Shown one piece after another: positions 1-64,000 of a stretch of DNA of 64,000 nucleotides. The DNA comes from a virus: IMG/VR virus record IMGVR_UViG_3300027722_000005, positions 1 to 64,000 of that record. One strand, 5' to 3'. The notes beneath the pieces are model-generated. The model worked only from the letters and a program-made list of their open reading frames with translations, did no database searches and was not told where the DNA came from. The stretch's first letter is position 1; each line of letters starts with the position of its first letter. Both the position numbers and the translations under genes were made by a program.

Positions 1-1
1 G

Positions 2-193
2 GTTTGCGGCGATACGGTCATCGAAGAGATGCCGCCGCAGCACAGGCCCAGGTCCTGGGGTCCGGGGAACAGCCCGAAGACGGCGGTTGACGCCTTCCTG
101 GCCGCTCATCCCGAGTTCGTCGCGGACCACGACTTTGACAGACTGCTGATTACCTGCAACCCGGGAGGGTACTTGCGCCATGTGGACCTATGA
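2..193 (+). CDS. CmcI/cephalosporin-hydroxylase family methyltransferase, C-terminal fragment
   Basis: Frame 2 reads ...DTVIEEM...WGPGNSPKTAVDAFLAAHPEF...LLITCNPGGYLR, the typical CmcI C-terminus; TGA at 191-193. Confidence 0.75.
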   Translation, partial: VCGDTVIEEMPPQHRPRSWGPGNSPKTAVDAFLAAHPEFVADHDFDRLLITCNPGGYLRHVDL

Positions 194-734
194 CCTGGGC
201 GGGCGGCTGACCTTCCGCCCCATCGCCGAAGAGGACGCCTACCTGGTATGCAAGTGGCGGAACACGGACCTGGCCAGGGAGATGTTCTACAACCGGGGCG
301 CGGTGACGCCCGATACCCACCTGGCCTTCCTGCGCTCCCGACAACCCCACGACCTGGTGTGGATCATCGACGCCAAGTTCGGTGGTCCCATCGGCATGAC
401 CAGCCTGGCAATTGCTCCAAAAGATTACACGGCGGAGTACGGGCGGGCGTTCATCGACCCGGCCTACCAGGGGCAGGGGTTCGGGACAGAGCAGGAGTAC
501 ATGGTCCTGGCCCTGGCATTCGAGTTGTTCAACCTGGCGTCGCTGTGGGGCGACGTTCTGGTCCACAACGGGGCCGTGCGGGCGCTCCACGCCAAGACGG
601 GCTGGATGGATGCAGGGATTGACCTGCCGGGGCATACCAGCGAGCGGGGGCCGGTGCTGCACATCGAGTATCCCCGGGCCAACTGGCCCGAGCACCGGCA
701 GAAGTTCATCGATAGGTTCGGGGTGAAACTATGA
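180..734 (+). CDS. GNAT N-acetyltransferase (PseH/RimL-like)
   Basis: KWRN...AEYGR...YQGQGFG...AFELFNL...N.AV.ALHAKTGW motifs. Confidence 0.8.
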   Translation: MWTYDLGGRLTFRPIAEEDAYLVCKWRNTDLAREMFYNRGAVTPDTHLAFLRSRQPHDLVWIIDAKFGGPIGMTSLAIAPKDYTAEYGRAFIDPAYQGQGFGTEQEYMVLALAFELFNLASLWGDVLVHNGAVRALHAKTGWMDAGIDLPGHTSERGPVLHIEYPRANWPEHRQKFIDRFGVKL

Positions 735-1747
735 TTCCTCTTCTGCGCCCGAGTGTGACCCAGGCCGAGATCGACGCCGTGACCGACGTTCTCAAGTCCG
801 GCTGGTGGGGACAGGGCAGGGTCGTCGAGCAGTTCGAGACAGAGTTGGCGGCGCGGTACAACTACGCCCACTGCATCACGACCAACAGCGCCACGGCGGC
901 TTTGCACCTGGCATTGAAGGCGTGCGGTGTGGGGCCGGGGTACACGGTGGCGCTCCCGGCCCTGACGTTCATCAGCACGGCATTGGCGGTGACGTACTGT
1001 GGCGCTACGCCTGTCTTTTGCGACGTGCGGGAAGACACGCTGACGATGGACTGGGAGACAGGGGCAGACGTGTCGATGCCCGTCGATTATGCCGGCTACC
1101 CGGCAATGGACCGCGGGATGTGGGGGCCGATTGTGCAAGACGCCGCCCATTCGTGCGGCGGTATCGGCTACGGGTATTGCGTGTGCCTGTCATTCCATCC
1201 CGTCAAGAACCTGGCGACGGGCGACGGGGGAGCCGTCCTGACAAACGACGACAAGATTGCGCGGCGGATACGCGCCCTGCGCTGGTGCGGCATCGACCGC
1301 AGCACCTGGGACCGCTCGCAGAAGCGGTACAGTTGGGACTATGACATCTCCGAGGTCGGCTACAAATATCACTGGAACGACATTCAGGCGGCCATCGGGC
1401 TGGCCCAACTGCGGCGGTTGGACGAGATAAACGCCGAGCGGCGGCGGCTGGCGATGCGCTACTCGTCGCTCCTGAAGGGAGTGCAGTTGCCCATCGACCA
1501 CGCCATTCACACCTGGCACCTGTACGCCATCCGAGTAGATCGACGCGACGACCTGATTGACCGGCTGGCGGAGAAGGGCATCGGCGCCGGGGTGCATTAC
1601 AAGCCCCTGACCTACTATTCTATGTACCGGGGCGAAACGCCGCCGGTCACGGAGCGGGAATGGCGGCGGCTGGTTAGCCTACCGCTGTACGTGGGGCTTA
1701 CCGAACAAGAGCAGGACCGGGTGATTGACGTGGTGAACCATGCCTGA
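731..1747 (+). CDS. DegT/DnrJ/EryC1/StrS sugar aminotransferase
   Basis: NSATAALHLAL, DAAHS, SFHPVKNLATGDGG, GYKY, AAIGLAQL, SLPLY. Confidence 0.95.
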   Translation: MIPLLRPSVTQAEIDAVTDVLKSGWWGQGRVVEQFETELAARYNYAHCITTNSATAALHLALKACGVGPGYTVALPALTFISTALAVTYCGATPVFCDVREDTLTMDWETGADVSMPVDYAGYPAMDRGMWGPIVQDAAHSCGGIGYGYCVCLSFHPVKNLATGDGGAVLTNDDKIARRIRALRWCGIDRSTWDRSQKRYSWDYDISEVGYKYHWNDIQAAIGLAQLRRLDEINAERRRLAMRYSSLLKGVQLPIDHAIHTWHLYAIRVDRRDDLIDRLAEKGIGAGVHYKPLTYYSMYRGETPPVTEREWRRLVSLPLYVGLTEQEQDRVIDVVNHA

Positions 1748-2132
1748 GTCGCCGCACGACGACGCCTACTTTGCCATGCGGCGCATCTCGCTGGACAGGC
1801 GGGGAACGTTGGACATTCACCCCGAAAGCCATTGGGGGTTCGACATCCACGTCATCACCGCCGGCCACGAGCTGGCGGACTGGTTCAAGGGGCCGAAGCG
1901 CAAGTCGGTCGCGGTCGGGGCGCACGCCTGGATTTGCTCGGACGTGGTGCTGTACAACTGCATCATCGGCGAGGGGGCGGTCGTGGCGGTCGGGAGCGTC
2001 GTTCGTTCCTGCGAGGTCAAGCCCTGGACGATGGTGGCCGGCAACCCGCCGGAAGTGATCGCCCGCTGCCCCGACAGGAAACCAGACAGGCCGTGGGTGT
2101 ACGTGACGGACAAGTGGCGGGTGCTGGAATGA
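1740..2132 (+). CDS. Hexapeptide-repeat (LbH) acyltransferase
   Basis: VGAHAWI...IGEGAVVAVGSVV...VAGNPP. Confidence 0.85.
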   Translation: MPESPHDDAYFAMRRISLDRRGTLDIHPESHWGFDIHVITAGHELADWFKGPKRKSVAVGAHAWICSDVVLYNCIIGEGAVVAVGSVVRSCEVKPWTMVAGNPPEVIARCPDRKPDRPWVYVTDKWRVLE

Positions 2133-2974
2133 TTACCGTCAATCTGTTCGATAACACCTTCCGTCACGATGTCGGGGCCGTGGCCGGCAAGCCCCCGACG
2201 AAGATTCAGTATGTGCGCGACCGGGCGTGCTGGGATGGGGTGACGTTGTTCACGGGAGGCTGCACCTCGCCCGAGTATGTGCGCCGGGTGCAAAGTGATT
2301 ACAAGGTCGGCTGGTTGCATGAACCACGCTGCTACCGGCCCGACGCCTACGAGAACCTCGACTGGGAAGGGTTGGACCTGGTACTTACCCATTACAAGCC
2401 ATTCCTTGAACGCCAAAAGGCAGAGCTTGTCCCAAGTTGCGGCGTGTGGATTCCCCGCGACCGCTGGGGCATGAGGCCCAAGACGAAACTGTGTTCGATG
2501 TTATACGGGGCCAAGAATCAGACGGAAGGCCATTGGCTGCGCCACACAATAGGTGCGTCGGTACGGGGTGTTGACTATTATGGCGTGGGCGGCACGCCAG
2601 TCACGTATGGCTGGCGGGCCAAGGAGCAGGCGTTGGCCGACTATGCCTTTTCCGTCGTGGTGGAAACGTGCCGTGAGGACAACTGGTTTACCGAGCACCT
2701 ATGCGACTGCCTCGCCGTGGGGACCATCCCTATCTTGTGGGGCCTGCCAAACTATGGCGAGTGGTTCAATCCTGAAGGCATCATCGGCTTTGACACGCCG
2801 GGGCGCTTGCAGGCGATTATCAACGGCCTGAGCATGAACCTGTACGGGGGGATGCGGGGCGCTGCTCAAGATAACCTGGAGCGGGTTGGCGACTACGAGA
2901 TTGCCGATGATCTAGTAGCAGAGGCGATAACGAAAGGGGAAACAATGAAAGGGGAAACGGAGGGCAGCCAATGA
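2129..2974 (+). CDS. Glycosyltransferase family 10-like (fucosyltransferase-like)
   Basis: YAFSVVVET...WFTEHLCDCLAVGTIPILWG matches the GT10 core motif; ATG at 2129 overlaps the upstream stop. Confidence 0.75.
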   Translation: MITVNLFDNTFRHDVGAVAGKPPTKIQYVRDRACWDGVTLFTGGCTSPEYVRRVQSDYKVGWLHEPRCYRPDAYENLDWEGLDLVLTHYKPFLERQKAELVPSCGVWIPRDRWGMRPKTKLCSMLYGAKNQTEGHWLRHTIGASVRGVDYYGVGGTPVTYGWRAKEQALADYAFSVVVETCREDNWFTEHLCDCLAVGTIPILWGLPNYGEWFNPEGIIGFDTPGRLQAIINGLSMNLYGGMRGAAQDNLERVGDYEIADDLVAEAITKGETMKGETEGSQ

Positions 2975-5900
2975 AGGTCTGGATGCTGCCCGAGCTAAAG
3001 CACTTTCGGTCGGAAGAAAGTGGGATCAAGCGCGTGGTAGAAGCCTACCACAAGCACATGCCTGCCCTTGGCATCGAGTTCGTAGGCGAGGGAGAACCCT
3101 ACGACCTGAAGGTATCCCACGCCGGCACGAACACAGAGGGCATCGCGGTCTGCCATGCTCACGGGCTGTACTGGACTGCCGACTTGCCCTGCAACACCTG
3201 GGAGTACAAGGCCAACGCCAATGTCATCGCCGCCATGCGCCAGGCGCGGGTAATCACCGTGCCTTCCGAGTGGGTGGCCGAGAGCATCCGGCGCGATATG
3301 CGCCGCAACCCGGTCGTTATCGGGCACGGGATAGACTGGCAGGAGTGGCAACATAACCGCCCCAACGGCGGCTATGTTCTGTGGAACAAGAACAGGTCCG
3401 GCCAGGACGTTTGTGATCCCACGTCCATGGGCGAGCTGGCCGGGGCCTTTACCAACGTGCATTTTGTGACGACCTTTGCGCCCAAGAGGCAGCGACCCAA
3501 TATCGAAGAGATTGGCGTCATCCCCCACGCGGAGATGAAAAAGCTGGTGCAGGGCGCGGCGGTCTACCTGTCCACGACCAAAGAGACGTTCGGCATCGGC
3601 GTCCTGGAGGCCATGGCGGCGGGCGTTCCGGTCCTGGGATTTGCCCACGGCGGCAACCTGGAACTGGTGGAGCACGGCGTCAACGGCTACCTGGCCGAAA
3701 ACGAAGAAGACCTGCAAGCCGGCCTGTCCTACTGCCTACAACACCGGGCCGTGCTGGGCGACAACGGGCGGGAGATGGCCCGACGCTACACCTGGGAGGC
3801 GGCCTGCGAGAAGGTCGCCGGGGTGTACCGCCTGGCGGCGGAGCCAGAGCAAGCCACGGCAGCCATCGTGATCCCGTCGTTCAACTACGCCGAGAAGGTC
3901 GGGCGGGCCATCGAGGGGGCGGTGAGCCAGTCCTACGATCTCTTGCAAGAGATCGTCGTCGTGGACGATGGCTCGGCCGACGACACGGAAGCGGCGGTCA
4001 AGGAATGGGCCGACAAAGACTCCCGCGTGCGCTACATCCGCCAAGAGAACCAGGGCGTGGCCGTGGCCCGAAATACGGGCGTCGCGGCGACGAAAACAAA
4101 GTACGCCTGCTGCCTGGACGCCGACGACACGCTGGAGCCGGGCTTTATCGAGACGTGCGTTCGCGCCCTGGAGTCCGACCCCGAGTTGGGCATCGCCTAT
4201 ACCGGGCTGCGCTACATCCTGCCCGACGGCAAGACGGGCGTGAGTCCCTGGCCCAAAGAGTGGGACTTTGACAAACAACTGAAGCGCCAGAACCAGGTGC
4301 CGACCTGCTGCGTGTATCGCAAGGAAATGTGGGAGTGCCTGGGCGGCTACAAGAAGCGGTACTGCCCCAAGGGCGCCGGCTCGGAAGACGCGGAGTTCTG
4401 GACGCGGGCCGGGGCCTACGGCTGGAAGGGCGAAAAGGTCACAGAGCAACCGCTGTTCATCTACTCCTGGCAAAGCGGTCGGGTGAGCGGCAACAAGGAA
4501 TATTCCGAGCCCGACTGGCTGGCCTGGCATCCGTGGGCCTTTGACAAGGAGCACCCCTTCGCCAGCCACGCCACGCCGGAGAAGCACAGCCATCCCGTGC
4601 GGCAGTACGACGAGCCGGCGGTATCGGTGATCATCCCCGTGGGGCCGGGGCACGAGGGGCGATTGGAAGACGCCCTGGACTCGCTGGAGGCGCAGACCTT
4701 CAGGGGCTGGGAGGCGATTGTCGTCTGGGACAGGGCCGATGGCGTGCCGGAACGCTACGGGAAAAGCTACCCCTACGTTCGCTGGCTTGCCACCAAGGGG
4801 CGGGGGGCTGGCTACGCTCGCAACCGTGGGGTTGATGCGGCCCGTGCGCCGTTCCTTCTCTTCCTGGACGCCGACGACATCCTGGACCCGGGCTGCATCA
4901 AGGCCATGATGGCGGAGTGGGCCATCGAAAACGCGGTCATCTACACCGATTACGTGGGCCTGGCCTTTATCTCGGACCTGAATGAGTTGGGCCGCGACCT
5001 GCGAGAGAGAATCCTGTGGCGGGAACCGGACGGGCTGACGGCCATGCGCTACCAGGCGCTGGACTACGACCCCGACCGGGCGCAGGCGCAGCCCACGGGC
5101 GACCCGGGCAAGGTCTACACCTGGAACCTGATCACGTCCCTGGTGCCGAAAGCCTGGCACGAGGACATCGGCGGCTTTGACGAATCCATGCCGTCGTGGG
5201 AGGACGTGGACTACTTCTGGCGATTGGCCAAGGACGGGCGCTGCTTCCGGCGCATCCCCGAGCCGCTGGTCATCTACCACTTTTACACCGGCGAGCGGCG
5301 CGAGTTCGGCAAAGAGAAGCACCGCGAGCTGTGGCAGTACCTTATCGACAAACACGAAAGGATGGAGGTCAAGATGAGCAAGTGTGGATCTTGTGGGGGT
5401 TCCAGGCGAAGCCCGGCGCCGCCCGTGGCAGCGGCGGCTCGGACGGCGCCTGCCCCGTCCATGAAGGACGACAGTTTCAAGATGTGTACCTACGCGCACC
5501 CCAACCGGGGGCAGCATCCCGTCATCGGGCAGGCGGGTTTCAGGGACCGGCTCGACGGTTTTCACATGATCCAGAAGCGCGACCGGCTGTGGTACATCCA
5601 CTACGGCTTTCGCGGCGGGGGCGAGCGGTTCCTGGTCCACGCCGACGACGTGAAGATCGCGTCGCACCTCTTCCGCGAGGAAGTGACGGTACCCATCCGC
5701 GAGCGGGAAATGGCCCCGCCGCCCATGCCCATCGTGGCAGAGGAAAAGCCGCCTGAAGTGAAGGTCACGCCGCCGCCGAAACACATCATCGACCCGTCCG
5801 ACGGCATCCAGCCCGCCGAGAGATTGGTAGCGCAGCAGGTTCTGGAGCAGTACGCTGCCGAGACACAGGGCGAGAAGCTGGCGCGGCTGGAAAAGATTGA

Positions 5901-6126
5901 GTCGCAGAACCCCGACGACTACTACAGCGCCGTGACCTTCGACGCCCAGAAACTGCCCGGCGTGACGCCCAAGATCGCGCAGTCCATGAAGCAGCGAGGC
6001 ATCGACTCGCTGGAGGACGTGCTGGACCTGGGCGAAGAGGGCTTGCAGGCCGTCGAGGGCATCGGCGCCGTGCGGGCCAGGATGATCTACGGCCGGGCAA
6101 TGGAGATGGCCGCCCATGCAGCCTGA
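2971..6126 (+). CDS. Multidomain glycosyltransferase: GT4 + GT2 + GT2 + C-terminal CxxC/helix-hairpin-helix region
   Basis: ETFGIGVLEAMAAGVPV (GT4); two GT-A domains (IVIPSFN..VVDDGS..LDADD; VSVIIP..FLDADD..GGFDE..EDVD); LPGVTPKIA...VEGIGAVRA HhH. Confidence 0.9.
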   Translation: MKVWMLPELKHFRSEESGIKRVVEAYHKHMPALGIEFVGEGEPYDLKVSHAGTNTEGIAVCHAHGLYWTADLPCNTWEYKANANVIAAMRQARVITVPSEWVAESIRRDMRRNPVVIGHGIDWQEWQHNRPNGGYVLWNKNRSGQDVCDPTSMGELAGAFTNVHFVTTFAPKRQRPNIEEIGVIPHAEMKKLVQGAAVYLSTTKETFGIGVLEAMAAGVPVLGFAHGGNLELVEHGVNGYLAENEEDLQAGLSYCLQHRAVLGDNGREMARRYTWEAACEKVAGVYRLAAEPEQATAAIVIPSFNYAEKVGRAIEGAVSQSYDLLQEIVVVDDGSADDTEAAVKEWADKDSRVRYIRQENQGVAVARNTGVAATKTKYACCLDADDTLEPGFIETCVRALESDPELGIAYTGLRYILPDGKTGVSPWPKEWDFDKQLKRQNQVPTCCVYRKEMWECLGGYKKRYCPKGAGSEDAEFWTRAGAYGWKGEKVTEQPLFIYSWQSGRVSGNKEYSEPDWLAWHPWAFDKEHPFASHATPEKHSHPVRQYDEPAVSVIIPVGPGHEGRLEDALDSLEAQTFRGWEAIVVWDRADGVPERYGKSYPYVRWLATKGRGAGYARNRGVDAARAPFLLFLDADDILDPGCIKAMMAEWAIENAVIYTDYVGLAFISDLNELGRDLRERILWREPDGLTAMRYQALDYDPDRAQAQPTGDPGKVYTWNLITSLVPKAWHEDIGGFDESMPSWEDVDYFWRLAKDGRCFRRIPEPLVIYHFYTGERREFGKEKHRELWQYLIDKHERMEVKMSKCGSCGGSRRSPAPPVAAAARTAPAPSMKDDSFKMCTYAHPNRGQHPVIGQAGFRDRLDGFHMIQKRDRLWYIHYGFRGGGERFLVHADDVKIASHLFREEVTVPIREREMAPPPMPIVAEEKPPEVKVTPPPKHIIDPSDGIQPAERLVAQQVLEQYAAETQGEKLARLEKIESQNPDDYYSAVTFDAQKLPGVTPKIAQSMKQRGIDSLEDVLDLGEEGLQAVEGIGAVRARMIYGRAMEMAAHAA

Positions 6127-6421
6127 GATCCTGGCAGTCTGCGTTCTGGCAACCTGGCGGCTGGCGGCCCTGTTCTACTTTGACGCCGGGCCGTGGGACG
6201 GGTTCGAGCGGCTGCGCTACCGGGCGGGCGTCTACGCGGAGCCGCGGCCCTTCTGGGGCAAGCTGCTCGGCTGCTTCTGGTGCCTGACCCTGTGGTCCGG
6301 CCTGCTTTGCGGGATTGCGGGATTCCTGTGGTGGCCCGTGCTGCTGCCGCTGGCCCTGAGTGGGGCGGCCGTCCTGTTGAGCGGCGGCGGGCGCACCATC
6401 TGGCGGAGTATGGTGGAGTAG
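6116..6421 (+). CDS. DUF1360-like small membrane protein
   Basis: LATWRL...D.GP...LR...GKLLGCFWCLTLW. Confidence 0.7.
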   Translation: MQPEILAVCVLATWRLAALFYFDAGPWDGFERLRYRAGVYAEPRPFWGKLLGCFWCLTLWSGLLCGIAGFLWWPVLLPLALSGAAVLLSGGGRTIWRSMVE

Positions 6422-6425
6422 GAAA

Positions 6426-7697
6426 ATGACAAGAGCCTCAACGCCAACCTTATTGTCCCTGGACCGTTTCGCGTCTGTCATCGGCCTGAACCCGGCACAT
6501 TTCTCGCAGGGAACAAGCGATATTGTATTCCCTCTGGAGAATACATGCGCGGATTTACAATTCCAACATGATTGGCAGCACACCGGGGCCGTCAGCCGCG
6601 AGTCCATCGCCCGCGAGGTCGCCAAGGCAGAATCAGACCTGGCGAATTACCTTGGCTGGCCCGTCGCGCCCATGTGGATTGCCCAAGACATGAAGATGGT
6701 TGACCGCTTCCACCGGCCCGAATACTGGTCGGCGGGCAACTACAACAACCGCTACGCCCACAAGTCGGTCAAGGCCAAGTACGGCAAGATCATCGAGCCG
6801 GGGCAGCGGGCCACGACCCTGCTGGACGGGCGGGTTGTCCCTGTCTACAGCGACGTGGACGGCGACGGCTTTGACGAAACGGTGACGGTGACGTGCGCCG
6901 TGACCACGACCTACGAGTGCGAGATCAAGGTCTACTTCGACGGCCACGCCGGCACGCCCGAGTGGGAGATCCGCCCCGCGAGGACGGCGGCCATCGCCGC
7001 CGGGGTCTTTACGGCCACGTTCTACGCCTGGCAGTTCATCGACCCCGACAACTGGGAGGCGTTTCCCACGGCGGCGGCCCCTATCCCCACGGTGGACCTG
7101 GACGAAGCGGTGTACGTCAACGAGGTCGAAATCTACCGCGAGTACAACGACCCCACGGCGACCTCGGCAGTCTTTTACTGGGAGCCGGATTCGACCGTGG
7201 CGGGCTGCGACTTCTGCGGCGGCACGGGCTGCACCCACTGCGCCCTGACGACGCAGGACGGCTGCGCCCACATCCGCGATGCCATGCTCGGTATCCTCGT
7301 CCCCCGACCGGGGACATGCGCCGATGGGGCCTGGACCTCGGACGACTGGGCGGTGTGCCGCGACCCGGATCTGGTCAAGCTGTACTACTACTGTGGCAAT
7401 TTGTCGGACCTGAACCTGGCAGGTCGGCGTTGCGATGGATTGTCGGACGACTGGGCGCGCATCATTGCCTGGATGGCCACGGCCCGCCTGCCACGGCCCA
7501 TCTGCACATGCGGTAGCCCGGGTGGCCTGGTGGAGTGGCTGCAAACGGACCTGGCAATGACCACCAGAGAATCGAGCTACACGGTCCTGTGGGACGAGCT
7601 ATCCAACCCGTTCGGTACGCGGCGCGGCGAAATGGAAGCCTGGCGCTACGTCCGCGACATCGTGCGGGACAAACAAGCGGGGGCCGGTGCCGTATGA
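6426..7697 (+). CDS. Putative virion neck/head-tail protein with Cys-rich motif
   Basis: 423 aa, position upstream of tail tube, CDFCGGTGCTHC motif; function inferred from synteny. Confidence 0.45.
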   Translation: MTRASTPTLLSLDRFASVIGLNPAHFSQGTSDIVFPLENTCADLQFQHDWQHTGAVSRESIAREVAKAESDLANYLGWPVAPMWIAQDMKMVDRFHRPEYWSAGNYNNRYAHKSVKAKYGKIIEPGQRATTLLDGRVVPVYSDVDGDGFDETVTVTCAVTTTYECEIKVYFDGHAGTPEWEIRPARTAAIAAGVFTATFYAWQFIDPDNWEAFPTAAAPIPTVDLDEAVYVNEVEIYREYNDPTATSAVFYWEPDSTVAGCDFCGGTGCTHCALTTQDGCAHIRDAMLGILVPRPGTCADGAWTSDDWAVCRDPDLVKLYYYCGNLSDLNLAGRRCDGLSDDWARIIAWMATARLPRPICTCGSPGGLVEWLQTDLAMTTRESSYTVLWDELSNPFGTRRGEMEAWRYVRDIVRDKQAGAGAV

Positions 7698-7999
7698 GAA
7701 CCGTAACGTGGACTGATCGGAACGGCTGCAAGCATCGTTCGCTGGTGCGCGACACAGACCCCGACGACGCGGCCCCCCAGGGCATCCTCCAAGATCCGCC
7801 CGATCTGGAGAGGATGGATTGGGATGCCGTCAAGCGGGATCTGCACAACGCGCTGGTGGACGCGGGCCTCTACTCCTGGCGGGAAGTCCAGGGGCAGGGG
7901 GATGGGCTGAGGGGCGCGCTCCTTTCGGCCACCAGAAAGAGACTGATTGCTCTCTACAGGGAGGTTGACAATGACCCAAGCGGCAAAGACCGGATATAG
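7694..7999 (+). CDS. Hypothetical phage protein
   Basis: ATG overlaps upstream stop (ATGA); MRTVTWTDRNG... Confidence 0.65.
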   Translation: MRTVTWTDRNGCKHRSLVRDTDPDDAAPQGILQDPPDLERMDWDAVKRDLHNALVDAGLYSWREVQGQGDGLRGALLSATRKRLIALYREVDNDPSGKDRI

Positions 8000-9470
8000 C
8001 CGCGTCTTTCTCACCGATGGCGGGGCGGGTCCGCACCATGCACCCGTCTACCAGGCGTACATGAAGGCCGGCGGGGCGTCCAAGAGCTACGGCGACGTGA
8101 CCAGCATCGAAGCCCCGTCTTCCATCCAGTACGACTCGTTCATCGAAATCGACACCATCAAGGGCGCGGAGGAACGCGCCACCATGGACCTGATGTCCCG
8201 CTACCTGATGGACCTGGCGTCCGAGATGCTGCGCATCGCGGAGCTGGGCTGCGGTGTGGACATCCAGATTCACTTTGGCGCGTGTACGGACCCCACGGCG
8301 TTCAACACCTTCAAGAAGTCCTTTGTCATGGAGAACGCCTACTTCTCCAACTGGAGCACCGACGACCTGGGGGCCATCGAGTCGGGGGACCGCAACCCCG
8401 TCATGGAAACCGGCTCGATCTCGGCCAAGATCATCTACGAGATCCTGCAACTGTCCGTCCTGGAAGTGGCCGGCTCCATCGTGACCAACGAGGTCGTGGA
8501 CGTGACCATCTGCGACCAGGTGGCCTGCGGCGAGTGCGACGAAACCTCGACCGGCTGCCAGCACATCTACGCCATCACCACGGCGGCGGGTGGCTCGCCG
8601 GGCACGGCGGCGGACATCGTGCATACCATCGACGGTGCCAACTGGTACGCCGACGACATCGACTCCCTGGGGGCCGCAGAGGCACCCAACGCCGTCGCCT
8701 GCCTGGGCGATTACGTGGTCGTCGTGTCCAACGACTCGGGCTCGGCCCACTACGCCCTCAAGGACGAAGTGGACGACGTGGACTTTGACGAGGACTGGAC
8801 CGAGATCGCCACGGGCTTCGTCGGCGCGCCCAACGACGAATACCGCGCCATCGGCGGGCGGTATCTGTACGTCGTGGGCGACTCGGGGTACGTCTACCGC
8901 ACCGACGACATCACGGCGGGCGTGACCGTCCTCGATGCCGGCGTGGCGACGGTCGAGCACCTGAACGCCGTCCACATGCTGTCGGACACCTTTGGCGTGG
9001 CCGTGGGCAACAACGGGGCCATCGTCTACACCGAGGACGGCCTGGCCTGGGGCGAGCCGTCCACTAGCCCCGCGGGCGTCGGCACGCACTTCTCCTGCGT
9101 CTGGGTCGTGAGCGAAACCGTCTGGTTCGTCGGCACGACCGCCGGGACGCTGTACTACACCAAGGACAAGGCCGCCAACTGGACGGTCAAGGGCTTCCCC
9201 GGCTCGGGCGCGGGTGCGGTCCACGACATCTTCTTCTCCTCGACCGCCGTGGGCTACCTGGCCCACGCCACGGCTACCCCGGCGGGGCGGATTCTCCGCA
9301 CCTACGACGGCGGCTACTCGTGGAACATCCTGCCCGAAGGGACCGGCACCATCCCGGCCAACGACCGCATCAACGCGGTGGTGGGCTGCATCTTCGACGT
9401 GAACTTTGTCGTGGGTGTGGGCCTGGCCGACAACGCCGTGGATGGCATCATCGTCAAGGGCTCCGACTAG
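7971..9470 (+). CDS. Putative major tail protein with C-terminal BNR/YCF48-like beta-propeller
   Basis: GGAGG RBS; position before chaperone and tape measure; repeats TIDGANW, TEDGLAW, TKDKAANW, TYDGGYSW. Confidence 0.65.
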   Translation: MTQAAKTGYSRVFLTDGGAGPHHAPVYQAYMKAGGASKSYGDVTSIEAPSSIQYDSFIEIDTIKGAEERATMDLMSRYLMDLASEMLRIAELGCGVDIQIHFGACTDPTAFNTFKKSFVMENAYFSNWSTDDLGAIESGDRNPVMETGSISAKIIYEILQLSVLEVAGSIVTNEVVDVTICDQVACGECDETSTGCQHIYAITTAAGGSPGTAADIVHTIDGANWYADDIDSLGAAEAPNAVACLGDYVVVVSNDSGSAHYALKDEVDDVDFDEDWTEIATGFVGAPNDEYRAIGGRYLYVVGDSGYVYRTDDITAGVTVLDAGVATVEHLNAVHMLSDTFGVAVGNNGAIVYTEDGLAWGEPSTSPAGVGTHFSCVWVVSETVWFVGTTAGTLYYTKDKAANWTVKGFPGSGAGAVHDIFFSSTAVGYLAHATATPAGRILRTYDGGYSWNILPEGTGTIPANDRINAVVGCIFDVNFVVGVGLADNAVDGIIVKGSD

Positions 9471-9494
9471 GGGCCATAGGAAAGGAGGACGCAA

Positions 9495-10094
9495 ATGGCT
9501 GATGCACGGGTAAAAGACCGGGCAAAACAACTGGCACGGGGACAGGGTGACGAAACCGAAGTCACCCTGTCCACCGGCGTTCGCGTGCGCCTGCACTCTG
9601 TCTCGGGCTCTCTGGTGGAGGACGTGAAGGACGCGATTCCCTTCCCGAAAGTCCCCGTGGTCTTTATCAAGGAGAAGGAGCGGGAAGAGGAAAACCCGTC
9701 CGACCCGGGCTACCTGGCGGCCTACGAGGAAGTGCGGAACAAGCGGGGCAATGCCGTGCTGGACGCGCTGCTCCTCTTTGGCCTGGAGTTGCTGGACGGC
9801 GTGCCCGAGGGCGACTGGCTCAAGAAGCTAAAGTTCTTGGAGCGCAAGGGGCTTCTGGACCTGTCGGGCTTTGACCTGGAGGACGACTTCGACCGGGAGT
9901 ACCTGTACAAGCGGCACGTCGCCGTTGCCGGGGCCGACCTCCAGACCATCTCCCCGCTGCAATCGCTGCGGCCCGAGGAGGTGGCCCGCGCCCGCCGTTC
10001 CTTTCTGGGCGACGCGCCACGGGGAGCCGATAGAGGACTACGGGCTGAAGCACTCGATCCAGACGGGGATCGAGATGAGCCCGCTGCTGGCTGA
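9495..10094 (+). CDS. Tail assembly chaperone (G-like)
   Basis: AAGGAGG RBS; lies between tail tube and tape measure. Confidence 0.65.
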   Translation: MADARVKDRAKQLARGQGDETEVTLSTGVRVRLHSVSGSLVEDVKDAIPFPKVPVVFIKEKEREEENPSDPGYLAAYEEVRNKRGNAVLDALLLFGLELLDGVPEGDWLKKLKFLERKGLLDLSGFDLEDDFDREYLYKRHVAVAGADLQTISPLQSLRPEEVARARRSFLGDAPRGADRGLRAEALDPDGDRDEPAAG

Positions 10095-10260
10095 GTGGGA
10101 AGCGGCCCACGCGGCGAACCTGGACCTCTACAAGTGGGACCAGGGCGAGTACCCGACGGCCTTCATGGCGCGGGTGCTGGCCTGGTTCTCGCGCCATAGG
10201 GAGCTGGAGATGCACCGGGACGATGCCGTGGCAAGGGCCATGGAGCGGAAGGGCAAATAG
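10000..10260 (+). CDS. Tail assembly chaperone extension (T-like), probably reached by frameshift (alternative ATG at 10075)
   Basis: Overlapping +1 frame ORF whose stop abuts the tape measure ATG. Confidence 0.55.
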   Translation, partial: PFWATRHGEPIEDYGLKHSIQTGIEMSPLLAEWEAAHAANLDLYKWDQGEYPTAFMARVLAWFSRHRELEMHRDDAVARAMERKGK

Positions 10261-13200
10261 ATGGCGCTGAAACAATCCGGCGTGCAGCTCGTCGCCGAGG
10301 GCTCGCAAGAGTTCGTCGTCAACGTCAATAAGGCCAACGAGGCCCTGGCTCAATTCCAGAAGCAGGTGGAGAGCACCGCGTCCGCGTCTGCCCAGATGGG
10401 CACGGCGGGCATGGACAAGTTCGCCGGCTCCTTCTACGATGCCACCAGCAAGTTGACCGAGCGGGCACAGGACATCAAGCAAACCGTCGAGGCCATGCGC
10501 ATCAAGGCGCCCCAACTGGACGAGGCCAGTTGGAACAAGATTGCCGAGCGCATGGCCGTGCGGCCCATCGGGGACTGGGGCGGCTTCGCCGATGAGTTCA
10601 AGCGCGTCGCCGCCGAAGTCGTGGCCGAACAGAGGAAGATGGGCGACGAGGCCGAAGCCCTGGCGGATAGGTACAAGCAGGCCACCAAGGAGATGCAGCC
10701 CTTCGGCCAGGCGCTTCTCGCCATCGGCGCGGCGGGCACGAGCGCGGCCCTGGCAACGTCCCTCGTCGCCAGCCGCATCGAGGAGCTTGAAACCATCCTC
10801 GAAGTGACGCGCGTCAACGCCGTAAACATGGCCGAGGCCGAGCTGGACTGGACCAAGGCATCGCAGCTTTCGACCCAGGCCGTGCAAGAAGAAGTCCAGG
10901 CCGTGCGCGACATGCACCTGGCGGGCACCGTCGCCAACCAGATGGTGGCCCAGCTCATCCGCTACAACCTGGACTGGTCGCGGGCCAGCGAAATGGCACG
11001 GCTGGCCCAGGACGCCGCCGTGTTCGCCATGCAGGACTCGACCAAGGCGGCCGAGGGGCTGATCAACGGCATCATCACCCTCCAGCCCCGCGTGTTGAGA
11101 ACCTACGGCCTGCTCATCAACCTGGATGTGGCCTACGAGAAGTACGCCCTGGCCAACAACGTCGCCGCCGAGTCGCTGACCGTCGCCGAGCGGCAGGCGG
11201 CCGCCTTCAACGAAGTGCTGGCCCAGGCGCCCCAGATTGCGGGTGCTTACGAGGCGGCCATGGGCACCGGGGCCAAGCAGATCCGGTCTTTCAAGACCGA
11301 CATCATCAACTTTTCGGAAGCCTACGGTGAAGCGTTCACGCCTACCCTGGATGCCGGCGTGGGCAAGGTGAGGGAGCTGATCAACGTCTTTGCCGACTTC
11401 TCCGAACCGGCACGGGCAGGCATTGCCACGACCGTCACCGCCGCGTCCGCCTTCGCTGCCCTGTCCGGCGGCGCCATTACCCTCGCGGCCAAATTGCCGA
11501 CGCTCACAAATGCCATGACCGCCTTCGGGGTCGCTACGGGAATATCGACCAAGGCGCTCCTGGGCATGGGCGGGCTCATCGCCATCCTGGCGGGCGTGGC
11601 GGCGGCCGTCGCCGCCGCCGAACGGGCGCACCGGGAAGAGGCCCTGGCTATTCTAGCCGGGGCGGAAAACTACCGGGCGTACATCATCAGGTTGGACGCC
11701 GCCACATTGTCAGCCTACGCGCTGACCGAGGGGCTGTACAAACTGGTCAAGGCGCAGGAAGAAAGCAACCAGGCAGCCTTCGCCAAGGCGCTCGATGATG
11801 CCAAGGCTTCCCTGGACGGTATGAGCATCGTTCTCGAAGATACCGACGCCGACCTGGAAAAACTGTCAAGGGGCACCGCCGTCGCCATCTCGGCGCTCTC
11901 CGATATGCAACTCCGCGTGCTACAGGACAAGGACGCCGTGCTGGAGCTGGGAACCGAAATGGGCCTGACGGGCGACGAGTTGATTCGTTGGGTGAACGCC
12001 GTCATTAACTTGGCAACAGAGATGGCCATCGCCCGGGGAGAGACGAAGAACTACACGGCCTTCGAGCGCGAGCGCGCCCAGGTTCTCCGCGAGAGCATGG
12101 GGCCAACGGAAGACCTTGCCAAACAAACAATCAACCTATCCGCCCGGGAAAAAGAGGTCCGCGACAACCTGGTCAAGCTGGGCTACAGCATGAAGGAGGC
12201 CACGAACATCACCCTGGGCTTTGGCCTGGCGATCCACGAGTCCACCTACCAACTCAGCATCATGGAGGAGCAGGCGCTGAAGAACAAGTACGCCCTGGCG
12301 GGACTGGCCGATGCCGAAAAGGAGTACGACGACCGCATGAAGGAAGCCCGGTCCCGCGCCGCCGACCAGATGGTCGCCGCCGACGAGCGGGCCAACGACC
12401 AGCGGGACAGCGCCGCCCAGAAGCTGCACGACGACCTGATCGACCTGAACAAAGACTATGCCGACAAGGTAGAAGATATCCTCAAAGACCTGGCGCAAAT
12501 CGACGTGGATTTGCAGGCCGACCTCCTGGCGGCGCAGCAAGAGAACCTGGCGGAGCGGCAAGAGGCGTGGGATGACTACCAGCAGGACCTGGCCGACTCT
12601 GAGCGAGATTTCCAGCAGGACATGGCCGACCTGGCGACCGACCGCCAGCGGGACATCGAGGACGCCAACCGCGACTATGCCCAGGACCGGGCCGACGCTT
12701 TGCGCGACTTGAACCGCGACCTGGAAGACCTGGAGCGCGACCACACGGCCAACCTGCTGGAAATCGACCGCGACTATTACAAAGAGTTGGAGGAACTGGC
12801 CGAAGAGTACGGGCAGAAGCTGTCCGACATCAACGAGAAGTACGCCCAGGAACGGCAGGACATCGAGGGCAAGTATTCGACAGAGCCCGAGGAGCCGGAC
12901 TTCGACGAGCGCCGCGAGGCCCTTCAGGAGCGGATCGCGGAGCTGGAAGAACTGCGCCAGGGCGGCATGGGCGTCTACTACGACGCCGAGCTGATGCAGC
13001 TCCAGAAGCAACTGGAAGAACTCAAGGCCGAGGAATTGGCGGCCCTGGATGATCGCAAGCAGGCAGAGCTTGACGCCCTGGAGGCGTGGCTGGCCGAGGA
13101 GCAGGCCATCCGCGACACGGCCCACCAGGGAGCCCTGGCGGCGGAGCAGGCGGCCTACGAGGGCAAGCGGGCAGAGAAGCAGCAGCAGTACGAGCAAGAC

Positions 13201-13998
13201 CTTATCGATCTTGCCGAGTCGCACCGGCTGGAGTTGGAGGAGATCGACCGCAGCTACCAGCAGAAGGAAGCCGACCTGAAGGCGGCCAACGAGAGGGAGC
13301 GGGCCGAGATCCTACGCCGCTACCTGGAGAAATTGACCGACCTCGATACCCAACTGGCGGCGGAGCAGGCCAAGCTGGCGGCCGACGCGGAGAAGGACCG
13401 GCTGCGGCTGCAAGAGAAGCTGGAAGAAGAAAAGACCAACTACGCCGAACGCGAGAAGGAACTCAACGACCACTACGGCCGGCAACTGGCGGAGATTGAC
13501 GCCAGCCAGAAGAAGGAGCACGACGAAATAAAGGCGGCGCTCGACAAAGAAGAATTGATGATCATCGATGAATTGGGTGCCCAAAACCGAGCCTTTTACG
13601 ACGCCCACAAAGTGCGGCACGACGACCTATACAACGCCCTCTATGGACCCGGCGGCGAGTACGAGCTGTGGAAGAAATACTTTGACGACCTCGCGGCCCT
13701 TTCGGAAAGCGGCTCGCCCTCCAAGTGGTTCATCCGCTTTGGGCAGCAGCAGGTCCAGGGCTACAAGATCGGCGCCGACTTTGAGCCCGCCATGCAACAG
13801 ATCATGGGCCAGTTCCAGGGGATGCAGTCGGACCTGATGGGCATGGCGCCTTCCCAGCAGGTGATCGTCCCGCCGATGATGGGGGGCGCGACGACCAACA
13901 ACAGCCTGAGTGTCACGGCGCAATACAAGCACCAGAGCGAGGCGTCCCTGCGGGATGACCTGGCGCTGTACTCCATGATGATGGGCATGAGAGCATGA
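10261..13998 (+). CDS. Tape measure protein
   Basis: 1245 aa, Ala-rich helical N-half, hydrophobic segment, long coiled coil, C-terminal SPSKWF motif. Confidence 0.9.
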   Translation: MALKQSGVQLVAEGSQEFVVNVNKANEALAQFQKQVESTASASAQMGTAGMDKFAGSFYDATSKLTERAQDIKQTVEAMRIKAPQLDEASWNKIAERMAVRPIGDWGGFADEFKRVAAEVVAEQRKMGDEAEALADRYKQATKEMQPFGQALLAIGAAGTSAALATSLVASRIEELETILEVTRVNAVNMAEAELDWTKASQLSTQAVQEEVQAVRDMHLAGTVANQMVAQLIRYNLDWSRASEMARLAQDAAVFAMQDSTKAAEGLINGIITLQPRVLRTYGLLINLDVAYEKYALANNVAAESLTVAERQAAAFNEVLAQAPQIAGAYEAAMGTGAKQIRSFKTDIINFSEAYGEAFTPTLDAGVGKVRELINVFADFSEPARAGIATTVTAASAFAALSGGAITLAAKLPTLTNAMTAFGVATGISTKALLGMGGLIAILAGVAAAVAAAERAHREEALAILAGAENYRAYIIRLDAATLSAYALTEGLYKLVKAQEESNQAAFAKALDDAKASLDGMSIVLEDTDADLEKLSRGTAVAISALSDMQLRVLQDKDAVLELGTEMGLTGDELIRWVNAVINLATEMAIARGETKNYTAFERERAQVLRESMGPTEDLAKQTINLSAREKEVRDNLVKLGYSMKEATNITLGFGLAIHESTYQLSIMEEQALKNKYALAGLADAEKEYDDRMKEARSRAADQMVAADERANDQRDSAAQKLHDDLIDLNKDYADKVEDILKDLAQIDVDLQADLLAAQQENLAERQEAWDDYQQDLADSERDFQQDMADLATDRQRDIEDANRDYAQDRADALRDLNRDLEDLERDHTANLLEIDRDYYKELEELAEEYGQKLSDINEKYAQERQDIEGKYSTEPEEPDFDERREALQERIAELEELRQGGMGVYYDAELMQLQKQLEELKAEELAALDDRKQAELDALEAWLAEEQAIRDTAHQGALAAEQAAYEGKRAEKQQQYEQDLIDLAESHRLELEEIDRSYQQKEADLKAANERERAEILRRYLEKLTDLDTQLAAEQAKLAADAEKDRLRLQEKLEEEKTNYAEREKELNDHYGRQLAEIDASQKKEHDEIKAALDKEELMIIDELGAQNRAFYDAHKVRHDDLYNALYGPGGEYELWKKYFDDLAALSESGSPSKWFIRFGQQQVQGYKIGADFEPAMQQIMGQFQGMQSDLMGMAPSQQVIVPPMMGGATTNNSLSVTAQYKHQSEASLRDDLALYSMMMGMRA

Positions 13999-14909
13999 AA
14001 CCCTTTCCCGAGTTGGAGTTGGAATCCGCCGGCGGCACCGTCTACCCCCTGGTGATGCCGTACCGGCAGGCGACGGAATGGTCGGGGCTGGGCCTGCCGC
14101 CCATCCGCCACTGGACGACGCGGGCGCCCTTCCAGACAGGCGAATCCCACTGGGGCTACGCCATCGGCCCGCGGGTGATCAACGTCGTCCTATACACCAA
14201 GGGCTGCGACCGGGCGGATATGTACGCCAAGACGCGGGCCAACACCCTGATGCTGAGTCCGACGAACGGGCCGCACAAGCTGCGACTGATCACGCCGGAC
14301 CTCAAGCAGTACGAGCTGCACAACGTCTGGGTCACAGGCGGCTACGAGCTTTCGACGCAGGACCAGCGGTCGCCCCGGCGGCAGAGCGGGGCAGTGCAGT
14401 TGACGGCCTACGACCCCATCTGGAAGTGGGCCAATAGCCCCCTGGGCGTGGGGGAGACGCGGGACGCGAGCGGGCGGACGTGCATGGCGACGGACGCCTT
14501 TGTGACGGCCAATACCCTGGTCCTGCCCTTTACCGGGCCGTATCTGCTCAACACCGTGACCGCTACAGCCTCCCTGACCTGCGTCAACGACGGTTCGTGG
14601 GCCGTGCGGCCGACGGTCACGATGGAGGGGCCGCTGTCAGATTGGACGCTGACCAATGCCACCACAGGCAAGGCCATGGCCTGGGATGGCTACGACATCG
14701 CCACGGGCGAGATCGTGGCCATCGACATCCCCAACAAGACCGTGACCAACGGGGCGGGCACGGACCTGACGACCTACCTATCCGGCGACTTTGGCACGTT
14801 CGCCCTGGAGCCGGGGGCCAACACAATCAATTTCTTCGGCGCGGGCAGCGTGGTGGCGGCCGTTACAACGGTCGGCATCTGCTGGTACGTGGAGTTGCTG
14901 GGACTATGA
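13995..14909 (+). CDS. Distal tail (Dit)-like protein
   Basis: Follows TMP; L.AYDPIW, NDGS...P.VT..GP, FALEPGANTI motifs. Confidence 0.8.
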   Translation: MKPFPELELESAGGTVYPLVMPYRQATEWSGLGLPPIRHWTTRAPFQTGESHWGYAIGPRVINVVLYTKGCDRADMYAKTRANTLMLSPTNGPHKLRLITPDLKQYELHNVWVTGGYELSTQDQRSPRRQSGAVQLTAYDPIWKWANSPLGVGETRDASGRTCMATDAFVTANTLVLPFTGPYLLNTVTATASLTCVNDGSWAVRPTVTMEGPLSDWTLTNATTGKAMAWDGYDIATGEIVAIDIPNKTVTNGAGTDLTTYLSGDFGTFALEPGANTINFFGAGSVVAAVTTVGICWYVELLGL

Positions 14910-16033
14910 CACAAAAGAGCTTGCACTGGGATGGGGCGAGTGTGGGGGATGCCCACGCCCTGGTCGAGAATGCGACGGACGGCATCGGCTACCGGCTGGC
15001 GAACGCCGACTACGAGTCACCCTTTGTAGACCTGGCCCTGCGGATGCTGCTCAACGGCGACGAGAACCGGGGCGTGCTGCCCGGCTGGCTCAACGAGCTG
15101 GAAGTGACGGGCGTGGCGACGCCCGTCCAGGTGGACACGGGCGGGGCGGTTTGTTACGGGATGCCCTACGAGAACACGGTGGCGGTCGCGGTCGCCGTGC
15201 CCAGCCCGACGACAGACGTGCGCCAGGACCGGATAGTTCTCCGCCGCGACTGGGCAGCGCAGACGGTGCGCATCACGCGCGTCGCGGGCGCGGAGGGCGG
15301 CGGCGTCCCGGCCCTGGTGCAAAGCCCGGCCCCGGGCGGCTCGGGGGTGTACGACGTGCCCCTGGCAACCCTGGCGGTCACGACGGCTGGGGTTATCGCC
15401 GTGACCGACGACCGCGAGTTCTGCACGTTCGGCACAGCCCCGGGCACGGATGCCTTTGGCGCGATGCACATCACCGATGCCTCTGTGGACTTTATCGACC
15501 GGGATACCAGGGACAGGATCATCTTCCTGGGGGGCGGCGATTTGCAACCCGCCCTGACCGCCGGCAAGTGGACGATCTACGGGGGCAGCACCGTCACCCT
15601 GACCGGCACGGCTGGATGGGATGGCGGGGCCAACGAGCAGGGCTGGCAGATCACCGGCTCGGCCTACGAGGGCGCGGTGGGCTCCTTCCGCCCGCCCGCC
15701 GATTACGCCGGCGGCCCGGTGAGCATGTACGTCTGGTGGGTTTCCAACTCGGCGCTGGCCGCGACCTTTTCCGTGCGGGTCAACGTCCAGGCATATACCG
15801 AGTACGCTTCTGGCGGCTTCTCCTGGAACAACATCGCCAACTCTTCTGTCTCTATTGCCGAAACCCTGGTGGCCCACCAGGTCTACCGCACCGCCGGGCC
15901 GAGTTGGACCGATGCCCCGACGGTGTTCGCGCCAGAAGTGCTGTGGTACGTCATGGCCTATTGGAACAACCCGGCCGGTGCCGAAGACATCAACATCCTT
16001 GGCGTAGAGATACGCTATACGGGGTACGTCTAA
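14906..16033 (+). CDS. Minor tail/baseplate protein, paralog 1
   Basis: MTQKSLHWDG...RGVLPGWLNELEV...TGGAVCYG...YDVPLA. Confidence 0.75.
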   Translation: MTQKSLHWDGASVGDAHALVENATDGIGYRLANADYESPFVDLALRMLLNGDENRGVLPGWLNELEVTGVATPVQVDTGGAVCYGMPYENTVAVAVAVPSPTTDVRQDRIVLRRDWAAQTVRITRVAGAEGGGVPALVQSPAPGGSGVYDVPLATLAVTTAGVIAVTDDREFCTFGTAPGTDAFGAMHITDASVDFIDRDTRDRIIFLGGGDLQPALTAGKWTIYGGSTVTLTGTAGWDGGANEQGWQITGSAYEGAVGSFRPPADYAGGPVSMYVWWVSNSALAATFSVRVNVQAYTEYASGGFSWNNIANSSVSIAETLVAHQVYRTAGPSWTDAPTVFAPEVLWYVMAYWNNPAGAEDINILGVEIRYTGYV

Positions 16034-17046
16034 TGCCAGAGACAAGTTATCTTTGGGACAATCCCGGCACGGGCGACAGCCCCGCCGGGGGCTACGGCAA
16101 CGACGAGCTGTGCCAGGGCATCTTTCGGATGCTGTTCAACGGCACGGGCGACCAGGGTGTCCTGCGCGGCTGGCTGAACGACCTGGAAGTGACCGACGGG
16201 GGCGGGCTGGATGCCGACGTGGACACCGGGGCGGCGCTGTGCTATGGCGTCTGGTACGAGAGCGACGCCGCCGAAACCGTAGCCCTGCCCAATAACTCGA
16301 CCGTCCACGTCGTCGTGCGGGCGTCCTGGGCAACACAGACCGCCCGGCTGGCCCAGGTGGCAGCCCTGACCCAGACGCCGGGCGCGACCTACGACATCCC
16401 CCTGGCCGAAGTGACGACCGTTGGCGGGGCCATCACCGTGATCACCGACGAGCGGGACTATTGCGAGTATTCCACGGCCCTGTGGCCCTTCACCGTGGAG
16501 GCCGACAACATCCTGGCCGACGCCGTGACGCCGATCAAGCTCATCAACCAGGGCCGCTACTTTCCCCGGGGCGCGGGCTGTATCGCCCCCGACGCCACGA
16601 ACCCGGTAGTCTGGACGGCCAATACAACTCGCATCCCCTACCACGACGCCTGGGGCTTTGTCGATGCGGCCATGACCGCCGGTTGGGTGACGTTCCGCGT
16701 ACCGCCCGACTTTACCGGGGCGGGCCTGGACATTTACCTCTTCGACGGCAATATCGTGTTGACGGATAGCACGGGGGCCGTGCGCTGGGGCTACAGCGCC
16801 TGGATCGCCGCCGCGGGCGGAGTCCTGGCCAACACCGCCGCCGAGGCCACGCAGCCGGGACCAATCGGCCAGGTGGGCGTGGGCAGCACCATATACCTGG
16901 CATTCTGGAACCTCTGCACCCTGGCCGTCTCGGCGGGCGACCTGGTGCACCTCCAGATATACCGGGACACGGCCGACCTGGCGGACACCTTTGCCAGCAC
17001 CGTGCGGCTCTTTCAAATAGAGGCGCGATATACAGCGGATGGGTAG
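16033..17046 (+). CDS. Minor tail/baseplate protein, paralog 2
   Basis: MPETSYLWD...QGVLRGWLNDLEV...TGAALCYG...YDIPLA. Confidence 0.75.
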   Translation: MPETSYLWDNPGTGDSPAGGYGNDELCQGIFRMLFNGTGDQGVLRGWLNDLEVTDGGGLDADVDTGAALCYGVWYESDAAETVALPNNSTVHVVVRASWATQTARLAQVAALTQTPGATYDIPLAEVTTVGGAITVITDERDYCEYSTALWPFTVEADNILADAVTPIKLINQGRYFPRGAGCIAPDATNPVVWTANTTRIPYHDAWGFVDAAMTAGWVTFRVPPDFTGAGLDIYLFDGNIVLTDSTGAVRWGYSAWIAAAGGVLANTAAEATQPGPIGQVGVGSTIYLAFWNLCTLAVSAGDLVHLQIYRDTADLADTFASTVRLFQIEARYTADG

Positions 17047-17049
17047 AAC

Positions 17050-18075
17050 ATGACACAGAGGAGTCTCTTCTGGGATGGGCAAGTCTTGGGCGACTGCGGC
17101 CCCTACACCCAGGCACATCTCCATGACCAGTTCTTTCGCTCTGTCCTGGGTGCCACGGGCGACCGGGGTGTGGTGCGCGGCTGGCGGGACGAATTGCTGG
17201 TATCGGGCACAAGCTCGCCCCTGTCCGTGGCAACGGGCGGGGCGGTCGTGTACGGCACGATCCACGACTCGGATGCCGCCGTGTCGGTCAGCATCCCCAC
17301 GCCATCGACGGGCAATAGCCGCTATGATCGCGTGGTCGCGCAACGAACCTGGTCAACGCAGGTGGTGCGCATTGCCCGCGTCTCGGGCGTAGCAGCCGCC
17401 GTGCCGGTCGTGCCCGCCCTGACGCAGACGGCAAACATCACCTGGGAGATCCCACTGGCGACGGTGTTCATCGACGATGCGGGGGCCATCACTGTGACCG
17501 ACACCCGCGCCTTTTGCGCCTACCCCACCGAATGGCCGGCCAACGTCGTCCAGGCCGGGATGTACGAACAGGGGGCAGTGACGGCCGCCAAGATTCCCGA
17601 CCGGACACGCTACGACCTCAAGGGTGCCAACCAGATCCGGCCCGATAGCGTCAACCCCTGCACCTGGACGGCGGGCGCGTCCTACGACTACTGGGCGTTT
17701 GCCGACGCGGCCACGAGCGCGGGCTGGGTCTACTTCATGGCGCCCGACGGCTTGGTGGGCGCAGCCGTCAACATCTACCTCTGGACCGTGCCCAACGTCA
17801 ACGGCGCCGGGGGCGGGGCCGAAAACGCCCAGTGGGACTATTCGGCCTGGCACGGGGCCGACGGCGGGGCGCTGACCAACACAGCCGGCACGGTCAACGC
17901 CGACCAGCAGGCCCGGGTCAATACCAGGGTTTACCGGGATCAGCTCATCGCCGCCCTGGCCGTGGGCGAGGGCCAGATTATCGGCGTCCAGGTAAGCCGT
18001 GATGGCGCGGCCGACTCGTACAACAGCGCCGTGCGCCTCCTGGGGATCGAGATGGCCTGGACCGCCGACGCATAA
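17050..18075 (+). CDS. Minor tail/baseplate protein, paralog 3
   Basis: MTQRSLFWDG...RGVVRGWRDELLV...TGGAVVYG...WEIPLA. Confidence 0.75.
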   Translation: MTQRSLFWDGQVLGDCGPYTQAHLHDQFFRSVLGATGDRGVVRGWRDELLVSGTSSPLSVATGGAVVYGTIHDSDAAVSVSIPTPSTGNSRYDRVVAQRTWSTQVVRIARVSGVAAAVPVVPALTQTANITWEIPLATVFIDDAGAITVTDTRAFCAYPTEWPANVVQAGMYEQGAVTAAKIPDRTRYDLKGANQIRPDSVNPCTWTAGASYDYWAFADAATSAGWVYFMAPDGLVGAAVNIYLWTVPNVNGAGGGAENAQWDYSAWHGADGGALTNTAGTVNADQQARVNTRVYRDQLIAALAVGEGQIIGVQVSRDGAADSYNSAVRLLGIEMAWTADA

Positions 18076-18084
18076 GGAGCGCCC

Positions 18085-19248
18085 ATGCCCACCTTTGCCA
18101 ACTATAATGTCCATCTTTGCGATTGGACGGGTGCCAAGCTCACCATGCTGCACACGTCGGGCCTCCGCGACTCCGACTTCCTGTCCATCGCCTGGCAGAA
18201 GCGGCTGAACGGCCCGGGCGTCTATCGCGCCGAGTTCGTGGCCGAGACGGGCACCAAAGACCTTTTCAGAGTAGACTACGGCCTCCTGGTCGAAAGAGAC
18301 TACGGGGCGGGCTACTACGAGGAATACTACGGCCTGCACCACGACTCGGAAGAGTGGCTGACCAGTGGCGACGTGGACGAACACTACTGGGCAAGCATGG
18401 GACAGAGCCCCGAATGGCTCCTGGATCAGCCCCTGCTTCAGCCCCTGCCCAGCGCCAACCCCGACCGGCTGCGGTACGATATGTGGTGGCAGCACGGCCC
18501 GGCGGACGACATCGTGAAGCAGATGGCATCGGAGAGCATGGGCGGCGGGGCGGAGACCGACAGGCAAGTGAGCGGCTTCGCCGTGGAGGGCTACGCCGGG
18601 GCTGGGGCCTGGAGCTGTCACCAGGGGCGCTATACCCGGCTCCTGCAATCCATGCAGGACACCATGGGCGAAGACGGCTCCCTCGGTCTGTGTGACTTTC
18701 GCGTCGTGCGCGTCAGCGGCGGCTTCGAGCTGCGGACCTATGCCCCCTTTTACGGCACAGACCGCCGGCGGGGGCACTCAGTCCGGCCCACGGTCTTCTC
18801 CCTGGAACTGGAGAATGTCTTGAACCCCAAGCGCCAGGTGATTCGCCACGGCGAAGTCACCGTGGCCCTCGGCGGCTGGACGGGCGGCAAGGCGGAGCGG
18901 GCCATCTACCAGCGCACCAACCCGGCGGCCCTGGCAGAATCGCCCTTCCGGCGCCGTGAGGAGTTCTACGACCTGCGGGACGTGGCCCAGCCGGACGTGA
19001 TCGACGGACTCCTGGACCAGTATCTCATCAACGACGGCAGGCGGGAGAACGTGGAGTTCGACCCCATCCAGACGGGCGCCTGCCTGTACGGGCGCGATTG
19101 GAACCTGGGGGATTTGGTCACGTTAGATTTGTGGGGCAACTCCTATGACATGCGGATCACCGAAGTCCTGGGCAGGATTGACGGGCAGAACGAAGAGGTT
19201 ATCCAGGGCAAGGCGGAGCTTTGGACGCGGGGAGAGACGGTAACATGA
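18085..19248 (+). CDS. Baseplate hub / ReqiPepy6 Gp37-like tail protein
   Basis: RLNGPG, GTDRR...FSLELENV, RRREEFYD.RD, YGRDWNLGDLVT. Confidence 0.75.
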   Translation: MPTFANYNVHLCDWTGAKLTMLHTSGLRDSDFLSIAWQKRLNGPGVYRAEFVAETGTKDLFRVDYGLLVERDYGAGYYEEYYGLHHDSEEWLTSGDVDEHYWASMGQSPEWLLDQPLLQPLPSANPDRLRYDMWWQHGPADDIVKQMASESMGGGAETDRQVSGFAVEGYAGAGAWSCHQGRYTRLLQSMQDTMGEDGSLGLCDFRVVRVSGGFELRTYAPFYGTDRRRGHSVRPTVFSLELENVLNPKRQVIRHGEVTVALGGWTGGKAERAIYQRTNPAALAESPFRRREEFYDLRDVAQPDVIDGLLDQYLINDGRRENVEFDPIQTGACLYGRDWNLGDLVTLDLWGNSYDMRITEVLGRIDGQNEEVIQGKAELWTRGETVT

Positions 19249-19841
19249 GCCAGCGGGGCGGATTTGCGACACTCCAGGGGCAGATAGACCAGATTCAGAA
19301 AGAGCGGCAGCGGATGGCCGGCTACGAGGGAGCCCCCGACCAGGGCGCATTCACCGCCTCTGCATCCTGCCCGCCGACCACTGCCCTCCAACTGCGGGGC
19401 GGCTGGATCACCGGGGGGAGCGGGCAGACGTTCTATATCCAGGACAAGACGCTGGACTTTGGGGCAGGCAGCGACGACGAGGCCCTGGCTTTTACCAATC
19501 CCGGCTGGTATTATGGCGTCGCCGTGAGTCATTCCTACACGTACAGCGGGACGACCTACGAGTTCTCCACCAGCTTTAACAACTGGTGGACCCCGGAGCG
19601 GGGAACTGCCGTCTGCGCCGAGCAGTACGCCGAGTGGCTTTTGCGTGATGAGGGTCCGGCCAGTAGCGGCTACCTGGTGTGCATCGTCGTCTTGCGAAAC
19701 GACGGCACGGTCAGCGCCCCCGGTCGGGTATTGCCCATCGATGCCGTGAATCGCGGTCGGTCCTACATCTACCGCGACATCCGGGGGATTACGGTGGGCG
19801 ACTGGGGTTTCTGGGTGGATTCACCGCCGCCGCCGTGCTAA
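19245..19841 (+). CDS. Putative minor tail protein
   Basis: Last gene of tail operon, N-terminal coiled coil. Confidence 0.5.
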   Translation: MSQRGGFATLQGQIDQIQKERQRMAGYEGAPDQGAFTASASCPPTTALQLRGGWITGGSGQTFYIQDKTLDFGAGSDDEALAFTNPGWYYGVAVSHSYTYSGTTYEFSTSFNNWWTPERGTAVCAEQYAEWLLRDEGPASSGYLVCIVVLRNDGTVSAPGRVLPIDAVNRGRSYIYRDIRGITVGDWGFWVDSPPPPC

Positions 19842-19881
19842 TAGCGGGGCACCCCGCCGGTCACGGTCTTTGTCGTTGCGG

Positions 19882-20334
19882 CTATCCGGCCAGCAATAAC
19901 GGCGCGGGCGCGACGAGCTGCCACGTCGGGGCGGGCGCCGGTAACTGGCGGCTGCACCATTCCTGGTACATGCGGTCAATCAGGTCATTCAGGCCGTATC
20001 GCTCATCGGGCACCAGGTCGGTGGGGCAGTACGCCGGCTTGACCTCCGCGCCCAATGCCCGCGCCATGCACGTCGCCACAAGGCGCGGGTTGACATTCGT
20101 GGTGATGATGCAGGCGGCGACTCCTGGCCCCGGTTGGTGCCCGCCCTGCCCGCCGTCCAGGGGGTGCCCGGCGGCCATAATGGCGTCGTACATGGCGAAT
20201 ACCTCATCACGGCACCCCGGGCCGGGCGAACGGTACATGACAACCGCCGCCGCCTGGGAGTGGCAGAACGTCGCTTCCAACGTCCCGGGCGGCACAGGGT
20301 CGATATAGAACGCGGCGATCACTTCGCGGGCCAT
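19882..20334 (-). CDS. Hypothetical protein
   Basis: MAREVIAAFY..., start coupled to upstream stop. Confidence 0.55.
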   Translation of the reverse strand: MAREVIAAFYIDPVPPGTLEATFCHSQAAAVVMYRSPGPGCRDEVFAMYDAIMAAGHPLDGGQGGHQPGPGVAACIITTNVNPRLVATCMARALGAEVKPAYCPTDLVPDERYGLNDLIDRMYQEWCSRQLPAPAPTWQLVAPAPLLLAG

Positions 20335-20783
20335 CAATCGCTCCGCCCAAGCCATTTCTGCTGCCATTCGTCCAACAGGCGATTCAGGACGGGGAGCCCG
20401 CCCGTCGCCTCCCAGAACGGATGCTGGATGACCGTCCAGCGGTCGGGCTTGTGCCACCACCGGCCCTTTTCCCAGTCTGGACAGTCGGCGTCTTTCCACA
20501 TGGACCGCATGGTCAGAATCTCGCTGATGCTCCGCCGCGCCAGCAGGTAGGCGGACAAAAACATCGGAGCACCGCACGCCGGGCAGCGCAGCCTCATCCC
20601 GCACCACGCGCCCCTGTGGTCGCAATCCTCGGGCCGCACGTCGCCGCGCACGGGGCCGTTCATGTGATCCTGGAGCATACCAACGGCCCCGATGCCCGGG
20701 ATGTCGATTGTCACAGGCTGCGGTTCCATCCCGGCTACAAGAGCCTCGATTTCGGCAAGCAGACTCTCAAGATTGTCGCTCAT
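20334..20783 (-). CDS. Hypothetical protein with CxxC motif
   Basis: RBS GGAGAG; RCPACG. Confidence 0.55.
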   Translation of the reverse strand: MSDNLESLLAEIEALVAGMEPQPVTIDIPGIGAVGMLQDHMNGPVRGDVRPEDCDHRGAWCGMRLRCPACGAPMFLSAYLLARRSISEILTMRSMWKDADCPDWEKGRWWHKPDRWTVIQHPFWEATGGLPVLNRLLDEWQQKWLGRSD

Positions 20784-22411
20784 TCTCTCCCCTCCCCAAT
20801 TACCCTTGTGATGCGCTCAAAGTGCGCCCCGCCGCTCGACTTGTCGTCGGGCCATACCTCGCGCTGGATGGCCCGTTTGCTCTTGCCCTGCGCGTGAAGC
20901 GCCAGGATTTGCGCGTCAATCTCGGCATCTTTGTCGTTCCCTTCTTGCCCGTTGCCCTGGCTTGTAGTTGGCATCGCGCCCAGCGGACCGCCCTGCCCCT
21001 GGAGTGCAGAAAGGATCTCGCTCGGTTCTACCAGTGGCGCCTGCAAACGAATGGTGCCCCAGTGCGGCAATTGGGCCATGGCGCGGCCTGGGACTTCGAT
21101 GGTAGCCGCGGATGCGTCCCCGATGACCATCCGACTTTGGCCGACCGCCGTCCTGAACTGGAATCGCGCTGCCAGCATTTCCCGCAATCCGGTATCAATA
21201 TGCGATCCCTTCCACGATTGCCCGCCAAGAATGAAATAGATACCGAACTTCCTGGCCTCCAGGACCGCACGAAAAGTTGATTGCATTACCCCGTTGTTGC
21301 TGACCAAGAGAATCGTGGCTTCATCCATGAGAAAAACGATGGGCGGCAATGCTTCCCTGGCACGGGCGTTGTAGTCAGCCAGGTTATCAATCCCCGGCGA
21401 CAGGGACAGGTACAGTTCCTCGCGGCGGGACATCTCTTGTTCCAGGTCACGGGCAATGGCGGCCGCTCCCTCGGGTGTGCTGGCCACGGGCCACAGCAGT
21501 CGCTCGCTATTGGCGAATGGGGCGAATGTGACACGGCGCATATCAAAGAGCGCCAACCGGCAGGGTTCTTGCGACACCGCCAATTGGTAGGCCAGCACCC
21601 GCAGGAACACAGACTTACCGGAGTTGGGGCGACCGGCCACGAGGGCGTGTACCATTTCCTGCAAGGAAACCGTAACGGTTTCCTGTTGTCCACTATCATT
21701 GATGGTAACGCCCAGCACCAAGTTGGACAGGCTGGGCCTCGGTGCCAAATCGTGCAAGCGAACAACCTTCGGCAGCGCAGCATCTTGCTCGGCTTGCGGC
21801 GCGGCGATGGCGGGCACCTGGTCGTTCTTGTGCAGCGAGTGATAGGTGTGCAGATTCGGAAACGCCCTGGACCTGGCATCTTCTTTCCTCACGTCAAAGT
21901 GCGCGGCGATTTGCGCCACAGACAAATCATCATGCAGGGCTCGGTGTACGTTGCCGTTGTCGCCCATGAGAATAGAGCCGACTTCCGCACTCAGATTGAC
22001 GACCTGCCAGCCGCCGGCAACCTCCCGCACCAGCGCGCCGTCTGCCGAGATGTGCGCAGAAGACAGCTTCTCGGCCAAGTCGTCGGTGCGAATACGATTG
22101 CGGCGCTGCTCTACCTCAATGGCATCCAGCCTCCGTTTCTTGCCGAAATCGTGCGTTCGTTCTGCTGCCCATAGAAGGACGCGGTATAGAACGACCATTG
22201 CCAGACCGCCAACAAAGACGAGCGTCACGGCCGCCAGGACAATGAGGCCGAACCACGGCTCCCTCTCCGGCCTATAGGACGGCGCCCTGTCCATGCCCTC
22301 AATGGCCATAAGAATCAGGGCGACGACGACGAGGCCAACGCAGACAAACAGCGTTGTCCAACTGGCCCCGCCGGTTTCTTGCACCGCATCGGTATCGTAC
22401 TTCTTGCTCAT
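20780..22411 (-). CDS. FtsK/SpoIIIE (TraB-like) membrane-anchored ATPase
   Basis: Two N-terminal TM helices; HALVAGRPNSGKS Walker A; IVFLMDEA Walker B; ARKFGI; C-terminal HTH-like GKSKRAIQREVW. Confidence 0.9.
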   Translation of the reverse strand: MSKKYDTDAVQETGGASWTTLFVCVGLVVVALILMAIEGMDRAPSYRPEREPWFGLIVLAAVTLVFVGGLAMVVLYRVLLWAAERTHDFGKKRRLDAIEVEQRRNRIRTDDLAEKLSSAHISADGALVREVAGGWQVVNLSAEVGSILMGDNGNVHRALHDDLSVAQIAAHFDVRKEDARSRAFPNLHTYHSLHKNDQVPAIAAPQAEQDAALPKVVRLHDLAPRPSLSNLVLGVTINDSGQQETVTVSLQEMVHALVAGRPNSGKSVFLRVLAYQLAVSQEPCRLALFDMRRVTFAPFANSERLLWPVASTPEGAAAIARDLEQEMSRREELYLSLSPGIDNLADYNARAREALPPIVFLMDEATILLVSNNGVMQSTFRAVLEARKFGIYFILGGQSWKGSHIDTGLREMLAARFQFRTAVGQSRMVIGDASAATIEVPGRAMAQLPHWGTIRLQAPLVEPSEILSALQGQGGPLGAMPTTSQGNGQEGNDKDAEIDAQILALHAQGKSKRAIQREVWPDDKSSGGAHFERITRVIGEGRE

Positions 22412-22509
22412 CCCACAATCCCCGCCATCAAAACGGCAATGATGCAGGCCAGAATGGCCAGAATGAACACCAGCACCGCGAACGCCAGCAGTTCTTGTCG
22501 GCCCGTCAC
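22408..22509 (-). CDS. Small single-TM peptide
   Basis: MTGRQELLAFAVLVFILAILACIIAVLMAGIVG; stop overlaps FtsK start. Confidence 0.45.
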   Translation of the reverse strand: MTGRQELLAFAVLVFILAILACIIAVLMAGIVG

Positions 22510-22510
22510 G

Positions 22511-22708
22511 TCATCTCCCCAGCAACAGCGCCCACGCCAGCGCCGCGCTTGCCCCCGCCAGCACCCACGGCAGCGCCGCACGCCACAGCCTCGCCCGGTT
22601 GTGCCGCGCTGCCTCTAGCCGTCGTGTCCGGTGCGCCAGGTGGGCGGCCTGTCGCTGGCGTTCCTGGCGCCACTGGTCAAGGGTGCGTTCGTCAACCTTG
22701 CCGGTCAT
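22511..22708 (-). CDS. Small membrane protein
   Basis: MTGKVDE..., C-terminal hydrophobic helix. Confidence 0.45.
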   Translation of the reverse strand: MTGKVDERTLDQWRQERQRQAAHLAHRTRRLEAARHNRARLWRAALPWVLAGASAALAWALLLGR

Positions 22709-22712
22709 GGGC

Positions 22713-22919
22713 CTAAATCTCCCACACGCATTCTTGCGTACAGTACGGGCAGCAGCAACACCCCTCCTCGTAATTGTCGTTGATTTCCTCTTCGAATGGG
22801 CAGGAATGCGCCCCCCACTCGTACTCATTGCAGGTGCAACGGTCATTGATGCCAAGCCTGCCCCAGTCGTCCGAGTCCGGCGGCTCCGGCTTTCGTTGTG
22901 CTTGCTCTTCTTCTGTCAC
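22713..22919 (-). CDS. Small Cys-rich protein
   Basis: HSCPFEEEIN...CCCCPYCTQEC; GGAGG RBS. Confidence 0.6.
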   Translation of the reverse strand: MTEEEQAQRKPEPPDSDDWGRLGINDRCTCNEYEWGAHSCPFEEEINDNYEEGCCCCPYCTQECVWEI

Positions 22920-23157
22920 AGCAACCTCCCCTGTTCCGCCCGCTCCCCTATCGGCTCGGGTGACGGCTCAATCAGCGTCCAGGTCCGGGCGCAGTACAGC
23001 AGGTGCCGCCCGTTGCGGTCGCCTGCCACGAACTCGCCTTCTTGAAAGCGACGGTAGACGGCACCGGACAGCCCGAAGCGCCGCTCGGCTTCGTCGCACA
23101 GGTCGGGGCGCTCGCGCCAGGGCGTGTAGCGGCCGGCGCGGGACTGGAGGCGGGCAG

Positions 23158-23679
23158 TCATTCGGCGGCCTCCAGTGCTTCGAGTGCGTCAAACAGGAAC
23201 CAGTGCTCGTTATCAATGCTCACGTCATACGGCCGGGAGTCTTCAACTTCTGGCATCCACACTCGCCACACATCGGCGCTGACACTGGTTTGCTGCCAGC
23301 ACACGGCAAAGCATTCGTCCATCCCTGCGAGTTCGCGCACGGCGGCGGCTTCGGCTGGAATGTGGCCCGGATCGGCAAAGTCCATGGCGTACTGGTCAAA
23401 AGCGGCGGCCAGGCGCTCCAGATTCTCGCGCTTGACCATCACCGCGTCAAAGGTAGACGCCATGACGATCCTGTGCGCTTCCGGCACGGCGCGGTCTTTC
23501 CACAAATCCCACACCGGCTGTAGGTTGTCGGCAATCATGTACTCGACGGCATCCAGTCCAAGATACCGCTTTGCCATGCTGTCCCACACCAACCAGGCAC
23601 CGCGAAAGGCATTGGAAAATTCGCGGAACACCCGAACCGGCCCACTCTTCGGAACGAGATAGATAGTCGTCCTGCTCAC
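23158..23679 (-). CDS. Hypothetical protein
   Basis: GTG start SRTTIYLVPK..., coupled to neighbours. Confidence 0.6.
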   Translation of the reverse strand: MSRTTIYLVPKSGPVRVFREFSNAFRGAWLVWDSMAKRYLGLDAVEYMIADNLQPVWDLWKDRAVPEAHRIVMASTFDAVMVKRENLERLAAAFDQYAMDFADPGHIPAEAAAVRELAGMDECFAVCWQQTSVSADVWRVWMPEVEDSRPYDVSIDNEHWFLFDALEALEAAE

Positions 23680-23951
23680 CCTGCACCCCCCTGCGCTTCT
23701 TGCGCTACTCCTACGCGCTCCCCATGCGCCCGGCCCCTTCGATTGCACTTGGGGCAAAGTTGCCGCTCTTTCCCGATTAGCCAACCGTCCCGCCGTGCCG
23801 TCTTGACGCACTCCCGCAACGTCTGCCCGACGTAGTTGTGCGGGAACTCGTTGTACAGGTGCGCCCGCGGATTCAGCGGTTCGCCGAACTTTTGCACCGG
23901 CGCGTCCTCGTTGTCGCAATACAGGTCTAGCGTGTATGCCCCGACTTTCAC
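23676..23951 (-). CDS. Small Zn-finger-like protein
   Basis: LYCDN...ARRDGW...LCPKC. Confidence 0.6.
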   Translation of the reverse strand: MKVGAYTLDLYCDNEDAPVQKFGEPLNPRAHLYNEFPHNYVGQTLRECVKTARRDGWLIGKERQLCPKCNRRGRAHGERVGVAQEAQGGAG

Positions 23952-24126
23952 AGTTCCCCCCTTTGCCGCCATTGCTCTTGCGGGCGTTCCCACGAACCAG
24001 GGCAGCGATTCGCCCTGTCACCGCCAAGCGCGGCAACGTGGCGGCGAAACTTGCCATCGGATGACAGGCCAATTATTCGGCCACACCGCTTGCATTTGGC
24101 CTCGCCCCACTTTAGACTACGCTCGC

Positions 24127-24858
24127 TCATTCGGCCCTCCATCCTGTCTCTTCTGCCCAACGCTTGACGGTTTTGTCGGTCGGTGCACCGCGGCCGCTCT
24201 CCGCCAAAATGCGCCGCACATCATCCGGCGACAAGTTGCGGCCATCGCCGTTCTGACTGGCGACAATGCCGCGCCAGTCTGCAATTTTGGCGACGGGCAG
24301 CGCGGCACTCGGCACACTTTCTGGCAGCGCGGGCAGAATGTCGCCGGACAGCGCCGCCAGTGCCGGTTTTGTCACGACAAGGTTCGGCGCTCCGTGCGCA
24401 ACCGCCGCCACTGCCGTCTCGTTGTCCGCGGCGATGCGCTGCGCGTAGCCGGTCGAGATGACAATGCCGATGGTTGACGCGGCGACCGCCACGGACCACA
24501 GCAGCAAAACGCCGTCATGCCGCAAAACGGCGCCAATCTCGACGCCACGAACGCCGGCCGCGATGCTTGGCGTGAGCACTGCCACGAATAGCGCGGCAGT
24601 GACCGACGCAATGCCGAGCAATGCCTTGGCGTCTTTGCGGCTTGCCCAGACAGAAAACGCAAATGCGAACGCAAACCCTTCCACCGCCGCCATTGCCACG
24701 GACACTGCGGCGCTAGCCGGCACCCACCACGGCAGCCAGGCGGCGGGCAGCGCAAAGCCCTCGGCCCACAAGAGCGCCGTCACCCAGCGCGGAATGGCGG
24801 TCAGGACTGCGCCGATCTTGATAAGGTTGGCCTGCGTTGCGGTGTCAAGTCGTTTCAC
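24127..24858 (-). CDS. Multi-TM protein with C-terminal HTH-like tail (DUF2637/Spd-like architecture)
   Basis: About 4 hydrophobic helices, low-complexity linker, PTDKTVKRWA end. Confidence 0.55.
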   Translation of the reverse strand: MKRLDTATQANLIKIGAVLTAIPRWVTALLWAEGFALPAAWLPWWVPASAAVSVAMAAVEGFAFAFAFSVWASRKDAKALLGIASVTAALFVAVLTPSIAAGVRGVEIGAVLRHDGVLLLWSVAVAASTIGIVISTGYAQRIAADNETAVAAVAHGAPNLVVTKPALAALSGDILPALPESVPSAALPVAKIADWRGIVASQNGDGRNLSPDDVRRILAESGRGAPTDKTVKRWAEETGWRAE

Positions 24859-25303
24859 AGTTGCGCCTCTCTCTTCCGATCCTGTAGGTCATGGCTACTC
24901 TTCCTCTTCCTGGCAGTCAGGGCAGATATGCTCATCGCCATTCACCAGCCAGCCCCAACCCTCTAGCTTGTCGTCTACGCCACGGGCATCCCAACCGCCA
25001 CCGGCCAGGGGCGTAAGGTCGAACTCTTCATTGCTCTCCATGCACTTGTCACACGTCACCGTAACGTAGGCATCACTCATCATGGCAACTTCCCTCCCTC
25101 TTCTGGAAACGGTATACTTCTTGCAGAATCGCCGGATGGCCGCCCTCTCCCCCTTCTTCCCATCACCACTACCCCCGCCAGGCACACCCCTGCCACCACG
25201 CCCAGCACCAGCGCAACGCCTGCGCCTTCCGTGTCGCGCATCGCCAGCAGCCACAGCGGGCCGGCGACCAGGGCGAGCGAGGCGGCGACGGCGCGGGTGG
25301 GGG

Positions 25304-25750
25304 TCATCGTGCGGCCCCCAGCCCGGCCAGCAGCACGGCGCGGACGATGGCGACGGCCTCAGTATCGGCAAAGGCGCCCCAAACCCCTATTGACATTTTT
25401 CTCAAGTCGCAATGCCAGCGCCTGCCGGGGCCCCTGTCGTCGGCGCGGTCTAGAGTGAAGCCGTCAAAGCCGGTAGTCAACTTCAACGCCGCCACAATGT
25501 TGCCGGACCAGTTCTCCCAAATGCCAGGATAGGGATAGTCTGGCTGATTCTGCGTCACGGGAAACACCTTAGTCCAGCGCCTATCGGGTGCCATGGCATC
25601 AAACTCGGGCATGAGCCAAACGGCCACGACTTCGCCCCGCGCGGCCATCCTGGCTTCCCCCTCCGGGTCGCGCCGCCAGCCCATCGCTTTGGCGACCAGG
25701 ACATTCAGCTCCTTCGGCGTCGCGTTTCGGATCTCTTCCTCTGTCATCAT
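25304..25750 (-). CDS. Phage ABA-sandwich-domain-like protein
   Basis: ELNVLVAKAMGW...WSGNIVAALKL...ADTEAVAIVRAVL. Confidence 0.6.
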   Translation of the reverse strand: MMTEEEIRNATPKELNVLVAKAMGWRRDPEGEARMAARGEVVAVWLMPEFDAMAPDRRWTKVFPVTQNQPDYPYPGIWENWSGNIVAALKLTTGFDGFTLDRADDRGPGRRWHCDLRKMSIGVWGAFADTEAVAIVRAVLLAGLGAAR

Positions 25751-26169
25751 TCCTCCTCACACGGCGCGCTGCTTGCCAGGCACACCGCCCTAACCCTGGC
25801 GGCCAGCCCCGCCGCCGTCACTTCCTCGGGCAGCTCCCAGCGCAGCCCGGCGTACACCTCTGCCAGTGCCGCCTTGCCGCCCGCCGCGTACTTCGCTGCC
25901 TCGCGGGTACAACCGGCGCAGAAGGTCGTGCCCTCGTCGCCCAGGTCGGCATCGGTGATGATGTCGCCGGGCAGATGGCCGCACGACTGGCGCATCTGGT
26001 AGCGGGCCAGGGCCAGCTTGGCGCGGAGGGCGGAGCCTTCCATCTCGCTGGCGTAGGCCCAGGCGGCGGTGTTGTCAGCGGCTAGGCGGTCGATCTTGAG
26101 CAGCAGGGTGGCGTTGTCGCCTTGCAGTTGGGCGATCTCGGCGCGTAGTGTTTCGGTTGTCGGTTCCAT
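25747..26169 (-). CDS. Hypothetical coiled-coil protein with CGH..CxxC motif
   Basis: GGAGG RBS before MEPTTE; SCGHL...FCAGC. Confidence 0.55.
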   Translation of the reverse strand: MEPTTETLRAEIAQLQGDNATLLLKIDRLAADNTAAWAYASEMEGSALRAKLALARYQMRQSCGHLPGDIITDADLGDEGTTFCAGCTREAAKYAAGGKAALAEVYAGLRWELPEEVTAAGLAARVRAVCLASSAPCEEE

Positions 26170-26450
26170 CGGTCCTCCCCCGCGCAAGCCGTTGTTAGCG
26201 GCTAGGCCGCAATCCTGTCAACGACAATAGCCTTCACGGCTGCGCGTTCGGCAAGCGTGATGTCGGCCCATGCCTTGGCTACAATCTGAGGGATATCCCC
26301 ATCTGGTGCTATAGTCTGAATGTAGAGCCTAGTTCCCTTCTGGTGCAGCTCGCAAAAATACTCAAATCCCTCGTGACGTGTCATTGCCGTTACTCCTCTC
26401 GCAGCAACCCTCTCTTCTCTTCCATAAACGAAAGCCCCGTCCGGCTTATC

Positions 26451-26897
26451 TCAACCGTCCAGGTCAATCGGGAACGCTGCCCGCATCCCGTCAATCTCAC
26501 GCTGCATGGCCTCGCTGTTGGCCCGCGCTCGTTCCAACTCCGCCCGCAACTGCTCTATCCTGGCGCTCTGTTGCTCAGTCCTGGCGCGTTCCTCGCGGAG
26601 CGCCAGGGTCAGGTCTGCCCGGTCCTTCTGTAGTCGAGCTATCGTCTCGCCCTGCCGCTCGACCTCTGCCCGCAGCTCCCGCGCCTCCATGAATAAGCGG
26701 GCACACTCCTCTGTGGCAACGCAGGCAACTTCATAGCCTTTCGTCGGCGCATCGGTTGCCCGCCGCTCGGTTTGAATTTCCCAATATTCGGTTTCTGGAT
26801 TCCATTCCATTACCCACGGCTCGTCTAGTGGTGCCCAGGTTGACATCCCTGTTACCTTCCTTCCCACAATCGTTGCAATGCGCTCAGTCGTCATCAT
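26451..26897 (-). CDS. Hypothetical coiled-coil protein
   Basis: ORF in operon with long heptad C-terminus. Confidence 0.5.
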   Translation of the reverse strand: MMTTERIATIVGRKVTGMSTWAPLDEPWVMEWNPETEYWEIQTERRATDAPTKGYEVACVATEECARLFMEARELRAEVERQGETIARLQKDRADLTLALREERARTEQQSARIEQLRAELERARANSEAMQREIDGMRAAFPIDLDG

Positions 26898-27206
26898 CCG
26901 GCGCGAGAATCCCGTCTTCGATGAGCGCCTTTTCCACGTCCTGAATTGCATCCAAGACGTTCAGCGCAGCGGCGGCCATGTGCAGCCCCGTTTCCTCGCC
27001 CACCAGCGTAATCTCGGAATGGTCGTCAACCCATCCCGTCAAATACTCGGTGAGTTCATTCAGCAACTTCCCCCTCTGACTTGCGTTCATTTTTCCTTAA
27101 TCCTTCCTGCCGCCTTAATGGCAGCAACCTTCTTCTCTGCCCTAATGCCAGCGCCCCGCCCTTTGTGGACGCATCGGCCCGACGTGTCTACGGCGGCGAC
27201 GTGGCG

Positions 27207-27584
27207 CTAGCGGCGTTCGGACTCGCGCCTATCCCAATACTCAGCAGTTTCCAGACACTCTCGCCTGGATTCGCTGCTCAGTTCCTCCAGGGTATCGTAG
27301 GCGCTATTCATGGCATCATCGCGGCGCTTGTACTCGGCCACTTCTGCCCGCAGCCGTTCGACCTCGGCGTTCAGGCGGGCGACGGTAGCCAGCAACTCGG
27401 GCAGCCTTGCGATTGCCGCCCCGCGCTCCATTGCCTCTTTCCAGCCGGGGCTGCCAATGTCAACGGCCCGATGCTCCACGTACCTTGACGGCCTCGGCTC
27501 GGACAGTTGACAGACCACGCACTGCGCCGATGGCGAGAAAATCACATTGCCCTGCTGTTCCCACGTTTCGCTTGCAATATCCAT
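27207..27584 (-). CDS. Hypothetical phage protein
   Basis: RBS GAGGGGAG; AIARLPELL...AEVERLRA. Confidence 0.55.
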   Translation of the reverse strand: MDIASETWEQQGNVIFSPSAQCVVCQLSEPRPSRYVEHRAVDIGSPGWKEAMERGAAIARLPELLATVARLNAEVERLRAEVAEYKRRDDAMNSAYDTLEELSSESRRECLETAEYWDRRESERR

Positions 27585-27758
27585 GCTCCCCTCTCAAATG
27601 CCAGCGGCCCGCCGGCTATCTCAGCCGACGGGCCGCCATTCGCGCTTGCACATCGGCAACCTTTGCGGTACAATGTGCTTACGGCTAGACGCCGGCCTGT
27701 CGGCGTTGTGGTCGAGGCCGGCGGGGAGTGCTCCAACACGCCCCGCCGGCTGTCCAAC

Positions 27759-27953
27759 TCAGTCCCCCATTTCCGCTTCTCCTTGTCCGGTTGCCTCCTC
27801 TCCCTCTGGCGGGATGGCTTCGATCTCACCAAGCACCCAACGCCGCAAGAGCCGCCTGATTGCCTGTGAAAGTGTGATGTCTTCTCTCGCTGCCTTTTCT
27901 ACTGAGGCACGATCCAGGTCGTTGGGTATCCTGAACGTTCTCGTTTTCTCCAT
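27759..27953 (-). CDS. Ribbon-helix-helix (CopG/Arc-like) regulator
   Basis: MEKTRTFRIPNDL...KAAREDITLSQAIRRLL. Confidence 0.7.
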   Translation of the reverse strand: MEKTRTFRIPNDLDRASVEKAAREDITLSQAIRRLLRRWVLGEIEAIPPEGEEATGQGEAEMGD

Positions 27954-27987
27954 CCCCCACCCTGTAACGCATTGTAACGCACCTGTC

Positions 27988-28015
27988 ATTATACCACAGT
28001 TCCGCCGCTTGTCAA
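27988..28015 (-). promoter_or_regulatory. Sigma70-type promoter
   Basis: TTGACA-16-TATAAT on minus strand, followed by tandem TGCGTTACA repeats. Confidence 0.75.
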
Positions 28016-28257
28016 TACCCCCGGCGCACCAATTTGCCACTTTTGGCAACTTCCCGCATCACTCGTGCCCCTCGTCAACCGGGGCGCGGCGGAGCTGCCA
28101 GAGGGTCCACGCCACAAGCGCGATGAGCAAGACGGCGATAACTACCATCGCCGCCCCCTCACGCGCCACACCTGCCCCTGGACACGCACCGGCCGCGGGT
28201 TGCGCGACTCACGGCGGGCGCAGAATGGGCGGTACTTGCCGGTAGGTGTAGGCATTT

Positions 28258-29067
28258 CTAGACCTCCTTATGTGCGGCAAACATAGCCGCCGGGCGTGAC
28301 CACGTTCTTGCCAGCGCCTTCCACGGCTGCGGATAGTTGATCCAATAATCGGCGGGTTGGTAGAGTTGCGCGAATGGCAAGCCGCCCAACTGCCACACAG
28401 CTTCTAGCCGTTCCCTTGCCGCCTCAATATCCTCGTCACCGTAGGCGATCAGCACGTACACCCGGCACTTTCGCCGGGGCAGGGCCAGCCGCTCGATGGC
28501 TCGCTCCAGTGGCTTGAGCGCCCCGGCGGTATCGGCGGCCAGAAAGACCTCAGAGATCCGCAAGCCTCGCAGCCAGTCAATGCGCCAATCGTCCAGGCGG
28601 CGTGCCTCAAGCCCGCCTGAAAAAATGGCATAGCGTTGCGAGTTGAGCATGCCCCCGACTCGCTCCAGGTGCGCCGGGCTGGCTTGTAGAATGTTGTTGT
28701 CCTGGATGATATAGCCCGGCGCAAAGTTGCGGATCTCACGCAACCGCCCCTCGCGCACATGCACCAGACACCACGGGCAGTTGTTGTTGCAGCCGTGCGT
28801 CGTGAACGTCACGCCCGCCTTGATGTACTGCCCCGGTGTAAAGCCGTTCGGGCAGGCGTCGAAGGCCGGGCCGCCCAGCTTGACGACAGGATAATAGAGC
28901 GCCCACGCCTCCGCCAGTCGTTGCCCCTCTGCCTGGTCCCAGGTGAACGCCACCGAAACGTGGACCTCAGCGGCGGTCGGTCGCCACAGCGGCGGATCGC
29001 CTACGAATGCCAGCGGGTCATCTGGCGTCAGGGCCGTTCGGCGCGGGAACACCCGAAGGATGGTCAT
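28258..29067 (-). CDS. Radical SAM protein
   Basis: TTHGCNNNCPWC (CxxxCxxC), DNN, GLEAR, YVLI. Confidence 0.85.
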   Translation of the reverse strand: MTILRVFPRRTALTPDDPLAFVGDPPLWRPTAAEVHVSVAFTWDQAEGQRLAEAWALYYPVVKLGGPAFDACPNGFTPGQYIKAGVTFTTHGCNNNCPWCLVHVREGRLREIRNFAPGYIIQDNNILQASPAHLERVGGMLNSQRYAIFSGGLEARRLDDWRIDWLRGLRISEVFLAADTAGALKPLERAIERLALPRRKCRVYVLIAYGDEDIEAARERLEAVWQLGGLPFAQLYQPADYWINYPQPWKALARTWSRPAAMFAAHKEV

Positions 29068-29372
29068 GCAGCCTCCTTCCTATTCCTCTTCTTCGTCTCG
29101 ATCACGCCAACCGGCCGCCCGTTGACCTTCCGCCCTTCCAGCAGGGCAGCGCAACCCGGAACGCGCCCGGCGATTCGCTCCCTGGCCCGTTCCAGGCGAC
29201 AGGCTACGGCCTGGTGGCTTACGCCCAACGCGGCGGCGATCTCCATGTTTGTCATCCCCTGCCAGCGCAGCGCCATGACCGAGAGCTGCGACGGCTCAAC
29301 CGCTCGCAAGATGTCGGCGACGGTATCCAGGTGACACAAATAGTCCAGCGGTGTCACGGTGTAGCCCTCCAC
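29064..29372 (-). CDS. Sigma70 region-4-like HTH protein
   Basis: GMTNMEIAAALGVSHQAV..RL.RA. Confidence 0.7.
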   Translation of the reverse strand: MEGYTVTPLDYLCHLDTVADILRAVEPSQLSVMALRWQGMTNMEIAAALGVSHQAVACRLERARERIAGRVPGCAALLEGRKVNGRPVGVIETKKRNRKEAA

Positions 29373-29824
29373 TCCTCTGCTTTGAGCAGCGCCACGGCCG
29401 CCAGTCCCACGCCAATCGCATCTGCCTCATCCTCGGCGTTCTTGGCGTCCAACGCGCGGCCGGCGATGTCCTTGGCGATGGGCAACGCCTCCTTGTGGCA
29501 GCCGCTCGCCTTGACCTGCATCGCGTTGACCGGGAGCCAGCGCACGTCCCAGTGATCGGCGACGGACCAGCAGGCCCATTCGACGCCGCCCAATTTGCGG
29601 TTGGTGGCCATGTTGCGCCGGTCGCCGCTGGCTATCTCGTAGGCCAGCACGGCGGGGCCGGTGGTGTAAACCTTGTCGGTGAGCCAGCGCACGATGGACT
29701 TGACGCGCTCGCGCCAGTCGCTGCCGTGCGGCACGTAGACATTGCTGGCCCGGTATTCGCCGTCTTCGAATAGGGACCAGCCGACGGCGACGGTCGAGGC
29801 GTCGATGGCAAGGACGCGGGTCAC
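29354..29824 (-). CDS. RuvC-like Holliday junction resolvase
   Basis: VLAIDAST..VGWS, YE, DEADAIGVG. Confidence 0.8.
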   Translation of the reverse strand: MTRVLAIDASTVAVGWSLFEDGEYRASNVYVPHGSDWRERVKSIVRWLTDKVYTTGPAVLAYEIASGDRRNMATNRKLGGVEWACWSVADHWDVRWLPVNAMQVKASGCHKEALPIAKDIAGRALDAKNAEDEADAIGVGLAAVALLKAEEWRATP

Positions 29825-30238
29825 ATTCCCCGCCTTCTGCGCTCGACGCTCAAGTCAATACCGGCCTCCCGTGTGAGCTGCTGCGCTGCCGCGTGCAATG
29901 CCGGGTCAACCGGCGCGAACGGTGCATCCAGCGGCCCGCCGGGCGTGGTTAGCGCCAGTTCGACAACCGCCGCCTGTGGTGCGCCGCGCAGGCGCTTGAC
30001 GTGTTCGGCTACTCGCTGTGAATACGGCTGTACGCTCACTCCCCACCCTCCATCGCCGCTGCCAGTCTCAGCGCATACACCACCGCCGCGCTCGCGTCGG
30101 GTGCCAGGTGCGCCCGCAACTGGTCCCACTGTAGCCCCGGCCCCCACGTCGCAGCCTCTACCCGTGCGGCGGCGATGATGGCATTGGCGCGGGCAAGGGC
30201 GGCGGCGAAGGCGCGCAACTCGGCAGGCGTGGGGGTGG

Positions 30239-30643
30239 TCACAGTTGCCCCTCTCTCTCGCGGGCCTCGCGCATCTTCTCCGCCCAGAACAGCATCGCCG
30301 CCGCCACTTCTGCGTCGCGCCCCGCCCGTTCCCGTTCCTGTTGCATGGCGATCTGCTCGGCCTGCGCCTGGCTCCGCACGACCTCGCATAACAGCTTGCC
30401 GTCCGGCTCCCTGTAGAAGTTGAGGCAAGCCCAATCGTCACGGGCCAGCAGGTCGGCAACCATGCCCGGCTTCTGTTCGTTGAGGAGCGCCAGGCCGAAC
30501 AGGCGCCGGCCTAGCGTTCGCTCCTTCTTGAGCGGCGAGTCGATCAAGTCCTGTAGCGTCCTGGCCCCGTCGCCCAAGTCAGAGTTGAGCACGTCTTCCA
30601 ACGCCGAACGCGGGATACTGGTGTAAAGCTGGTGCGTAGTCAC
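30239..30643 (-). CDS. Hypothetical protein
   Basis: GTG start coupled to upstream stop. Confidence 0.5.
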   Translation of the reverse strand: MTTHQLYTSIPRSALEDVLNSDLGDGARTLQDLIDSPLKKERTLGRRLFGLALLNEQKPGMVADLLARDDWACLNFYREPDGKLLCEVVRSQAQAEQIAMQQERERAGRDAEVAAAMLFWAEKMREAREREGQL

Positions 30644-30930
30644 CCCTGCCCCCTGCCCCGGATGTCCTTGGCGCAAGCCCGCGCCTCGGCAATTTGAGCC
30701 GCCGCAAAGTGCGACGGCCGCATGTCCAGCTCTTGCTGCAACGCCTCCGCCCGCCGCTGACAGAGCAGGGCGCACGCCTCCCGCTCGGCTGCCACGTCGG
30801 CGGCGAGTTCGGCTTGCGCCCGTTCCAGTTCGGCTTGCAATGCGGCGATTGCCGTCTCGTAGTCAAAGCATTGCATTTCCAGCAGGTACACCTTTTTCTC
30901 TTCCGGCGTCATGTCTTCAGGATTCGCCAC
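30640..30930 (-). CDS. Hypothetical phage protein
   Basis: AAEREACA.LC...CAKDIRGRG motif, similar to the C-terminus of 49557..50009. Confidence 0.55.
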   Translation of the reverse strand: MANPEDMTPEEKKVYLLEMQCFDYETAIAALQAELERAQAELAADVAAEREACALLCQRRAEALQQELDMRPSHFAAAQIAEARACAKDIRGRGQG

Positions 30931-30949
30931 GGTCTTTTCCTTTCTGCCG

Positions 30950-31789
30950 TTACCAGCCGCGCCGCGGCCTGTTACGCAGCCAGTTCAACGCGATACCGCC
31001 AATTTGCCTCAATTCCCAACTGACGGTATCGGTTCCATAGTGCCGATGCTTACCCGCTAATGCGAGCCCGAGTTCTCCCACTTCTTCAAGCAGACCACGG
31101 AACCAATACCAGTTAGATGCGTCCTCCCAGGTATCACGGTGAGACTCGGCGTTGTTCCAAATCATCGCGGCAGCCTCGTCAACCAATTGTTCCGCGAGAC
31201 GTGCCCGCGCCCCGTCCCGTTCCTGAATGGCCCGACAGAGAGCGCAATATTGTGGCTCGCCGTGCGGCGATGCCAGGAACGCAGCAGGGTGACCGCAGGC
31301 CATCGGCTCATGGAGGGCTGACCATTCGACAATCTCTGCCCGCAACCGCTCATTCTCTGCCCGTGCTGCCGTCAACTCCGCCATCACCGTCGAAAGCGCG
31401 GCCTTCTGGCCCTCGTACTGCGCCCGGGCCGCGTCGCGCTCGCCTTGCGCTTGCTCCAGTTCGGCCCTCTGCTGGATAGCAGCAAGTTGCCATCCCCCCG
31501 ATTCGTGCTCGGCCGCTTTTCGCCCTACTCGTTCGCGCCTGGCGGTATTTGCCCATGCCGCTACCCACTTATTCGACTGCCCCAACTCTGCCTCCAGCCG
31601 CGTCACCCGTTCGCGCCACTCGTCGCGCTCGGCTTGCGCCCGCGCCACCTGGGCCAGCAGGTCGGCTGCTACAGCCCGGGCGCCCTCGGCGTGCAGGGCG
31701 GCGCCGTAGGGAAAGACAGGCGACGGGCCGCACGGCTCAACCGGCGGGGCGTGCGTCTCGAAATTGTAGGGCTCGCGTGCTTCGGTCAT
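30950..31789 (-). CDS. Coiled-coil protein with C-terminal MazG-like domain
   Basis: MTEAREPY start; LLEEVGEL...ELRQIGGIALNWL. Confidence 0.55.
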   Translation of the reverse strand: MTEAREPYNFETHAPPVEPCGPSPVFPYGAALHAEGARAVAADLLAQVARAQAERDEWRERVTRLEAELGQSNKWVAAWANTARRERVGRKAAEHESGGWQLAAIQQRAELEQAQGERDAARAQYEGQKAALSTVMAELTAARAENERLRAEIVEWSALHEPMACGHPAAFLASPHGEPQYCALCRAIQERDGARARLAEQLVDEAAAMIWNNAESHRDTWEDASNWYWFRGLLEEVGELGLALAGKHRHYGTDTVSWELRQIGGIALNWLRNRPRRGW

Positions 31790-32655
31790 CTTGGGTATTC
31801 CCTTCGGCGCAAATCGGCGGGCCATTCCGCCATGTTCTTGCTCACCCGCCCGTCCAGGTCGAGCGCCTTGACGAACACGCGCACCCCGGCCGCGTCGCAT
31901 TGCTGCACCAGATCGCGCACCCATTCGACGTTGCACGGCCGGCGACGCGGGCCGGTTTCAGCGCCGATGATGATCTGATCGATACCCTGCGTCCAGGTGC
32001 GAACGTGGGCACCGGGCTTGTCCCACACGGTATAGAATTGCGTCAAGTCCACCGGCTCAAGCAGGGGCTCCATGCTCACGAACCGCACGGCGGCGGGTGT
32101 TTCCAGGAGTAGCGGGATATTCTCGTCGGCGCTCTTCTGCGTGCCCGCCGTGGTCCCAAGGCAGATATGGCCGTATCTGCTCATCGATAACCTGGTGACA
32201 TGCTCCCACTGGCACACTACGTCGCGCATCCTCTCGGGGCGCTTGGTCAGGATGTAGAAGGTGTGCCAGTTCGCCGCGATCATGTTGGCAAACGCATGGT
32301 CGATAAATTCAAACGGCACCGGCTCGAAGGGCGTGCGTTGAAACTCGCAGCCCCGGCGGTCGCGTTCGTCGCCGTAGAACAGGTCATCCCACACGGCCCA
32401 CGTTTGCGGCCTGCGTACCTTGAGCGGCTTGACCAGGGCGTCGCGGTCCAGGTGGATGCGCCCGTTAAAATGCGTGCCCGTCGTGATACCCTCGTGCCGG
32501 GCCGCCACTGCCTCATTCGGGTTCGCCTGGCGCTGCACGGCCATCTGGGCCGACCAGCAGTTCAGGCATTCAGGGCTACGGGCCTGGCAGCCGTGGACCA
32601 GGTAGTAAGCCCGGTCCCACCACAAGCCCTTCTCCGTTCGTCTTTGGTCAGTCAT
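31786..32655 (-). CDS. DUF5131 (phage Gp37/Gp68) protein
   Basis: GC...SPECLNCWS, HTFYILTKRPERM, RFVSMEPLL, IIIGAETGP. Confidence 0.9.
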   Translation of the reverse strand: MTDQRRTEKGLWWDRAYYLVHGCQARSPECLNCWSAQMAVQRQANPNEAVAARHEGITTGTHFNGRIHLDRDALVKPLKVRRPQTWAVWDDLFYGDERDRRGCEFQRTPFEPVPFEFIDHAFANMIAANWHTFYILTKRPERMRDVVCQWEHVTRLSMSRYGHICLGTTAGTQKSADENIPLLLETPAAVRFVSMEPLLEPVDLTQFYTVWDKPGAHVRTWTQGIDQIIIGAETGPRRRPCNVEWVRDLVQQCDAAGVRVFVKALDLDGRVSKNMAEWPADLRRREYPR

Positions 32656-32964
32656 GGTTTCTCTCCTCTCAGTTCAGAAACACGGCAGGCGCGACATATC
32701 CGGCCTGCCCGCGCGCGATGGCCAGCGCGACTTGCTGGCGGTGCAACTGTTGGTGGACGGCAAGCAGCGCCTGCGTCTCAGCTATCAATGCCTGAAGCCG
32801 GGCGTTCTCGGCTGCCAGCCTGGCGGCCCGCTCGGACTCGATGCGCACGAGCCCGCGCCAGTGGTCGGCCAGGGCGTTCAGGCGTTCCTCTTGCTCGCCG
32901 CGGCTGATGAGCAGGCCGGCGACGTAGCAGATAATGGCGGTTAGCAGGTAGAGCATGGTTCCTC

Positions 32965-33453
32965 CTAATACGGCAGTTCGTCGTAACCGGCGAGCCAGCC
33001 GTCGCCGTTACCGCCACTTTCGCCATGTTCAAAGCGGGCGTAGCGGGCGGCGTGCCAGCCGAGTTCAGGTTTTGCCAGCCAGCGCCAGCCCTGCTGACTG
33101 TGAAAAGCGCCGTCTTCATCCCACCAGAAGAAGGCGTTGTTAAGGGCGGTTTCGTCGCTAAAGTTCTCCCAGGTGAGCACGACGGGGTGCGCTTTGTCGT
33201 TCAGCGCCAGCGCCGTCGCCTTTTCCCATTCGTCGGTCGTGGGATAGGTGCCCTTGACCTCGACCCACAGGCCGGGCCGGGGCAGGAAGAAGTCGGGCAG
33301 ATAGCGGCCACTGCCGTTCAGGTCAAAGCCCTCGCGTTCGTATTCGTAGGCCAGGCCGAGCGCCCGGAACATGACGGCAAAGCGGGCCTCCTTGCGGCTG
33401 CGAAAACGGTCGCCGTGATATTTGGTTTCGATGGCTTTAAAAGTCGCGGTCAT
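32965..33453 (-). CDS. PD-(D/E)XK-like nuclease family protein
   Basis: IETKYHG.RFRSRKEARFA...YEYE...YLPDFFL...VEVKG. Confidence 0.75.
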   Translation of the reverse strand: MTATFKAIETKYHGDRFRSRKEARFAVMFRALGLAYEYEREGFDLNGSGRYLPDFFLPRPGLWVEVKGTYPTTDEWEKATALALNDKAHPVVLTWENFSDETALNNAFFWWDEDGAFHSQQGWRWLAKPELGWHAARYARFEHGESGGNGDGWLAGYDELPY

Positions 33454-34417
33454 TGGCGTTTGTCTCCATTTCTGCCAGCCTGAGACGGGACGGGTCAAAG
33501 TACAGCGCCCAGGTGTGGCGCCCCTGGTCGCCGCGTTGCTTGAGCATCCGCACGAACATTAGCGCCTCGCTCACGGTGTACTCTTTGCCGCTCTCCGCCT
33601 TGAACCTGTGCCCGATCTCGTGGTCCCTGGCCGGTCGCCACAGGCCGAACACCTTGTCGCACGTTTGCTCGATAGAGCTGGCCCACTGCGCGTCAAACAT
33701 TTCGGGTATGTGGTCGTTGCGCTTGTCGGCCTCGCGGCTGGCCTGCACGCCACAAACGGCCGGGGCACCAAGGCGAAGCGCAACCTCCTTGATGCGGATG
33801 GGCGCCTCTGTGACCTGTTGCACTCGCTCGCTGGCATTCTTGATGGGTATGATTTGCAGGTAGTCAAAGAGCATCAGGGTTGGCCTGACGCCAAAGTCCT
33901 GTTCCATCGACTCGATGGCCGCCAGCACGATCTCGGGTGTCATGCGCGGCGGGTTCTTGCCCACGCGGCCGATACCGTGCCCCACGATCCAGATGGGATG
34001 CCCACCGCCCTTGACGGCCTGGCGCCGAATGGTATCCAGATCCACGCGCCCCCAGGCCACGTCAGAGACGGAATAGCTAAACCCGTAGGCATCGGCAAGC
34101 AGCATTGCGGAGATTTCCTCACTTGCCTGCTCCCACGATACGTATACCACGGCCTCGCGTTCAGCCGCGCCGCGCTTGATGATGCGGTTGGCCTCCTGGC
34201 GGGCAAGGTAGGCCAGCAGCGAGGTCTTGCCGTGCCCTGGTCGGCCCATGATAGCGATCAGCTCGCCGGGCCGCATAGGGATCACCCGCTTGTCGATAAC
34301 CGGCAAGCCCCACGGTATGCCGGGGTCGTCTTTCGCCCGCTCTGCCCAGCGTACATAGTCACTCATCATTTCGGCGGGCGTGTGTACCAACTGCCGAACG
34401 TCCTGGCCGTTTGCCAT
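33437..34417 (-). CDS. DnaB-like replicative helicase (C-terminal ATPase domain)
   Basis: GRPGHGKT Walker A, FDYLQ, SIEQTCD, KQR. Confidence 0.9.
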   Translation of the reverse strand: MANGQDVRQLVHTPAEMMSDYVRWAERAKDDPGIPWGLPVIDKRVIPMRPGELIAIMGRPGHGKTSLLAYLARQEANRIIKRGAAEREAVVYVSWEQASEEISAMLLADAYGFSYSVSDVAWGRVDLDTIRRQAVKGGGHPIWIVGHGIGRVGKNPPRMTPEIVLAAIESMEQDFGVRPTLMLFDYLQIIPIKNASERVQQVTEAPIRIKEVALRLGAPAVCGVQASREADKRNDHIPEMFDAQWASSIEQTCDKVFGLWRPARDHEIGHRFKAESGKEYTVSEALMFVRMLKQRGDQGRHTWALYFDPSRLRLAEMETNANDRDF

Positions 34418-34418
34418 A

Positions 34419-35342
34419 CTATATCCCCCTCACGGTTGACTGTGCCGGCGGCGGCTGCTTGCCGTTGCGGTAGCCATCGCCGGGTAACTCGTTGCGCCTG
34501 TAGTGGTCTAGCATCCCCTCAACATTCATCGGGTTCCAGCCCAGGCCAACCCACTTCTTGACCACCCTGCCCCAGAACTCCAGGCGGGCCGGGTCGGTGC
34601 CCACGGTGCTTGCTATGTCGGCATACCAGCTCTTGGGCGGGTAGCGGCTCGCATTGTCGCGGAACATGCCTATTGCCTTGTGCGGCGGGTCTTTCCTCTT
34701 TGCCCGTGTACCCCCACTGTCCTTCTTTCCACCAGCGGGCGCGCCGGGTGCAACCCGCGCTACCTGGGTTTCCTTTTGGGTTTCTAATTGGGTTTCTTTG
34801 TTGCTGTCGGACGTTACCCCTGATGCAATGTCGGACATTAGGTCTGATGTAATGTCGGACGTTACCCCTTGCGCCTGTTCCGGCTGCTGCTTTTGCGCCC
34901 TCGCAACCGTCGCCGCCTCAATGGCCGCCCTTGTCCTTTCGGCGTTCTGTTCGTCTGCTGCCTGCTTGCGGTGCGCAAGTCCTGCCCAGTCTATCTTGTC
35001 GGGGTTATCCTGAATCTCGAACATCTGTCCGAGTATGTTGGGCTTGCCAATCTTGAGAAGTACCCGGAATTCATCTAGCGTTACCAGCGCCTCGCGCACG
35101 GCCTGGGTACTAAGCCCGCAGCCCAGGCAAAGAATGTCGCCTGCCTCGTTCCGCTTCCCATCCGTGAATACTGACAGGGCGATTCTAGAACGGCGGTCGG
35201 CAATCTTGTTGTGCCAGCCGTAAATCTCGCGGATGGCCTTGTTCAATACCTTTTCCTCGGCGGGCGTCAAGTAGTAGGATAGCCGATCAATATAGACGTT
35301 CGGGTGCTGGAACGAGTTAGGGATAAGGCCGCTATCTGTCAT
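34419..35342 (-). CDS. Phage replication initiator (lambda O-like)
   Basis: PNSFQHPN..ID..LT.AE.KVL...IYGWH; internal iterons; upstream of helicase. Confidence 0.75.
   Translation of the reverse strand: MTDSGLIPNSFQHPNVYIDRLSYYLTPAEEKVLNKAIREIYGWHNKIADRRSRIALSVFTDGKRNEAGDILCLGCGLSTQAVREALVTLDEFRVLLKIGKPNILGQMFEIQDNPDKIDWAGLAHRKQAADEQNAERTRAAIEAATVARAQKQQPEQAQGVTSDITSDLMSDIASGVTSDSNKETQLETQKETQVARVAPGAPAGGKKDSGGTRAKRKDPPHKAIGMFRDNASRYPPKSWYADIASTVGTDPARLEFWGRVVKKWVGLGWNPMNVEGMLDHYRRNELPGDGYRNGKQPPPAQSTVRGI
34765..34869. repeat. Putative replication origin: iterons plus AT-rich repeats
   Basis: TGTCGGAC(G/A)TTA at 34805, 34829, 34853 (24-bp period); TGGGTTTC x3 at 12-bp period. Confidence 0.7.
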
Positions 35343-36280
35343 GCCGGCCTCGCCGTGCGCAGGAACGCCTTAAAGTCGCTGGCCGTCCCGCCGTAGAGCA
35401 CAAAGAAGTCATCCGGCTTGGTGGGCAACTCTACCACGCGCCCGCGCCCCTTGAACATCCCGGCGACCTCCGCCGCCTTGTCTATGGCACCCGGGTCATA
35501 GGCGACATAGACGGTCCCGAACTTGCCGAATTTGCCAGCCCATTCAGGCTTGAAACTATTGGCGCCCATCGTGCCCACGGCCGGCAGTCCGACCTCCTGG
35601 TCAAGCACGATGGTCTTGATCTCGCCCTCTAAGATGAGCGCCTGTCCACCACTGGCGGCGCAAAGGCTATCCGTGTTGTAGAGCATGGCGGGCAGGCCGG
35701 CCAGCTCGGGGCGGTACTTGCCCGTGCCATTGGGCCTGAGCAGCCGGTGACGGATGTGGTACAACTTGCCGCCGGAAAAGAATGGGATTGTAAGGCTGTC
35801 AGACTGTGACGCGGTAGGGCAGCTCGGGCAGTAGCCCAGCTTGCGGCGGGCGATGCTCTGGTAGGACACGCCGTAATGGTCGTGCCAGTAGTCAACGGCT
35901 TGCCCGTTTGTGTTCAGGTTGGCATGATAGCGTTCGACGACATCAGCCATGCCCGCGATTTGCTCCAGGGCTGATGTGCGCCGTTGCAGGTCTTCGATTG
36001 CGCGGCGGTCGCGTTCCCGCTCGCATTGCTCCTGGCGCTGTACCCATTCAAGCTGCCTTACCCGCGCTTCCAGGTCTTCCTCGTTAAGCCAGCCCTTGGC
36101 GCCACATTTGCGGCAGCTATAGTTTCCCTCTTGCCAGATCAAAAAGCCATCCTCTGTTGCCATAGCGCAGAACGGACAGGCGGATGCCGCCTCCTTTGGC
36201 GTCTTCACCTTAAAGTGAAGCCCCGGCCACCTTGCCTGTGCTTTGTCGATTGACTGTACCAGATCCGCCGATGGTTGCAT
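35339..36280 (-). CDS. Zn-finger/TOPRIM primase-like protein
   Basis: CPFC...CRKC; ILEGEIK; VYVAYD; KPDD. Confidence 0.8.
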   Translation of the reverse strand: MQPSADLVQSIDKAQARWPGLHFKVKTPKEAASACPFCAMATEDGFLIWQEGNYSCRKCGAKGWLNEEDLEARVRQLEWVQRQEQCERERDRRAIEDLQRRTSALEQIAGMADVVERYHANLNTNGQAVDYWHDHYGVSYQSIARRKLGYCPSCPTASQSDSLTIPFFSGGKLYHIRHRLLRPNGTGKYRPELAGLPAMLYNTDSLCAASGGQALILEGEIKTIVLDQEVGLPAVGTMGANSFKPEWAGKFGKFGTVYVAYDPGAIDKAAEVAGMFKGRGRVVELPTKPDDFFVLYGGTASDFKAFLRTARPA

Positions 36281-36360
36281 GATAAATCCCCCTCTTTGTG
36301 AGTATTGTTCGCTTGGGGGCGTCTCTCCCCGCGCCGCCTCCTCGGCCGGCCCGGGTGCTG

Positions 36361-36576
36361 CTACTCGCAGCTATACCACCTGTCGAAGCCGGTGATTTCC
36401 GGCGGCTCGGCGGCGCTGCTGTAGATTTCCAGTGTGCCATCCTGCGTGACGCGAATTTCCATGCTGTGCCCCTCGCGGTCCTTGCCCGCCTCGCTCGTAG
36501 TAACGTAGACTGTCACGTACTCGCCGCGATTCAGATAAACGGCATCGATGTCGATTCTTGCCTGTGCCTGTTTCAT
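36361..36576 (-). CDS. Hypothetical protein
   Basis: AAGGAG RBS. Confidence 0.5.
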   Translation of the reverse strand: MKQAQARIDIDAVYLNRGEYVTVYVTTSEAGKDREGHSMEIRVTQDGTLEIYSSAAEPPEITGFDRWYSCE

Positions 36577-36796
36577 CGCTCTCCTTTCCGGCCCGTGCGG
36601 CGCTACTCTCGCTGCCAGATGTCGCCGTCCGAGGCGATGGCGATAAGCTGGCCGTCATCGTCCCAGATGCCGTAGGGCTCGCCCTCGCGCTCGTTCCCCA
36701 GGGCTTCGGCGCGTGCCTCTTCGATGGTGTCAAAGAATGGGTCGTCCAGGTGATAGTGGACCAGGTCGCCCACCTGGTATGGGCCGATGTGTTCGC

Positions 36797-37045
36797 TCAT
36801 TTCTCCCCCTCTTCCGGCGTCTCTTCCGGCGCCAGTCGTGCCCCGCAGATGGGGCAGTAGTTCAGAAACAAGGTGCTCTGCCCCTTCTCTGCTACCTTGT
36901 GCGTCGGGGTCAGCTTGTAAAGCCTCACGCACCATTGGCCTACCTTCATCTGCATCTTGTCATCGTAGGTGATAGGCCGGTAAAACGTTCCCTTGTACTT
37001 CTCGTGCAGTTGTTCCAGGATACCGCAACAAGTCTTGCCGCTCAT
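36797..37045 (-). CDS. Small Zn-ribbon protein
   Basis: CC...NYCPICGARL. Confidence 0.6.
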   Translation of the reverse strand: MSGKTCCGILEQLHEKYKGTFYRPITYDDKMQMKVGQWCVRLYKLTPTHKVAEKGQSTLFLNYCPICGARLAPEETPEEGEK

Positions 37046-37350
37046 CTCTCCCCCTCCCCGTGTGCAGTCTCGCTCGACTCCGCGCTCGCCAGCTCTGCCC
37101 GCGCCAGAAGCACCGGGCAGTTGGCCTCGTGCTCAAACTGGATGGCCTGGTGCGCAATATCCTGCCAGGCGTCGCAGTAGGCGCAGCTCCAGCCGTGGGC
37201 TTCATAGTCATAGTATACAGCATCGTCGTCTTCTACCAGCGCATGCAGCAGCCCTTCCAGCCGCTCGGCGCGCCGCTCCGCCGCCTGTGCCCGGCGCAAT
37301 GCCAGCGCAGCGGCTTCGGCCATGGCGTTGCCTCCCCATTCGTCGCTCAT
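37042..37350 (-). CDS. Hypothetical protein
   Basis: CAYC...HEANCP motif. Confidence 0.55.
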   Translation of the reverse strand: MSDEWGGNAMAEAAALALRRAQAAERRAERLEGLLHALVEDDDAVYYDYEAHGWSCAYCDAWQDIAHQAIQFEHEANCPVLLARAELASAESSETAHGEGER

Positions 37351-37573
37351 TTCTCCCCCTCTGTCCTGGCGATGGCGTGCTTGGGCACCAGGACCACGGC
37401 GCCCGCCTGAAACTGGCGCCCGCCGGGTAGCCTCGCGTCGGCCAGTAGCTTGACGCGGTATCGCTTGGGCGTCTCGCCTACGACTTCAACGGGAATTCTG
37501 GATCGTCCGGCCCAGCCGTCTAGCAGTAGGACCGCGTTCCCCTGCTCGCTCATCGTTCGCTCCCTTCTCTCGC

Positions 37574-37888
37574 CTACGCCCTGCCGCCGATGCAGTAGCG
37601 GTCGAACATCAAGAAACAACTGGCCAGGCTCGGCTGCAACTCGAACGTTGCAGCGTCGATCTCGGCGTCGGCCACGGTCAGAAGGGCGCGCATGAACGGA
37701 GCGCCCACGCCCTCCAGGTTGAACCGCTCGCCCAGGAAGCGGGCGATCACGTATCCGGTGCATGGCTGGTCCTTGAGCGCGGCGATCTTGTTGAAGTCGC
37801 GGACGGTGGCTACGATGTGGCTAAAGCCCTCGGGCCACACGGCGGTGATAAACTCACGGGCGGCGGCGATCTCTTCTGCCCTTGTCAT
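37574..37888 (-). CDS. Hypothetical protein with its own promoter
   Basis: MTRAEEIA..., RBS AAGGGAG. Confidence 0.6.
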   Translation of the reverse strand: MTRAEEIAAAREFITAVWPEGFSHIVATVRDFNKIAALKDQPCTGYVIARFLGERFNLEGVGAPFMRALLTVADAEIDAATFELQPSLASCFLMFDRYCIGGRA

Positions 37889-37924
37889 GGTCGGTGCTCC
37901 CTTCCCTTCGTTCAGACTGGCTAC

Positions 37925-37953
37925 ATTGTACCACATAGTTGCTATCCTGTCAA
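37925..37953 (-). promoter_or_regulatory. Sigma70-type promoter
   Basis: TTGACA-17-TACAAT on minus strand. Confidence 0.75.
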
Positions 37954-37994
37954 GTATAACTGCTATCATGTATGGACCAATTTCTGACTTCTTC

Positions 37995-38039
37995 TTGACA
38001 ATTGCGAAAGTAGGGTGTATAATACTAGTCAGACTAGTA
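37995..38039 (+). promoter_or_regulatory. Sigma70-type promoter with palindromic operator
   Basis: TTGACA-17-TATAAT; TACTAGTC-A-GACTAGTA palindrome at 38023-38039. Confidence 0.8.
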
Positions 38040-38059
38040 GATAGTAAAGGGGAGAGAGT

Positions 38060-38290
38060 ATGGCGATAACGTTTCGGCTTGAAGATGTGCTCTGGGAAAA
38101 GAGAACGACGCAGGCGGAGCTGGCGCGAACAACCGGCCTGGCTTACCAGACGGTCAACGCTATCCACACGAACCGCGCCAAGAGGGTCACGCTCGAAACG
38201 CTCGACGCCATTTGTACTGCCCTTGGCGTTCAGCCGGGCGAATTGATGGCCTGGAAGCCAGGACCGCAGAACCCCCCGCCCGACGCCTAG
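38060..38290 (+). CDS. XRE/Cro-C1 HTH regulator
   Basis: TQAELARTTGL..QTVN...VTLETLDAICTALGVQPGEL. Confidence 0.9.
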   Translation: MAITFRLEDVLWEKRTTQAELARTTGLAYQTVNAIHTNRAKRVTLETLDAICTALGVQPGELMAWKPGPQNPPPDA

Positions 38291-38375
38291 CCCGCGCCGC
38301 TCGCCCCTGCCGCCGTGGTGGCGGCTGCTTCGCGTTGTCATGGTAGGGACTCCAGCAGTTGCCGGCCGATCCATT

Positions 38376-38798
38376 TCACGGCGCCCTGTACCTGCTAATG
38401 ATGAGGTCTGCAAATTCAAGTAACTCCTCGGCGCTTGACCCCCGCGGGTGCAGAGATACACGCAATTCGAGATTAGTGATGTCATTATCGTTTTTGATAC
38501 CGTTTTTGTGATGGACGGTTTCGCCGGGAAACAATTTCCGTCCCAAGTGTTCCTCCATGATCAACCGATGGACCAACTGCCCCTGTCTAAATCCATCTAT
38601 GCGCCGCCTGACATAGCCCCTCTCGTCAATATAATCATGGCACTTCGGTTCGTACTTATCCGTTGTTCCCCTTCGCTGAAATCTTTTCCAGTGGATATGG
38701 CACATACCATGACTTGCAACCTGTCTTTGGCAATCTTCAACGGAGCACGGCGTCTTCTTTTTCCTTGGATAACTCGCTAGGAATTTTTCGCTTTTCAC
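38376..38798 (-). CDS. HNH endonuclease
   Basis: [13 protein letters not shown]...[11 protein letters not shown]...NLEL. Confidence 0.9.
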
Positions 38799-39436
38799 TC
38801 CCCCACCCCTATAGCCCGCCGTAATTGCAAACCTATGAATTCCGTATAGGCCGGCGGGATGGCCTGGCGCATCTCATCGCGCGTCATCCAGTCGATACCA
38901 AGTGCCTGCCTGGGGTCCTGTCCCTTTATTACGCCAGAAACCCCGCCGCTGTGGCGATACTTGTATGCCATTGTCGCCCCTCCGTGAAACATCGGCTTGT
39001 GCCCCGGACACGGCGGGAACAGCAGCAGAATATTGCTCTCAAAGCGGCGGTGTCTTACCAGGGGCAGGCCCAGCGCCGCGCCACACAGCAGCGCCCCGTT
39101 AAGTGGACTGTCAGCCACGTTCTCGATAACCCACGGCTTGCCGGTCGCCTCCAGCAGCTCACGCACCGGGTCAATCAGCAGCGGATACTCGCGCCCCCTG
39201 AGCCATGGCAGGTGCCGCATCCGGCTGTACCCCTGGCACGGCGGGCTCGCGTGGATCACGTCAAACTCGTGCCCGTGCGCCGCGACGTACTCCAGGGCGT
39301 CGGCCTGGTGAAACTCGAACGGATAGTGCGGCTGGGGCTCGATGTCCACCCCCACCACGTCAAAGCCGGCGCGGTGATAGCCCATCGCTGCCCCGCCGGC
39401 GCCACAGAAGAGATCGAGCAAGCGCGGCGTTGTCAT
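38795..39436 (-). CDS. DNA cytosine-5 methyltransferase (compact phage type)
   Basis: [34 protein letters not shown]. Confidence 0.9.
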
Positions 39437-39765
39437 TCGGCGTCGCCCCCGTCGCACACGGCGTAACGCACTGCCGCCCGCCAGTCGTCTACCCCCACTC
39501 GCACGCCGCCCCGGTACTGCGCCAGTCGCTCCGCCCACGCTTGCAGCTCGCCCGCTCGCGTCGCGTCCCTGTCGGCCATGGCGTCTCTTGCCGCCGCCGC
39601 GTGTGCCGTCCAGGGTAGCCGAGCCGTCGCCGCCAGGACGTGCGCCGCGGTGATGGCCGTCGCGCCTGCGTCGATAGCGAGGCGCTTGGCTGCGTTGGCA
39701 GCCGGCAGGCGGGCGTCGGCGGGGAGACGGGATAGGAGGCGACGGGCGGTGGCGGTGATGGTCAT
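39433..39765 (-). CDS. Hypothetical protein
   Basis: Coupled ORF between the two methyltransferases. Confidence 0.45.
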   Translation of the reverse strand: MTITATARRLLSRLPADARLPAANAAKRLAIDAGATAITAAHVLAATARLPWTAHAAAARDAMADRDATRAGELQAWAERLAQYRGGVRVGVDDWRAAVRYAVCDGGDAE

Positions 39766-42068
39766 GGGGCAAGTTCTGCCTGCTGTTCCGCTGCCCAGGT
39801 GAACAGGTCGGGCATGTTGGTCTGTGCCTCGATGGCTTGCATGTTCTTGACCAGCACGTCAAAGTATTCCGGCTTGAGTTCGCACAGGGCGGCCCGGCGG
39901 CCGAGCTTGACGGCCATGTATCCCTCGCTGCCGATCCCGCCGAACGGGGTAAGGACCGTCTCGCCCGGGTTGGAGTAGAGTTTGATGCACCGCTCGATTG
40001 TGCCGAGCTGCAAGGGGCAAATGTGCTTTTCGTCGTCTTCGCCCCGGGCCACGCTGTATTGCAGGGTGTCAGTCTCTTGGATGCCAAGCCAGATCCCGTG
40101 AGCCCACTCGATCCACGTCTCGTTGTCCATCTCGCCATGGGCAACCGGCGTAACGGGCACGGCGTTGTCGCCCGGCTTTTTGAAGATGATCACCTGATCG
40201 ATGAGGGCGGGCCGGCTGTCTGCTGAGTCCTTGCGGAGTTGCACAAACAGCAGCGCCTTGCTTTTGACGCGGATGGCCTGTGCCTGAGGATTCTTCTGGA
40301 CAAACGCCCGCCCGGTGAAAACCCAGCCCTCCGCCTCATAAGCGCGGATGACCTCGCCCGGGAAGTCTCGGACGCCAATATAGCCATCCCGGCTTGCCAT
40401 CGCCGGAATATCCGATGTGTGAACGCAGGTCAAGCGGCCTGGCTTCGTAACGCGCAGCACGTCGCGGATGATGTAGCGGTAGTGGGCAAAGAACTGCCCC
40501 CAGTCCCGGCTGTTGCCCAGGTCGCGCTCGCTGTCGGTGTAGGTGTAGAGGTCCGCAAAGGGCGGGGAGTACACCGACAAGTCAATCGAGTTGTCGTCAA
40601 GCTCGCGCAGCCGTTCCACGGAATCGCCTAGCATGGCCGTCCAGTTCTGGCCGTATTCGGTACGCTGTCGGTAGTCAAAGGTTTGTGGGTCGGTCATGGT
40701 CAATTCTCCTTCCTCGTATTCGCGGATCTGCTCAATAAGCCCCCGGCGGAGTCGGGTTGCCATTGCATCCTTGCGCTGGATGTTGTGATAGATTTCGGCC
40801 TCCAGGTCAGATAGGATTGCATGAACGTTAACCGGCAGGGTCTGCCCGAAACGGTATTCCCGGCGGATGCCCTGATACCAGGTTTCCCATGAATCGTTGA
40901 GACCGAAAAAGGCCATGTTGCGGGCGTTCTGGAAGTTCATCCCGAACCCGCCGATCCTGAGTTTGGTCACAAGCGCCCGGTGCCGGCCGTCCTGGAACGC
41001 CTCGAAGGTGGCCGCCTTGTACTCTGGCGAGTCCGAACCCTTGACCTCGACGGCACCAGGCAGGGCGTCGGTTACGGCCCGGCTTTCATCCTCCAGGCCA
41101 ACCCACACGATCCACTGTTCGCCATCGTTGCCTACCAGGTCACGAAGAAGATCGAGGCGGGCATCTATAGTCCGCCGGCGGGTCGCGGCCCGGTCGGCTA
41201 TGCCTTTCAGGTGGGTGAAAAAGAGCTGATCGTCGGATGCGTACTCCGCCTTGACGAAGTGAGGGATGATATTCAGATCGGGCAGGATAAAGCCGTTATC
41301 ATCATAGCCAAGATCGCTTGGCTTGGTGATGCTCATGGCCCAAGATGCAAGCCAGCGAAAGAATGGCTTTTCGGCCGGGTGCTTGAGCCGCCATTCCTGG
41401 CCGCCCTTGTTGCTCCCCTTGCGCCTCCACGCCTTGCCGCTGTCATCGATGTAGGTATGCTCCAGGTTGGCATTGATGAAAAACATGGCCCGCATCTCGG
41501 CTTCGGTGCAAACCCCCAAGAATTCGGCATGGTTGCCAAGCTCTGTCATGTCGTTGGGCGCCGGTGTGGCGGTACAGGCCAGGCGGTAGGGTGTATCGGC
41601 GAACATGGCGGTTAGCTTCCGGCGGGTCACGCCCGATAGCGCCTTGAGGATGCTCGATTCATCCAGTACCACGGCGCCAAAGGCGGCGGGGTCAAACTCG
41701 CTCACCATCTCATAGTTGGTGATGTTGATCCCGCCCGCCAAGTCGGAACCGGAACGGGTGTAATGAATGTCCATGCCCAACTTGCGGGCCTCGCGCACGG
41801 TTTGGCGAGCCACAGACAGGGGGGCGACAATCAGGGCTCGCTCGCCAATCAGCCGTGCCCATTCGAGTTGGATGAACGTCTTGCCCAGGCCGGTATCGGC
41901 AAAGACGGCGGCCCGGCCCTTGCGGATGGCCCAACTTGCAATGTCTCTCTGAAAGCCAAAGAGGATCGGATTGATAGCAGCCGGGTCAATATCCTTGCCC
42001 GTCGCCCCGTGAAACCGCACCTTGGAAGACAAGAATTCCTGGTAGCCCACGGCCCCCGCGCCGCTCAT
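39762..42068 (-). CDS. SNF2-like helicase fused to N4/N6 DNA methyltransferase
   Basis: DTGLGKT, LDESS, TATPAPND, GMNFQ; then SPPF, HICPLQL, VLTPFGGIGSEG. Confidence 0.9.
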   Translation of the reverse strand: MSGAGAVGYQEFLSSKVRFHGATGKDIDPAAINPILFGFQRDIASWAIRKGRAAVFADTGLGKTFIQLEWARLIGERALIVAPLSVARQTVREARKLGMDIHYTRSGSDLAGGINITNYEMVSEFDPAAFGAVVLDESSILKALSGVTRRKLTAMFADTPYRLACTATPAPNDMTELGNHAEFLGVCTEAEMRAMFFINANLEHTYIDDSGKAWRRKGSNKGGQEWRLKHPAEKPFFRWLASWAMSITKPSDLGYDDNGFILPDLNIIPHFVKAEYASDDQLFFTHLKGIADRAATRRRTIDARLDLLRDLVGNDGEQWIVWVGLEDESRAVTDALPGAVEVKGSDSPEYKAATFEAFQDGRHRALVTKLRIGGFGMNFQNARNMAFFGLNDSWETWYQGIRREYRFGQTLPVNVHAILSDLEAEIYHNIQRKDAMATRLRRGLIEQIREYEEGELTMTDPQTFDYRQRTEYGQNWTAMLGDSVERLRELDDNSIDLSVYSPPFADLYTYTDSERDLGNSRDWGQFFAHYRYIIRDVLRVTKPGRLTCVHTSDIPAMASRDGYIGVRDFPGEVIRAYEAEGWVFTGRAFVQKNPQAQAIRVKSKALLFVQLRKDSADSRPALIDQVIIFKKPGDNAVPVTPVAHGEMDNETWIEWAHGIWLGIQETDTLQYSVARGEDDEKHICPLQLGTIERCIKLYSNPGETVLTPFGGIGSEGYMAVKLGRRAALCELKPEYFDVLVKNMQAIEAQTNMPDLFTWAAEQQAELAP

Positions 42069-42831
42069 CGCACTTCCTCCAGTGCCCGCCCCTCGTAGAA
42101 CCGGCGGTTGCGCTCGGCTTGCTGCGCTTCTTGCTCGTGCCGCTCCCGGGCCTGTTCCCGCCGCGCGCGTTGCCATGCCTGCCACAGAAGGACGGGTGCC
42201 AGGACCAGCGCCACGGTGCAGGCGGCGGCCACGACCAGGACTTGCAGGGTTGACTCGATCATGGTTCTATCCTTTCGCGCGGTGTCATCACTTGCGCTCA
42301 GTCAACCCGCCGAAACTTCAGCGAGCGGCGCAAATACTCAAAACCCCCTCTGGTGATTGGGAAATCTTGAATTACGTCATCATTCGTATCGAGTATGTCC
42401 AAAACAATGTGCGAGCCGTCGTCTACCAGTCCACCCGTTGCCCGAAGGCGGCGCAGCCACAGCTCACACCCGGACCACGCCCCGCCCGGAAAGGTGCAGG
42501 CTTCATAGTACCGGAACTTGTCAGCGATGATCCGAACCGGCCTAATCGCATATGCTCTCGGGTCCAAATCAATCGACATTCCTGCTACCCCTCTCTGCGC
42601 CTTCCATTGTTTGCACCCCCTGGCGATCATTCTACTGCTCTCCCTTCCTTTGCCAGCAGCATCGAGACCTTGATCTCGTTTGCTGCTCTCTGCATGTCAG
42701 ACAGGTAGACCAGGACAAGATCCCGGTTGCCCCTGCCCAGTGCCTCGCGGGCCTTGCTGCCCAAGTGCTCGATAGTCATGGCGGCGGCCAGTGCCTCGCA
42801 CCGGCTCGCCTCGGCGTTCTTGGGCCACCGC

Positions 42832-43239
42832 TTAGCTGGGGTTGTCATCGCTCCGCCCTCTGCCTTCCAACTCCCGGCGCAATTCCCGGCGGTTAGCGGA
42901 ATCGTTCAGCAGCGAGCGAAGGACGACGGGCGTACCGGCGACGGCAAACCCGGCCGCGAACCACAATGCCCATTCAGGCCGGGCGATGCCAAGTGCGACC
43001 AGGACCAGCGAGTCGCCAATGATGACGGTTAGCCAGGTGAAGTCGCTGACAAAGTTCCATTCCCGCTCGCTCCATTCCAAGAGCAGGGCGTAGCCGATGC
43101 CCCAGGGCAGAAGCGCCAGAAGCGCGGCCCCCAGGGTGCGCACGGTGAGCAGGTAGGCCAGGGCGCCGAGCGATAGCCCGGTAAGCGCCCCATAAGCTGC
43201 CAACTGTAGACTTCGTGACAACTTCGTGATATTATCCAT
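42832..43239 (-). CDS. Multi-pass membrane protein
   Basis: About 4 hydrophobic segments. Confidence 0.6.
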   Translation of the reverse strand: MDNITKLSRSLQLAAYGALTGLSLGALAYLLTVRTLGAALLALLPWGIGYALLLEWSEREWNFVSDFTWLTVIIGDSLVLVALGIARPEWALWFAAGFAVAGTPVVLRSLLNDSANRRELRRELEGRGRSDDNPS

Positions 43240-43378
43240 AGTGACAGTACCTTACAAACTGAATGATGTGAACGATAACAATAAGAACGAATGTGCCAGG
43301 GCCGCTTGTCGCCGGTTCCCCGCTGCCACGGGGCCGCGATGCCCGACCTTTCCCCGGCGGGCGGCCCTGGCGTAGTGG

Positions 43379-43636
43379 CTACCGCGCGTCGTTCTGTTCC
43401 ATGTTGGCGCGCAGGCGACCCAGGGCGATCTCGCGGCCCAGGCGGCGGCTCGGGTTGTCCTTGGGGCAGCAGCGGGCCAGGCCGAAATAGCCGTCGCAAA
43501 AGGCCAGGGTGAGATAGCGAGTGCCGCGCCGCTCGCAGTTTGCCAGGAGCGCCGGGTGGATGGGCGACTCGCCCGCGTACTGCCTGCCCGGCCACCAGTG
43601 ATAGACGCGGATCTTGCCGTTGGTTTCCTCGCTCAT
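43379..43636 (-). CDS. Hypothetical phage protein
   Basis: GLARCCPKDN.SRRLGREIALGR motif. Confidence 0.6.
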   Translation of the reverse strand: MSEETNGKIRVYHWWPGRQYAGESPIHPALLANCERRGTRYLTLAFCDGYFGLARCCPKDNPSRRLGREIALGRLRANMEQNDAR

Positions 43637-43652
43637 GGGGTTCGCTCCTTTC

Positions 43653-44024
43653 CTACAGCGCCTTGACGCTCACGCCGGGCGCGCCGCAAGTTATCTCAAC
43701 CCTGTTATCCAGCTCCATAAGGCGGAGCAATGCGCGGACCTCTTCAACTTGGATGCAGGCCAGGTCGAGATCTATGTGGGTGCGACGCTCCCCTGCCTCT
43801 GCGGCCTCTAACCTGGCGTAGTCCTCTGCCAGCACCTCGCGCGCCTTGGCCTCGCGCAGGTCGGCGTTCTTGCCGTCGATAGTGCCGCCTGCCAGGCCGG
43901 CCAGTTTGGCGATCTCCAGGGCGGCTCTTGCAGCGATGGCCTGTTCTGCCGCGATGTGATGGCTGACCAGGGTGTCGGCCTTGGCCCTGTAAGCCTCCTG
44001 AATGTGGGTAGCAGTTACGTTCAT
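43653..44024 (-). CDS. Hypothetical coiled-coil protein
   Basis: AAGGAG RBS; IDGKNADLREA motif. Confidence 0.6.
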   Translation of the reverse strand: MNVTATHIQEAYRAKADTLVSHHIAAEQAIAARAALEIAKLAGLAGGTIDGKNADLREAKAREVLAEDYARLEAAEAGERRTHIDLDLACIQVEEVRALLRLMELDNRVEITCGAPGVSVKAL

Positions 44025-44083
44025 CGTGACTCCTTTCAAATGTGCCCGCCGCGCCGCTCCCCCGAACGGCGCGGCGGTGGGTG

Positions 44084-45274
44084 CTAAAGCGGCAGCTCGC
44101 CCTGGCCCTGCTCAACCTGCCAGGTGGCGTAGACGATGGCGCATTCGCGGCCGGCGTACTCGTTCAGGCTCTTGATGTCATCGGGCACGGTGAGCCAGTC
44201 CAGAAGGGCCGACGCCTCGGCTTTCGTCAGCGAGCCGGTAGACGTGACGCCCAGTAGGTATTCGAGCACGGCATGGCGGCGGCCGGTGACTTCGTTCTCG
44301 CTCAACACGCCCTGGCTCGGCTTGACGGCCTGAGTCATCGTCGCCAGGAGCGCTGTAACCTGTGCCGGGGTGACGGCTTCGGTATCGGTGCGGCGGGTGT
44401 CGATGTCAATCCAGCCGCTATTCTTGCGGATGGCCTTGCGCACCTTCTCGGCGGGCAAGGGACGCGGCGGCGCGGGCGTAGCAGTAGCCTTGGGCTTGCT
44501 GCCGCCGCCGTTGGTGGGGGTTGTTGCGGCGGGCGGTTCTGGCGTCGCCTGCCGAACCGGGCGCGGCGTTGGCTCTGCCCCGGTGGTAAGCCAGGTGTTC
44601 AGGATGAGCGCCAGGTCTTCGCCCGGCTTGTTGATCATCTGGCCATGTAGGGCAGGGCAGCGTGATTTTGAAACGATGAAGTTGTTGTCCGGGTCCATAT
44701 CGGCCGTCACGTCAAACTCGTACTCCATGCCGTCGCGCTGCACCGGGGCCAGTCCCACCTTGCGCACCGCGGTCTTGCCGGTGTGCTCGTCCTTCTCCAT
44801 GACGTAATCGGTCTTGGTGCGCATCGTGGCGATGATGTGGCACCGGCTCTGAATCATGGCGTCGATCAGGGCGTTGTGCATGGGGGTCACGTCGCGCCAG
44901 GCGGTGTAGCTGTTGCGGCTCTGGCTGCGGGCCGTCGCCTTGTCCACCTGTTCCAACGCGCCCTCTTTGCCCATCCAGGCGTGGGACAGGCTGTCGATAA
45001 CCAGCACGTCGTACCCGGCGCCCTCTGCCGACTTGATGGCCTCCACGTAGGTCATGGGGCTGAACGTGTCCAGCTCCAGCACGTCGAAGTCAAACAGGTC
45101 GGCGTACTTGCTGGCACTGCCGCGTTCGGTATCAATGACGGCCAGCCGGCCGCCGTTCTTGAGGACAGAACCGACACGAAGGGCCGTGTAGGTCTTGCCG
45201 CTGCCGGATGGTCCGATGAGGGCCATTCTAAGACGCGACTTCTCTTTCGTCGCCTTGGTGAATTGAACAGGCAT
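44084..45274 (-). CDS. AAA_24-type (Sak4-like) recombination ATPase
   Basis: GPSGSGKT, IDTE, VIDSLSHAW, MRTK, QRDGMEYEFD, KSRC. Confidence 0.85.
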   Translation of the reverse strand: MPVQFTKATKEKSRLRMALIGPSGSGKTYTALRVGSVLKNGGRLAVIDTERGSASKYADLFDFDVLELDTFSPMTYVEAIKSAEGAGYDVLVIDSLSHAWMGKEGALEQVDKATARSQSRNSYTAWRDVTPMHNALIDAMIQSRCHIIATMRTKTDYVMEKDEHTGKTAVRKVGLAPVQRDGMEYEFDVTADMDPDNNFIVSKSRCPALHGQMINKPGEDLALILNTWLTTGAEPTPRPVRQATPEPPAATTPTNGGGSKPKATATPAPPRPLPAEKVRKAIRKNSGWIDIDTRRTDTEAVTPAQVTALLATMTQAVKPSQGVLSENEVTGRRHAVLEYLLGVTSTGSLTKAEASALLDWLTVPDDIKSLNEYAGRECAIVYATWQVEQGQGELPL

Positions 45275-46410
45275 GATTCGATCTCCTTTCCTTGCTGAAA
45301 ACGTGGCCGTAGAAACAAACAACGCAGGAGCCATGCTCCAGAACGTGATCGGCGTCTAGCTTGAACATGGGCGGGGCGTAACTCTCGCCGCATTCAGGAC
45401 AGGTAACGGCGGTCATAGCACGCCCCGTTGTGCGGCGCGCTTCTCTTCCTGCCAGTCGCGCCACTCCAGCCAGTCTAGCCACCATGCCGCATCGTTCAGC
45501 CGGGCCAGCTTGGCGTCTATGGCCCGCTCGATGCGGGCCAGGTTCGCGGCGGACACTTCGGCGCGCTTGGCGGCGGTCATGCCAGCACCGTGTACCCGTT
45601 CGCCCGCTGCTGCAAGACGGCGGAGTGCTCGTTGCCCGGCGAGCGCAGGACGGGGCGATAGATAGCGCCGCACTTGGCGCTATCCAGGTAACAGGCATTG
45701 GGGTCGCAGCCCCAGGCCGGGGCCAGCTCGGCGGCGATGTCGGCCAGCGCGCGGGCCTTGGCCTGTACACCCAGGCGGACCAGGCCGGCGAGCTCGTTAA
45801 GGACATTCTGCTTGGGGTCGATCTGTGCGGTGGTCATTGTGCCTCCTGCGCGGCTTGCAGTTCGTGGAACCGTGCCCAGAACGGTTCATGGTCGCGCTGT
45901 TCCGTGGAGTACAGGCCAACGTCGCCCACCACGGGCCAACCATTGATGTCATTCGCTGGCCCAACCGTGATGTCAAAGCCCGTTTCTTGCGCGGCCTGTA
46001 GGGCAAGGCCGGCCTGCCCGGCGTCGATATTGGAAATCATGGCCCGGGGCTGCTGTCTTGGGATGTAAAAGGAACTGTGCATGCTTACCTCCTGTTCTTG
46101 CGCGACGCCTGCCGCTGTGCCTTGCGGGCCTTGCGTCTTCGGGCCTCGGCGGTCGGGCTTTCGGTGTGCCCGGCGTTGTGCTTGCTGGCGCGGGTGATGC
46201 GGGTCATGTGGTCGCCTCCTGGGTGGTGTCGGATCGGGCGCAAAGATGGGGCACTCACGGAGTAGCACGACGGCCCTTGCGTCTGTGCCGTCGTGGGCGC
46301 TATTGGGAAAGCCGTACAGCTTCCCATCGCGTAGGTATATCGGCCAATAGCCGTCTGTCTCCGCATCGAATACGTGGGTGTACGGCTCTTCTTCCATCGC
46401 GTCTCTCCTT

Positions 46411-46687
46411 TCCCGCGGGCCTAGTTCCGCCCGCCGTTGCCGTTCGCCGGGGCGTCTGACTCGCAGTGACAACACGCCAGGCATTCGCGGATCGTCGCGT
46501 TGGTAACGAGCGCAACCCTGTGCCCCTCGCGGGCGTACTTGGCAATGTCAAGCACGTCTTCGGGCAGGATGCGCGAATTGGCGTAAAACAGCGCGCCACA
46601 GTCCTTGCAGTAGATGGCTACAACGTTCTTGTCCATCGTCTCTCTCCTCTCCCGCGGGCCTAGTTCCGCCCGCCGTTGCCGTTCGCC
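46411..46687. repeat. 38-bp perfect direct repeat pair (46411-46448, 46650-46687)
   Basis: TCCCGCGGGCCTAGTTCCGCCCGCCGTTGCCGTTCGCC occurs twice. Confidence 0.9.
46421..46636 (-). CDS. Small Cys-rich protein
   Basis: CKDCG...CLACCHC; ends ANGNGGRN. Confidence 0.6.
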   Translation of the reverse strand: MDKNVVAIYCKDCGALFYANSRILPEDVLDIAKYAREGHRVALVTNATIRECLACCHCESDAPANGNGGRN

Positions 46688-46851
46688 TTGGCTTCCATTT
46701 CGGCGGCTCTTTCTTCCGCCAGTGGCAAAAAAAAGCTGGGGTACTTCTCGTGTACTGCCTCATCGATGGCGTCTTTCATGTCGGAGCCGGTGAGGAACTT
46801 CATCCGCCGCAGGGCTGCGTGCGTGTCTTCTGAAACCGCTACAAGTGGCAT
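46660..46851 (-). CDS. Small putative DNA-binding protein at Cro position
   Basis: MPLVAVSEDTHAALRRMK...; GGAGG RBS; divergent from repressor. Confidence 0.6.
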   Translation of the reverse strand: MPLVAVSEDTHAALRRMKFLTGSDMKDAIDEAVHEKYPSFFLPLAEERAAEMEAKANGNGGRN

Positions 46852-46900
46852 AGTTGCCTCCCTCCTGAATGTTTTACTTCTGAAGTGTAAGACTGGGCTT

Positions 46901-46929
46901 ATTATAACGGTTAACCGTTTCCCTGTCAA
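46901..46929 (-). promoter_or_regulatory. Early lytic promoter with palindromic operator
   Basis: TTGACA-17-TATAAT; perfect 14-bp palindrome AACGGTTAACCGTT at 46906-46919. Confidence 0.85.
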
Positions 46930-47071
46930 GCCAAAGTGGGCTCTTGCGCCTAGCAATTTAAGGATAAAACCAGTAGAATCGTAACGAGTTGAAGTCCTAA
47001 CTTCTGGTCTGTCACTTCCAAACTTCCGCCCGATGCTGTAGAATATAAGGGCGAAATGTCAGGAGTAGCTT

Positions 47072-47500
47072 ATGGACACCTTTGCGGAATGGCTAATTGA
47101 GCGATGCGAAGAGCAGAACCTCAGTTGGTCTGAGGCCAGCCGACGGGCCGGCCTGGCGCACAACGCCATTTCCGAGATCGTGAACGGCGCGCCCGCCGGG
47201 GTCAAGAGAGTGTCGGCCCTGGCGGGGCTCTTTGGCGTGCGTACCGAAGACGCCCTCCGTATGGCCGGGATCTTGCCTGCCGAGCCCACCGACCGGGCCA
47301 TTGATGCCCAAGCCGCGTGGGCCATCGGCCAGATTTACGAAGCCCTGCCCACCTTGTCCCCGGCGGCGCAGCGGCTAATTGCCGACCAGGTTCTGTTTCT
47401 GGTTAATGCGCACCGGGCCGCCGCCGGCCTGGACGCGCCCGCTTCCGAATCCGTGAGCCAGAACGAGGGCGAGAGGACCACAACCAGCAGCAGCCACTAA
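47072..47500 (+). CDS. CI-like XRE repressor
   Basis: FAEWL...LSWSEASRRAGLAHNAISEIVNG...LRMAGIL. Confidence 0.85.
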   Translation: MDTFAEWLIERCEEQNLSWSEASRRAGLAHNAISEIVNGAPAGVKRVSALAGLFGVRTEDALRMAGILPAEPTDRAIDAQAAWAIGQIYEALPTLSPAAQRLIADQVLFLVNAHRAAAGLDAPASESVSQNEGERTTTSSSH

Positions 47501-47516
47501 GCACCACCCCCGCGAT

Positions 47517-47545
47517 TTGCCATTCTCGCCACCCTTTGCTATAAT
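47517..47545 (+). promoter_or_regulatory. Sigma70-type promoter
   Basis: TTGCCA-17-TATAAT with TGn extension. Confidence 0.7.
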
Positions 47546-47596
47546 GTTTCCCGTTGGCAACGTGCCAATGAGCCTCCAGTCATAGCTCAACCGAGC

Positions 47597-47815
47597 ATGG
47601 TCGCAACGGATGCGAGGGCGATGGACCAACAGACACAAGAGGAGTTGTTTCGTGCGATTTGTTATTTGCGCGAGGTCGGGGCCGTCGGCATTCTCCAGGA
47701 CATCCTCGAAGCCGTGATAGCCGCGCAACTGGCCGCCATCGGGGAGCGGCCCGCAGAGCCGCGCCGCGTGTTCGTGGAAGCCCGCCCGGCTGCCCAGTTT
47801 CGCCTCATCGGCTAG
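47597..47815 (+). CDS. Hypothetical protein
   Basis: ORF between promoter and integrase. Confidence 0.5.
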   Translation: MVATDARAMDQQTQEELFRAICYLREVGAVGILQDILEAVIAAQLAAIGERPAEPRRVFVEARPAAQFRLIG

Positions 47816-47961
47816 GGCCCTGTGTCGCCAGGGTGACGCCGGGCCGCACTATGGCTGCACGGAACATGAGCGCGACGTGTTCATGCCCCGCGCTTTTGTG
47901 GACAGGTGCCGCGCGATGTGTCTACGGCGGCGACAGATAGCTTAACTGGAGTATAAGGATC

Positions 47962-49470
47962 GTGAGCAGCCGCCCCTTGCGTGTCGCCATTTGGGCCGCC
48001 GTCTCTTCCAGGCGCCAGGCCGAAGAGGACAGGGTAAGCCTTGACGACCAGGAAAAGGCGGGCCTGGCCTGGGCGGAGGGCTTGGGTGCCGAGATTGTCA
48101 ACGTCTACCGGGTGCCGGGCCACACCCGGGACATCTGGAACTGGAACGAGGCCGAACGCGAGATGCCCGCCTATCGCCAGTTGCGCGAGGATGCCCAGGC
48201 CGGCAAGCTGGATCTGTTGTGGGCTTACGACATGGACAGGCTCGGGCGCGACCCGGCGCTAGGCCAGCAGGTCATCTCCCTGGTGGAAAAGTCGGACGGC
48301 CCCAACCTGCCCCGCGCCGAAGTCTATGTCGCCAGCTCCCCGCATGTTGTCGGCTCAAAGACCATAGGCCACCGCTACATCGGCGCTATCCAGTCCGTGC
48401 GTGCCGGCGAAGACCAGGAAATGCGCGTCCGGCGTTTCAAGATGGGCATGAAGGGCCGCGTACTCCGCCATGGCCTGATGGGCACCACGATCCCGGCGGG
48501 CTACACGCGCGTCAAGGACGGCGACGGGAAGACCACCGGCTACGCCCTGGACGACAACGCCCCGGCCGTGGATACGGTGACGCGCCTCTACCTGGACGGC
48601 CTGCCCTATGCCGAGGTTGCCCGCCGCATGAACGAGAGCGGCTACCGCTACCCGGGCGGGCGTCCCTGGCGCTACTATGACATCGGCCGCATCATCCGCA
48701 ACGACGCCTATGCCGGGCGCCCGCGTCTCGGGCCGCTCCAGTGGGAAGGCGAGCCACAGTATCCGGCCATCTGGGACGATGCCACCTGGACGGCGGTGCA
48801 GCGTGAGCGACAACGGCGACGAGTGGCGCCACAGGTTTCGCACGGCGGCAACCCCTACAGCGGCGTCCTCTTCTGCGCTCGTTGTGGCGGCGGGATGAAC
48901 CAGGTGATCAGCCGCACCGGGGGCCGCGTCTATTTGTACTATCGCTGCCAAACCCACGCGCGACAGACGGAGCATGGCCGCTCGTGCCATTGCAACTTTA
49001 TCGCCCGCTGGAAGGTGACAAGCGCCCTTGTCGCCTACTTCTACAGCCTCCAGACGCCCGAACGGGTGGATGCCCTGCTTGCCGAGTATGGCGACAGTGC
49101 CGACGCCGAACGGCTGCGCGGTGAGATCGCGGCGGCGGAGAAGGCGGCGAAGGAAACCGAAGTGGCGCGCTACCAGGCGGGGCTAACGCACTCGCGAGGC
49201 AAGATGCACACGGACATTTACCGGCAGGTTGACGACGAGCTGCTTGCCGAGCTTGCGGCGCATCAAGGCCGGGCGGCGGAGCTGGCTCGACATCTGGCCG
49301 CTTTGCCCGATCTGGACGCATGGCGCAAGCAACTTGCCGACGTCGCCGGCACGTTTGCCGAGGTCATTGAGGATGGCCTTGTGGCGCCAGAGACGATAGC
49401 GGCGGCGTTGCAACGGGCGGGCGTTCGCTGCTGGGTCGAGGATGGCGAGGTCGTCAAGATCGAGCCGTGA
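47962..49470 (+). CDS. Large serine recombinase (integrase)
   Basis: AVSS..Q...SL..Q, DRLGR, recombinase domain (N.AYAG), Zn ribbon LFCARCG...YYRC, coiled coil. Confidence 0.93.
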   Translation: MSSRPLRVAIWAAVSSRRQAEEDRVSLDDQEKAGLAWAEGLGAEIVNVYRVPGHTRDIWNWNEAEREMPAYRQLREDAQAGKLDLLWAYDMDRLGRDPALGQQVISLVEKSDGPNLPRAEVYVASSPHVVGSKTIGHRYIGAIQSVRAGEDQEMRVRRFKMGMKGRVLRHGLMGTTIPAGYTRVKDGDGKTTGYALDDNAPAVDTVTRLYLDGLPYAEVARRMNESGYRYPGGRPWRYYDIGRIIRNDAYAGRPRLGPLQWEGEPQYPAIWDDATWTAVQRERQRRRVAPQVSHGGNPYSGVLFCARCGGGMNQVISRTGGRVYLYYRCQTHARQTEHGRSCHCNFIARWKVTSALVAYFYSLQTPERVDALLAEYGDSADAERLRGEIAAAEKAAKETEVARYQAGLTHSRGKMHTDIYRQVDDELLAELAAHQGRAAELARHLAALPDLDAWRKQLADVAGTFAEVIEDGLVAPETIAAALQRAGVRCWVEDGEVVKIEP

Positions 49471-49490
49471 AAACTGGCCGAATTGGGGTA

Positions 49491-49519
49491 TTGACAAATG
49501 GAATAAAGTATGATAATAT
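49491..49519 (+). promoter_or_regulatory. Sigma70-type promoter
   Basis: TTGACA-17-TAATAT in AT-rich patch. Confidence 0.6.
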
Positions 49520-49556
49520 TAGGCCATCAAGAAGGATGGGGGGGGGGCTAACGGAA

Positions 49557-50009
49557 ATGGACAAGGAAAGGGCGCAAAAAGAAATCGAGCGCATTTTTGA
49601 ACAGTGCTCGGGCTTCGAACTGGCATTCGAGGACTGGACGGGCACCGGCGAGGATGATTTGTGCGTGACCATTAACCACCAGCAGGGCGACTATGTCACG
49701 CATCTGTATTTGACCGGCGAGGATGGCGACGTTTTCCTCTACGTTGGAGAGGACGTGATCGATGTACTGACCGAGGCAAACGTGTGGCGCGTCCTGGCGT
49801 ATGATGCCATGCATAGCGCGGAGGTACTGGCGGACGAAATCGAGCGGCTGGAGGCAGAGTTGAAGCAAGCGCGGGCGGACGAGCGCGAGCGGTGCGCCAA
49901 GGTCTGCGAAATGCATGCCGCAGGGTGGCGGGGGCCAGTCGTTTTCAATGGCGCCAGGGCCGATGAGGCACGACTTTGCGCCGATGACATTCGGGCGTCG
50001 AACGGGTAG
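49557..50009 (+). CDS. Hypothetical protein
   Basis: MDKERAQ...; ERERCAKVC...CADDIRA tail. Confidence 0.6.
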   Translation: MDKERAQKEIERIFEQCSGFELAFEDWTGTGEDDLCVTINHQQGDYVTHLYLTGEDGDVFLYVGEDVIDVLTEANVWRVLAYDAMHSAEVLADEIERLEAELKQARADERERCAKVCEMHAAGWRGPVVFNGARADEARLCADDIRASNG

Positions 50010-50030
50010 GCGCAAGCAAGGATAGCCCCT

Positions 50031-50207
50031 ATGACTAACACCCCCCGAGGCCGCGGCCGCCCCGTGCTCACCCCTGCCGAGCCGACCAAGCGCATCACCG
50101 TTACCCTGCCCGTCTCGCTCGTGGCCTACCTGAGGCGGCTGGGCCATGGCAACAAGAGCGAGGGGGTCCGCGCCGCTATCGAGTTCCACCGGGAGAATCG
50201 CCCCTAG
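50031..50207 (+). CDS. Small ribbon-helix-helix-like protein (58 aa, not in ORF track)
   Basis: RGRGRP...KRITVTLP...LRRLGHGNKSEGVRAA. Confidence 0.7.
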   Translation: MTNTPRGRGRPVLTPAEPTKRITVTLPVSLVAYLRRLGHGNKSEGVRAAIEFHRENRP

Positions 50208-50297
50208 TTCGTGCTCGCCGCGTTCCTTCCGATAAGAGCGCATAGCGGGCACGAACCGGACTGTACTTATTTGGTCTGAAACTGGCCCTTTACACTC

Positions 50298-50326
50298 TTG
50301 CATTTTAGGGCGATATATGGTATGAT
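50298..50326 (+). promoter_or_regulatory. Sigma70-type promoter
   Basis: TTGCAT-17-TATGAT with TGn extension. Confidence 0.65.
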
Positions 50327-50380
50327 GGTGTGCGTGAGCACACTATATCTTGTGGTGGTTATCACAACCCATAATTTGGG

Positions 50381-50554
50381 GTGAGCCCGCCGGGTCTGAC
50401 ACCGGCCCAACTCGCAGCGTTAGAGCAGTGCATTGCAGAAGTCTGCCAGCGCAGCGGGTGGGGCAGAGTCGAGATCATCATCGAGCGGGGCAGGGTGCGG
50501 CGGCTGTGTCCGTGCCCATCGTTGGACCTTGACAAGTTAGGCGAGAACGGATAG
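50381..50554 (+). CDS. DUF2292/YezD-like small protein (57 aa, not in ORF track)
   Basis: SGWGRVEIIIERGRVRRL motif. Confidence 0.5.
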   Translation: MSPPGLTPAQLAALEQCIAEVCQRSGWGRVEIIIERGRVRRLCPCPSLDLDKLGENG

Positions 50555-50691
50555 GCGCGGCGGCGTGGAAAGTCGGAGACACGCACCGACCAGGAACTCG
50601 CGGCGGGGTCCGGGCATTGCAGGGCCAGGAGAGACAGGCGCAATGCCAAAACAGGGCAAGTCGGCGTACCGCCCGGCCCGCGCCATCCGTT
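50546..50691 (+). ncRNA. Putative structured, tRNA-like RNA
   Basis: Closing stem AACGGATAGGCGCGG/CCGCGCCATCCGTT with three internal hairpins. Confidence 0.4.
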
Positions 50692-50752
50692 TAGCATAGC
50701 TGACCCGCCAAGCGCGGGCACAGTATCGGGGGCCGTTCTGCGGTTCTTGCTC

Positions 50753-50825
50753 GCTCTCGTAGAGGAGCGGAGTCCTCACCGCGCTGTCAACGCGGAGATC
50801 GTGGGTTCAAATCCCACCGGGGGCG
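50753..50825 (+). tRNA. trnD: tRNA-Asp (GTC), no encoded CCA
   Basis: Acceptor GCTCTCG/CGGGGGC, D stem GAGG/CCTC, anticodon stem CCGCG-CTGTCAA-CGCGG, T arm GTGGG-TTCAAAT-CCCAC. Confidence 0.9.
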
Positions 50826-50971
50826 CGTGTATCTGAAACGGGGCTCAATCTCCGCAAGTAGGATGCATCCGGCGGCGCCACCGGCTCCCACAGACTAACC
50901 GGGGGCCGGGGCGCACGCTTTACAAATCGAATAACCGTATCTGCCAGCCCGGCAGATGTTGAAAGACACAC

Positions 50972-51003
50972 GGGGCTGACCTTAATTGGTCAGCCCCTTT
51001 TTT
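50972..51003 (+). terminator. Intrinsic terminator
   Basis: GGGGCTGACC-TTAATT-GGTCAGCCCC-TTTTTT. Confidence 0.85.
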
Positions 51004-51180
51004 GTTGTCTCACCCCCGGCGCTGATCCCGCCGGGCCGACGCGGGCAACCGTCGTCTCTGCCCATCCCCGCCGGGTGAACGTCGGCTCCATGCCGTGTGG
51101 TGCCGAGGCCGCGGCCGCGAGGCACCCTAGCCCGGCAGGGGTGGGCGCTATAGGGACAATATGAGGACAGTGTAGGGACA

Positions 51181-51516
51181 ATGACTAAGCGCAAACTGCT
51201 ACGCTATCTGGTACGCCGAATCGAGTATCTTGAGCGCCGCGTGGCCGACCTGGAGGCCATCGTAGCGGCCGTGCCTGCTGCCGAGCCGGTGACATTCGTT
51301 TTTACCTGGCTGCCGGGTGACGACAGGACAGACACGGCAACCTGGGGCAGCGCCAAGGTGCAGGCAAGTAAGCCGGACGCGCGGTATCTTGATATGCTCA
51401 ATTCCCTGGGCCAATGTCGCTGCACGGTGGTGCCGAGTGAAACAGGTGAGCCGTTGCAGACATTCCCGAACGCGGCAGATTTCGCCCGGTACGAGCCGGG
51501 CGAGTTGAGGATTTGA
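51181..51516 (+). CDS. Hypothetical protein
   Basis: First ORF of the (+) late block. Confidence 0.5.
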   Translation: MTKRKLLRYLVRRIEYLERRVADLEAIVAAVPAAEPVTFVFTWLPGDDRTDTATWGSAKVQASKPDARYLDMLNSLGQCRCTVVPSETGEPLQTFPNAADFARYEPGELRI

Positions 51517-51944
51517 CCGTGGCAAAGTTCAAGAAAAAGCCAGTCGTGATCGAGGCCGTCCAGTGGCTCCCCGGCGTTCAGATCGAGGGCGTGCGAGGGG
51601 TTGACCCGTGCTCGCCAGATGACCCGGCCCACGGCTTCTATATCGAGTATGCCGAGATCGAGACGCTGGAGGGCGTGATGCGTGTCTCGCCTGGCGATTG
51701 GGTGATCACGGGCGTCAAGGGCGAAAAATATCCCTGCAAAGATGACATTTTCAAGGCGACTTACGAGGCACTTGACCTGCTTGACGAACGCGCCGAGGGG
51801 CCATGCACTTGCACCAAGGCGCAAGAAATTGGCGATGATTCAACCCTCTGCCCTTCCTGCGAGGCGCGGCAAGAACTGGACTGGCTCGCAGACTCACGGC
51901 GGGCAACCGTCCGAATGTTTGAGCGCGAGAGGGTGCCCGCGTGA
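51513..51944 (+). CDS. PGDYG-like phage protein
   Basis: KKKPVVIEAVQW...IETLEG...PGDWVITGVKGEKYPCKDDIF..TYE. Confidence 0.85.
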   Translation: MTVAKFKKKPVVIEAVQWLPGVQIEGVRGVDPCSPDDPAHGFYIEYAEIETLEGVMRVSPGDWVITGVKGEKYPCKDDIFKATYEALDLLDERAEGPCTCTKAQEIGDDSTLCPSCEARQELDWLADSRRATVRMFERERVPA

Positions 51945-52375
51945 CCCGCTGCCTTATCACCACCACCTACGTCCTTGACCTGGCCCTTGTCGATGAGGGC
52001 AAAGCCACGCGCTATGGCCCTGGCGTCATGGACGGCGTTGTGCAGAACCGTCTCAAGTGGCAGCAGATAACCCCCGAGCAGATTCAGCAAGCGGCGGGCT
52101 TCGTCGCCTTGCAGAAGAAGGAATACATCGGCCGCTGGGCCTGGATTGAGTGGCCCGACGGCCAACTTACCGGGCCGTACCTCGTGACCGATTGCGGCGC
52201 GGCCCAGGACCAGGACCACCTTGACGCCATCTCATTTGCCGTGGATCTGTCCTACGAGCTGGCCGTCAAATTCGGCGTGATTGACATGCCCCGCTGGGGC
52301 GTGCGTGTCTACGTTCAGGAGGGCGTGCGGCGCTACCTGGATGAAACGTATCAAATTCGAGGGGAGGAAACATGA
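51941..52375 (+). CDS. Putative DPBB/3D-like cell-envelope-active protein
   Basis: GPYLVTDCGA...AVDLSYELA resembles RlpA/3D folds; directly upstream of holin. Confidence 0.5.
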   Translation: MTRCLITTTYVLDLALVDEGKATRYGPGVMDGVVQNRLKWQQITPEQIQQAAGFVALQKKEYIGRWAWIEWPDGQLTGPYLVTDCGAAQDQDHLDAISFAVDLSYELAVKFGVIDMPRWGVRVYVQEGVRRYLDETYQIRGEET

Positions 52376-52902
52376 AAAAGCTGGTTCTCTTTATCTCGTT
52401 GCTGGTGCTGCTTCTGCCGGGCGTGGCACTCGCACAGGAAACGGGCGCGACTCCGCCGCCGGCCGAAAGCCTGAGCATTTTCTTGCAGCTCATCCTGGAG
52501 TCCGTCGTGGCCCTGGTGCTGGTGCCGCTGGCCCTGGCGGGCGTCAAGTGGCTGCTGGCCAAGGCAATGCAGGCCAAGGCGTCGCTGCCTGCCGAGCTGG
52601 TCTACACGTTGGAACAAGTCGCCAAGATTGCCGTGGCCGCCGCGGAACAGTCGGGCCTGGCCGGGCACATCAAGGACACTGCCGAAGACAAGAAGCAGTT
52701 TGCGCTCGAATATGCCGAGAACCTCCTGAGGCAGCAATTTGGCCTGGTGCTCAACCTTGACAAGCTGGGCGCGATGTGGTGGGAAGGCGTGGTGGACGCT
52801 TTGGACGGCGCGATTGAGGCCGACGTGGGCGAACGGAACGCGGCCTTTTCGCCGGAGAAGCGCGGGATGGTCAGTGCCAACGACTTTAAGGCAGCCAAGT
52901 AG
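52372..52902 (+). CDS. LL-H family holin
   Basis: N-terminal TM helices; IAVAAAEQ...KKQFAL...IEADV. Confidence 0.75.
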   Translation: MKKLVLFISLLVLLLPGVALAQETGATPPPAESLSIFLQLILESVVALVLVPLALAGVKWLLAKAMQAKASLPAELVYTLEQVAKIAVAAAEQSGLAGHIKDTAEDKKQFALEYAENLLRQQFGLVLNLDKLGAMWWEGVVDALDGAIEADVGERNAAFSPEKRGMVSANDFKAAK

Positions 52903-52929
52903 CACCGGGCCACCACAGGAGCGTCAACG

Positions 52930-53331
52930 ATGCCCGACGAACCACAGAGCAGGACATTCAATCGGACCGACGGCGTGGCACTCAAGGAGCACCTGGAGGG
53001 GCAAATCAGTGCCCTGCGCTGCTTTTATGATGCTCGTTTCGTGGGGCTGGAAAAGGCGATTGGCACCTCCGAGCGGCGCCTGGACGAACGCCTGGCCAGC
53101 ATGAACGAGTTCCGCTCAGCCATGGGCGACCTGGGCGCCAGAATGGTGACACGGACCGAGATGGCCGTGCAACTGGAAAAGATCGCCGCCGCCGTGGATG
53201 ACCTGAAGCAGTTCCGGGACAGGCTGGATGGCAAGGCGAGCCAGCAGAGCGTCACGATGGCGCAACTCATGGGCATGGCCGGCCTGCTGCTGGGCCTTGT
53301 TAGCCTGGTTGTCGGCATTGTGCTGCGATGA
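52930..53331 (+). CDS. Coiled-coil protein with C-terminal TM helix
   Basis: ERL.SMNEFR..M.D; hydrophobic C-terminus. Confidence 0.65.
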   Translation: MPDEPQSRTFNRTDGVALKEHLEGQISALRCFYDARFVGLEKAIGTSERRLDERLASMNEFRSAMGDLGARMVTRTEMAVQLEKIAAAVDDLKQFRDRLDGKASQQSVTMAQLMGMAGLLLGLVSLVVGIVLR

Positions 53332-53425
53332 GTGACGGGCGCCGCATCCGGTCCCTGGAAGAAGAGCGCGACCGCCTGGCGACGCAAGTCAACCGCATCG
53401 ATAACCGGCGGTCAAAAGCCTAGCA

Positions 53426-54298
53426 ATGGCACTTTTCAAACGGAATACCCGCCGCGTGGTCCTGGCCCTGTCGGACACGCACGGCGGCAGCCGGATCGGG
53501 CTCCTGAACCCGGCGACGGTGCTGGAACGGGCTGACGACCTGGGCCGCGTGGAACGCTGGACGCCCGCGCTCGGCGCAACGCAACGCTGGCTGTGGGAGT
53601 GCTACCAGGCCATCCTGAGCGATGCGGCGGATCTGGCCGGCGACGATGAGATCGTAGCCGTTCACGACGGCGACATTACGAATGGTGACAGGTTTGGCGG
53701 GAACGTGCCGGACACGACGCTTGAGGATCAGCGGGTGATAGCCGAGCACAACATGCTGCCCGTCCTGGCCCTGCCGCAAGTGAAGCGGGCGCGGCTGGTG
53801 ACGGGCACGGCGGTCCACGTCCCGAACTGTGCTGAGGCCCGCGTGGCCGCCCGGTTGGTGCTGCACACGGGCAAGGAAGTCGCCGCACTGCATCACGGCC
53901 GGGCTAACGTTGACGGCGTAGTGTTTGACCTGGCCCACCACGGGCCGCACCCCGGCAGCCGCGATTGGCTGCGCGGGAATGTTGCTCTTTACTATCTCAA
54001 GAGCGCGGTCTACGAGGATAGGCGCATCGGCAAGGAGCCCGCCCGCGTTTACGTGCGCGGCCACTTTCACGAGTACGTGCCGGCCCGCTACGAGGAATAT
54101 TGGAACGACGCGCGGGGCCTGTACGACTTGACGGTCATCCCGTCCTTTTGCGGCCTGAATGACCACGGCCGCAAGGCGACAAGGAGCGCGCCGGTTCTCA
54201 CCGTGGGCATGGTCGCCTACGTTATCGAGGCCGGGCGACTGGCACGCATCGAGCCGTTCACGCGGCGGCTTGACCTGCGAATCGAGGAAACGCTATGA
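53426..54298 (+). CDS. Calcineurin-like metallophosphoesterase
   Basis: LSDTHGG, DGDITNG, GTAVH, HH, RGHFH. Confidence 0.8.
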   Translation: MALFKRNTRRVVLALSDTHGGSRIGLLNPATVLERADDLGRVERWTPALGATQRWLWECYQAILSDAADLAGDDEIVAVHDGDITNGDRFGGNVPDTTLEDQRVIAEHNMLPVLALPQVKRARLVTGTAVHVPNCAEARVAARLVLHTGKEVAALHHGRANVDGVVFDLAHHGPHPGSRDWLRGNVALYYLKSAVYEDRRIGKEPARVYVRGHFHEYVPARYEEYWNDARGLYDLTVIPSFCGLNDHGRKATRSAPVLTVGMVAYVIEAGRLARIEPFTRRLDLRIEETL

Positions 54299-54528
54299 CC
54301 GACGCCGACCGGGCCGCCATCCTGGCCGAGATCGCCGCGCTGATTGGCGACGCTGACCGCGACAGTTTGCCGCAACCGAACTTTACTGTAGCGGATATGG
54401 CGGCGGAGCTTGGCGTGTCGCCGGACGTGGCGCTGAAACGATTGAAGCGACTGGAGCAGTCCGGCGTGCTTGGAAGCCAGATGGTCATAGACGGTGGCCA
54501 TCGGCGGCTTGTCTTTTGGAAGAAGTGA
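54295..54528 (+). CDS. Small winged-HTH protein
   Basis: TVADMAAELGVSPDVALKRLKRLEQSGVL. Confidence 0.7.
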   Translation: MTDADRAAILAEIAALIGDADRDSLPQPNFTVADMAAELGVSPDVALKRLKRLEQSGVLGSQMVIDGGHRRLVFWKK

Positions 54529-54538
54529 GGCTGGGGAG

Positions 54539-54751
54539 ATGGTACTAACGGAAGGCCAGGAAGTGACCCTGGAGTTAACCGTGTTCGGCATTACTACCAC
54601 GGAGCCGCGAAAGGTGCTCACCGTGGACATGGCCGGCATTTGGCTCGACAACGGACCCGGGAATCGTCCTAGTGGACCGTACAACACCACGACCGGCCAA
54701 TGGCGCGACAATGGCGTCATTGTCGGTTCCCGGCAACGTGTAATTCTGTAA
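54539..54751 (+). CDS. Hypothetical protein
   Basis: GGGGAG RBS; MVLTEGQEV... Confidence 0.5.
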   Translation: MVLTEGQEVTLELTVFGITTTEPRKVLTVDMAGIWLDNGPGNRPSGPYNTTTGQWRDNGVIVGSRQRVIL

Positions 54752-54832
54752 CTGTGATAGGCGGCTCGCCGCGGCGACTGTAGCCGGGCGGTATGCGGGT
54801 TGGGGGTGGGGAATGAAAAGTAAGGAGGCGAC

Positions 54833-56128
54833 TTGCCAGAATCAATAATCGTCTATGACTGGCGCGGCAACGTGCGCGACCTGGACTATCTGCGCGGGCG
54901 CTACGGCAATTTCCAGATTCTCGAAGCGGCGGCGGGCAGTGGTCCCGTCTACCGGATCAGGCGCTTGCGCGAAAAGGCAGAGAACGACTTTGACCCGGCG
55001 GTGCTGGCCTCCAGGCGCTACACCCTGGAGGGCCAGGCGTGGGAAGCGCAGCGACTGAACGTGCCCGCGCTGGCACAGATCCACAGCGCCGCGTCAACTA
55101 TGCGCGCCGGTGCCGTGACGATGGCCGCCGCTGCCCTTGTCGTGCGCGTGGCCGACGAACACGGCGCGGCCATAAACGGCCAGCGGGTCGCCTTCTACTG
55201 GCCCGACGCGCCCGTTGACCCGTATGCCGGACCCGCCGGCGGCTTGCTGCCCGGCATGGTTCCGGGGCGCTGCGTGTGGGGTGTGACAGAGCGCGGCGAC
55301 GTGGGCTTTGGCATGGGCCGCGATTCCTACTTCTGGCCGGGCCAGGGGCAGATCGGCCCGCACGCCGTCTGGGTGTACGGCGACGATACCAGAAGCGACG
55401 TGATCCTGGGACTGGGCATGGTCGCGCTAACGGACCACGCGCATTTTGACGTGGAATACGAACGGGTTGAGGGCGGGGATGTACCGCCAGAGGAGGAGGG
55501 AGACTTGCCAGAATACTTTGACGAAAACGGGGCGGAAATGGCCGGGGCCTTGGTACGGGAGCATTACGGCATCCAGGACGTACACCGACCCGCTGAGTTG
55601 CCAAGGTTCGGGCTGGTAGAGCTGATGGCCCGATCCGGCGATAGCAAGGCGCTGGCCGTTTTCGTTGACGACGAAGATGGCGCCCCCCTGCCGGGCGTGA
55701 CCATCGCCCTTGGTCCGCGTGACCGGGCGGGCAACGTGCAGCGCGGCGTGACAGACGAAGACGGCGCGGTCACTTTCGACATTGGCGATGAGACATACCG
55801 CTACAACGTCCCATCGGAACAGGGCCATTGGTGCGTTGCCGTTGAGGGTCCGGCATCCGACGTTTACAATAGCGCCGGCTGGGTATGGACCGGCCGCAAG
55901 AGTCCGGGCAGGTGGTTCGATCTGGTCTTTCGCCGCAAGGTGAACGAAGACGTGCCCGAACCGCCGGGGCCAGAACCGCCCATCCCGCCGGTTGACCCTG
56001 AGTTGCCCGACGAAGCACGGGGCGTGGTCAACGCTGTCATCGAGGCCATCGACACGGCCGTTACCCGACTGGAAGCCGAAATCGACAACCTGGAAGTCAT
56101 GCGCAACACACTGGCGGCGCTGTTGTGA
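54833..56128 (+). CDS. Protein with two carboxypeptidase-regulatory-like (Ig-like) repeats and C-terminal coiled coil
   Basis: AAGGAGG RBS plus TTG start; duplicated V.DE.GA...G..V...G.T...G.V.F...G...V....SDV unit. Confidence 0.6.
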   Translation: MPESIIVYDWRGNVRDLDYLRGRYGNFQILEAAAGSGPVYRIRRLREKAENDFDPAVLASRRYTLEGQAWEAQRLNVPALAQIHSAASTMRAGAVTMAAAALVVRVADEHGAAINGQRVAFYWPDAPVDPYAGPAGGLLPGMVPGRCVWGVTERGDVGFGMGRDSYFWPGQGQIGPHAVWVYGDDTRSDVILGLGMVALTDHAHFDVEYERVEGGDVPPEEEGDLPEYFDENGAEMAGALVREHYGIQDVHRPAELPRFGLVELMARSGDSKALAVFVDDEDGAPLPGVTIALGPRDRAGNVQRGVTDEDGAVTFDIGDETYRYNVPSEQGHWCVAVEGPASDVYNSAGWVWTGRKSPGRWFDLVFRRKVNEDVPEPPGPEPPIPPVDPELPDEARGVVNAVIEAIDTAVTRLEAEIDNLEVMRNTLAALL

Positions 56129-57996
56129 GCCGAGCAGAAAAGCTGGCCGTCATAATCCTGATTGGGCTGTTCGTACTGGGCGAGGCCGTGGTCTTTGCCC
56201 TCGCTCAGAAGGGTTGGGCCACCGAGGCGCCCGCCGCCGAGCCGTTCACTGCGCAACTTGAATTGCGCGGGGAGCTGTGGCGGCTAGAGGGACAAGCGTA
56301 TCTTGTGGGCAGCGTGACGCCCATCCCCACCGACACGCCCATCCCTACTGACACACCGACCCCCACCGACACGCCCGAGCCCATTGCCGACCTGGACGTG
56401 GGCGCGCATGGCTGGGGCTTTGCCCTGGAGACGATGGCCGCGCATCCGCAAGGCAACGCACTGATCGCCGTGCCCATCCCCTTCCAGATGTTACAGGCCG
56501 GTTACACCTGGCCCGATCTCGTAGCCGCCGCGGGCTACGCCGGACCCGCCGAAAGCAAATTCGATGGCCTGGCAAAGACGGCGGCGGGGCAGGCGGGGCG
56601 CGGCGCAAACGCCCTGGTCTACGTGCCCGAAGCGGTGGAAACGTCGGGCAGCGTGCCGTTGCCCGAGACTACCGACCTGGAAGCCTACGTTGACCGGCTG
56701 GCGGCTGTAGCGGCAGAGTACGGTTACATCCCCGTCTATGGGCCGGGCCTGTCGCTCGTGAGTGACCCGGCGACGTGGGCCTACGGCAAAGCCTACGACC
56801 TCCAGGCGGAGCGAATAGCGGATCTGGCGTCGCGCCTGCCCGCCGGTTCGTTCTGGATCTTGAGGATGTTCACGCCCGAGCTGATGTTCGGCCCGACTGC
56901 CGAGTTCGGGCAGGCCGTCGCCGATTATGCCGGGGCCATCCACGCCGGCAACCCGGGCGTCAAGATCATCCTGCACCTGTCCTGCCCGGCGGGGAGCGAG
57001 GCCAAATTCCTCTCCTTCCTGGACGTGAGCCGCGCCTTTATCGACATGGCCTACATGGGCATCGACCCGGTGCGCGACAACGCGGGCACGCTATTGACCA
57101 TGGCCGCCATCCTGGAGGCGACGGGCGCGGGGCCGATTGTCTCACCTACCGACACGCCCGAGCCGCCTACGCCAGCGCCTGCCGTGTTCTACGATCTGGC
57201 CTACGGCCCGGACCCGGCGCACCGGCTTGACCTCTACCTGCCCGGCGGCCCTGGCCCCTACCCCGTCGTGGCCTGGTTCCACGGCGGCGGCTTTGAGATC
57301 CCGGCCGACAAGAGCATGGTACACGAACAATGCCAACTGCTGGCCGACGCCGGTTTCGCCTGTGTCGCGGCCAACTACCGGCAGCACACGGACGGCGCGG
57401 CAGAGTTCTATCTGCCGGCGCAACTCTACGACGCCAAGGCCGTCATCCGCTGGATACGGGCCAACGCCGAAAGGTACGGCCTGGACGGGGAGCGCATCGG
57501 GGCCATCGGTGGATCGGCGGGCGCGTTCCTGTCGGCGACGCTGGGCACCTCGGGTGGCGAAGCAGAGGGCGACGTGGGGCCATACCTGGGTTACCCGTCG
57601 GATGTGCAAGTTTCTGTTGGCCTGGCGGGCGTCTATGACCTGCTGGCCTACTACGCCCGGCCTATCAAGGCGTGCGCTGCCCTGCCCATTGGCGACTCTC
57701 GCTGTTTCGAGAATGAGCTTTTTTACTGCTACTTCAACGACCCGGCCTGCCTGGAGCGGATGCGCCTGTCGTCTGCGTTCCATCACGTCTCGCCTGGTGA
57801 CGCGACAAGCCTGGTTGCCATCGGCACGCTGGACGCCACGCCGAACGGCCTTGCAGATCACGAAGCCTACCACGCTGCCTTGCTGGCGGCGGGTGTGGAT
57901 TCGACGCTGCTCATCATGGACGGCTACGAGCACGCCGAGTTGTGGCCGGACATCGCGCCGGTCTTGCTCGCGTTCTTTGCGGAGCGCCTGCGATGA
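56125..57996 (+). CDS. Membrane-anchored alpha/beta hydrolase (GDXG/BD-FAE-type esterase)
   Basis: N-terminal TM helix, PT linkers, LDLYLP, FHGGGF, NYR, GGSAG, distal D and H. Confidence 0.85.
   Translation: MSRAEKLAVIILIGLFVLGEAVVFALAQKGWATEAPAAEPFTAQLELRGELWRLEGQAYLVGSVTPIPTDTPIPTDTPTPTDTPEPIADLDVGAHGWGFALETMAAHPQGNALIAVPIPFQMLQAGYTWPDLVAAAGYAGPAESKFDGLAKTAAGQAGRGANALVYVPEAVETSGSVPLPETTDLEAYVDRLAAVAAEYGYIPVYGPGLSLVSDPATWAYGKAYDLQAERIADLASRLPAGSFWILRMFTPELMFGPTAEFGQAVADYAGAIHAGNPGVKIILHLSCPAGSEAKFLSFLDVSRAFIDMAYMGIDPVRDNAGTLLTMAAILEATGAGPIVSPTDTPEPPTPAPAVFYDLAYGPDPAHRLDLYLPGGPGPYPVVAWFHGGGFEIPADKSMVHEQCQLLADAGFACVAANYRQHTDGAAEFYLPAQLYDAKAVIRWIRANAERYGLDGERIGAIGGSAGAFLSATLGTSGGEAEGDVGPYLGYPSDVQVSVGLAGVYDLLAYYARPIKACAALPIGDSRCFENELFYCYFNDPACLERMRLSSAFHHVSPGDATSLVAIGTLDATPNGLADHEAYHAALLAAGVDSTLLIMDGYEHAELWPDIAPVLLAFFAERLR
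56317..56376 (+). repeat. 18-bp tandem repeat encoding a (TPIPTD)n linker
   Basis: About 3 copies, in frame. Confidence 0.7.
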
Positions 57997-58320
57997 CGGC
58001 GCACTCTAACGGGGATACCCGCTGCGCTGGGGGCGGCGGTTATTCTACTCTCCTCCTCATGGGCCGGGGCAGCCCTCTCTGTCCCGGCCCCAGGGGTGGG
58101 TGATGAGCCGCACGCATAAGGACAGGCTGCCGGCCGGGATTTGCGCCATTCTCGTTGGTGGACAGGATGGTGCCTATATCCCGCGTTGGAGTTGTCCGGG
58201 CGAAGGGCGTTATTGGAAGCGCCGCTACCACAAGGCCATGCGCCAGTGGCAGCGGGGGCATGGCGGGAGAGAGCACGCCGTCCTGCATTATGGACGGGAG
58301 TGCAATTGGAAGTTGACGTA

Positions 58321-58554
58321 ATGAAAGGGGAAAACGTGGACAAATTCGATTGGGATCAGGCCAACGAGATAGTTGACCTGGACTTGGACGGGAAAATCAA
58401 GATGCTGGGCGCGGTTGCGCGCGAGCTTTTGGGCATGAAGGTTGAGCTTGCCGCCGTCAGTGGACGGCACGCCGAGTTGAAGGCCAACCTTGCCGTTCTG
58501 TCGGCGGTTAAATCGGCGCTGCAATCGTCTATCCGCGCCGAGCAAGCCCATTAG
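58321..58554 (+). CDS. Hypothetical coiled-coil protein
   Basis: MKGENVDKFD... Confidence 0.55.
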   Translation: MKGENVDKFDWDQANEIVDLDLDGKIKMLGAVARELLGMKVELAAVSGRHAELKANLAVLSAVKSALQSSIRAEQAH

Positions 58555-58584
58555 CCTACCGGGGTAGGGTATCCGGCGGGAAAC

Positions 58585-58626
58585 AAAAAAAGGCCCGGCG
58601 CCGGCGGGATGCCGGACACCGGGCCT
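58585..58626 (-). terminator. Intrinsic terminator (minus strand)
   Basis: A7 run followed by AGGCCCGG...CCGGGCCT hairpin between convergent genes. Confidence 0.65.
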
Positions 58627-58661
58627 ACACCTTAACAAGATCCTCAACGGAGATCGGATCG

Positions 58662-59330
58662 TCATAACTGAGCGTACCGCTGTTGATCGCGGTATCGCTC
58701 AAGTTCCACATGCGGAATCACCAGGTCGCGGCCTGGTCCGAACACGGCCTTAACAGCCGTGGGGGAAAGACCCAGCCAAGCCGCGGCCTGTTCTGCCGTG
58801 TACTGCGGCAGGCGAACGTGAATCTGCGCGTGGATTGTCAGACGCACGAGCGCGCGCCGGTCCAATGACGCTTCTGGCACCTGCTTGCCCGCGTCCTGAA
58901 ACAGCCTTGCCAGCCGCTCTTGCTGCCGTGGTTGGTCCCGTTCCCGCATCCAGGCCAGCAGATGGCGCTCGCGGTTGTAGCGGACAAGCTCGGCGTGGGC
59001 GAAGATCAGGTCGTGCCCCGGCTTGGTGGCCGCGATTAGCCCGCCATCGTAGGCGTAGCGCAGCCCACTGACTGACAAGCCGAGCCATGCCGCCGCCTGC
59101 CGCCGGTTGTACGACGGGAGATGCACGCACTGCTGCACCAGTTCTGTCAGGCGCACGATCTCGCGCTTGTCCAGCAGCAGCTTGGCGGCCCCGTCGGCGA
59201 GATCCGCCATCTCAATTTGTTCGTCGGCGGTCAACGCAATGTAGTGGATGCCATTGGCGCCCGCCGCATACTTGATGAGCAGCGCCAGCTCGCGCTGCTG
59301 ATTCTGCAAGTCCCTTACGAGCATATGCAC
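58662..59330 (-). CDS. Tandem excisionase-like (HTH_17) protein
   Basis: Two copies of Y...QAAAWLGLS...PG.DL...H.EL.RY. Confidence 0.75.
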   Translation of the reverse strand: MHMLVRDLQNQQRELALLIKYAAGANGIHYIALTADEQIEMADLADGAAKLLLDKREIVRLTELVQQCVHLPSYNRRQAAAWLGLSVSGLRYAYDGGLIAATKPGHDLIFAHAELVRYNRERHLLAWMRERDQPRQQERLARLFQDAGKQVPEASLDRRALVRLTIHAQIHVRLPQYTAEQAAAWLGLSPTAVKAVFGPGRDLVIPHVELERYRDQQRYAQL

Positions 59331-59333
59331 CCC

Positions 59334-59501
59334 CTACCAGGAACGACGGCGACGGCGACCACTGCGCCGACGCAGCCGATAACTTGCGCAGCCGGTTGAG
59401 AAGTCGCCGGCCTTGAAGCCGGTGAACGTGCTTGACTTGAAGCCGGTCCTGGGCATGATGCTGCCTATGCCCAAGAGTTTGCCGAGTTTGAACTTTGCCA
59501 T
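59334..59501 (-). CDS. Small basic peptide with Arg-rich tail (55 aa, not in ORF track)
   Basis: AAAGGA RBS; ends YRLRRRSGRRRRRSW. Confidence 0.5.
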   Translation of the reverse strand: MAKFKLGKLLGIGSIMPRTGFKSSTFTGFKAGDFSTGCASYRLRRRSGRRRRRSW

Positions 59502-59505
59502 TATG

Positions 59506-59808
59506 TTATCTTCCTTTCGTTTTGTCGGGTGCCCGCTGATTGATAAATGCCCTTACGCCGATACTGCTCGCAAGCATCCCCCTAACCGTTGGGGAGTGCC
59601 TGTCGTAATGCGGACTTTCCTCGATCTCGATTGCCCCTTGCGCTTCAAGGGCTCGGTGGTGTCCATCAAGGATAAAATACCTATTCCTACCGAGTGGGGC
59701 TACAAGAATGGGGGCGTGCGCGCGCGACGTTCTGCCCGCGTCAATATCGTTCTGTGTCTCTTCCAGCTTGCAGATTTGTGCAACCAACTGGTTCTTATAG
59801 GCCCACAT
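59506..59808 (-). CDS. ParB/Srx N-terminal-domain-like protein
   Basis: PILV...YFILDGHHRALEA; AAGGAG RBS. Confidence 0.7.
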   Translation of the reverse strand: MWAYKNQLVAQICKLEETQNDIDAGRTSRAHAPILVAPLGRNRYFILDGHHRALEAQGAIEIEESPHYDRHSPTVRGMLASSIGVRAFINQRAPDKTKGR

Positions 59809-59836
59809 AGTTCTCCTTTCCGCCGGTCTTACCCGG

Positions 59837-60811
59837 CTACAGCTCCACGCCGGCCAGGGCTTGGCGCAGATCGTCGTCGTCCAAGTGGACATAGAACGCG
59901 GCGGTTGTCGCCGCCGACTCGTGGCGCAAGATGCGCTGCGTCGTGGCCAGGTCGTGCGTTTCCTTCTGGATCAGCGTCGCGCCGCGGTGGCGCATCGAGT
60001 GCGGGTTAAAGCGGTCAACGCCGGCCGCATCGCAGACACGGTACAGCCCCAGGCGCAGGCCGTTCGCGGACACCGGCAGCAAGCGGTTGCCCGTTGGCTT
60101 GTCGTGCCGCGCAAAAAGCGGCTCGTCGCCGTCCGCGCGCAGCAATGCCGCATCCCTGGCGGACAGATAGGCGACAATGGCGGCGATTGCGCGGTCGTCG
60201 AAAAAGATTGTGCCAACCTTGCGGCCCTTGCCGGTCACCTGCGCGCACCTTGCGCCAATGTCCAGGTCATTGCGCTTGAGCGCCGCAACTTCGCCGATTC
60301 TTGCGCAAGTTGCGCGCAGGGTTTGCAGCAGCGCCGCATTCCTCAGCGCAACCAGGCGCAAGCGTTGCGACTCTTGCGCGTCACCTTGCGCAGCTTGCGC
60401 GCAAGTGAGCGCAGCTTGCACGTCCGCTTCGTCAGGTAGGCGCAACTTTTGCGATTGGCTTGCGGAGCGCCAGTCCTCTTGCAGCCCTGCCTCCAACTCT
60501 GTCAGGTCGGTTGGCGCAAAGCCCGCAGCTTTTGCGCGCAAGAGCCAGCGGTAGAACTTGACAGTGGCGGTCAGGTAGACATTGACCGTGGCGCTTGCGT
60601 GCCTGTCCGCAATGTTGCGCGCAAAGTCAATAACGTGCGCGCAAGTGAGCGCAGTTGCGTCAGTCGTTGCGGGGTCTTGCGCAAGTTGCGCCGCAAAGCC
60701 CGCCAGTGCCGACGCATACGTGCGCGCAGTCTTGGGACTCTTGCGGCCATTGCGCCCGCGTTGGCGGGGCAGGTCCGCAACAAACGCATTGATTGCGTCA
60801 GTGATGGTCAT
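59837..60811 (-). CDS. Tyrosine recombinase (XerC/D-like)
   Basis: SPKTARTY, RNAALL..L.ATCARIGEV, GKGRK, PHSMRH, LRH, FY. Confidence 0.92.
   Translation of the reverse strand: MTITDAINAFVADLPRQRGRNGRKSPKTARTYASALAGFAAQLAQDPATTDATALTCAHVIDFARNIADRHASATVNVYLTATVKFYRWLLRAKAAGFAPTDLTELEAGLQEDWRSASQSQKLRLPDEADVQAALTCAQAAQGDAQESQRLRLVALRNAALLQTLRATCARIGEVAALKRNDLDIGARCAQVTGKGRKVGTIFFDDRAIAAIVAYLSARDAALLRADGDEPLFARHDKPTGNRLLPVSANGLRLGLYRVCDAAGVDRFNPHSMRHRGATLIQKETHDLATTQRILRHESAATTAAFYVHLDDDDLRQALAGVEL
60187..60797. repeat. Cryptic ~10.45-bp-periodic degenerate array, consensus TTGCGCGCAA, inside recombinase CDS
   Basis: 22 TTGCG, 14 CGCAA and 7 TGCGCGCA hand-counted, all in helical phase. Confidence 0.85.
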
Positions 60812-60999
60812 GCGGCAGTCTCCTTCCGCATTCCCGGTGGCATGGCGACAAACAGCCGCTTCGGCCGCGGGAACGCATAGCTCCACGTCTTGAACAGCAC
60901 GCCCCGTTTGGCGGCGCCTTCGAGCTGCCGCCGTTCTTGCGGCGTTATCTGTCCGATGTCCGTCACGCCACAGTCAAGGGCGCGCTGTACGATGGTCAT
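60808..60999 (-). CDS. Hypothetical protein
   Basis: AAGGAG RBS; stop overlaps recombinase start. Confidence 0.6.
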   Translation of the reverse strand: MTIVQRALDCGVTDIGQITPQERRQLEGAAKRGVLFKTWSYAFPRPKRLFVAMPPGMRKETAA

Positions 61000-61047
61000 G
61001 GCTTCTCCTTGCCCGCCGGTGCGGTCCCGGCGGGCGTGGGTGCTAGG

Positions 61048-61371
61048 TCAGTTGATGGGGACGCCCCGCTCTGCCGCCAGGGTGCGGACCAGCTCCTCGG
61101 CCTCCTTGAACGTAAGGCCCAGCACTTCCGGTTCGCCCTCGGGCTGCCAGAAGTCGCAAGAGCAGAATTCCTGCATCAAGGCCCCCCCAGACGCATCGGG
61201 CCAAAGCTCCTGCCAGAAGTTGTATTCTCCGCCATTGCGGGCGCGGCTGGGGTCACGGGAAATTCGGGTTTCGATCACGATCTTCTTGTCGCTTAACTCC
61301 ACGCGGGCATCGAATCCATCTGCCCGCTCGTCCTTGGCCACCAGGATAGCATTCTCAATCCGTCTGTACAT
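61048..61371 (-). CDS. Hypothetical protein
   Basis: AAGGAG RBS; MYRRIENA... Confidence 0.6.
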   Translation of the reverse strand: MYRRIENAILVAKDERADGFDARVELSDKKIVIETRISRDPSRARNGGEYNFWQELWPDASGGALMQEFCSCDFWQPEGEPEVLGLTFKEAEELVRTLAAERGVPIN

Positions 61372-61532
61372 CTTCCTTCTCCTTCTGCCCGTCCTACCGG
61401 GCCGTGTGCCGACTCTCGCCGGCTCGTTTCCGTTCCCAGCCCTGGCCGCTGGCCGCCGGCTTTGGCCGATATAGCCACCGGTGATCTCGGTCAACGGCCA
61501 GGGGTGGGGGCGGAAAGCCCCCTATTCGGTTG

Positions 61533-61730
61533 TTACGCGCGGATTGCCTCGCGCCCGCCTTCGGCCTTGCGGATCGCGTATCCCGTGATATGGTCGGGGC
61601 AGCGGATGACCATGATGCCGTTGAACTGGTCCTCGCCGCTCTTTGACTTGGCAATCAGCCAGCCGTGCAGGTGCTGTTCGTCGGCCGTCCTGCCACACTT
61701 GCCGCACACGTACAGTTGCTTGCTAAACAT
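61533..61730 (-). CDS. Small Zn-finger-like protein
   Basis: CGKCG...RCPDH. Confidence 0.6.
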   Translation of the reverse strand: MFSKQLYVCGKCGRTADEQHLHGWLIAKSKSGEDQFNGIMVIRCPDHITGYAIRKAEGGREAIRA

Positions 61731-61795
61731 CGTTCGGTCCCCTTTCCTGTGTGTACTTGGCCTGGGTAGGCCAGTATCCTCAGCGGATCGTCACA

Positions 61796-62032
61796 CTAGG
61801 GGGTCAGTTCTTCGGGCCAGCCGTCCACGTTCTCGGTGTTCCAGCGGATGTCGGCGGCGCTTTCGCCCTCGTTGAACCAGCCGCGGAATTCGACGCCGGA
61901 GTCCTCCTTGGCCTCAATCAGCCGGTCGGGATAGCCGTGGCTGTCCCGGCGGATGCGGATCACCTTGGCGTATTTCAGCCCGGACTCCTTCTTAATCATC
62001 TTGCGGTCCATCTTGCTCAACATGTCGTTCAT
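61796..62032 (-). CDS. Hypothetical protein
   Basis: ORF in the minus-strand operon. Confidence 0.55.
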   Translation of the reverse strand: MNDMLSKMDRKMIKKESGLKYAKVIRIRRDSHGYPDRLIEAKEDSGVEFRGWFNEGESAADIRWNTENVDGWPEELTP

Positions 62033-62121
62033 TTCTCTAACCTTCCCTGAATTTCGGCTTGCGCCGATTCCTCATTCGGAATTCGTCAGGGCACCCCCAC
62101 CAAGGTGGGGAGTATTCAGTT

Positions 62122-62706
62122 TTAGGCGGGCAGCCAGTCCCAATCGGCCAGTTCGGCGCACACAGCCTGGTAGTCATCCTCCAGGCTGGACAGCAGGCGC
62201 TCGTACTCCTCGCCGTTCACGCCGTCCACGTCGATCTTGTGGTCGTGCACGTCGCCCATCTCCACTTCGACGGTTGCGCCGGGGTTGGCCTTGACCATGC
62301 CGTCCGCGAGGGCCTGGGCGTAGCGGGCCGTCAGGTCAGCGTTGTCGTGCTCGATGCATTCGTCAACGTCGTACTCGCCCGTTTCGGGGTCCAGGCCGTG
62401 GCCCATGTAGCGCGAGCTGGTGCCGTTGCCGGCGATTTCCTCGTGGATCTCGCGGGCGCGGTCCTTGTAGTCTCCGAACCAGTCGATGATGTCCTGCTTG
62501 TTGATCTTGACCGTGATTTCCATTTTCTGATCTCCTTTCGTGACAGCCTGTCCGCTTTCGTCCGTTGCCGCTTCGGGCCGCACTTCGGCCCCGCACCAGC
62601 AGTACACGTGCCAGCGCCCCAGGGAGCGCCGCGCTTCTGCCGTGTCCCGCACCATGTTGGGTGCCCCGCACTTGGGGCATTGGAATGTGAGGACCGTGAT
62701 GGTCAT
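62122..62706 (-). CDS. Hypothetical protein, N-terminal Zn ribbon (strong internal start at 62523)
   Basis: CPKCG...CWCG; both starts have AAGGAG RBS. Confidence 0.6.
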   Translation of the reverse strand: MTITVLTFQCPKCGAPNMVRDTAEARRSLGRWHVYCWCGAEVRPEAATDESGQAVTKGDQKMEITVKINKQDIIDWFGDYKDRAREIHEEIAGNGTSSRYMGHGLDPETGEYDVDECIEHDNADLTARYAQALADGMVKANPGATVEVEMGDVHDHKIDVDGVNGEEYERLLSSLEDDYQAVCAELADWDWLPA

Positions 62707-62750
62707 CGTTCTTGCTCCTTTCGCTCTTGGGCATCCCGCCCAATGTCTAG

Positions 62751-62779
62751 ATTATATCATACAGTTGGCGGCCCGTCAA
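62751..62779 (-). promoter_or_regulatory. Sigma70-type promoter
   Basis: TTGACG-17-TATAAT with TGn extension. Confidence 0.75.
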
Positions 62780-62825
62780 GTTAAACTTTCGCAACCTAAC
62801 GGGCCGCCGTGATAGCAGGGCTGGA

Positions 62826-63212
62826 TCAGGCCGTCGCCATGACCAGCTCGGTCAGTGCGCTTTCGATGCGCTGGAAGTCGCCCACCTTGCCCCAGTCGAT
62901 AGGGCCATGCAGCGCCAGGTGTAGCGCCCGGTCATTTACCCGTTCGTCGAGCACCCGTAGCAAGTGCTGGCTGTTGGTCACGGTGCTGTAGAACGCTGCC
63001 CGGGGCTCATAGTTGCAGTTCTGGTAAGCCTCAACGGTCGGGGCCGATTTCGCCTTGGCGAGTGCATCCCGCGTTTCCGCGATGGCTCCCGTCAAGTCCT
63101 CGATGACCACAGCGCCGTCTTTTTCGCTGACGTGCCGCAAGATGGTCGTCATGGCCGCGTGCATGGCAAAGAGTGCGACTTCTGCCGCGCCAATGAGTTC
63201 GGTTTGTTCCAT
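62826..63212 (-). CDS. Hypothetical protein
   Basis: RBS; C-terminal IDWGKVGD. Confidence 0.55.
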   Translation of the reverse strand: MEQTELIGAAEVALFAMHAAMTTILRHVSEKDGAVVIEDLTGAIAETRDALAKAKSAPTVEAYQNCNYEPRAAFYSTVTNSQHLLRVLDERVNDRALHLALHGPIDWGKVGDFQRIESALTELVMATA

Positions 63213-63383
63213 CGTCCTTGTCCTTTCTGTTTTTTTTTCTGAAAAAGCTCAGCCCGCCCGTGCCCGTCCTGTTATGGAGACTCAATCTGCTCCACCGCCG
63301 CGCCCGCGATGCGCCCAAGAGCTGCCGGGCCTTTCGCCTGCTTGGTGGCCGTCCGGTGCCGGAGTTGAACCGGCAGGGGGGGG

Positions 63384-63611
63384 TTACGTCGGGTCCGAGA
63401 TGTACGTCACGTCGCAGCGATAGCAGCGGTACGTGCTCAGGCGCTGCTCAACGCCGGCCTCGTTGCGGTACGGCTTGGTGAGGGCCGCCGCGAATTGCCC
63501 GCAACCGTGGCGGGTCGTGACCGGAGTACCGACAGAAAAGCCCGCATCTTGGGGGTGCGAGCACTCGGTCACGGTTCGCTGGCCGTTCGGATAGCTGATC
63601 ATCTTGCCCAT
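63384..63611 (-). CDS. Small Cys-containing protein
   Basis: AAGGAG RBS; YRCYRCD. Confidence 0.55.
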   Translation of the reverse strand: MGKMISYPNGQRTVTECSHPQDAGFSVGTPVTTRHGCGQFAAALTKPYRNEAGVEQRLSTYRCYRCDVTYISDPT

Positions 63612-63715
63612 CGTTCGTTTCTCCTTTCAGTCTCACGGGTTCCCCCTTGCCCGCGTTCTCAGTGGCCAAGGGGCAGCCCGCGAGGGCTGCGTGAGGTGCG
63701 TGCGCACCGTTGCGC

Positions 63716-64000
63716 TTAGTCCCAGCCGGCCGCTTGGTAGGCCGGGGAGTCGTCAACGATCTGCATGGCGAGCAGTTTGGAAGCCTCGTCCATCAGCTTG
63801 TAAAGGTCGGTCTTCGGCACGTTCCCTTCGCTGCACTGATACAGCCAGCAGCGCAGGGACTTGTAGGCCGACACGGGCAGCGGGGCCGGCGTGGGGCAGT
63901 AGGTGAAGTTCAGCGGTCGGAACTGTTCGGCAGAGTCGGGGTAACGGGCGTTAACCGCCTCGACATTCAGGGCAAACATGGCGGATGCCAGCCGTTCGCG
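63716..64000 (-). CDS. Hypothetical protein (5' end probably outside window)
   Basis: LNVEAVNARY...KSLRCWLYQCSEG; frame open to window edge. Confidence 0.6.
   Translation of the reverse strand, partial: RERLASAMFALNVEAVNARYPDSAEQFRPLNFTYCPTPAPLPVSAYKSLRCWLYQCSEGNVPKTDLYKLMDEASKLLAMQIVDDSPAYQAAGWD

Follow-up and report, generated by a model that had tools for sequence, protein, structure and literature searches.

A helically phased lattice of TTGCG half-sites overprinted on a phage tyrosine recombinase gene

The tyrosine recombinase gene described here carries a second signal that acts at the DNA level and is overprinted on the coding sequence. TTGCG and CGCAA half-sites recur with a period of 10.44 bp through codons 5-208, which is two-thirds of the gene. 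To carry this lattice the gene has adopted codons that are rare in the genome and has altered its amino-acid sequence, with the catalytic residues kept. The best explanation is that the first 600 bases of the recombinase gene double as a cis-acting DNA element. The locus lies in a window of 64,000 nucleotides, the whole stretch of DNA that was analysed, which belongs to a genome of 87,740 bp (87.7 kb) that closes into a circle through a 127-bp terminal overlap. The features of the locus are collected in Table 1.

Table 1. Features of the recombinase locus, with coordinates in the window.
Feature	Coordinates	Strand	Remarks
Tyrosine recombinase gene P0001, 324 aa	59837..60811	-	Pfam Phage_integrase and Phage_int_SAM_1
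TTGCG/CGCAA half-site lattice	60187..60797	.	36 half-sites (22 + 14)
17-mer composite site	60299..60315	.	Covers two lattice positions; repeat family D1
19-mer composite site	60396..60414	.	Exact second copy at 60636-60654; family D7
Lattice gap, positions 34-38	60546..60594	.	Two 16-mers 24 bp apart inside; family D2
Promoter-like site	62751..62779	-	11/12 consensus positions and upstream TG
63-aa ORF	60808..60999	-	Stop overlaps recombinase start (ATGA); no family match
P0017, 100-aa ORF	59506..59808	-	Candidate ParB N-terminal (ParB/Srx-like) domain
55-aa ORF	59334..59501	-	Arginine-rich tail; no Pfam match
P0018	58662..59330	-	N-terminal helical region, then two putative excisionase-type HTH_17 winged-helix domains
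G+C-rich hairpin, then T-run on minus strand	58593..58626	-	Read from sequence; unlisted by consensus scan

The array had been noticed in an earlier reading of the sequence only, and its 36 half-site starts were all recovered by a regular-expression count of the region 60187-60797, with none missing and none extra. The palindrome counts given there also hold, with TGCGCGCA occurring seven times and TTGCGCGCAA three times. One or two hits had been estimated by chance, close to the strand-symmetric 5-mer count of 1.92 expected from the remaining genome, where 36 were observed. The window-wide mean is 2.15 sites per 611 bp. Genome windows outside the locus contain 1.89 sites on average (sd 1.51) with a maximum of nine near 24.3 kb, so the motif is nowhere near equally dense elsewhere. 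The second-densest region, at 24.1-24.9 kb, is without phasing (power 3.7-4.3), and neither a second phased cluster nor a further palindrome copy was found elsewhere in the genome. With the core relaxed to NTGCG/TTGCA, 53 half-sites fill 41 of the 59 lattice positions. The five bases T-T-G-C-G are invariant by definition, and they are followed by C in 23 of the 36 strict half-sites. Longer words recur as well. The 17-mer composite site recurs exactly at 60675-60691 and with 82% identity at 60384-60400. Its exact copies are separated by 376 bp, which corresponds to 36.01 periods and is not a multiple of 3, and the identical 17-mer, translated in two different frames, yields RATCAR and AQLAQD. 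The two 19-mer copies are 22.98 periods apart and share a common frame (ALTCA).

Regression gave a period of 10.4419 ± 0.0113 bp (bootstrap 95% range 10.420-10.464). The phasing of about 10.45 bp over some 58 turns that had been proposed was thereby reproduced (10.442 ± 0.011 bp, 58 turns). Rayleigh power was highest for TTGCG at T = 10.44 (15.2 of a possible 22) and for CGCAA at T = 10.47 (10.9 of a possible 14); on a common dyad it amounted to 20.3-22.7 (ceiling 36). Referred to this dyad, all 36 strict half-sites lie within 2.5 bp of the lattice; when relaxed sites are included, all sites in the array lie within 2.6 bp and none is off-lattice. An alternative dyad between AA and TT fits nearly as well (power 19.6 versus 21.8). 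The proposal that every site lies on one face of the helix applies inside each orientation set, but the two sets coincide only when placed on the shared dyad; by their 5-mer starts they are out of register by some 5 bp. The two orientations (22 and 14 half-sites) are interleaved without polarity, which speaks against a translocation site, and FtsK-type polar guides were rejected on this ground.

The phase is maintained over long distances. The gap of about 50 bp separates lattice positions 0-33 on the left from positions 39-58 on the right, and the two sides remain in phase through it (+0.11 and -0.14 bp), and the rms deviation of pair separations, 1.1-1.8 bp, is steady out to 600 bp. None of 1000 uniform-position nulls matched the observed powers. 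Gap-permutation nulls matched them in 0.4-4.2% of the runs, and in nearest-neighbour random-walk simulations the observed power was matched in just 2% of the runs.

The relation of the array to the encoded protein was examined with codon nulls scored on the whole coding sequence, which has 38 sites and a power of 20.5. When codons were redrawn according to the usage of the genome, 6.7 ± 2.3 sites were obtained with a maximum of 17 (5000 runs) and a power of at most 9.2 (2000 runs); when synonymous codons were permuted inside the gene, there were 16.4 ± 2.8 sites with a maximum of 27 (5000 runs) and a power of at most 15.1 (2000 runs). Site count and periodicity are both above every codon null, the control that had been suggested together with the original observation, and dipeptide-order nulls are exceeded as well. 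Protein repeats do not explain the array, as had been maintained, since the sites are spread over all three codon phases and the recombinase, which aligns end to end with ordinary recombinases, has no internal duplication. Within the array, 36 of the 40 on-lattice sites that are compatible with the amino-acid sequence are used, as opposed to none of the eight off-lattice sites; in the remaining coding sequence two of 18 are used. The lattice has left an imprint on the protein itself. The recombinase protein sequence alone permits 66 sites with a power of 11.3 at 10.44 bp, and 15 homologue proteins permit 20-42 sites each with a power of at most 5.1. The second code that the sequence-only reading had placed over the coding sequence is thus borne out at the DNA level by the nulls, the potential-site test, the 17-mer read in two frames and a protein imprint that is missing from 15 homologues.

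The codons CAA (81% vs 31% in the genome), TTT (70% vs 35%), AAT (56% vs 20%), GTT (38% vs 13%) and ACT (32% vs 7%) are raised in the gene. The earlier description of its A/T-ending codons as atypical is correct for these five, but the gene-wide GC3 of 0.74 is ordinary and inside the genome range. The codon of the catalytic R171 is the rare AGA, which completes a site. Sites are absent from the lattice gap because the most conserved segment of the protein, a helix of the core-binding domain (TVNVYLTATVKFYRW), is encoded there.

The gene product scored 72.3 bits against Pfam Phage_integrase PF00589 (cut-off 27.1) and 35.7 bits against Phage_int_SAM_1 (cut-off 22.3), and the closest solved chains are XerA, XerD and XerH. 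The start codon ATG is preceded by AAGGAG. The catalytic positions of tyrosine recombinases follow the order R..K..HxxR..H..Y, and the six corresponding residues, R171, K195, H271, R274, H297 and Y307, are invariant in alignment A1 (5 sequences), which confirms that the catalytic residues were retained. We infer that the clamp-like monomers of the recombinase could not occupy intervals of 10.4 bp. Recombinase core sites were also rejected, as a hand check of the positions found among the array sites no inverted half-sites with a 6-8 bp spacer.

An independent metagenome contig (L130) carries the first 243 nt of the gene at 95.6% identity. It contains the array sequence with 11 differences, which speaks against the assembly artefact that the sequence-only reading had allowed for. 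Thirteen of 15 sites are retained and one added site lies 2.1 bp from a lattice point. Two of the 11 mismatches are in motif positions where 3.2 are expected, numbers too small to be informative. The homology starts 9 nt before the start codon, and upstream a different gene takes the place of the 63-aa ORF; the segment 62704-62823 with the promoter region is 94% conserved.

The array is thus present in a relative that is about 96% identical, and 87 distant homologue loci lack it. No TTGCG enrichment was detected in nine homologue loci of the genome collection (24-32% identity) or in 79 of metagenomes (29-35%), and no comparably dense 5-mer in the 86 loci recovered by tblastn out of 88 (87 with L130). 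Phased 5-mers were absent from the four densest homologue loci and from nine TerL-related loci (48-54% identity). A DNA search of the phage collection gave no relative of the array, and a protein search gave just integrases that are less than 32% identical. Viral-contig searches with P0001, P0018, P0017 and alignment A4 returned no relatives, nor did a search with shorter protein fragments, and the exact 19-mer had no match in viral contigs. A three-hexamer pattern occurred at no fewer than 120 loci (at least 120); the matches listed were mostly tandem repeats of 6, 9 or 12 bp, and no array look-alike was among them. The distant recombinase homologues have neither P0017 nor P0018 beside them. 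A literature search on the 10-mer palindrome and on phased sites inside genes yielded nothing relevant.

The operon of small genes at whose end the array is situated is of the early type. The promoter-like site is the probable start of this leftward operon, and its sigma-70 type points to a bacterial host; the hairpin followed by a T-run is its probable end. A consensus scan revealed no promoter-like site inside the array, and a sigma-70 promoter sponge was rejected on this ground. P0017 is possibly a stand-alone ParB N-terminal domain, as suggested by ParB_N clusters among its Atlas feature matches (5 of 30) and a weak match to SbnI (E = 0.049); a Pfam search gave no match at E ≤ 0.01. P0018 is encoded three genes downstream of the recombinase in the same operon. 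It matched HTH_17 with E = 3.5e-5 and 24.4 bits, under the 27-bit Pfam cut-off, and each of its halves weakly matches the whole profile (E = 0.012 and 0.094). Its Atlas neighbours are HTH_17 clusters, and the sole PDB match of its family profile, with a marginal E of 0.0035, is 4j2n, which is named Pukovnik Xis (PMC11963761). Relatives of P0018, among them the tandem-HTH protein P0021 (84% identical) and the single-HTH proteins P0022-P0025, are encoded on short contigs; a recombinase 43% identical to that of the array, P0002, is also known.

We tentatively propose, as possible rather than probable, that the array is a one-face filament platform for P0018. On a duplex that is straight or curves gently, the lattice would expose every site on the same side and could serve many small DNA-binding domains that bind side by side and cooperatively, one per turn. 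P0018, with its two putative HTH_17 winged-helix domains, is the Xis-like candidate binder suggested by context only, and the 17- and 19-base composite sites, which cover two turns, would suit a two-domain protein. The resulting nucleoprotein filament across the recombinase gene may shut off or tune transcription where the operon ends with int, P0017 and P0018, may give a bent accessory architecture for the reaction of the recombinase, or may do both. The filament or wrap platform of the sequence-only reading remains reasonable in view of the 10.44-bp period, the phase order over 600 bp and the antiphase of CG/GC and AA/TT steps. Among the four functions named there, a recombination-linked scaffold agrees best with the context, given the Xis-like HTH_17 gene in the recombinase operon, and a centromere, a pac region and a translocation site fit less well.

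The assignment to P0018 is weakened by the sub-threshold HTH_17 score and the marginal PDB match, by the differing recognition-helix regions of its two domains and by the absence of a TTGCG cluster at promoters anywhere in the genome, which leaves P0018 with no other operator there. It is also to be noted that the mismatches of the metagenome contig, few as they are, are not depleted in motif positions, and that the genome also encodes a large serine recombinase.

Operators of directionality factors, as described in PMC7498355, lie about one helical turn apart, are bound cooperatively with DNA bending and are often located beside int; the arrays treated in that account are sets of 3-7 direct repeats, situated in non-coding DNA of att arms or in promoters. 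RdfS, Cox, BldC and lambda Xis form filaments with one protomer per DNA turn according to PMC11963761. In these systems many copies of a small wHTH domain bind to one face of the DNA and bend or compact it. Compared with the systems covered by these sources, the array resembles the operators of 186 Apl, P2 Cox, lambda Xis, Pukovnik Xis, RdfS and BldC in its spacing of about one turn (10.442 bp), and the arrays of winged-helix directionality factors in its link to a tyrosine recombinase gene, whose expression such factors also control, with an HTH_17 gene in the operon. Unlike the arrays so described, it contains both orientations (22 vs 14) instead of direct repeats, is wholly inside the int coding sequence instead of in a non-coding att arm or promoter, and has 36 strict (53 relaxed) half-sites in phase over 600 bp and 58 turns instead of 3-7 repeats. 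Excisionase-type directionality factors exert control and supply architecture of the proposed kind at a much smaller scale.

A more far-reaching reading, which we consider unlikely, regards the array as a gene-length nucleoprotein rail. A working recombinase gene would have been rewritten, residues included, as a 58-turn docking lattice with long-range order for a partner protein, and gene and cis element would be inseparable parts of one exchangeable module. The accessory arm, or the address, of the recombination or control complex would then be the recombinase gene itself, and bacterial viruses would possess a counterpart of the archaeal integrase modules with att inside int. Ordered overprinting on such a scale was not described in the literature searched.

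The P0018 filament platform is better supported than a centromere, a pac site, an origin or a wrap. In a partition centromere, a small centromere-binding protein would occupy the array with one dimer per turn and segregate an extrachromosomal prophage. Segrosomes of the ParR/parC type have one binding unit per turn with dyad symmetry, like the array. Type Ib/II plasmid centromeres consist of short repeats about one turn apart that small dimeric proteins coat into a continuous superstructure, and they are intergenic, beside ParR/ParM or ParG/ParF genes. The single high-density array per genome and the circular genome agree with such a role, as do the leads that make P0017, which adjoins the recombinase, a possible ParB N-terminal-like protein. 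Unlike these centromeres the array is in a coding sequence, where to our knowledge those of the segrosome kind are not found, and no partition NTPase was recognised: Pfam or PHROGs searches of 48 ORFs gave no ParA, ParM or TubZ family member, and a crude regular expression gave no deviant Walker A or tubulin signature among 121 ORF calls. P0017 is also without a Pfam match, and two recombinases, one of which adjoins a tRNA gene, suggest integration over a plasmid state, so that we regard a centromere as rather improbable. In the 45-64 kb region an Rfam search at the gathering threshold found tRNA-Asp only.

A similarly low probability is given to a wrap, decoy or intrinsic DNA-shape element. 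Antiphase GC cores and AA/TT would bend the duplex in one plane, and the duplex may wrap around, or titrate, a host nucleoid protein, gyrase or regulator. CG and GC steps indeed give the strongest 10.46-bp signal among 872 genome windows, in antiphase to AA/TT, which clusters 3-4 bp on each side of the dyad. The long-range phase order is in line with this model too, and P0018 is only a candidate as phage-encoded binder. AA/TT periodicity by itself is unexceptional, however, being equalled or exceeded in 5 of the 872 windows. The specific word and the recurring exact 17- and 19-mers indicate sequence-specific recognition more than shape alone.

The in-phase sub-arrays might also be accessory arms that flank a crossover core in the gap, as in the 'suicidal' integrases with att inside int, which PMC8371274 describes for archaea only and where the arrangement forms a compact, exchangeable module. 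The lattice is split around a gap with short repeats, and the homology edge 9 nt before the start codon suggests that the gene behaves as an exchangeable module. The conserved protein segment is a sufficient reason for the missing sites, no inverted recombinase-binding repeats with the 6-8 bp spacer were found, and the sigma-70-type promoter suggests a bacterial rather than archaeal host. We therefore consider this model quite improbable.

Cis-acting sites within coding sequences are well known, such as the ori-lambda iterons in gene O, the P1 pac site in pacA and parS in spo0J. As in these cases and in archaeal att-in-int modules, one stretch of DNA encodes a protein and carries repeated, here putative, protein-binding sites. 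The known elements span tens to about 200 bp, have few sites and are each located in the gene for their own user protein (initiator, terminase or ParB), whereas the array fills two-thirds of a recombinase gene and reshaped its amino acids; and unlike ori-lambda, P1 pac and parS it has no unwinding tract, terminase or recognised partition motor nearby. A pac site, at which a small-terminase ring would bind phased sites and wrap the DNA, is very improbable. Pac sites with phased repeats exist within coding sequences and the array is unique in a circularly closing genome, but the TerL gene, with an HNH endonuclease gene beside it, is 10.8 kb away at genome position 71573-72832, Pfam and PHROGs profile searches found no terminase-like gene adjoining the array, and the operon is of the early type. 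Equally slight is the chance of a replication origin with iteron-like initiator sites inside a gene, as in lambdoid phages. The sites are repeated and phased within a coding sequence and a DnaB-like helicase is encoded in the genome, but no A+T-rich unwinding tract was found within about 650 bp (the lowest 60-bp G+C is 0.47, at that distance), the cumulative GC skew has no turn at the array, and the array gene is a recombinase and not an initiator, with the replication genes 18-27 kb off.

The idea that composition, dipeptide content, RNA folding, an internal duplication or an assembly error produced the array without any function is largely refuted. The mRNA folds somewhat better than shuffled sequences (z = -2.6, 20 shuffles) and the sole close relative gives no sign of purifying selection on the sites. 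RNA pairing, however, cannot yield a 10.44-bp period with a shared dyad; codon, dipeptide-order and position nulls are exceeded; the off-lattice opportunities are unused (0 of 8); two identical copies of the 17-mer, separated by 376 bp, are read in different frames; the protein is collinear with ordinary recombinases, and the relative independently carries the sequence. Restriction or methylation targets were considered in view of the enrichment of GCGC-containing palindromes, and leave the phasing unexplained.

The array shows how strongly a coding sequence can be shaped by a second, structural code in its DNA. Over 600 bp, two-thirds of this enzyme gene follow a lattice of 10.44 bp with sub-turn precision, and the catalytic residues are intact. 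The period is an unusually precise sequence-derived estimate of a biologically selected spacing over 58 helical turns, and the potential-site test and the protein-only imprint can be reused for finding other overprinted signals. Confirmation of a partner that forms filaments would make this array the largest ordered one, by a wide margin, for an Xis-like protein or a small DNA-binding protein of comparable kind. Structural studies of nucleoprotein filaments would then have a natural substrate, and the self-regulation of phage recombination modules and their transfer between genomes as units would become easier to approach.

Between positions 60187 and 60797 the word TTGCG and its complement CGCAA, treated here as half-sites, form an array of 36 sites. 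A script count, supplemented by reading 59800-61400, returned exactly the starts given in the sequence-only reading (22 TTGCG and 14 CGCAA, none missing and none extra), as well as its seven copies of the palindrome TGCGCGCA and three of TTGCGCGCAA. A search of the whole genome found these 10- and 8-base palindromes to be confined to the array. Away from the locus the genome carried 1.89 ± 1.51 sites per 611-bp window, with a maximum of 9, compared to 35-36 in the array, where 1.92 were expected from the rest of the genome; the motif is thus not equally dense elsewhere.

In Rayleigh periodograms over 5-30 bp, TTGCG had its peak at 10.44 bp (power 15.2, ceiling 22) and CGCAA at 10.47 bp (power 10.9, ceiling 14); all further peaks were at or below 5.2. 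These powers were reached by none of 1000 uniform-position nulls and by gap-permutation nulls in 1% and 4% of runs. Treating TTGCG and CGCAA as the left and right halves, respectively, of a shared palindrome placed all 36 dyad centres on one lattice with deviations of at most 2.5 bp, 30 of which were no larger than 1.5 bp (sd 1.1 bp), and gave a common-dyad power of 22.7 (ceiling 36). The period of ca. 10.45 bp over ca. 58 turns proposed earlier was borne out by regression (10.4419 ± 0.0113 bp, bootstrap range 10.420-10.464), while 10.5 bp fitted more poorly and 10.0, 10.6 and 11.0 bp did not fit at all. Pair separations deviated from whole periods by 1.1-1.8 bp rms throughout 0 to 600 bp, the sub-arrays on either side of a 50-bp gap agreed in phase within 0.25 bp, and, when only nearest-neighbor spacing was constrained, 2% of simulated arrays attained the power of the real one. 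It follows that the order is long-range. An alternative dyad between AA and TT was almost equal in power (19.6 vs. 21.8) because the lattice is palindromic. Among 872 genome windows, the strongest 10.46-bp signal came from the CG and GC steps located at the dyad of this array, with AA/TT concentrated 3-4 bp on both sides of it. When NTGCG or TTGCA was also accepted, 17 half-sites were added, every one on the lattice, so that 41 of 59 lattice positions were filled with zero off-lattice occurrences inside the array. The second-highest word density of the genome, 10 sites within a 243-aa ORF at window 24100-24900, showed no phasing (power 3.7-4.3).

The array covers codons 5-208 of the gene for P0001, a tyrosine recombinase that matches Phage_integrase (72.3 bits) and a SAM-like core-binding domain, and to which XerA, XerD and XerH are the closest solved structures. 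Its catalytic residues are kept, as had been noted (R171, K195, H271, R274, H297 and Y307). The sole lattice gap falls on the most conserved core-binding helix. Two 16-mers inside this gap (60551-60566 and 60575-60590) are 81% alike, lie 24 bp apart and translate to TVKFY and TVNVY within that helix.

Protein repeats do not cause the pattern, in agreement with the earlier claim, since the sites occupy all three codon phases. The whole coding sequence holds 38 sites, against 6.7 ± 2.3 (maximum 17) when codons were resampled by genome usage and 16.4 ± 2.8 (maximum 27) when synonymous codons were permuted within the gene (5000 runs each); shuffling codon order gave 7.5 ± 2.5. The periodicity likewise exceeded the codon-shuffled controls, with a power of 20.5 and maxima of 15.1 for synonymous permutation and 9.2 for genome usage (2000 runs each). 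Codon usage in the gene is skewed relative to the genome (CAA 81% vs. 31%, ACT 32% vs. 7%, TTT 70% vs. 35%, GTT 38% vs. 13%, AAT 56% vs. 20%, CGC 78% vs. 40%), and this skew is located exactly at word-building places. The amino acid sequence within the array permits the word at 48 places, 40 of them on the lattice; it is realized at 36 of these 40 and at none of the 8 off-lattice places, so residues as well as codon choice follow the lattice. Of 18 permitting places in the final third of the gene, 2 are realized. The P0001 protein sequence alone permits 66 sites with a power of 11.3 at 10.44 bp, while 15 homologues permit 20-42 sites with powers of at most 5.1. An identical 17-mer occurs twice at a separation of 376 bp (36.01 periods) and is translated in different frames as RATCAR and AQLAQD; the first copy contains the catalytic Arg171 as AGA, a codon that occurs once in the gene. 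A 19-mer recurs at 22.98 periods. The frames, codon nulls, codon choice, potential sites and two-frame 17-mer uphold the proposed second, DNA-level code over the coding sequence: a specific word has been selected at the DNA level on a long-range-ordered helical lattice that occurs once in the genome. Folding of the mRNA was only modestly better than that of its shuffles (z = −2.6); RNA pairing was rejected as the source of the period because it could not create one of 10.44 bp.

The recombinase is isolated, its closest proteins being 40-43% and 32-33% identical. The metagenome contig L130 shares the first 243 nt of the gene at 95.6% identity, with homology beginning 9 nt 5' of the ATG and a different gene upstream. 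Conservation in relatives, raised in the sequence-only reading, was found in part: L130 keeps 13 of 15 sites, while 87 more distant homologue loci lack a comparable array. Both lost sites result from a CGCAA-to-CGCAG change, and one site is gained, 2.1 bp off a lattice point. Motif positions account for 2 of 11 mismatches (3.2 expected), a sample too small to indicate selection either way. As an independent copy, L130 speaks against an assembly artifact. Nothing comparable was present at 9 TerL-related (large terminase) loci or among the matches listed in a pattern scan of at least 120 loci. Accordingly, the overprint is recent and specific to this lineage. Between the window and L130, identity reaches 85-97% in intergenic elements and the promoter region (61427-61522/1849-1944, 62704-62823/691-810 and 63210-63275/1-71), and the small genes between these stretches differ; judged from this alignment, the two appear to form a mosaic of cassettes whose boundary elements are conserved. 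An unrelated giant-virus MAG contig (L015, 32% G+C) has 22 TTGCG/CGCAA sites in 600 bp at 10000-10600, with a peak at 10.84 bp and a power of 12.8, in a locus chosen by the search pattern itself and thus a biased sample.

The window belongs to one virus contig of 87,740 bp with 62.8% G+C. A 127-bp terminal direct overlap (genome 1-127 = 87614-87740) indicates that the assembly, about 87.6 kb long, is circular or circularly permuted. The genome also codes for tail and head proteins, an FtsK-like protein, glycosyltransferases and, elsewhere, a DnaB-like helicase. Because a large serine recombinase is present, the phage has two unrelated site-specific recombinases. The helicase-methylase fusion contains a DG.HR motif of the ParB-nuclease type by regex match only. 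The recombinase gene lies near the end of a leftward operon, whose conserved sigma-70-type promoter suggests a bacterial host.

Features of the array-bearing operon and of the surrounding genome
Feature	Position	Strand	Remarks
Helicase C-terminal domain + N6/N4 DNA methylase fusion	window 39762-42185	-	807 aa
Large serine recombinase	window 47962-49470	+	Resolvase, Recombinase and zinc-ribbon domains
tRNA-Asp gene	window 50753-50826	+	1.3 kb from large serine recombinase
Hairpin then T-run	58593-58626		probable end of leftward operon
Tyrosine recombinase P0001	60811 to 59837	-	324 aa
P0018	downstream of recombinase		N-terminal helical region, then two putative HTH_17 domains of excisionase type
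100-aa ORF	downstream of recombinase		ParB N-terminal-like leads, weak
55-aa ORF	downstream of recombinase		arginine-tailed
Strong promoter-like site	62779-62751		probable start of leftward operon
TerL + HNH gene	70.9-72.8 kb		

With this period the sites would all face one side of the duplex, an arrangement that requires either a rigid surface or a row of many small domains bound next to each other. Monomers of tyrosine recombinases enclose 11-13 bp or more of DNA and so could not fit at intervals of 10.4 bp, which is possible for small winged-helix or ribbon-helix-helix domains. Among documented systems, excisionase-type directionality factors and BldC behave most similarly. Two reports describe operators one turn apart, strong cooperativity, DNA bending and filaments for these proteins, often beside int and with control of its expression (PMC7498355, PMC11963761).

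A profile of the small family of P0018 matches one PDB chain, 4j2n (E = 0.0035), which is Pukovnik Xis (PMC11963761). The family comprises 51 clusters at E ≤ 0.001, mostly 125-aa single-domain proteins and some with 4-5 tandem domains. Relatives of the P0018 DNA-binding domain (P0038, P0039, P0049, P0050, P0052, P0063, P0066 and P0072) include proteins of 210-254 aa with four tandem HTH_17-like stretches, which may represent excisionase-type domains linked covalently in a row and reading successive helical turns. We tentatively rank first a filament in which P0018 would coat the array, because a putative Xis-like two-domain protein is encoded in the operon and exact two-turn composite sites are present. 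A wrap or decoy for a host protein and an att core inside the recombinase gene have less support. The same applies to a centromere, for which a partition motor was not recognized among 48 ORFs by Pfam/PHROGs or by regex on 121 ORF calls, and to a pac site, as the array lies far from the terminase gene. A replication origin is also less supported, as the array lacks an unwinding tract and GC skew does not turn there.

The comparison with directionality factors has its limits. Their known arrays are direct repeats in non-coding DNA, whereas the array described here fails both features and is larger by an order of magnitude; it would therefore work like a directionality-factor array rather than be a member of that class.
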